From a virus (taxonomy: Duplodnaviria; Heunggongvirae; Uroviricota; Caudoviricetes), in IMG/VR virus record IMGVR_UViG_2545824714_000008: a stretch of 27,463 nt of DNA; one strand, written 5' to 3'. Position 1 is the stretch's first letter. Each line of letters opens with the position of its first letter. A program made the position numbers and the translations under genes. Shown here one piece after another: positions 1-27,463 of the stretch. The notes under the pieces were generated by a model. The model made no database searches, was not told the DNA's origin, and saw nothing but the letters and a program-made list of their open reading frames with translations.

Positions 1-352
1 AGTTTTTTAAGTGACGTAAAACCGTGTTGAGGCCAACGCCCATAATGCGGGCAGTTGCCCGGCATCCAACGCCATTCATGGCCATATCAATGATTTTCTG
101 GTGCGTACCGGGTTGAGAAGCGGTGTAAGTGAACTGCAGTTGCCATGTTTTACGGCAGTGAGAGCAGAGATAGCGCTGATGTCCGGCAGTGCTTTTGCCG
201 TTACGCACTAGCGCTGATGTCCGGCAGTGCTTTTGCCGTTACGCACCACCCCGTCAGTAGCTGAACAGGAGGGACAGCTGATAGAAACAGAAGCCACTGG
301 AGCACCTCAAAAACACCATCATACACTAAATCAGTAAGTTGGCAGCATCACC
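1..352 (-). mobile_element. IS1 insertion sequence, partial (about the first 350 bp including terminal inverted repeat and insA; continues beyond window start)
   Basis: Reverse complement of 247..352 reads GGTGATGCTGCCAACTTACTGATTTAGTGTATGATGGTG...GTGGCTTCTGTTTCTATCAGC, matching the IS1 end and insA start as I recall them. Reverse complement of 1..60 matches the insA 3' region with a few substitutions. Confidence 0.85.
171..246. repeat. Perfect 38-bp tandem duplication (171..208 = 209..246) inside the IS1 insA reading frame
   Basis: Both copies read tagcgctgatgtccggcagtgcttttgccgttacgcac. The junction creates CGC-TAG in the insA frame on the minus strand. Confidence 0.9.
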
Positions 353-455
353 TAATGACGTCAGATTTGCCGTAAACCTGGATGCCTTATCGCGTAGCGG
401 TGTAAAGGTCAACCCGGATGTCTTAATGCTCGCACGGAAGAAAAATGATGGATAA
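353..455 (+). pseudogene. yfiR: yfiR 3' remnant (periplasmic repressor of DgcN), truncated by the IS1 insertion
   Basis: The frame translates ...[33 protein letters not shown], overlaps the dgcN start in typical operon fashion, and begins abruptly at the IS1 end with an in-frame TAA at 327..329 inside IS1. Confidence 0.75.
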
Positions 456-1671
456 CGATAATTCTCTTAATAAGCGCCCCACGTTTAAAAGAGCATTACG
501 CAACATCAGTATGACCAGCATATTTATCACTATGATGCTGATCTGGTTGCTGCTTTCCGTGACCTCGGTGCTGACCCTGAAACAGTACGCGCAAAAAAAC
601 CTGGCACTGACAGCAGCAACAATGACTTACAGTCTGGAAGCAGCTGTCGTTTTTGCCGATGGCCCTGCAGCAACTGAAACACTGGCAGCGCTGGGCCAGC
701 AAGGGCAATTTTCAACTGCAGAAGTACGTGATAAGCAGCAAAATATTCTGGCATCCTGGCATTACACCCGTAAGGATCCAGGCGATACTTTCAGTAATTT
801 CATAAGCCACTGGCTCTTCCCTGCCCCCATCATTCAGCCGATTCGTCACAATGGTGAAACCATTGGCGAAGTACGCTTAACCGCTCGCGACAGTTCAATC
901 AGCCATTTTATCTGGTTTTCGCTCGCCGTACTGACCGGTTGTATTCTGCTGGCATCAGGCATCGCAATTCCCCTCACCCGCCATTTGCACAATGGCCTGG
1001 TAGAAGCGCTGAAAAATATCACCGATGTCGTACATGATGTGCGTTCCAACCGCAATTTTTCCCGACGAGTTTCGGAAGAACGTATCGCTGAGTTTCACCG
1101 CTTCGCTCTCGACTTCAACAGTCTGCTGGATGAAATGGAAGAGTGGCAGCTTCGTTTACAGGCTAAAAATGCGCAGCTTCTACGTACCGCGCTACATGAC
1201 CCATTAACCGGGCTGGCTAACCGCGCAGCGTTTCGTAGCGGCATCAACACGTTGATGAACAATTCCGATGCCCGAAAAACGTCGGCGTTACTATTTCTTG
1301 ATGGCGATAATTTCAAATACATCAATGATACCTGGGGTCATGCGACGGGCGATAGAGTCTTGATTGAAATCGCAAAACGGTTAGCTGAATTTGGCGGGCT
1401 GCGACATAAAGCATACCGCCTGGGCGGCGATGAATTCGCTATGGTGCTCTATGATGTACAGTCGGAATCTGAAGTGCAGCAGATATGTTCAGCACTGACA
1501 CAAATCTTTAATCTCCCGTTTGATCTTCATAATGGCCATCAGACCACCATGACATTAAGCATTGGTTACGCGATGACCATTGAGCACGCCTCTGCGGAAA
1601 AATTACAAGAGCTTGCCGATCACAATATGTATCAGGCCAAACACCAGCGTGCCGAAAAGCTGGTGAGATAA
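445..1671 (+). CDS. dgcN: Diguanylate cyclase DgcN/YfiN (membrane-anchored, HAMP plus GGDEF domain)
   Basis: 408-aa ORF with N-terminal hydrophobic segments, an RLGGDEF-type motif ([12 protein letters not shown]) and the yfiR-yfiN-yfiB operon context. Confidence 0.93.
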
Positions 1672-1686
1672 CAAGGATATATCGAT

Positions 1687-2169
1687 ATGATAAAGCACCT
1701 GGTAGCACCCCTGGTTTTCACCTCACTAATACTGACTGGCTGCCAGTCCCCTCAGGGAAAGTTTACTCCTGAGCAAGTCGCCGCTATGCAATCTTATGGA
1801 TTTACTGAATCCGCCGGCGACTGGTCGCTGGGCTTATCAGATGCCATTCTGTTCGCAAAAAATGACTACAAATTGCTCCCGGAAAGCCAGCAACAGATCC
1901 AAACCATGGCAGCTAAATTGGCCTCGACAGGGCTAACACATGCCCGTATGGATGGACACACCGATAACTATGGTGAAGACAGTTACAACGAAGGCTTATC
2001 ATTGAAACGGGCGAATGTCGTGGCCGATGCATGGGCTATGGGTGGACAAATTCCACGCAGCAATCTCACCACACAGGGTTTAGGAAAAAAATATCCCATA
2101 GCCAGTAACAAGACCGCCCAGGGCCGCGCCGAGAACCGCCGCGTCGCAGTGGTGATTACTACCCCTTAA
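1687..2169 (+). CDS. yfiB: OmpA-family outer-membrane lipoprotein YfiB
   Basis: 160-aa ORF with a lipoprotein signal (LILTGC) and an OmpA-like C-terminus (NRRVAVVI), immediately downstream of dgcN. Confidence 0.92.
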   Translation: MIKHLVAPLVFTSLILTGCQSPQGKFTPEQVAAMQSYGFTESAGDWSLGLSDAILFAKNDYKLLPESQQQIQTMAAKLASTGLTHARMDGHTDNYGEDSYNEGLSLKRANVVADAWAMGGQIPRSNLTTQGLGKKYPIASNKTAQGRAENRRVAVVITTP

Positions 2170-2185
2170 AACACCAGCAAACAGA

Positions 2186-2216
2186 TAAAAAAGGGCCAGC
2201 CAATTGGCCAGCCCTT
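2186..2216. terminator. Hairpin after yfiB, possibly a bidirectional intrinsic terminator
   Basis: AAGGGC...GCCCTT stem with an inner GCC/GGC pair around AATT. It is flanked by an A5 run upstream, which gives a U-tract on the minus strand, and a short T-rich stretch downstream. Confidence 0.45.
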
Positions 2217-2486
2217 CTTAACAGGATGTCGCTTAAGCGAAATCTTAGTTAAGACGCTCCCAATAAAACCACATAAAAAACATATAATTATAATAAAAAC
2301 AATTAGTTAATTTAATTTTTAATGCAGTGAATTGCAATATTCTGCAACCTCCGCCGCCACTTTGCCGCCACTTAAAGCTTTATACCACACAGACTTTAGT
2401 ATACCCGAGTGAAACGCTAACACATGAGGTAGTTGGAAAATTTCCGTATATGTTGTAATATTGATACGCATTATATGATTTTTACC

Positions 2487-2495
2487 TGATATAAT
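2487..2495 (+). promoter_or_regulatory. Extended -10 element (TGaTATAAT), candidate promoter for the downstream orphan ORF
   Basis: TG-n-TATAAT at 2487..2495 in AT-rich DNA about 125 bp upstream of the GTG start at 2622. Confidence 0.35.
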
Positions 2496-2621
2496 GTAAT
2501 TATTAGCTTCAAAATTATTTTTGCACGAATCAGGTATTACCAAGTAGTTGTCAGTTTTTAAAAACCCAACATCCTAAAATTAGCATTGTTTTTTAACCAC
2601 AAAACATCCACGGAGAAGAAC

Positions 2622-3431
2622 GTGTCAAAAAAGGATACAATCCAGATTATCGATATCAGGATGCAGAGACCAATCATAGCAAGAATAGAAGAAGAAAATT
2701 TAAATTTGACATTGCAAATGTCAGATAAAGCCACATTATCTGGTGCGACAGTTAGTTTTTTCACCCCAAATAACGTTTCTATATTCTTATCCTCAGCAAA
2801 AAAAGAGCTCTCAAAATCCAATTCTATATATAAAAGTCTTTTTGGAAAAATACACAAAACCAAACATAAAAACTTTAAAATTTCCGACAAAGCCCTGCCG
2901 AGACTCTATAATTACTTTGAATCAATTCAGACGGCCATTATTTCTATGTATACTGCAATTGAGTCTTTTGCAAATATATGCATACCACATGATTATGTTT
3001 ATGAAAAAAACAATGCCAAGGGAATCAAAGAATCCTATAGCAAAGAGCTAATTGAGCGATATATACCAACAAGTGAAAAAATAGATAAAATCCTACCGTC
3101 TATTTTAAATTGTGATTCGCCTAAAGGTTCAAAACTATGGCAAGATTTTAAAAGCCTTGAGTCACTTAGAAATGACATAATTCACCCCAAGACAACAAAG
3201 AAAAACACAGAAACAAAAGAAGACTCATCTTTTTTATGCATTTTACTATCAGATGACTTTATAAAAAAAGTTTCCTGTGGATTTGATTTGGTATCTTATT
3301 TTTGCAAACAAGACACTACTCATAGTCTTTTCCCAATGGGTTTCGGTGAAATTGAACTTAAACCTGTCCCAATTAAAGCCGGTGACTTTGAAAAAGTTGA
3401 TGATCATGATGAAATAGAATTACCATCATAA
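2622..3431 (+). CDS. Hypothetical protein, low-GC orphan (about 269 aa from GTG 2622; the ORF opens at TTG 2586)
   Basis: Long uninterrupted ORF in markedly AT-rich DNA with GGAG 6 nt before GTG 2622. Contains an R-x4-H stretch (LRNDIIHPK). No family recognised. Confidence 0.6.
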   Translation: MSKKDTIQIIDIRMQRPIIARIEEENLNLTLQMSDKATLSGATVSFFTPNNVSIFLSSAKKELSKSNSIYKSLFGKIHKTKHKNFKISDKALPRLYNYFESIQTAIISMYTAIESFANICIPHDYVYEKNNAKGIKESYSKELIERYIPTSEKIDKILPSILNCDSPKGSKLWQDFKSLESLRNDIIHPKTTKKNTETKEDSSFLCILLSDDFIKKVSCGFDLVSYFCKQDTTHSLFPMGFGEIELKPVPIKAGDFEKVDDHDEIELPS

Positions 3432-3479
3432 CAAAAAAACACAAACCATAAAGACGGCCATAGGTGGTCTTTATGGTTT
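3431..3479 (-). terminator. Rho-independent terminator downstream of int (minus-strand sense)
   Basis: Perfect 13-bp inverted repeat AAACCATAAAGAC / GTCTTTATGGTTT (3443..3455 and 3467..3479) with an 11-nt loop, followed on the minus strand by a U-rich run (GTGTTTTTTTGT). Confidence 0.6.
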
Positions 3480-3547
3480 ACAATAGACGCAGCCGTTATT
3501 AAATTTAAATCCAACAGCGTTAAAATAAACTAACAATATACGCATAA

Positions 3548-4588
3548 TTAATCTTTCCATTTAAAACCATTACATAATGTTAAAGGATTAAATGTTACAG
3601 CCTCCTCAAGATGATCCGGGGAGAAATGTGCATACTTCATAGTTTCACGAATATTCGCATGACCGAGTATACGTTGCAGCACAAGAATATTCCCGCCATT
3701 CATCATAAAATGAGCGCCGAAGGTATGACGCAGAACGTGTGTCTTTTGCCCTTCCGTCAGTTCGATATCCGTTAGTTTGAGCATCTTTTTAAACTCCTGA
3801 TAGCAAGGCTTAAACATCTTTCCCTGCCTTTCAGATAATTCGTCATACAACCATTTTGGGATCGGAACGGTTCGATTCTTTTTCCCTTTCGTTTTGGTGA
3901 AGGTCAGTTTATGTGGCGAGAGCTGGGGACGTGTCAACCTCTCAGCCTCACCCCATCTAGCACCTGTTGCAAGACAAATCTTAACAATCATGGTGAGGTC
4001 TTCTTTTCCGTATTGCTCGCATGCCTGAAACAATTTCGGAATTTGAGACAAAGTGAGCCAAGACATTTCTTTCTCGGCTTCCTTGAAAACACGGACTCCA
4101 TCAAGTGGATTTGGTAAGCTCCACTCCCCTAGCCTTTTGAGCTCATTAAATACAGCCTCAAGATATTGTTGCTCACGATTGACAGTTATCGGTTTAGCAA
4201 TCCATTTTGCCGGGTCTTTATGATAGCCATTATCTATCTCCCCCCGAAGTCGGCGGTCACGGTAATGAGCCCAATCTTTAGCAGTAAGGCGGGATGCAAT
4301 AGGGTCACCAAGTCCATTACACACGATTTGAAGTTTAGCTAACCGCGACTTACTGGCGACCAGTGCCTGTCCGTGTAAATTATGCCAAAGCTGGATAATC
4401 TCACTTAAGCGTCGGCGGTCTTCTTTCTTGCCGAGCCACGGCTTATCCTCACTCTCACTTTTCGTAAATGCTTCGAATGCCTCGGCCTCACCTTTGGTAT
4501 TGAATTGCCGACGTATACGCCGCCCTTCTCGACCATTTGGATAGAGCTCGCATAACCATTTGCCATTTTTTTGCTTACTTACAGTCAT
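3548..4588 (-). CDS. int: Phage integrase, tyrosine recombinase (P2 Int family)
   Basis: 346-aa ORF with the C-terminal catalytic region (HVLRHTF ... LGHANIRETMKYAH) at the prophage end, downstream of the repressor. Confidence 0.9.
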   Translation of the reverse strand: MTVSKQKNGKWLCELYPNGREGRRIRRQFNTKGEAEAFEAFTKSESEDKPWLGKKEDRRRLSEIIQLWHNLHGQALVASKSRLAKLQIVCNGLGDPIASRLTAKDWAHYRDRRLRGEIDNGYHKDPAKWIAKPITVNREQQYLEAVFNELKRLGEWSLPNPLDGVRVFKEAEKEMSWLTLSQIPKLFQACEQYGKEDLTMIVKICLATGARWGEAERLTRPQLSPHKLTFTKTKGKKNRTVPIPKWLYDELSERQGKMFKPCYQEFKKMLKLTDIELTEGQKTHVLRHTFGAHFMMNGGNILVLQRILGHANIRETMKYAHFSPDHLEEAVTFNPLTLCNGFKWKD

Positions 4589-4610
4589 AATGTCACCGAG
4601 GCAACTCTAA

Positions 4611-4949
4611 TTATTCCCAAAGTGCTGTTGCAGCATCCATTACAGGATCCAAAGGAATTTTTACGCCTGCATACTCCGGGCTATCTTTCCAAACAGTATC
4701 AATATTGCTCCCCTCAAGCTTTCCAGACTTTACTCCATCAATCGCAAAACCATTTAATGGGTATCGGTCATCTGTTGCTTTGTCGTACACAAAGGCATAT
4801 TTACCGTTGACACAAGACACCGTAGCTTTTTCAAAAGTTAACGGCCAATCCTCACCAAACTTAGCGCCATCTAAATCCTGTGTTTTTTCAGCGGCTGAGG
4901 CTCCAAAAGAAAGGGTAAGAAGCAGAGCTAAAAAGAGTTTACATTTCAT
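4611..4949 (-). CDS. Small secreted protein of unknown function (signal peptide), lying between cI and int
   Basis: Probable start is MKCKLFLALLLTLSFGASAAE (ATG at 4949, AGGGA upstream), giving about 112 aa. The ORF extends to 5021 but that would overlap cI. Confidence 0.65.
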   Translation of the reverse strand: MKCKLFLALLLTLSFGASAAEKTQDLDGAKFGEDWPLTFEKATVSCVNGKYAFVYDKATDDRYPLNGFAIDGVKSGKLEGSNIDTVWKDSPEYAGVKIPLDPVMDAATALWE

Positions 4950-4957
4950 AATGTCCC

Positions 4958-5818
4958 TTACACGTGTTTTTCCAATGTGAAAACTACAGCCCCGGCAGGA
5001 GTAATGTCTGTAATGTTGCATTCAAACTCAGCAGACTTATTTGACAACCTGACTTTTCCACCGGGCAAGCGAATTACATCAAAAACATCAAGAGCGCCGT
5101 CGATATCAATTAACCAGCGACCATTACTTATATTCGAAGCAGAACAGTCGACAAGCCAAGAGGCAGCTACACCGTCAACAAAAATCAATTCCCCTGAGTT
5201 AGAAGGAATCATTGAGGGGTCAGGATGCCACGTTCCTGCATCCTTAAGCTCACCAGATTCAAGACGAGATTTTTTAATAGAAAAACCAGATGTGACATCT
5301 TCCCTGTTAGCTCGCATTTGCCCCTTGCCTGTTGCTAACCATTCCAGTGACGTATCGGTATCAAGAGCGCATGTAACAACAACATCACCAGGGAAAAAAT
5401 CTCGCCTTACCCATGTGCTAATTGTGCCAGAGGAAATGCCGAGCAAATCACCGAGCTCCTTTTGCATGGTAAAGCCATACGCATCAAGAATCCTACGCAA
5501 AACGGTTTTACCACCATTCGTCATAATCTCGTCATAAAGCTCTTTGCCTTTTAACTTGCAACTGGCTCGCTCGTGATTTGCATTTGCAAGTTCTCCATTT
5601 ACAAGCCAATTGATATCAGCTCCCGTGTCAAGACAACACCTAACTATGACATTGCCAGGTATTGCATCACGCTGAACCCAGCCGCTAACGCTGTGTTTAG
5701 CGATACCTAGCAGGTCAGCCAAATCCTTTTGCATCTTGACCCCATAGGCTGACATTAAGCGTTCCAATACGCCGTTCGTTGCACTAACACGCCACTGAAC
5801 ATCAAGCTCAGAACTCAT
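4958..5818 (-). CDS. cI: CI-type prophage repressor with a tandemly duplicated N-terminal DNA-binding domain
   Basis: 286 aa. Two similar ~60-aa segments (LERLMSAYGVKMQKDLADLLGIAKHSVSGWVQRDAIPGNVIVRCCLDTGADINWLVNGE and LRRILDAYGFTMQKELGDLLGISSGTISTWVRRDFFPGDVVVTCALDTDTSLEWLATGK) resemble the 186 CI N-terminal domain. Position is next to int and divergent from the lytic operon. Confidence 0.8.
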   Translation of the reverse strand: MSSELDVQWRVSATNGVLERLMSAYGVKMQKDLADLLGIAKHSVSGWVQRDAIPGNVIVRCCLDTGADINWLVNGELANANHERASCKLKGKELYDEIMTNGGKTVLRRILDAYGFTMQKELGDLLGISSGTISTWVRRDFFPGDVVVTCALDTDTSLEWLATGKGQMRANREDVTSGFSIKKSRLESGELKDAGTWHPDPSMIPSNSGELIFVDGVAASWLVDCSASNISNGRWLIDIDGALDVFDVIRLPGGKVRLSNKSAEFECNITDITPAGAVVFTLEKHV

Positions 5819-5939
5819 AAAAACCCCTACAGATAATTTTATGGGTGTTTACAGAAAACTTTTTACGATCTATAGTGGCATTCATCGACCAAGATGCACA
5901 CCACTGCACTACATTTCAAACAACAGGAGATAATGCGAT
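5819..5939. promoter_or_regulatory. Lysis-lysogeny switch region (repressor and early lytic promoters, operators)
   Basis: 121-bp interval between the cI start and the apl/cox-like start, with repeated TACAGA/TTTACAG motifs. Exact promoters not mapped. Confidence 0.5.
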
Positions 5940-6311
5940 ATGTCAGATGCAAAATCAATCTCGACGCACGACTCGCAAAACTCACAAAATCAAACTGTGC
6001 TGCTAGATCCAACACAGTTTGATGCCATCGTTACCGCCATGCTGCCAGCTCTACAGACAATGATTCGCTCCGCTATGTCAGACACGATGACTGTGAAAGA
6101 CTTCGCCGCTACTAGCGGTGTTAGCGAGCGTCTGGTCTGGCAATGGCTCGATGAGGGAGTCCTTCTCAAAGCTCCGACCAAAGACTTTTCCAACAAAGAA
6201 GAAGCTGCTAAACGAAGCCGAACCCTCGTAAACGTAAAAGCATGGCGCGATAAGCTGACTCAACAAGCGATTGATTGTCGCTACATCGACCAGCGCACCG
6301 CTCTTAACTGA
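5940..6311 (+). CDS. Apl/Cox-like excisionase / early regulator (helix-turn-helix); true start may be an internal Met
   Basis: First gene of the early rightward operon. Carries an HTH-like segment (VKDFAATSGVSERLVWQWLDEGVL). The ORF is 123 aa, or about 90 aa from an internal Met. Confidence 0.6.
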   Translation: MSDAKSISTHDSQNSQNQTVLLDPTQFDAIVTAMLPALQTMIRSAMSDTMTVKDFAATSGVSERLVWQWLDEGVLLKAPTKDFSNKEEAAKRSRTLVNVKAWRDKLTQQAIDCRYIDQRTALN

Positions 6312-6343
6312 ATTTGATTATGCAAGTTAGAGGGAATTTAACC

Positions 6344-6853
6344 ATGTTTGATTTTCAGGTTTCCAAACATCCCCACTATGACGAAGCATGCCGCATTTTC
6401 GCACAGCGTCACAATATGGCGAAGCTGGCCGAGCGTGCAGGTATGAACGTTCAAACGTTACGTAACAAGCTCAACCCGGAACAGCCTCACCAGTTCACGC
6501 CGTCTGAATTGTGGCTGCTGACTGACCTGACCGAAGACTCAACCCTCATTGATGGTTTTTTAGCGCAGATTCACTGCCTACCATGCGTGCCGGTTAATGA
6601 GTTGGCTAAAGACAAATTGCAGTCTTATGTCATGCGCGCAATGCGTGAACTCGGCGAACTGGCGAGCGGCGCGGTATCTGATGAACGTCTGACCATTGCC
6701 CGTAAGCACAACATGATTGAAAGCGTTAACTCCGGCATTCGCATGTTGTCATTGTCGGCTCTGGCTCTGCATGCACGTCTGCAGACTAATCCAGCTATGT
6801 CGAGCGTGGTCGATACCATGAGCGGTATTGGCGCATCGTTTGGTCTGATTTGA
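6344..6853 (+). CDS. cII: CII-like lysogeny-establishment regulator (186 CII family)
   Basis: From ATG 6344 (AGAGGGA 8 nt upstream) the product is 169 aa, the length of 186 CII. It follows the apl-like gene. Confidence 0.75.
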   Translation: MFDFQVSKHPHYDEACRIFAQRHNMAKLAERAGMNVQTLRNKLNPEQPHQFTPSELWLLTDLTEDSTLIDGFLAQIHCLPCVPVNELAKDKLQSYVMRAMRELGELASGAVSDERLTIARKHNMIESVNSGIRMLSLSALALHARLQTNPAMSSVVDTMSGIGASFGLI

Positions 6854-6860
6854 GGTGCGT

Positions 6861-7061
6861 ATGCTGAAAAGTGAACCGTCATTCGCATCTCTGCTCGTTA
6901 AGCAAAGCCCCGGCATGCACTACGGCCACGGCTGGATCGCAGGTAAGGACGGCAAGCGCTGGCACCCGAGCCACTCGCAGGCTGATTTACTGGCTGGCCT
7001 CTCTACTCAAAAGCGGGGGGGCTCATGGCTATCGAAGCTGTTTCCGCGACTGTTCCGCTAA
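6861..7061 (+). CDS. Small early-operon protein (position of 186 fil)
   Basis: 66-aa ORF from ATG 6861 with GAGG upstream. Its 3' end overlaps the next ORF, with a G7 tract at 7015..7021. Confidence 0.5.
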   Translation: MLKSEPSFASLLVKQSPGMHYGHGWIAGKDGKRWHPSHSQADLLAGLSTQKRGGSWLSKLFPRLFR

Positions 7062-7363
7062 AAGCGGGTGAACGTCTGGCCGGTCTCAATCATGTTGCCG
7101 AATTGCGCGCGAGATATTGGGGCGATAGCTGGAAAGAGGTTGAACGTTTTGTCGATGATATGCGCGATAAACGTGACCCACAATTTGAAGAAAATAATCG
7201 GGCGCTGGCCGCTATTTTCTTTCTGGCAAAAATACCGGCGGCTCGTCATGAACTCGAATTAAGTGAGCTGACTACTGACGAGAAAAAGGCGCTTATTACA
7301 GCGATGAATCATTTTCGTGCAGTAGTGAGCTTATTTCCCAAACGGCTAACCATGCCGAATTAA
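7025..7363 (+). CDS. Early-operon protein (position of 186 dhr)
   Basis: 112-aa ORF starting immediately after the G7 tract. Confidence 0.55.
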   Translation: MAIEAVSATVPLKAGERLAGLNHVAELRARYWGDSWKEVERFVDDMRDKRDPQFEENNRALAAIFFLAKIPAARHELELSELTTDEKKALITAMNHFRAVVSLFPKRLTMPN

Positions 7364-7430
7364 TCCAAACAGAAATTTAATGGCGTAAACCCGCCGGGCA
7401 TCTTATTGCCCGAAATCAGGAGAGTTAATT

Positions 7431-7658
7431 ATGCGTAATACCGAAATCCGTAGTTTTAACACTGATAGCGATGCGCTGGCCGTATTGCTGACCGATGCAA
7501 AAAAAGAAGAGCGTAAAGACCGCGCGCTCGCTGTTTCCATCCGCCTTGAGGCGCTGGCTATCCATATTACCAGAGAGGGAATGAGCGGCACCGAAGCTGC
7601 CGAACTGCTGCGCCGTGAAGCAACCCGCTTTGAGAATGAATCACAGGAGCTGCACTAA
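7431..7658 (+). CDS. Small hypothetical phage protein
   Basis: 75-aa ORF with GGAG upstream, directly abutting the next gene. Confidence 0.55.
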   Translation: MRNTEIRSFNTDSDALAVLLTDAKKEERKDRALAVSIRLEALAIHITREGMSGTEAAELLRREATRFENESQELH

Positions 7659-7879
7659 TGGCCGACGCAATGGATTTAGCACAACTGCGCGAGCAGGAAG
7701 ACCGCGAACGCCACATCAGCAACGCACGCACCCGTATCGCTGCACCTTCCCGTTTTCTTTGCGAGGAATGTGACGCACCAATCCCGGAAGCTCGCCGCAT
7801 TGCGATTCCGGGCGTGGCTTTTTGCGTAACCTGCCAGCAAATCGCAGAGCTAAAAAACAAACACTATCGGGGGGTATAA
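7658..7879 (+). CDS. TraR/DksA-type C4 zinc-finger protein
   Basis: 73 aa with CEEC...x17...CVTC spacing, immediately upstream of gene A as in P2/186. Confidence 0.75.
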   Translation: MADAMDLAQLREQEDRERHISNARTRIAAPSRFLCEECDAPIPEARRIAIPGVAFCVTCQQIAELKNKHYRGV

Positions 7880-7880
7880 A

Positions 7881-10103
7881 TTGGCTGTTCAATTCGCTTA
7901 TCCGTGGAACGTCCCACGGTCGGCAATCTCCAGCCCATACCTTACTTATGAGCAACAGCATCGCCGCGACCGTATGTTCGCGGCTTTGCTGCATGCAAAA
8001 AAGGGGCTTTCTCTCCAGCCCGACTGCGTGCGGTTAGATGTTTATCGCACTGCTGCGGTGCTGGAACAAAATCAGGGTAGTAAACGAGCCAATGCATTTT
8101 TAATCAGCTTCTGCAAAAAGGCATTGCCGCGTCTTGAACTGGTCGCAAAAAAATACGAATGCGCTGGTATCAACAGCAAGGTATCAACCGCTGTTTTTGG
8201 AAGTCATTTTGATACTCAGCAAATGCAATATCTGTCGTCACGCATGGTTAATATGGTCGCCCGATATAACCGTCTCCCGGACATGTCGCGCGCTGATGTT
8301 GACCTGTTGGCCGCTGATATTGCTAATTTCATTCGTGGTGAACTTGCCAACATTAATGACCACGGATTCGGCGAGCTTAAAACGCTGTACACCTGGTATA
8401 TTCGTGCTGGCTTTATTTCCCTCCAATTCAACGTTATCCCACCACATTGGGAGCGGGTTGAAAAAAAATATGTCGGTGCGGATGAAATCGCACCGGCTAT
8501 CGCCAAAATGTTTAACGATGGGTGGTGGCGCGGTCGTTTGCGCCGTGTAGCAGCTACGTGGCGCGAACACCTGCAAATTGCAGTCGGCAACGTCAGTAAG
8601 AAAAAAAACACTTACGCGAGTAAAAACTGCGTGACTGACTGGCGTGAACAAAAGCGCCGCACTCGTGAATTTCTCAAAGGTCTGGATCTCGAAGACGAAG
8701 ACGGCAACCGTATCAGCCTAATTGAAAAATATGATGGCTCAGTTGCTAACCCTGCGATTCGCCGCTGTGAGCTCATGACCCGCATTCGTGGGTTTGAAAA
8801 CATCTGTAATGAGCTCGGTTATGTCGGTGAGTTTTACACTCTAACCGCGCCGTCAAAATATCACGCCACGACTAAAGCCGGTTACCGTAACAGCAAATGG
8901 AGCGGTGCCAGCCCGGCTGACACGCAAAACTATCTAACCGGTATCTGGGCGCGTATCCGTGCCAAACTACATCGGGAAGATGTCCGTATTTTCGGTATTC
9001 GTGTCGCCGAGCCCCATCACGACGGCACTCCACACTGGCACATGCTGATGTTCATGCTGCCGGAAGATGTTGAATATGTTCGCTCCATCGTCCGTAAATA
9101 CGCATGGAAAGAAGACCGCCACGAACTGAAAAGCGATAAATCCCAAAAAGCACGTTTCCACGCGGAGTCCATTGACCCGGAGAAAGGCAGCGCAACCGGC
9201 TATGTTGCTAAATACATTTCAAAAAATATCGACGGTTATGCTCTCGATGGTGAAACCGATGATGAAAGCGGTGAGCTGCTGAAAGAGACAGCCCCCGCCG
9301 TTTCAGCATGGGCTGCGCGCTGGCACATCCGTCAGTTTCAGTTTATTGGTGGTGCGCCGGTGACGGTTTACCGTGAGTTGCGTCGCCTCGCTGATACCGA
9401 AACCGCGCACGGTCTGAGCGTTGAGTTTGCCGCCGTCCATGATGCCGCCGACGCTGGTGACTGGGCTGGTTATGTTAATGCTCAGGGTGGGCCGTTTGTC
9501 CGTCGCGATGATTTACAGGTGCGCACACTGTATGAACCGCGTACCGAGCTTAATCAGTACGGTGAGGAAACGGTATGTATTAAGGGGGTCTACGATTCCT
9601 CCATAGGTGCAGGAAGCCCGATTTTAACCCGGCTCACTCAGTGGAAGATTGTTCCGAAGCGTGCTGTTGATTTGGCCGTTGACCTTCAGGACGGCAAAGC
9701 CGTCCCTCGGAGTTCTGTCAATAACTGTACGGGAAGCGAAAGCGATCCACCGATACTGGATTTAACAAAACCACTGAGTCGGCGTGAAAGACGAGAATTG
9801 ACCAACCTACTCAGGAAGCAAAAGCCAGCAGCACGGCGAAAATTCATCCACGGAACGGATGAGCAAAACGCAGCTATAGCTAAAACTATCGATGAGATAC
9901 ATCTGACAACCGGCATTAATATCAGCCGGGGCGAAGCCCTGCACCTGATGGCCGGTGGTAAAAGTTGTTTTGATGGTAAATGGCTACGCGGAACGGCCAA
10001 AGGAGAAATATTTTCCGCAGCACCATCGCATGAGGCTAAAGCTCGGAAAATCCTTAATCGTGTTGCGGCGATGGCTGAAGCATCAAAACCAATACATGAG
10101 TAA
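7881..10103 (+). CDS. A: Rolling-circle replication initiation protein (P2 gpA family)
   Basis: 740 aa containing EPHHDGTPHWHMLMF and GYVAKYISKNIDGYALDG, matching P2 A motifs as recalled. TTG start with GGGGGT upstream. Confidence 0.9.
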   Translation: MAVQFAYPWNVPRSAISSPYLTYEQQHRRDRMFAALLHAKKGLSLQPDCVRLDVYRTAAVLEQNQGSKRANAFLISFCKKALPRLELVAKKYECAGINSKVSTAVFGSHFDTQQMQYLSSRMVNMVARYNRLPDMSRADVDLLAADIANFIRGELANINDHGFGELKTLYTWYIRAGFISLQFNVIPPHWERVEKKYVGADEIAPAIAKMFNDGWWRGRLRRVAATWREHLQIAVGNVSKKKNTYASKNCVTDWREQKRRTREFLKGLDLEDEDGNRISLIEKYDGSVANPAIRRCELMTRIRGFENICNELGYVGEFYTLTAPSKYHATTKAGYRNSKWSGASPADTQNYLTGIWARIRAKLHREDVRIFGIRVAEPHHDGTPHWHMLMFMLPEDVEYVRSIVRKYAWKEDRHELKSDKSQKARFHAESIDPEKGSATGYVAKYISKNIDGYALDGETDDESGELLKETAPAVSAWAARWHIRQFQFIGGAPVTVYRELRRLADTETAHGLSVEFAAVHDAADAGDWAGYVNAQGGPFVRRDDLQVRTLYEPRTELNQYGEETVCIKGVYDSSIGAGSPILTRLTQWKIVPKRAVDLAVDLQDGKAVPRSSVNNCTGSESDPPILDLTKPLSRRERRELTNLLRKQKPAARRKFIHGTDEQNAAIAKTIDEIHLTTGINISRGEALHLMAGGKSCFDGKWLRGTAKGEIFSAAPSHEAKARKILNRVAAMAEASKPIHE

Positions 10104-10177
10104 TTCATATCCATATCATGCACATACAGCAATCGCTCTATTCGTTTTTTTTCTTCCCATCTTTTGCCAATACGTGC

Positions 10178-10197
10178 TACTGTATAAATATACAGTA
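10178..10197 (+). promoter_or_regulatory. LexA (SOS) box overlapping a promoter, upstream of a small-ORF operon
   Basis: TACTGTATAAATATACAGTA is a perfect CTGT-N8-ACAG box with an AT-rich spacer, about 20 bp upstream of the ATG at 10217. Confidence 0.8.
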
Positions 10198-10216
10198 ACC
10201 CTGTGGGAGGGATTTC

Positions 10217-10399
10217 ATGGTTGGCGAACATTTCAGCCGAACGCAGCAAAAGTGGGCTTGTGTGCAATTTATTGCCGAGGTATCTCTGATTGCAAACTGC
10301 AAGCCATCAGACTTAAAGCTCGCGCTCACTCTCATTGCAGACCTAGCAAACAGCGAGAATAACGAAACCGAAGATGATAATTTTTATAAGGCTGATTAG
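10217..10399 (+). CDS. Small SOS-regulated protein (candidate Tum-like antirepressor function)
   Basis: 60-aa ORF with GGGAGGG upstream, directly downstream of the LexA box. Confidence 0.55.
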   Translation: MVGEHFSRTQQKWACVQFIAEVSLIANCKPSDLKLALTLIADLANSENNETEDDNFYKAD

Positions 10400-10402
10400 A
10401 TT

Positions 10403-10636
10403 ATGAGAATCAATATCACGTTGGATAAAGAGCAAAAAATTAGTCAGGCAACATTGGATGCACTTGAGGCTGAACTGTACCGCAATCTTCAACCTATTTA
10501 CCCAAAGACTGCTATCCGAATTCGCAAGGGCTCCGCTAATGGCGTTGAACTAAGCGGTTTGAAACTGGACGAAGATAAAAAACGAGTAATGGAAATCATG
10601 CAGCAGGTATGGGAGGACGATAGCTGGCTGCATTAA
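10403..10636 (+). CDS. Small hypothetical phage protein
   Basis: 77-aa ORF, 3 nt after the preceding stop, followed immediately by repeat copy 1. Confidence 0.55.
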   Translation: MRINITLDKEQKISQATLDALEAELYRNLQPIYPKTAIRIRKGSANGVELSGLKLDEDKKRVMEIMQQVWEDDSWLH

Positions 10637-10638
10637 CA

Positions 10639-10707
10639 AACGCCGCCGGTGCTGAAACTTGCTTTCAGTGCTGGCGGGGTTGAACAACTCGCACCGCGAG
10701 GCGCTAG
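10639..10707 (+). repeat. 69-bp structured repeat, copy 1 (imperfect dyad CCGCC..CTGAAA / TTTCAG..GGCGG)
   Basis: About 86% identical to 11044..11112 and starts 2 nt after a stop codon. Confidence 0.7.
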
Positions 10708-10831
10708 TTCTTCCTCTCAAAGTTTCTCGATGTTTTATTGGTTACACACCAGTGATGAATGGGACGTTACCTTAGCGGGTTTTATAGTGGCGCTGTGGCA
10801 GCGCTAAATAAAATTCATTGAGGGCGATAAT

Positions 10832-11041
10832 ATGCATCGACTACCGGGCGAAATTCCGCAGCACAAAACTAAAAGCATCAAACTGATGGCCATCGTTCAT
10901 CGTCTGCAGCAGATAATGGTCAATGAGAATTTGACACCCGCCGAGCTGGTCGGGTGTGCCGAAATAGTCAGGGATAATTACGGCAAGCTGGATAGCATCA
11001 GCAAGCCGACACATTACTCACCGCCACCACGTCGACCATAG
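10832..11041 (+). CDS. Small hypothetical phage protein
   Basis: 69-aa ORF with GAGGG upstream, followed immediately by repeat copy 2. Confidence 0.55.
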   Translation: MHRLPGEIPQHKTKSIKLMAIVHRLQQIMVNENLTPAELVGCAEIVRDNYGKLDSISKPTHYSPPPRRP

Positions 11042-11043
11042 AT

Positions 11044-11112
11044 AACGCCGCCGGAGCTGAAACTCGCTTTCAGGTCTGGCGGGGTTGAACAACGAGCTAC
11101 GCGAGGCGTTAG
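11044..11112 (+). repeat. 69-bp structured repeat, copy 2
   Basis: Same dyad as copy 1 and starts 2 nt after the stop codon. Confidence 0.7.
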
Positions 11113-11174
11113 CCGGTCATAGCGTCGCAAATACTTCAACCGTCTGCTGGTTAAATAATTCGAGGTTTTTGGAC

Positions 11175-11369
11175 ATGCAAAATCCCCTTTCATCGAAAAA
11201 TGACCCGTTTGCCGATTGGGCAAAGAATCTGACTTTAATGGCTTTAAATAACGACCTGAGCTCTCGCGAGGTGGAAAGCTACACCGCAAAAATGGTCGGG
11301 CAGGCCGGTAAAGATGAGCTATCAGTCGTTATCAAACACCTGTTAAATCACATCAGAATGCGCAAATAA
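11175..11369 (+). CDS. Small hypothetical phage protein (ATG 11175; the ORF opens at TTG 11085 inside repeat 2)
   Basis: GAGG about 9 nt before ATG 11175, giving 64 aa. Confidence 0.45.
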   Translation: MQNPLSSKNDPFADWAKNLTLMALNNDLSSREVESYTAKMVGQAGKDELSVVIKHLLNHIRMRK

Positions 11370-11385
11370 GAGGAACTATATAAAT

Positions 11386-11487
11386 ATGTTATCTCTCGTT
11401 TATGAAAATCCGTGGACGACGATTTTTCTGATGATTGTTGCCAGCATGTGCCTCAACAGTGTTATTGGCGCATTGCGCGGCCATTAA
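11386..11487 (+). CDS. 33-aa hydrophobic peptide (MLSLVYENPWTTIFLMIVASMCLNSVIGALRGH)
   Basis: AAGAGGAA about 10 nt upstream of the ATG, one predicted transmembrane-like segment, followed by a strong terminator. Below the 60-aa cutoff of the ORF track. Confidence 0.4.
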   Translation: MLSLVYENPWTTIFLMIVASMCLNSVIGALRGH

Positions 11488-11506
11488 TCGCGACAAAACC
11501 AGACTA

Positions 11507-11535
11507 AAACCGGCACCCTGAATGCCGGTTTTTTT
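11507..11535 (+). terminator. Rho-independent terminator ending the early/SOS operon
   Basis: 9-bp stem AAACCGGCA / TGCCGGTTT with loop CCCTGAA, followed by a T7 run. Confidence 0.8.
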
Positions 11536-11695
11536 ATGCCATTTTTCCGCGAATTTCCCGTTTTTTAGTCGTGCATGCATCAGGTGCATGGTTTTGCATG
11601 CGTCAGTCTTGCCCGTTCTGTCCGTGCGCCGCCAGAGCTAGCGCGGATCCAGAGTTGTCATGCAACTGCATTAAAACCGCCCCATAAAGCGGGCA

Positions 11696-11714
11696 GGCGT
11701 GGCGGGGAAAGCAT
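11696..11714. other. cos site (19-nt cohesive-end sequence of 186/P2 type)
   Basis: GGCGTGGCGGGGAAAGCAT matches the 186 cohesive end as I recall it (P2: GGCGAGGCGGGGAAAGCAC). Lies between the replication and portal sides as expected in a prophage. Confidence 0.7.
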
Positions 11715-11933
11715 TGCGCGCCAGCAGTGATGCGTAATAATAAAAATTATCCTCTGAGCGCGTCGTGATGGCGCTGTCGTGGTCGCTGCTGGTTCGTTGG
11801 TGGTCGAGTGTGTTCGTGCGCGTGAGACGCATCTGATGCGTGATGGTGGTGTGCATGGAAAAGCCACCAGGAGCAGCGGCTTTACAGGAGTGGCAGGATT
11901 CAAACTGCTAATTATGTTTCTACTATGATTAAA

Positions 11934-12938
11934 CTAATTTACATGTATGTAGAGTTCACCGTCGCCAGACCAATCGGGACACTCTAAAACAAGCCCAAAC
12001 TGCTTGAATATTTCATCAATGATTATTGTTATCTCCCGAAAATCACCAAAACCTGTAATGTGCTGGTCATTAAACTTCCCATAAAGATTCTGAAAAGCAA
12101 TGCCTAATTCTGATAATTGATATCTTATCTTTGAGTTGGATAGTGTAAGGGATAGCTTTGGATCGTATTCTTTAATATTGATGTTTAGAGAATGGACATA
12201 ACCCATCGCATAAGCATAAGAGTTGATGATTAGCCTGATACGTTTTTTTACTTCAAGATACATGTCATTCAGAGAAATATTACCGTACTTATAACCCCAG
12301 ATGAGTTTTTCAATCTCGTCAGATACTTCATTTACAACAGTGTCAAGATTCTCTAAAAATAAATCGACAGTTTCTTGAGGGGCAGACCCCGAAGACATGT
12401 AATTAGCGAGATATTCAGACCATGCACGCGTGGCTGAGATAAGAAGCGCGCTACCATACTCGTTGACTGTAAAGTTTTGGGCTAAGCATGTTAGTAAGTT
12501 TTTTTCATGTACGTGCACTAATTCATGGTGAATGCGATGGATGACTGCGAGGTATCCTTCTTCTTTCAGTTTTAAGAAGCTACCATCATTGAAAAGCTCA
12601 ACAAAAAAATCAATCGATAGCACAAGGGTATATTCTTCATATAGCCCATCATTGCCAATTTTTGTTACTAACTGCCCGACGGCTGCGCCCTGTTTGCTAT
12701 TGGTAAATGAACTAGGGGATTTGTGTTGGTAAGAGGATGTTACCTTTTGAAGAGCTTCACTGAAGTTATAGGAAACAATCACGCATTTTAATTTGGAGAT
12801 ATCAAGATTGAGATTCTTTGTTAAAGCTCGGATAGCTTCTAGTGTGAAATTACCGATATTATTTGCTTCTTGCTCAGTAGCGAAACCTTCGAGGGTTATT
12901 TTAAAATCAGTTTCCAAAATATTAATCTCCGCGCCCAT
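11934..12938 (-). CDS. Orphan 334-aa protein in a low-GC insertion between cos and the portal gene (candidate accessory/defence gene)
   Basis: Uninterrupted ORF in AT-rich DNA, co-oriented with portal and terminase. Contains an HHELVH (HExxH-like) stretch and no obvious membrane segments. No Shine-Dalgarno evident. Confidence 0.65.
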   Translation of the reverse strand: MGAEINILETDFKITLEGFATEQEANNIGNFTLEAIRALTKNLNLDISKLKCVIVSYNFSEALQKVTSSYQHKSPSSFTNSKQGAAVGQLVTKIGNDGLYEEYTLVLSIDFFVELFNDGSFLKLKEEGYLAVIHRIHHELVHVHEKNLLTCLAQNFTVNEYGSALLISATRAWSEYLANYMSSGSAPQETVDLFLENLDTVVNEVSDEIEKLIWGYKYGNISLNDMYLEVKKRIRLIINSYAYAMGYVHSLNINIKEYDPKLSLTLSNSKIRYQLSELGIAFQNLYGKFNDQHITGFGDFREITIIIDEIFKQFGLVLECPDWSGDGELYIHVN

Positions 12939-13015
12939 TGTTTTGATATTCGATGCACTATAGCTTTCGCAGATTGCATCTTCAATAATGAGCGCAGAGA
13001 TTGTGGCGGCCTAAG

Positions 13016-14062
13016 TTATTCTGGGTTGTCGAGGGTGTACTCTTTGAATCTGATGACCTCCATGCCGAGCCAGTCATTTACCTCCCTGAACCTGTCCTGT
13101 AGCGGCGACAGCTCGTTGCGCACAAATACCTTTGCCACCTTCTCAACATCACCGAGTGAACCGATATTCTCGGGCTTGCCGCCCATGAGCTGGAACGGTA
13201 CGCGGTGCGCGTCCATCAGATCGGCGGCACTGGCCTTCTTGATGTTGAAAAAGTCATCCTTTGTGGCGACCTCGCTCAGTGGCACGATTTTGATGCCGTC
13301 CGGTTTTCCGCCGGGAGCGTAGAAAAACAGGTTCTTAAAGTTGCCGAGCCCTTTTGAGTTGCGCATCGCCTCGCGCAGCGATTCGACGTCGGTCGCGCTC
13401 TGCGCCGGGTCAGTCACATACATGATGTAGCCTGCGTGCGCGCCGTTCTGATAATACTTGCGGCGGAACAGCGTCGCGGATTCATTCAGCCAAGCGGAAT
13501 TAAGCGCGCTGAGATATTCCGGCAGACCGTAAATCTCCTGATTAATGTCGGGCTCCAGCAGGTGAAACACGGTATCAGGCGCGAACTCGTGCGGCTGGGT
13601 GAAGTTTTCCACAAACCAGAAAATCGAATCGTCGACTCCGCGTCGGGGGTATTTGGCTGGCGAGGCCAGCAGTTTGATTAACTGGCCGGTGACGCTGTGG
13701 CGCTGCTCAAGAAAGGCGTTACCGAACACCAGATAATCGAGCGCAAAGCGGCTGAAATCCTGACGGGATAACAACGGGTGCGGAATGTAGGTGCTCGCGA
13801 GCACGTTACGCTTAACATAAATTGGCGAGCTGTGATGCACGGCAGAGCGCAGGCTCTTTGCCAGCCCTGAGAAGCTGACCGGCGGCTCGTACCATTTGCC
13901 GTTACTGATGCACTCGACGTAATCCAGAATGTCGCGCTTATCGAGTACCGGCACCGGCTCGCCGAAGGTGAACGCTGTCGTTTTTGGCGGTGCGCTGGCG
14001 GTCAGTTGTTGTGGTTTGCTGGCCTTTTGTGCGTTGGCTTTACGGGATTTTTGTTTACCCAT
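13016..14062 (-). CDS. Q: Portal protein (P2 gpQ family)
   Basis: 348 aa (P2 Q is about 344 aa), adjacent to and co-oriented with the large terminase and next to cos. Confidence 0.9.
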   Translation of the reverse strand: MGKQKSRKANAQKASKPQQLTASAPPKTTAFTFGEPVPVLDKRDILDYVECISNGKWYEPPVSFSGLAKSLRSAVHHSSPIYVKRNVLASTYIPHPLLSRQDFSRFALDYLVFGNAFLEQRHSVTGQLIKLLASPAKYPRRGVDDSIFWFVENFTQPHEFAPDTVFHLLEPDINQEIYGLPEYLSALNSAWLNESATLFRRKYYQNGAHAGYIMYVTDPAQSATDVESLREAMRNSKGLGNFKNLFFYAPGGKPDGIKIVPLSEVATKDDFFNIKKASAADLMDAHRVPFQLMGGKPENIGSLGDVEKVAKVFVRNELSPLQDRFREVNDWLGMEVIRFKEYTLDNPE

Positions 14063-14063
14063 T

Positions 14064-15833
14064 TTAGTTGAACTCCAGAATAGATTTAGGCTGCATGCCG
14101 CTACCGGCAGAAAGCGGTTCGTTTAACAGGGCGTGCATGGTCGCCCATGCGATATCGGCGTGGCTGGCTTCCTCGGTGCGGCTGGCCTCATAGGTGGCGC
14201 AGCGCCCGCTGCTGGTCATGGTTTTGCGGATGGACATAAACGACTGCGTGACGTCGGTTGCTCCGGCGTCGTACTCCAGACAGCCACGGCGAATGGTGTC
14301 TTTCGCCTTGAGTACCATTGCGGTTTTCATTTCAGGTGTGTAACGGATGCCGCGTGCCGCCGGGTAAAATGAGCGCACCAGCTGGAACACGCCGAGACCG
14401 AGGCCGGTTGCGTCAATGCCGATGTATTCGACGTTGTATTTCTCGGTCAGCTTGCGGATGCCCTCTGCCTGTGCTGCAAAATCCATGCCCTTCCACTGGT
14501 GGCGCTCCAGCATGCGGAACTTGCCACCAGAGACCACCGGCGGCGCGAGCACGACGCACCCGGCACTGTCGCCGGTGTGTGACGGGTCGTAGCCAATCCA
14601 GACAGGACGAGAGCCGAACGGATGGTCGGCGAACGGGGCAAAGTCCTCCCATTCCTCCATCACATCGACCATGCAGCGCTGCAGCTCCTCGAACGGGAAT
14701 ACCGACGCTTTATCGTCGACAAACTCGCACATAAACAGGTTCTTAAAGTCCTCATCACTGTTTTCGCGTTTGAGCTGGTCGAGGTCGAACAGGGTGCAGC
14801 CACCCGCAAGGGCGTCCTCAATGGTGACAATCTGCCGCCACTGGCCATCGTCGCAGAGCTGGCCACCGGCGAGCGCGCTGTGACTGATGTCGATTTCGAT
14901 GCGGTCGGCAATCCGGCTGCGCCCCTTGTTGAACAGCTCGCCAGACCAGAAGGGGTAAGCGCCGTGCGCCAGCGTGGAAGGTGTCGAAAAATAGGTCGAG
15001 CGCAGGTGCTTTTGCGAGGCCATGCCCGAGGCGACTTTGCGCAGTTTCTGAAAATTCGGGATCCAGAATATTTCATCGACATACAGATCGCCGTTATGGC
15101 TCTGCGCGGTGTTGGAATTGGTACCGAGAAAAATCAGTTTTGCGCCGTTGTTACCGATGACAATCGGGTCGCCAGTCAGGTCAACGTCGACCAGTCGCGC
15201 AAACTGGATGATGTATTCGCGGAACACGTAAGCCTGCGTTTTACTGGCTGATAAAAATATCTGGTTATGGCCGGTTTTGAGTGCGCGCAGCAGTGCCTCG
15301 CGGGAGAAATAGAATGTCGCGCCAATCTGGCGGGATTTGAGAATGTCACGAATACGGTGCTCCAGTCCTGCGCGGTACCACTGCAACTGGTACTCGAAAG
15401 ACTGGTCGAAAAATAATTCCTCTAGTTTATCGATAGCCTCGTCGCTGAAAAAATTCTTTTTCGGCTTTTTGCGCTCCCCTTTGTTGCGGTTGGCGACGTT
15501 GGGGTTAAGGTCGGCTTCGTTGCCGGTCTGGCTGTAGCGGTTGACTCGCGCCAACCGTTCAATCTGCCGTCCGAGCAGGTCAATCTCTTTGAAATCACCC
15601 CCTGTCTTTTGCGGCTTGGCGATGAGCTGAATCAGCCTGGCCTCAAGGCTGCTTTCAACGCGGGAAATCGGCGCGATGCCGTCCCAGCCGTCGCGCTGCT
15701 TCCAGCTCTGCACGGTCGGGCGCTTGACCTGCAGCATTTCGGCAATCTGTGGCACGGAAAAACCCTGCCAGTAAAGCAGCGATGCCTGCCGTCGCGGGTC
15801 ATGCAACAAGGTTGTATCGGTGGAAATGGTCAT
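14064..15833 (-). CDS. P: Terminase large (ATPase) subunit (P2 gpP family)
   Basis: 589 aa (P2 P is about 590 aa), divergent from the scaffold gene. Confidence 0.9.
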   Translation of the reverse strand: MTISTDTTLLHDPRRQASLLYWQGFSVPQIAEMLQVKRPTVQSWKQRDGWDGIAPISRVESSLEARLIQLIAKPQKTGGDFKEIDLLGRQIERLARVNRYSQTGNEADLNPNVANRNKGERKKPKKNFFSDEAIDKLEELFFDQSFEYQLQWYRAGLEHRIRDILKSRQIGATFYFSREALLRALKTGHNQIFLSASKTQAYVFREYIIQFARLVDVDLTGDPIVIGNNGAKLIFLGTNSNTAQSHNGDLYVDEIFWIPNFQKLRKVASGMASQKHLRSTYFSTPSTLAHGAYPFWSGELFNKGRSRIADRIEIDISHSALAGGQLCDDGQWRQIVTIEDALAGGCTLFDLDQLKRENSDEDFKNLFMCEFVDDKASVFPFEELQRCMVDVMEEWEDFAPFADHPFGSRPVWIGYDPSHTGDSAGCVVLAPPVVSGGKFRMLERHQWKGMDFAAQAEGIRKLTEKYNVEYIGIDATGLGLGVFQLVRSFYPAARGIRYTPEMKTAMVLKAKDTIRRGCLEYDAGATDVTQSFMSIRKTMTSSGRCATYEASRTEEASHADIAWATMHALLNEPLSAGSGMQPKSILEFN

Positions 15834-15998
15834 TGATGCCTCGCCGTAGTGGATTCAGGGCAAGGCTACTTAATGGCCGTCAGTGATTCGCTAAGGTGCT
15901 GTTGTGTGGACGGTTGTCCAGTCGTCATTGGTGGTCTGGCGTGTCCTGAGTCTGGAAACTGGCGGTGACCAGTAACCTCAACCTCAGGACTCCTGACA
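15834..15998. promoter_or_regulatory. Divergent late-promoter region between the terminase and scaffold genes
   Basis: Intergenic region between divergent P and O homologues, with a TGTTGT...GGAC-N4-GTCC dyad. Not mapped precisely. Confidence 0.35.
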
Positions 15999-16853
15999 AT
16001 GGCAAAAAAAGTCTCAAAATTCTTTCGCATCGGCGTCGAGGGTGACACCTGCGACGGCCGCATTATCAGCGGCAACGATATTCAGGAAATGGCCGAATCG
16101 TTTGACCCTCGCGTCTACGGTTGCCGCATTAACCTTGAGCATATTCGCGGTCTCTTTCCTGATGGCGACTTCAAACGCTTAGGCGATGTGGTTGAACTGA
16201 AAGCTGAAATAATTGACGACGATTCTGCGCTTAACGGCAAATGGGCGTTGTTCGCCAGAATCACCCCAACCGACGACCTGATTGCGATGAATAAAAAATT
16301 GCAGAAGGTCTACACCTCAATGGAAATTCAGCCGAATTTTGCCAATACCGGCAAATGCTACCTCGTCGGCCTTGCTGTCACCGATGACCCGGCGAGCCTC
16401 GGCACTGAATACCTCGAATTCTGCCGCAACGCGAAGCACAACCCGCTGCAGCGCTTTAAGACCAACCCTGAAAACGTCTTTTCCGCTGCCACTCTGGCCG
16501 AGCTGGAGTTTGAAGACGTTCCCGACACGGTGCTCAACAGCCTGGCCGATAAGGTGAAAGCCATTTTCAGCCGTAAGCAGGTCAGCGACGATGCGCGCCT
16601 GAATGATGTGCATGAAGCGGTGACCACCGTCAGCGAACATGTGCAAACCAACCTGACAAAACAGGACGAGCGCCTTTCCGCTATGGAAACCGCGTTTGCC
16701 ACTTTCAAACAGGAACTGACCGGCAAGGTTGAAGAAACCAGCCAGGCATTTTCCGACCTGAAAACCACCCTCGATAAAACCGAAAGTTTCAGCCAGCCGC
16801 GACGCACGAAAGCCAGCGGCGGTGGTGGCGATGAGCTGCTGACCGACTGCTGA
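15999..16853 (+). CDS. O: Capsid scaffolding protein (P2 gpO family)
   Basis: 284 aa, the same length as P2 O, preceding the major capsid gene. Confidence 0.88.
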   Translation: MAKKVSKFFRIGVEGDTCDGRIISGNDIQEMAESFDPRVYGCRINLEHIRGLFPDGDFKRLGDVVELKAEIIDDDSALNGKWALFARITPTDDLIAMNKKLQKVYTSMEIQPNFANTGKCYLVGLAVTDDPASLGTEYLEFCRNAKHNPLQRFKTNPENVFSAATLAELEFEDVPDTVLNSLADKVKAIFSRKQVSDDARLNDVHEAVTTVSEHVQTNLTKQDERLSAMETAFATFKQELTGKVEETSQAFSDLKTTLDKTESFSQPRRTKASGGGGDELLTDC

Positions 16854-16929
16854 TAAACCGCAGACCAGAAACCGGGCGGCATCCCCGCCCGATGCAGTGA
16901 CTAACCGATAAATTCAAACAGGAAATACT

Positions 16930-17997
16930 ATGCGCCCGGATACCCGTTTTAAGTTCAATGCCTATCTGACCCGCGTCGCTGAGCTAAACGGCATCAGCAC
17001 TGATGACGTCAGTAAAAAATTCACCGTCGAGCCGTCCGTCACGCAAACACTGATGAACAAAGTGCAGGAGTCATCCGCGTTTCTGCAGACGATTAATATT
17101 CTGCCGGTCGCAGAAATGAAGGGTGAGAAAATCGGCGTCGGTGTGACCGGTACTATCGCCAGCACGACCGACACCTCGGGCGATGATGAGCGTAAGACCG
17201 CCGACTTCACCGCGCTTGAGTCCAACAAGTACGAGTGCGACCAAATTAATTTTGACTTCCATCTGAAATATAAAACCCTCGACCTGTGGGCGCGTTTTCA
17301 GGACTTCCAGCGCCGCATCCGCGACGCCATTGTCAAACGTCAGGCACTGGATTTCATCATGGCCGGTTTTAACGGTACCACCCGCGCCGCCACCTCTGAC
17401 CGCACCAAAAATCCGATGCTGCAGGATGTGGCCGTCGGCTGGCTGCAGAAATACCGCAATGAAGCCCCGACGCGCGTGATGAGCAACATCACCGACGCTG
17501 ACGGTAAGGTCGTTTCAGCAGTGATTCGTGTAGGTCGAAACGGCGACTATGAGAACCTCGACGCGCTGGTGATGGACGCCACCAACAACCTGATTGACGA
17601 GGTTTATCAGGATGACCCGAAACTCGTTGCCATCGTTGGCCGTAAGCTGCTGGCCGACAAATATTCCCCGCTGGTGAACAAGCCGCAGGAAAACAGCGAG
17701 GCGCTTGCGGCAGATATCATCATCAGCCAGAAGCGAATCGGCAACCTGCCTGCTGTGCGTGTGCCGTACTTCCCGGCGAATGCCGTGTTAGTGACCACGC
17801 TGGAAAACCTATCTATCTATTTCATGGATGAGAGTCACCGCCGCAGCATTGATGAAAACCCGAAAAAAGACCGCGTTGAAAACTACGAGTCGATGAATAT
17901 CGACTATGTGGTCGAGGCGTATGCCGCCGGGTGCCTGCTGGAAAACATCACCCTGGGCGATTTCACCGCACCTGCAGCACCGGAAAGCGGAGCCTAA
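16930..17997 (+). CDS. N: Major capsid protein (P2 gpN family)
   Basis: 355 aa (P2 N is about 357 aa), between scaffold and small terminase homologues. Confidence 0.9.
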   Translation: MRPDTRFKFNAYLTRVAELNGISTDDVSKKFTVEPSVTQTLMNKVQESSAFLQTINILPVAEMKGEKIGVGVTGTIASTTDTSGDDERKTADFTALESNKYECDQINFDFHLKYKTLDLWARFQDFQRRIRDAIVKRQALDFIMAGFNGTTRAATSDRTKNPMLQDVAVGWLQKYRNEAPTRVMSNITDADGKVVSAVIRVGRNGDYENLDALVMDATNNLIDEVYQDDPKLVAIVGRKLLADKYSPLVNKPQENSEALAADIIISQKRIGNLPAVRVPYFPANAVLVTTLENLSIYFMDESHRRSIDENPKKDRVENYESMNIDYVVEAYAAGCLLENITLGDFTAPAAPESGA

Positions 17998-18000
17998 ACC

Positions 18001-18750
18001 ATGACGAGCCCCGCACAGCGTCACATGATGCGGGTCTCGGCCTCTCAAGCCGCGCAGCGGGAGCAAGCCCCGCTGCGCCATGCAACCGCCTATGAGCAGA
18101 TGCTGGTTAAGCTGGCCGATGACCGCCGCACGTTAAAAAACATCCGTTCAAACGAACGTAAAGCCGAGAAAAAGCGCGAGCTGCTGCCGTTCTATGCGCC
18201 GTGGGTCGCCGGTGTGCTGGCTGATGGCCGTGGTGCGCAGGATGACATTGTCATGACCGTCATGCTGTGGCGTCTCGATGCCGGTGATATCGCTGGCGCG
18301 CTGGAAATTGCCCCGTACGCGCTGAAATACGGCCTCACCTCTGACCACCGCCGCACAACACCTTACATGCTGGTTGAGGAAGTGGCGCTTGCTGCGCAGC
18401 GCCTGCGCGATGCCGGTGAGTCTGTCGACCTTTCCTGGCTGCAGACCACTATCGACCTGACCGACGGCGCTGACGTTCCCGATATGGTGCGCGCCCGTCT
18501 GCATAAGGTGACAGGCCTGACCCTGCGTGATGCCGGTATGAATGCAGAGGCGCTGGCGCAGTTTCAGCGCGCGATGCAGCTCGACCGCAATGCCGGTGTG
18601 CGCAAGGAGATTGAGCGACTGGAACGGGCATTGAAGCCAAAGCCAGAGGCCGCGCCCCGTAAAACGACTAAACCGCGCACGCGCAAACCTGCCAACAAAC
18701 CGGCGGCAAAGCGCGGGCGTCCACCAAAGGCGGTAAAAACCGCCGGTTAA
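18001..18750 (+). CDS. M: Terminase small (endonuclease) subunit (P2 gpM family)
   Basis: 249 aa with a basic Lys/Arg/Pro-rich C-terminus, in P2 gene order. Confidence 0.85.
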   Translation: MTSPAQRHMMRVSASQAAQREQAPLRHATAYEQMLVKLADDRRTLKNIRSNERKAEKKRELLPFYAPWVAGVLADGRGAQDDIVMTVMLWRLDAGDIAGALEIAPYALKYGLTSDHRRTTPYMLVEEVALAAQRLRDAGESVDLSWLQTTIDLTDGADVPDMVRARLHKVTGLTLRDAGMNAEALAQFQRAMQLDRNAGVRKEIERLERALKPKPEAAPRKTTKPRTRKPANKPAAKRGRPPKAVKTAG

Positions 18751-18843
18751 CTGAACGCTCCCCGAGCCGGGCGGCACGCCGGTCAAAGCAGGTTTTAACC
18801 CTGACGGCGACCGGCGTCCACCGCCCAACCTAATGAGGTTGTC

Positions 18844-19353
18844 ATGACGACAGTAATACTGAATCAGCCCGACGAACCGCAGGACGTACCGGGCGTGGTG
18901 ATTCCCGCACCGGAGACGGGCGACGCAGTGATTAAAAACACGTTCTTTTTCCCTGATGTGGATCCGAAGCGGGTGCGCGAACTGATGCGCCTTGAGCAGA
19001 CGGTTTCCGATGCGCGCCTGCGCAACGCCATCAAGACCGGCATGGCGGAAACCAATGCGGAGCTTTACGACTACCGGCTGCGCCAGATTGCCGCAGGGTT
19101 TAAGACACTGGCCGACGTGCCTGACGCCGAGGAAATCGACGGCGAGAATGTGCGCGTTTTCCACTACCTCAGCGCCGTGACGGCGATGGCGACCGCCACC
19201 CTGTATGAGCGTTATCGCGGGGTTGAGGCCACGGGCAAGGGTGACAAAAAAGCCGACAGCGTCGAAACCACCATTGATGACCTGTGGCGGGATATGCGCT
19301 GGTCGGTCTCGCGTCTGCAGGACAAGCCGCGCTGCATCGTGGGTCAGCTCTGA
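18844..19353 (+). CDS. L: Head completion/stabilisation protein (P2 gpL family)
   Basis: 169 aa, the same length as P2 L, in P2 gene order. Confidence 0.85.
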   Translation: MTTVILNQPDEPQDVPGVVIPAPETGDAVIKNTFFFPDVDPKRVRELMRLEQTVSDARLRNAIKTGMAETNAELYDYRLRQIAAGFKTLADVPDAEEIDGENVRVFHYLSAVTAMATATLYERYRGVEATGKGDKKADSVETTIDDLWRDMRWSVSRLQDKPRCIVGQL

Positions 19354-19556
19354 TGAAAGTCTACGCGATGCAGGGCGACACCCTCGACGCGCTTTGCGCC
19401 CGGTATTACGGGCGCACTGAGGGCGTGGTCGAGACGGTGCTGCAGGCTAATCCCGGTCTGTCTGAGCTGGGCGTCATTCTGCCGCATGGCACGGCGATTG
19501 ACCTGCCCGACGTGGCATCGTCACCCGTAACAGAAACTATCAACCTTTGGGAGTAA
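19353..19556 (+). CDS. X: Tail protein X (P2 gpX family)
   Basis: 67 aa from ATG 19353, overlapping the L stop as ATGA. The track's 90-aa form has an upstream start. Confidence 0.8.
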   Translation: MKVYAMQGDTLDALCARYYGRTEGVVETVLQANPGLSELGVILPHGTAIDLPDVASSPVTETINLWE

Positions 19557-19559
19557 ACC

Positions 19560-19856
19560 ATGACAGAAGGGGAAAAAGGCGTCCTGTCACTGTTTGTGAT
19601 TGGCGTGATGATTGTTGTCGGAAAAGTGCTGGCGGGTGGTGAGCCCATTACCCCGCGCCTGTTTATCGGCCGCATGCTGCTCGGCGGTTTTGTTTCAATG
19701 GTCGCCGGTGTTGTTCTGGTGCAGTTTCCAGATATGTCACTGCCTGCCGTTTGTGGGATTGGATCCATGCTCGGCATTGCAGGTTATCAGGTGGTGGAAA
19801 TCGCCATTCAGCGCCGCTTTAAGTCACAACAGGGGGATAGCGATGCCGATCATTAA
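19560..19856 (+). CDS. Y: Holin
   Basis: 98 aa with two or three hydrophobic segments and a charged C-terminus, immediately before the lysozyme. Confidence 0.8.
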   Translation: MTEGEKGVLSLFVIGVMIVVGKVLAGGEPITPRLFIGRMLLGGFVSMVAGVVLVQFPDMSLPAVCGIGSMLGIAGYQVVEIAIQRRFKSQQGDSDADH

Positions 19857-20340
19857 TACTCACCAGAATATCGCCGCATTTCTGGACATGCTGGCCTATT
19901 CCGAAGGGACGGCGACGCATCCGCTGACGAAAAATCGTGGTTACGACGTCATTGTCACTGGCCTTGATGGCAAGCCGGAAATTTTCACCGACTACACCGA
20001 CCACCCTTTCGCACATGGCAGACCAGCGAAAGTGTTTAATCGACGCGGCGAAAAATCCACGGCATCAGGGCGTTACCAGCAGCTTTATCTCTACTGGCCG
20101 CACTATCAGAAACAACTCGCATTGCCTGATTTCAGCCCGTTGTCGCAGGACAAACTTGCGATTCAGTTAATCCGCGAACGCGGTGCCATTGAGGATATTA
20201 AGGCGGGGCGTATTGAGCGGGCAATTTCACGGTGCCGCAATATCTGGGCGTCGTTACCGGGTGCCGGTTACGGCCAACGTGAGCACAGCCTCGACAAACT
20301 GGTCACCGTATGGCGCACCGCTGGCGGGGTAATGGAATGA
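19843..20340 (+). CDS. K: Endolysin (lysozyme; position of P2 gpK)
   Basis: 166 aa from ATG 19843, overlapping the holin stop. The track's 242-aa form overlaps the holin in another frame. Confidence 0.85.
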   Translation: MPIINTHQNIAAFLDMLAYSEGTATHPLTKNRGYDVIVTGLDGKPEIFTDYTDHPFAHGRPAKVFNRRGEKSTASGRYQQLYLYWPHYQKQLALPDFSPLSQDKLAIQLIRERGAIEDIKAGRIERAISRCRNIWASLPGAGYGQREHSLDKLVTVWRTAGGVME

Positions 20341-20750
20341 AAATCCTGATTACACTTCTGGTGCTGACTGTGCTCGGGATGTTGTGGTTGCGCCATGAGA
20401 ACGGCAATTTATCCCGCTCCTTTGAGACAGCAAACCGCGTCGCGAGCGAACAAAAGACGACGATTGGCATGCTGAAAAATCAGCTCAGTGTTGCCGGTCA
20501 GCTTGCCAGACGTAATGAATCTGCGCAGGTGGCACTGCGTGAACAGCTCGCAAAGGCCAGCGAGGAAGCCAGCCGCCGCGAGCAATCAATAACGAGGTTA
20601 CTTAATGAAAATGAAGCCTTTCGCCGCTGGTATAACGCTGCTTTACCTGATGTTGTGCGTCGGTTGCACACCCGACCCGCCTGCGCCAGCGCCGGTGATT
20701 GTGGTCAGCGGATGCCCGAGGGTGAGCCTTTGCCCGATGCCGGGCAGTGA
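20337..20750 (+). CDS. lysB: Spanin inner-membrane subunit (Rz-like, LysB)
   Basis: 137 aa from ATG 20337 with an N-terminal transmembrane segment and coiled-coil-like body. Embeds lysC. Confidence 0.8.
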   Translation: MKILITLLVLTVLGMLWLRHENGNLSRSFETANRVASEQKTTIGMLKNQLSVAGQLARRNESAQVALREQLAKASEEASRREQSITRLLNENEAFRRWYNAALPDVVRRLHTRPACASAGDCGQRMPEGEPLPDAGQ

Positions 20751-20895
20751 CCCGAAAACCAATGGTGACCTGAGCGCGGATATCCGCCGTCTTGAGGGCG
20801 CGCTGACTGCCTGCGCGCTGCAGGTCAAAACCGTCAAACACTGTCAGGATGAACTCGATGCAGAAGCACAAAAGCCTGCGCAAGGCGCTGATTAA
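20605..20895 (+). CDS. lysC: Spanin outer-membrane lipoprotein subunit (Rz1-like, LysC), overlapping lysB in another frame
   Basis: 96 aa with lipobox LCVGC and a proline-rich region, the same length as P2 LysC. Confidence 0.8.
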   Translation: MKMKPFAAGITLLYLMLCVGCTPDPPAPAPVIVVSGCPRVSLCPMPGSDPKTNGDLSADIRRLEGALTACALQVKTVKHCQDELDAEAQKPAQGAD

Positions 20896-21325
20896 CGCTG
20901 TACCCCAGCTCAGAAACAACCCCGATATGCTGCGTCTTTTCGCCGACAACGGGCATATCGATTCCCGACTGGCGAGCTCGCTGTCGTTTGAAAAGGTGTA
21001 CGTGCTTAACATGGTGGTGACCGACTTTACCGGCGACCTCGATTTGATATTCGTGCCAGTGCAGGCGTGGCTGCGTGAACATCAGCCGGACATTATGACC
21101 ACCGACGACGGGCGGGAAAAAGGATTCACCTGGATTATTGATATCAATAACGACGATTCGCTCGATATCAGTATCAGCCTGAGGCTCACCGAGCGCACGC
21201 TCGTCAAAGAGGTCGACGGCGCGCTGCATGTCAGCTATGCCCCAGAGCCGCCGCTGCCTGAGCCGGTGACGCGCCCGGTCGAGCTGTACGTTAATGGCGA
21301 ACTGGTGAGTAAGTGGGATGAGTGA
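20849..21325 (+). CDS. R: Tail completion protein (P2 gpR family)
   Basis: 158 aa (P2 R is about 155 aa), in P2 gene order. Confidence 0.82.
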   Translation: MNSMQKHKSLRKALINAVPQLRNNPDMLRLFADNGHIDSRLASSLSFEKVYVLNMVVTDFTGDLDLIFVPVQAWLREHQPDIMTTDDGREKGFTWIIDINNDDSLDISISLRLTERTLVKEVDGALHVSYAPEPPLPEPVTRPVELYVNGELVSKWDE

Positions 21326-21773
21326 GTTAACCGCGCTACAGGAACGTCTTGCCGGTCTGATTGCCAGCCTGTCACCGGCGGCGCGTCGGCAAATGGCGGC
21401 TGACATTGCAAAAAAACTGCGCGCCAGTCAGCAACAGCGCATTAAGCGCCAGCAGGCACCTGACGGCACCCCGTATGCCGCCAGAAAGCGCCAGCCGGTG
21501 CGGAGCAAGAGAGGCCGTATCAGGCGCGAAATGTTCGCCAAACTGCGCAGCACTAACCGCTTTATGAAAGCCAAAGGCAGCGACAGTGCGGCAGTGGTGG
21601 AGTTTACCGACAAGGTACAGCGCATGGCGCGGGTGCATCAGTACGGCCTCAAAGACCGGCCAAACCGCAACAGCCGGGATGTGCAGTACGAGGCACGCCC
21701 GTTGTTCGGTTTCACCCGGGACGATGAACTGCTTGTTGAGAAGCTAATAATCGGAGCTATTAGAAATGGTTAA
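21318..21773 (+). CDS. S: Tail completion / virion morphogenesis protein (P2 gpS family)
   Basis: 151 aa (P2 S is about 150 aa), overlapping the R stop. Confidence 0.82.
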   Translation: MSELTALQERLAGLIASLSPAARRQMAADIAKKLRASQQQRIKRQQAPDGTPYAARKRQPVRSKRGRIRREMFAKLRSTNRFMKAKGSDSAAVVEFTDKVQRMARVHQYGLKDRPNRNSRDVQYEARPLFGFTRDDELLVEKLIIGAIRNG

Positions 21774-21821
21774 TTAACAAAAGCATGCTAACTCTTGACA
21801 ATTTGACAACTAGAGTGCACC

Positions 21822-21850
21822 CTAACGCCAGTCAATAGAGTGCGACTGGC
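21822..21850. terminator. Hairpin between gene S and the convergent cargo gene, possible bidirectional terminator
   Basis: 9-bp stem ACGCCAGTC / GACTGGCGT with a 10-nt loop, followed by T-rich sequence on the plus strand. Confidence 0.4.
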
Positions 21851-21890
21851 GTCAAGGAAGATTTTAATCTTTCTTTAGTGGTTCGATTCC

Positions 21891-22766
21891 CTAGCCTCGT
21901 AAATATCGTTTAGTAAATTTCGTGTTTGGTCTGGATGATAGGATTTGTCTTTCTATTTCACTATCACAGTCTATATAGTCTAGTGTATTAGCTTCTATAA
22001 GTTTGTTCACGTCAATATTTTTTGCATCGATTATGTTGGCATTTCTAAGGTTTGCATTGGTGTATTCCACTTTATCCAAATCACACTCTCTGAGTACGCA
22101 ACTTTTCATTTCCGCATTGGAAAAATCCCCACCATATAAATAGCAGCCTTCAAAAATAACACCGTTTAACTTTGAATCCTGAGCTTTAATATTTTTTATT
22201 TTACACTTTATAAATTTTACGTTTTTCATTTTGCTCTTGCTAATATTTAATGCCTGGATTGTACATCCAGTGAAAGAACAGTCTCTTATGTTAGATTTTT
22301 CCATATTTAACCCAGATAGTTCTGAGGTTTTAAAGTGTAAGTATTTAATGGTAAAAAGGTCACCCAACTCCATTCTGGGTATGTCTATATTGAAGACACC
22401 TTTATTGTTGAGCTGTCTTATTATTTTTATTTTTTGTATTTTCAAATCAACATTAACGTGCTTAGCTAAGTTTCCCAAATCCTCAAGAAGTTCATTAATC
22501 GTTTCTTTGTTTTGTCTTCTGTATTCAAAGTAATAAAGGATGACACCTAATACAAAAAAATCCAAAATGGATGAATTTGCATTTATTAGGAACCCAGACA
22601 GGAATGAATCATTGTAATTACCATAGTGTATAGAGGCAAGTGTTACGCCAAATGCATATAAAATAAAAATAATAAACACGTGCTTCATTTTGCATAAGGA
22701 TTGTATTATTGGTTTTATGGCATCAATTTTGTTCATTGCTGCAGCAGCGAAAGATTTAAAAGTCAT
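21891..22766 (-). CDS. Membrane-anchored pentapeptide-repeat protein, low-GC cargo at the S/V junction
   Basis: 291 aa with two N-terminal hydrophobic segments (HVFIIFILYAFGVTLASI, ILDFFVLGVILYYF) and about 19 consecutive pentapeptide-like units in the C-terminal half. AT-rich and on the opposite strand to the tail genes. Confidence 0.7.
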   Translation of the reverse strand: MTFKSFAAAAMNKIDAIKPIIQSLCKMKHVFIIFILYAFGVTLASIHYGNYNDSFLSGFLINANSSILDFFVLGVILYYFEYRRQNKETINELLEDLGNLAKHVNVDLKIQKIKIIRQLNNKGVFNIDIPRMELGDLFTIKYLHFKTSELSGLNMEKSNIRDCSFTGCTIQALNISKSKMKNVKFIKCKIKNIKAQDSKLNGVIFEGCYLYGGDFSNAEMKSCVLRECDLDKVEYTNANLRNANIIDAKNIDVNKLIEANTLDYIDCDSEIERQILSSRPNTKFTKRYLRG

Positions 22767-22919
22767 TCTATTTTTAATGCATTCAGATTAAATGGGATTG
22801 ATGATTTTTACGTGCCCAATGATGCGTGTCAATCAGATCTTTGAAAGTGTCTTGCTGTGTGAGCCCCTTTCCAATCCCGAAGTTTTGTCTGCAATGAAAA
22901 GAAGCGGCATGCTTACATA

Positions 22920-23555
22920 ATGAATACATCAAATATCATTCAAGAGCTTGCCCGTGCAATACGCAACCTCATTCGCACAGGGGTGGTGACTGAGGTCGAT
23001 ACCGTGCAGGGGCTGTGCCGTGTACAAAGCGGCGGGATCCAGACTACATGGCTGAACTGGCTGACCACCCGAGCCGGTCGTTCGCGGACGTGGTGGGCTC
23101 CCTCGGTCGGTGAGCAGGTTCTGCTGCTGGCAATCGGTGGCGAGCTTGATACCGCTTTCGTGCTGCCGGGTATTTTCTCCGACGATAACCCCGCCCCGTC
23201 TGCCTCGGCGGATGCGTGGCATGTGGCTTTCCCTGATGGTGCGGTCATTGAGTACGAGCCCGAGGCCGGCGCGCTGACGGCCAGCGGTATCAAAACTGCC
23301 GACGTGACGGCATCGGAGTCCATCACTGCAACCGTACCGCTGGTACTGGTGAAAGCCTCGACCAGTATCACCCTCGACACCCCGGAGGTGATTTGCACCA
23401 ATAAGCTGACGACAGCGACGCTTGAGGTACAAAAAGGCGGCAAGATGAGCGGCAATATCGAACATACCGGCGGGTCACTGTCGTCTAATGGCAAGGTACT
23501 CCACACCCATAAACACCCAGGCGACAGCGGCGGGCAAACGGGGGCACCGTTATGA
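22920..23555 (+). CDS. V: Baseplate spike/assembly protein (P2 gpV family)
   Basis: 211 aa, the same length as P2 V, starting the baseplate block. Confidence 0.88.
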   Translation: MNTSNIIQELARAIRNLIRTGVVTEVDTVQGLCRVQSGGIQTTWLNWLTTRAGRSRTWWAPSVGEQVLLLAIGGELDTAFVLPGIFSDDNPAPSASADAWHVAFPDGAVIEYEPEAGALTASGIKTADVTASESITATVPLVLVKASTSITLDTPEVICTNKLTTATLEVQKGGKMSGNIEHTGGSLSSNGKVLHTHKHPGDSGGQTGAPL

Positions 23556-23899
23556 CGGCGCGCTATCAGGGTATGAACCGAAATACCGGCCTCGGCATCA
23601 GCGACACTGAGCACATCAGCCAGAGCATGCGCGACATACTGCTGACGCCGGTCGGCTCGCGGGTGATGCGCCGTGAATATGGCTCGCTTCTGTCGGCGCT
23701 GATTGATATGCCGCAAAACCCGGCGCTCAGGCTGCAAATTATGGTGGCGTGCTATTCGGCTATCCAGAAGTGGGAGCCGCGCATCAGGCTTACCTCCATC
23801 AACTTTGAGACCGGCGACGCTGGCGAAATGTATGTCGATATTACCGGGATGCGTACCGATACCGGTGCGTCAGTTTCAACCACTGTTTCACTGAGTTAA
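23552..23899 (+). CDS. W: Baseplate wedge protein (P2 gpW family)
   Basis: 115 aa, the same length as P2 W, overlapping the V stop. Confidence 0.85.
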   Translation: MTARYQGMNRNTGLGISDTEHISQSMRDILLTPVGSRVMRREYGSLLSALIDMPQNPALRLQIMVACYSAIQKWEPRIRLTSINFETGDAGEMYVDITGMRTDTGASVSTTVSLS

Positions 23900-23905
23900 A
23901 TCACT

Positions 23906-24814
23906 ATGGCAACCGTTGACCTGAGTCAGTTACCCGTTCCCGATGTGGTTGAGGAACTGGACTATGAAACTATCCTTGCGGAACGCATTGCGACGCTGAT
24001 TTCGCTCTATCCCGAAGACCAGCAGGAGGCCATTGCCCGGACGCTCACACTTGAGTCAGAGCCGATTGTTAAGCTGCTGCAGGAAAACGCCTACCGTGAA
24101 GTTATCTGGCGTCAGCGGGTGAACGAAGCCGCGCAGGCGGTGACGCTGGCCTACTCCGCCGGTAACGACCTCGACGTCGTAGCCGGGAACAATAATACCG
24201 AACGCCTGACCATCACCCCGGCGGATGATACCACCATCCCGCCGACCCCTGCCGTTATGGAATCTGATACCGACCTGCGACTGCGCACGCAACAGGCGTT
24301 TGAGGGATTGAGCGTGGCGGGTCCGGTCGGTGCATATGAGTATCACGGCCGCAGCGCCGACGGGCGGGTCGCTGACGTTTCGGTCGCCAGCCCGTCGCCA
24401 GCCTGCGTGACGATTACCGTGCTATCGCGTGAGGGGGACGGCACTGCCAGCCCTGAGCTACTGGCGATTGTTGATAAAGCGCTGAACGCCGAAGATGTGC
24501 GCCCGGTAGCTGACCGGGTGACCGTCCAGTCAGCCGAGATTGTGCCGTACCAGATTGACGCGACGATCTACGTTTACCCCGGCCCCGAATCTGAACCCAT
24601 CAGGCAGGCGTCAGAGCAGAAGTTGCAGAGCTACATCAGCGCGCAGCACCGCCTCGGGCGTGATATCCGTCTGTCAGCCATTTATGCGGCGCTGCATGTT
24701 GAGGGGGTGCAGCGTGTCGAGCTGACATCACCGCAGGCCGACATAGTGCTGAGTAAGTCGCAGGCGTCGAACTGTACCGAGTACCAGATAACTATCGGGG
24801 GCTCGGATGAATGA
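23906..24814 (+). CDS. J: Baseplate protein (P2 gpJ family)
   Basis: 302 aa, the same length as P2 J. Confidence 0.88.
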   Translation: MATVDLSQLPVPDVVEELDYETILAERIATLISLYPEDQQEAIARTLTLESEPIVKLLQENAYREVIWRQRVNEAAQAVTLAYSAGNDLDVVAGNNNTERLTITPADDTTIPPTPAVMESDTDLRLRTQQAFEGLSVAGPVGAYEYHGRSADGRVADVSVASPSPACVTITVLSREGDGTASPELLAIVDKALNAEDVRPVADRVTVQSAEIVPYQIDATIYVYPGPESEPIRQASEQKLQSYISAQHRLGRDIRLSAIYAALHVEGVQRVELTSPQADIVLSKSQASNCTEYQITIGGSDE

Positions 24815-25415
24815 CCGGCTATTACCCGTTGGCTCGTCGCCGCTGGAGGTTGCCGCCGCTGCCGCGCTCTCTGAGATTCAGCGTGTGCCGGTACCGCTGC
24901 GCACTCTGTGGAACTGGCGCACCTGCCCGGTAAAACTGCTGCCGTATCTGGCGTGGGCGCTGTCGGTCGACAGGGGGGATGAGAAATGGCCGGAGGCGAC
25001 AAAGCGTAGCGTCTGCGCGTCCTCGTTTTTCGTCCATCAGCACAAAGGCACCATTAGCGCATTGCGTCGGGTGGTTGAGCCGCTCGGCTTTCTGATTGAA
25101 GTGCGCGAGTGGTGGCAGCTCAACGAGGAGCCAGGCACATTCCGCCTCGTTGTCGGCGTGCTCGATAGCGGCATTACTGACGAAATGTATCAGGAGCTTG
25201 AGCGCCTGATTGAAGACGCCAAACCGGCAAGTCGCCACCTGACCGGGCTGGCTATCAGTCTGAGCTCGACCGGCGAACTGTATGTCGGCGCGGGATGCTA
25301 TCACGGCGACGCGCTGACTGTTTACCCCTACACCCCCGAGGAGATTGTCGTCGGCGGTGAATATTACCCGGCCTCGGCCATCCATTTGATTGATAACCTG
25401 AGAGTGAACGCATGA
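24807..25415 (+). CDS. I: Baseplate protein (P2 gpI family)
   Basis: 202 aa, overlapping the J stop and preceding the tail-fibre gene. Confidence 0.82.
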   Translation: MNDRLLPVGSSPLEVAAAAALSEIQRVPVPLRTLWNWRTCPVKLLPYLAWALSVDRGDEKWPEATKRSVCASSFFVHQHKGTISALRRVVEPLGFLIEVREWWQLNEEPGTFRLVVGVLDSGITDEMYQELERLIEDAKPASRHLTGLAISLSSTGELYVGAGCYHGDALTVYPYTPEEIVVGGEYYPASAIHLIDNLRVNA

Positions 25416-26368
25416 CCGCAAAATATTTTGCCATTCTGACCAATCAGGGCGCGGCGCGGCTGGCGAACGCGGCGGCACTCGGTACCAAACTCAACCTGAC
25501 GCAGATGGCCGTCGGTGATGCGAATGGTACGTTGCCGACCCCTGACCCGGCGCAGACGAAGCTCATTAACCAGAAACGCATCGCGCCGCTGAACCTGCTG
25601 ACCGTTGACCCGGCCAATACCAGTCAGATTATCGCGGAACAGATTATTCCCGAGAATGAAGGTGGTTTCTGGATCCGCGAGATTGGTCTCTATGACGATG
25701 ATGGTATTCTGATTGCCGTGGCGAACTGTCCGGAGACCTACAAGCCACAACTGCAGGAGGGAAGCGGTCGCACGCAGACCATTCGCATGATTCTGATTGT
25801 GTCGAGCACATCGGCAATCACCCTGAAAATCGACCCGGCAGTCGTGCTGGCAACGCGCCAGTATGTCGACGACAAGATTATCGAGGGGAAAGGATATGCT
25901 GATGACCTGATGAAAAAACATGTTGAGGCCGCCAATCCACACAAGCAGTACCCGTTAATCGCTAATGCTCTGAAAGAAATGGTTGACGCGGGACTGGCCG
26001 GCGACGTTCTTAAAAACCTTGGTTTGGGGGAATTGGCTCTGGCTGGCGCAACAACCGGCGCTATGTTGGTGAATGGGTATGTAGCAATTCCATTAATTAT
26101 TTCTGGCGTTCGGAGACCACTTATTATCCAGTGGGGAGTGGGGCAGTTTGGGGGAAGTCTGGGGGATGATGCGGGATATTTAAACAATTTCCCTTTCGCT
26201 TTTCCGTCGGCGTGCTACGTGATGGTTGCCAGCCACGTGGGGCATACACCTTCGGGTGCCGGAATACTATCTGCTTCCGCAATCACAAAAAGCGGCTTTC
26301 GTGGTTTTTCCAGCGTAGCGACTGCCGCAAATCCTGTATCGGGCTGTTATGTTGCTATAGGAGGGTGA
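25412..26368 (+). CDS. H: Tail fibre protein: P2 gpH-like constant N-terminal region fused to a short variable C-terminal region
   Basis: The first ~160 aa carry P2 H-like motifs (MAVGD, GGFWIREIGLYDDDGILIAVAN, EGSGR, YVDDKI). Total length is only 318 aa, and a recombination-site-like sequence lies inside at 26007..26032. Confidence 0.85.
   Translation: MTAKYFAILTNQGAARLANAAALGTKLNLTQMAVGDANGTLPTPDPAQTKLINQKRIAPLNLLTVDPANTSQIIAEQIIPENEGGFWIREIGLYDDDGILIAVANCPETYKPQLQEGSGRTQTIRMILIVSSTSAITLKIDPAVVLATRQYVDDKIIEGKGYADDLMKKHVEAANPHKQYPLIANALKEMVDAGLAGDVLKNLGLGELALAGATTGAMLVNGYVAIPLIISGVRRPLIIQWGVGQFGGSLGDDAGYLNNFPFAFPSACYVMVASHVGHTPSGAGILSASAITKSGFRGFSSVATAANPVSGCYVAIGG
26007..26032. other. hix/gix/cix-like 26-bp recombination site inside the tail-fibre gene (left boundary of an invertible segment)
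   Basis: TTCTTAAAAACCTTGGTTTGGGGGAA fits the Hin/Gin/Cin site pattern TTC..AAACC-NN-GGTTT..GAA and lies at about codon 199 of the fibre gene, where constant and variable parts join. Confidence 0.65.
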
Positions 26369-26369
26369 T

Positions 26370-26804
26370 GTGTTTTTTAGTCCATCTTTAAATATTTTTG
26401 TGAATCCTGCGCTTAAGGATGACTACATCAATGTAAATTCATGGCCAGATGATGCTGTTGAAGTTGATGAGCAGGTGTATATTGAGTTTTCCGGATTACC
26501 GCCGAAAGGAAAAATCCGTATCGCTGGGGAAAATGGTTTTCCTGCATGGTCTGAAATTCCACCACCAACGCATGAGGAACAGATTGCCGCAGCCGAATTG
26601 AAAAAACAGCAATTGATTAATCAGTCCAACGAATATATGAATACCAAGCAATGGCCTGGTAAAGCGGCTATTGGTCGTCTGAAAGGTGAGGAACTGGCGC
26701 AATATAATTTGTGGCTGGATTATCTGGACGCACTGGAACTGGTTGATACCTCCAGTGCTCCAGATATTGAATGGCCTACGCCTCCGGCAGTTCAGGCCAG
26801 ATGA
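26370..26804 (+). CDS. Tail fibre assembly chaperone (Tfa), forward copy
   Basis: 144 aa from GTG 26370 (GGAGGG upstream). C-terminal motif LDYLDAL...SSAPDIEWP is shared with the convergent copy. Confidence 0.8.
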   Translation: MFFSPSLNIFVNPALKDDYINVNSWPDDAVEVDEQVYIEFSGLPPKGKIRIAGENGFPAWSEIPPPTHEEQIAAAELKKQQLINQSNEYMNTKQWPGKAAIGRLKGEELAQYNLWLDYLDALELVDTSSAPDIEWPTPPAVQAR

Positions 26805-27369
26805 TATCCGGCGCGGTGCTCGTAACTGTTGCCGTCACCGCGTCAATGTAATCAAGCACGGCGTTAAGCCGGGTGGTTTCTGCCTGCGTCAGCTTCCGCC
26901 CGGCCTGTAATTTCAGCTGAATCAGACTGATGGAAGCCATTGCAGCATCAATCAGTGACTGGCGCTGTGCTTCTGCCGCTTCTACTGCGGCACCGTGTTG
27001 TGCCTCAGTATCTGTCACCCATTTCTCACCATCCCATTTATCATATGGCGTTAACGGTGAAAGCGTGACATAACCGTTTTTGATGGCACCGATATAATCC
27101 ACTGTAACAGCAGCACCATTTTCGATTGAGTAAACAGTCTCATTGCGATGGTCTTCTTCATGGCTCCATCCCTTACCTGTAAATACTGCCACTCTTCCCG
27201 GAATGTTTTCGCCAGGGTCAATACCAGTGGAACAGGCGGGCATACTTACGCCAGTATTAATATATTCATCAGACCAGCCCGTATACTCAGATGTTTCAGC
27301 ATCATAATAAAAACAACGCATATCGCCCGGCACTGTAGCCAGCCCATTTTCATCAAAAACAGGTTTCAT
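26776..27369 (-). CDS. Alternative tail fibre assembly chaperone (Tfa'), inverted orientation
   Basis: 197 aa, convergent with and overlapping the forward tfa by 29 nt. C-terminal motif LDYIDAV...STAPDIIWP. Confidence 0.8.
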   Translation of the reverse strand: MKPVFDENGLATVPGDMRCFYYDAETSEYTGWSDEYINTGVSMPACSTGIDPGENIPGRVAVFTGKGWSHEEDHRNETVYSIENGAAVTVDYIGAIKNGYVTLSPLTPYDKWDGEKWVTDTEAQHGAAVEAAEAQRQSLIDAAMASISLIQLKLQAGRKLTQAETTRLNAVLDYIDAVTATVTSTAPDIIWPELPEA

Positions 27370-27463
27370 TATTTAGCCCTCACCAGAAAGTTAAATGCAA
27401 TATTTCGCGGTCTGACAGCAACAAAATTCACACCATCACCCACAGAGTTACTGGTGAAATTAA
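27369..27463 (-). CDS. C-terminal end of an alternative tail-fibre variable segment (partial; continues beyond window end)
   Basis: The minus-strand frame reads ...NFTSNSVGDGVNFVAVRPRNIAFNFLVRAK* with its stop overlapping the Tfa' start as TAATG. Confidence 0.6.
   Translation of the reverse strand, partial: NFTSNSVGDGVNFVAVRPRNIAFNFLVRAK

Follow-up and report, generated by a model that had tools for sequence, protein, structure and literature searches.

The right-hand end of a P2-like prophage raises the question of whether this element can exchange the receptor-binding end of its tail fibre and, if so, which enzyme catalyses the exchange. The prophage lies in IMG/VR virus record IMGVR_UViG_2545824714_000008, a stretch of 27,463 nt that was analysed as a whole and is referred to here as the window. 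Its phage genes run from int to H, and the genes to their left (yfiR', dgcN and yfiB) are chromosomal. According to the annotation of the identical region in E1739, the genes follow the P2 order, with int, CI/CII, A, Q, P, O, N, M, L, X and the lysis genes, continuing with R, S, V, W, J, I and H and then with the sheath and tube genes; Pfam matches to Baseplate_J, Tail_P2_I and Phage_tail_fib were found in the window. Judged by this gene content and order, the element is a complete-looking P2/186-like prophage (Peduoviridae) integrated beside yfiB. The baseplate and fibre block comes to its end in the last 2 kb of the window, within the late operon V-W-J-I-H.

The P2-type tail-fibre open reading frame occupies positions 25412-26368 on the plus strand and encodes 318 aa. 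An N-terminal tail-collar fibre domain (PF12571, E 9e-63) covers aa 1-150 and a gp53-like C-terminal domain (PF21882, E 8e-12) covers aa 237-317. Between these two domains lies a 26-bp crossover site of the pix/gix/hix type (26007..26032), which consists of two 12-nt half-sites around a TT core at 26019-26020 (TTCTTAAAAACC TT GGTTTGGGGGAA) and forms codons 199-207 of the gene, encoding VLKNLGLGE. It separates a constant N-terminal part outside the invertible segment (aa 1-198, 25412..26006, plus strand, delimited by the reading frame and PF12571) from a variable end, hereafter end A, that is expressed in the orientation of the window (aa 208-318, 26033..26368, plus strand, carrying the PF21882 match at E 8e-12). 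This left site is unique in the window even when 3 mismatches are allowed, and its palindromic heart AAACCNNGGTTT occurs once there against an expectation of 0.04. By hand count, it is identical to the left site of e14 in K-12 at 22 of 26 positions and to Mu gix at 18 of 26. Comparison with other genomes reveals exchange on both sides: the same cassette stands behind different constant parts, with similarity starting at window positions 26007-26019, and the constant part precedes other cassettes in many genomes, with similarity stopping no more than 3 nt from the end of the site. By these alignments, the left site is a real module boundary, and the hix/gix-like site that a preliminary description had placed at the junction of the constant and variable parts of the fibre gene is found at exactly that junction.

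Downstream of end A, the plus strand encodes its predicted partner, a tail-fibre assembly chaperone (tfa) of 144 aa (26370..26804; PF02413, E 3e-35), annotated in E1739 as tail fiber assembly protein WP_000466305.1. It overlaps by 29 nt with a convergent second tfa on the minus strand (26776..27369; 197 aa; PF02413, E 2e-25), the predicted partner of a second variable end, end B, and silent in this orientation. Of end B itself, the window holds only the last 30 codons (27372..27463, minus strand). The frame is open from 27461 down to 27372; it reads NFTSNSVGDGVNFVAVRPRNIAFNFLVRAK followed by a stop, its last part being ...VRPRNIAFNFLVRAK, and this stop overlaps the start codon of the second tfa. 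The reading frames and PF02413 matches thus bear out the forward tfa, the convergent minus-strand tfa and the second fibre C-terminus of the preliminary description. A promoter and terminator scan of the cassette returned neither an excess of promoters nor a terminator above chance, which leaves the late operon upstream as the source of its expression.

The window ends before the right border of this arrangement, and we infer the state of that border in the source genome from four genomes that are 99.8-100% identical to the window. Over 25 kb, the identity to the window is 99.9-100% for E1739 and E1535 and 99.8-99.9% for JKHS016 and N21; a base-by-base comparison with E1739 gave 3 mismatches in 8064 nt, all of them private to the window. 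In E1739, end B runs on for ~120 codons past the window, giving ~150 codons in all, up to a partner site (L001 7970-8428). This partner, TTCTCCCAAACC AA CCTTTTAGAAAA, is known from the relatives and lies in inverted orientation at E1739 L001 8414-8439, equivalent to window positions 27813-27838. Genomes with 99.9-100% identity to the window have it 350 nt beyond the last window position, in agreement with the earlier expectation of an inverted second site just past the end. Together with the left site it constitutes the best inverted repeat of the locus (I1) in E1739, with matching TT/AA cores. Three of the half-sites fit TTCNNNNAAACC, and the outermost one is degenerate (..AAAAGG); the outermost half-site of hixR is likewise degenerate. 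The core-to-core distance is ~1806 bp. On the evidence of sites and gene layout, the window holds the left four-fifths of an invertible tail-fibre cassette of ~1.8 kb and of the Gin/Cin/Pin/Hin type.

We inverted the E1739 sequence in silico at the cores and found that the constant 198 codons join end B in frame. The inverted product has an uninterrupted fibre frame of 354 aa with the 197-aa tfa behind it, and this fibre is annotated in E1535 as WP_134881174.1. Neither fibre alternative has decayed, both ends and both chaperones being open, and the second fibre end, on whose preservation the idea of a switch had leaned, is intact.

The preliminary description had further placed an invertase gene just beyond the window, and here the relatives tell otherwise. 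To the right of the partner site, E1739 carries a stub of 200 nt (L001 8494-8693, window-equivalent 27893-28092, placed by annotation and alignment), annotated as a frameshifted, incomplete recombinase and followed directly by the tail-sheath gene. Its sequence is ATGTTTATCGGT...GGATCGCCTCGGGTATCTCAACGC. When aligned with pinE, gin and the corresponding gene of TW10598, the stub is homologous from the ATG to ...TGGAAACTGGATCGCCTCGGG (WKLDRLG, codon 66) and then jumps to ...ISTLYKKFPAS at the extreme C-terminus, so that nt 1-196 are fused to the last ~40 nt. The internal deletion spans approximately codons 67-172; with it, most of the catalytic domain and the helix-turn-helix are lost. In addition, the stubs of E1739 and E1535 have lost 1 nt, and their frame stops after 44 codons; the stub of 52F4 has a different frameshift, a 4-nt insertion. 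The same deletion junction was found in seven genomes (E1739, N21, JKHS016, E1535, 52F4, MINF_2E and AST217), with the frameshift confirmed in five of the seven (by sequence in E1739, E1535 and 52F4, by annotation in N21 and JKHS016). An intact serine recombinase gene (Resolvase and HTH) adjoining the site is absent from all seven genomes with this stub allele.

An intact gene does occur in TW10598, a more distant relative (99.6% over the query), which encodes a 188-aa invertase at the position of the stub. This protein matches PF00239 (Resolvase) and PF02796 (HTH_7) and aligns with Mu Gin (3UJ3) at E 1e-92. Mu, e14 and TW10598 carry a gene of ~570 nt where E1739 has the stub, and the 5' part of the stub is ~77% identical to the pinE-like invertase gene of TW10598. 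These alignments indicate that the locus descends from a standard Gin/Pin system that lost its enzyme and is no longer autonomous. One could still suppose that the source genome itself encodes an intact invertase just past the window, flipping the cassette in cis as a self-contained switch: its right flank lies beyond the analysed stretch, TW10598 has the intact gene exactly there, and P2-like phages such as pro483 show the order fibre-tfa-tfa-fibre-invertase. Against this stand all four genomes with an identity of 99.8-100% over 25 kb (E1739, E1535, JKHS016 and N21) and three more, every one with the deleted stub, and we consider a cis-acting enzyme in the source genome very unlikely.

With the adjacent invertase broken in the closest genomes, the question becomes whether the cassette still turns. 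Two junction queries of 401 nt, one for each orientation, were run against 5,426 complete E. coli genomes. The unflipped junction, in the orientation of the window, was found in five genomes (E1739, N21, JKHS016, 52F4 and TW10598), and the flipped junction gave one full-length match, at 100% identity, in E1535. The prophage of this genome is the same one: its flanking genes have identical protein accessions, the pentapeptide-repeat moron and the stub are both shared, and the 354-aa fibre and its tfa are in forward orientation. The 197-aa chaperone is there a forward gene behind the 354-aa fibre, and end A lies on the opposite strand, adjoining the stub. When E1739 is inverted at the cores, its sequence agrees with that of E1535 in all but 3 of 9401 nt. 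The inner half-sites have traded places between the two genomes (GGGGGAA for GGGAGAA and vice versa), which confines the exchange to the 10 nt TTGGTTTGGG, including the central TT. Such a pattern is, as read from the two aligned genomes, the signature of site-specific exchange. General recombination by RecA between short inverted repeats, with no site-specific enzyme, would find its inverted repeats present; however, the two sites share only 10 consecutive identical nt at the exchange, far below the length that RecA recombination needs, and the exchange falls on the core of a canonical invertase site. We regard this explanation as barely credible.

The order of events can be read from the distribution of the deletion. 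The deletion allele is common to prophages that are just 96-97% identical, whereas E1739 and E1535, which alone share the IS1/yfiR junction found at the window's left end, are only 3 SNPs apart; the deletion is therefore older than the split of these two genomes and older than the flip. Since the invertase was dead before the flip, the enzyme that catalysed it must stem from a gene outside this locus. From these genome comparisons we conclude that the switch most likely works and is driven in trans. The proposal that the prophage can switch thus holds in that both orientations occur (five genomes against one flipped), and it needs amendment in that an invertase from elsewhere in the cell would be required.

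Candidate sources for such an enzyme were sought in the same chromosomes. As a query, we combined a lineage-specific tag from the pentapeptide gene with the 318 nt of invertase core that are missing from the stub, and used the tag alone as a control. Tag and core together matched 3 places each in the chromosomes of E1739, E1535 and JKHS016 and 2 in N21, and the tag alone matched 1 in each. The comparison of these counts points to one or two further Gin/Pin-type core loci per chromosome, with two each in E1739 and E1535 (counted whether intact or broken). Among three invertase genes inspected in E1739, none is intact and all are truncated. Several elements were rejected as sources in this genome: e14 is absent, icd being followed directly by iraM; Rac is absent, with ttcA followed by uspF; the pin gene of Qin is cut by IS1 after 351 nt and belongs to another subfamily with no DNA-level match; and the lambdoid prophage in potC/potB has a gin stub only, of 64 codons. 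Precedent for inversion in trans exists: the P segment of e14 is turned by PinQ, an invertase of Qin, at TTGGTTTGGGAGAAGG (PMC12529663). The inner half of the partner site described here has this very e14 repeat sequence, TTGGTTTGGGAGAAGG. Kutsukake reportedly described in 2006 such inversion by the invertase of another prophage for Fin and Hin as well.

The potC/potB prophage is of interest in its own right. It represents a second case in E1739, in which a Mu G-like cassette is accompanied by the 64-codon gin stub. E1535 is without that prophage, and the cassette therefore offered no second flip comparison between the two genomes.

The truncated invertase genes lend some weight to the possibility that the cassette is a frozen relic that no longer inverts. 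The flip in E1535 would then date from a time when an invertase was still present, or would have been introduced from another prophage with the cassette in the opposite orientation, by homologous recombination that crossed over within the constant part and within the 5' end of the invertase gene. Consistent with a relic, the cis invertase is dead, the three inspected E1739 invertase genes are all truncated, five of six genomes share one orientation, and donors exist, in that this cassette is found at 98-99.9% identity in e14-type elements of some E. coli, with pinE annotated. On the other side, the dating makes the flip younger than the deletion (prophages at 96-97% identity against 3 SNPs per 9.4 kb), and the flip is exact at the site, with its flanks free of extra differences. 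Two more invertase-core loci per chromosome in E1739 and E1535, and the open frames of both fibre ends and both chaperones, likewise argue against a relic, which we consider unlikely. The explanation we favour, and hold to be likely, is that of an orphan cassette of ~1.8 kb whose cis invertase is dead and whose inversion depends on a related invertase from another source in the cell.

Flipping in trans would be helped if the cis elements of the locus had outlasted the enzyme gene, and the stub contains a stretch that resembles such an element. The stub shares with pinE, gin and the TW10598 gene two conserved 15-mers of the form G-N13-C, which occupy gene nt 22-36 and 71-85. They start 49 nt apart, together cover 64 nt and have their centre ~120 nt from the core; the comparison with a known enhancer uses this span and distance rather than the 48-bp spacing given for Fis sites. 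The Hin enhancer measures 65 bp, has a Fis site at either end and is found ~100 bp from hix (PMC3798978), and for Gin, the passage of that source which cites Kahmann 1985 places a stimulating site inside the invertase gene. The span of the 15-mers and their distance from the site fit a Hin-type enhancer. Going by this resemblance, the stub with its nt 1-196 fits a putative retained Fis enhancer, the match falling short of proof.

Taken together, we propose the following mechanism. The 26-bp site splits the fibre gene such that the constant 198 codons, predicted to form the baseplate-attachment domain, would remain fixed and be transcribed from upstream. Inside the cassette, the two presumed receptor-binding ends lie head to head, each with its own assembly chaperone behind it. 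Only the end facing the constant part would be expressed, yielding either the 318-aa fibre with the 144-aa tfa or, after inversion, the 354-aa fibre with the 197-aa tfa. A trans-acting serine invertase would cut at the TT/AA cores and exchange strands, possibly helped by Fis bound to the stub. If the two fibre ends recognise different receptors, as we suppose, induced particles would have one of two host ranges.

A further step would be to regard the orphan cassette as a maintained state, in which the invertase was shed and both sites and the enhancer-bearing 5' stub were kept under selection. The second case in E1739 hints that stubs of ~200 nt recur; on the whole we find selective maintenance rather improbable. 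If it is true, the Pin/Gin enzyme of a co-resident prophage would set the host range, or else a surface or defence phenotype like that of StfE2 from which the host benefits.

The favoured explanation bears on how such loci are annotated. A 'partial' tail protein flagged by pipelines at this place would be the silent half of a working two-state fibre gene, not junk, and the 'frameshifted recombinase' would not be junk either, as it probably still supplies a cis element. The host range of released particles would depend on the invertases of other elements in the cell, and the locus would add one more example to the view that the fibre switches of E. coli prophages are cross-wired. Comparison of sister genomes suffices to catch such flips.

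How does this locus compare with known fibre switches? The design itself is already known from Mu G, P1 C, e14 P and the fibres of P2-like prophages, as the preliminary description had recognised in part by likening the layout to Mu and P1, and the present locus is a further case. In Mu, the G segment and Gin are arranged as here, with the constant fibre part outside, two ends and their chaperones head to head inside, inverted 26-bp sites and the invertase gene, here a stub, at the right site; the Mu enhancer lies in the 5' end of that gene. The Mu cassette differs in its 3 kb, its longer fibre ends and its TC/GA core, whereas the cores here are TT/AA and a working cis invertase is missing. 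The P1 C segment with Cin follows the same plan as Mu G.

The layout of the e14 P segment in K-12 (stfP-tfaP-tfaE-stfE-pinE) is the same as here, with a 29-nt overlap of the convergent tfa genes in both and a length of 1797 bp (PMC12529663) against ~1806 bp. The cassette sequences are nevertheless mostly unrelated, only the 3' ends of the tfa genes reaching 93%, which rules out K-12 e14 as the nearest relative. The cassette as such circulates, with copies of 98-99.9% identity in e14-type elements of other strains and behind other constant parts. In addition, e14 is a lambdoid remnant that carries PinE, whereas the present cassette belongs to a complete P2/186-like prophage and neighbours an invertase stub. 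The same distinction applies to the inversion of e14 P by PinQ, where the K-12 target keeps its own PinE; the target described here is without an enzyme.

Other P2-like elements share the phage type. A P2-like prophage of EPEC E2348/69 has an invertible tail-fibre locus of which both orientations coexist in culture (Goldberg et al. 2014, PMC4272514). The P2-like phage pro483 has the same gene order as the present locus, together with a DNA invertase. Fels-2, with Fin, is another P2-like prophage with an invertible tail-fibre locus. All three elements encode their own invertase, which is lost here. In conclusion, the understanding of how fibre-inversion systems work is unchanged by this locus; its only unusual point is the orphan state, in which sites and stub are kept, the enzyme is lost and flipping is evidently ongoing, a modest extension given the known cross-reactivity of these enzymes.

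The invertase gene to the right of the tail-fibre cassette carries the same internal deletion in E. coli E1739 (locus L001, 8494-8693) and in strain 52F4 (locus L006, about 5003-5249), and the frameshifts in this deletion allele differ by strain. Whereas the stub shared by E1739 and E1535 has lost one nucleotide in a run of G, that of 52F4 contains a 4-nt duplication. Differing frameshifts of this kind are the pattern that would be expected if selection no longer acted on the coding capacity of the stub, although its DNA has been kept. E1739 additionally carries a second orphan invertible cassette (locus L010, 42952-48400) in a lambdoid prophage inserted in potC/potB, in which a fibre gene and a tfa gene are followed by a reversed tfa, a reversed fibre end and a gin stub. 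The fibre and tfa parts of this cassette, including the reversed ones, are 94% identical to the Mu G segment, and the first 120 nt of the 64-codon stub are identical to Mu gin. Together with the pin gene of the Qin remnant (locus L013, 3630-3980), which is cut by IS1, the potC/potB stub brings the number of decayed invertase genes in the E1739 chromosome to three.

In the window, a pentapeptide-repeat protein of 291 aa is encoded on the minus strand at 21891-22766 (31.6% G+C, compared to a window mean of 50%). Its gene is inserted with the tail-completion genes on one side and baseplate gene V on the other, both on the opposite strand; this site is a moron position of P2-like phages. Of 5,426 complete E. 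coli genomes, only 4 have a copy with at least 99% identity, and a further 14 carry a ~67% relative in the same place. A PADLOC search with this protein gave no match. A 334-aa ORF (11934-12938, minus strand; 37.6% G+C) separates the replication/DinI region from the portal gene, at the place occupied in P2 by old and tin, a recognised hotspot of anti-phage cargo; neither Pfam nor PADLOC gave a match for it. A 269-aa ORF on the plus strand (2622-3431; 32% G+C) is flanked by yfiB and the prophage integrase, and may represent either cargo carried at the end of the prophage or an islet of its own. Its Pfam search returned no match, and its sole PADLOC match was a weak one to an RT-associated HEPN model (E = 1.2e-4).

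At the left end of the window (1-455), yfiR is cut down to its last ~34 codons and adjoins an IS1 end, with dgcN (yfiN) and yfiB intact beside it; this junction is common to E1739 and E1535 only. Because YfiR is the periplasmic repressor of the diguanylate cyclase DgcN (YfiN), the IS1 insertion may have de-repressed c-di-GMP synthesis.

Three single-base differences (24247, 24975 and 25887) distinguish the window from all four of its closest genomes (E1739, N21, JKHS016 and E1535), so its source genome is absent from the collection that was searched. The difference at 25887 falls in the fibre's constant part, where it turns the Val of IIEVKGY into Gly (IIEGKGY). Ahead of the crossover site, this constant part comprises a baseplate-attachment domain and a short linker, with little else. 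At 318 or 354 aa, the tail fibre (25412-26368) is about half as long as P2 gpH, which has 669 aa.
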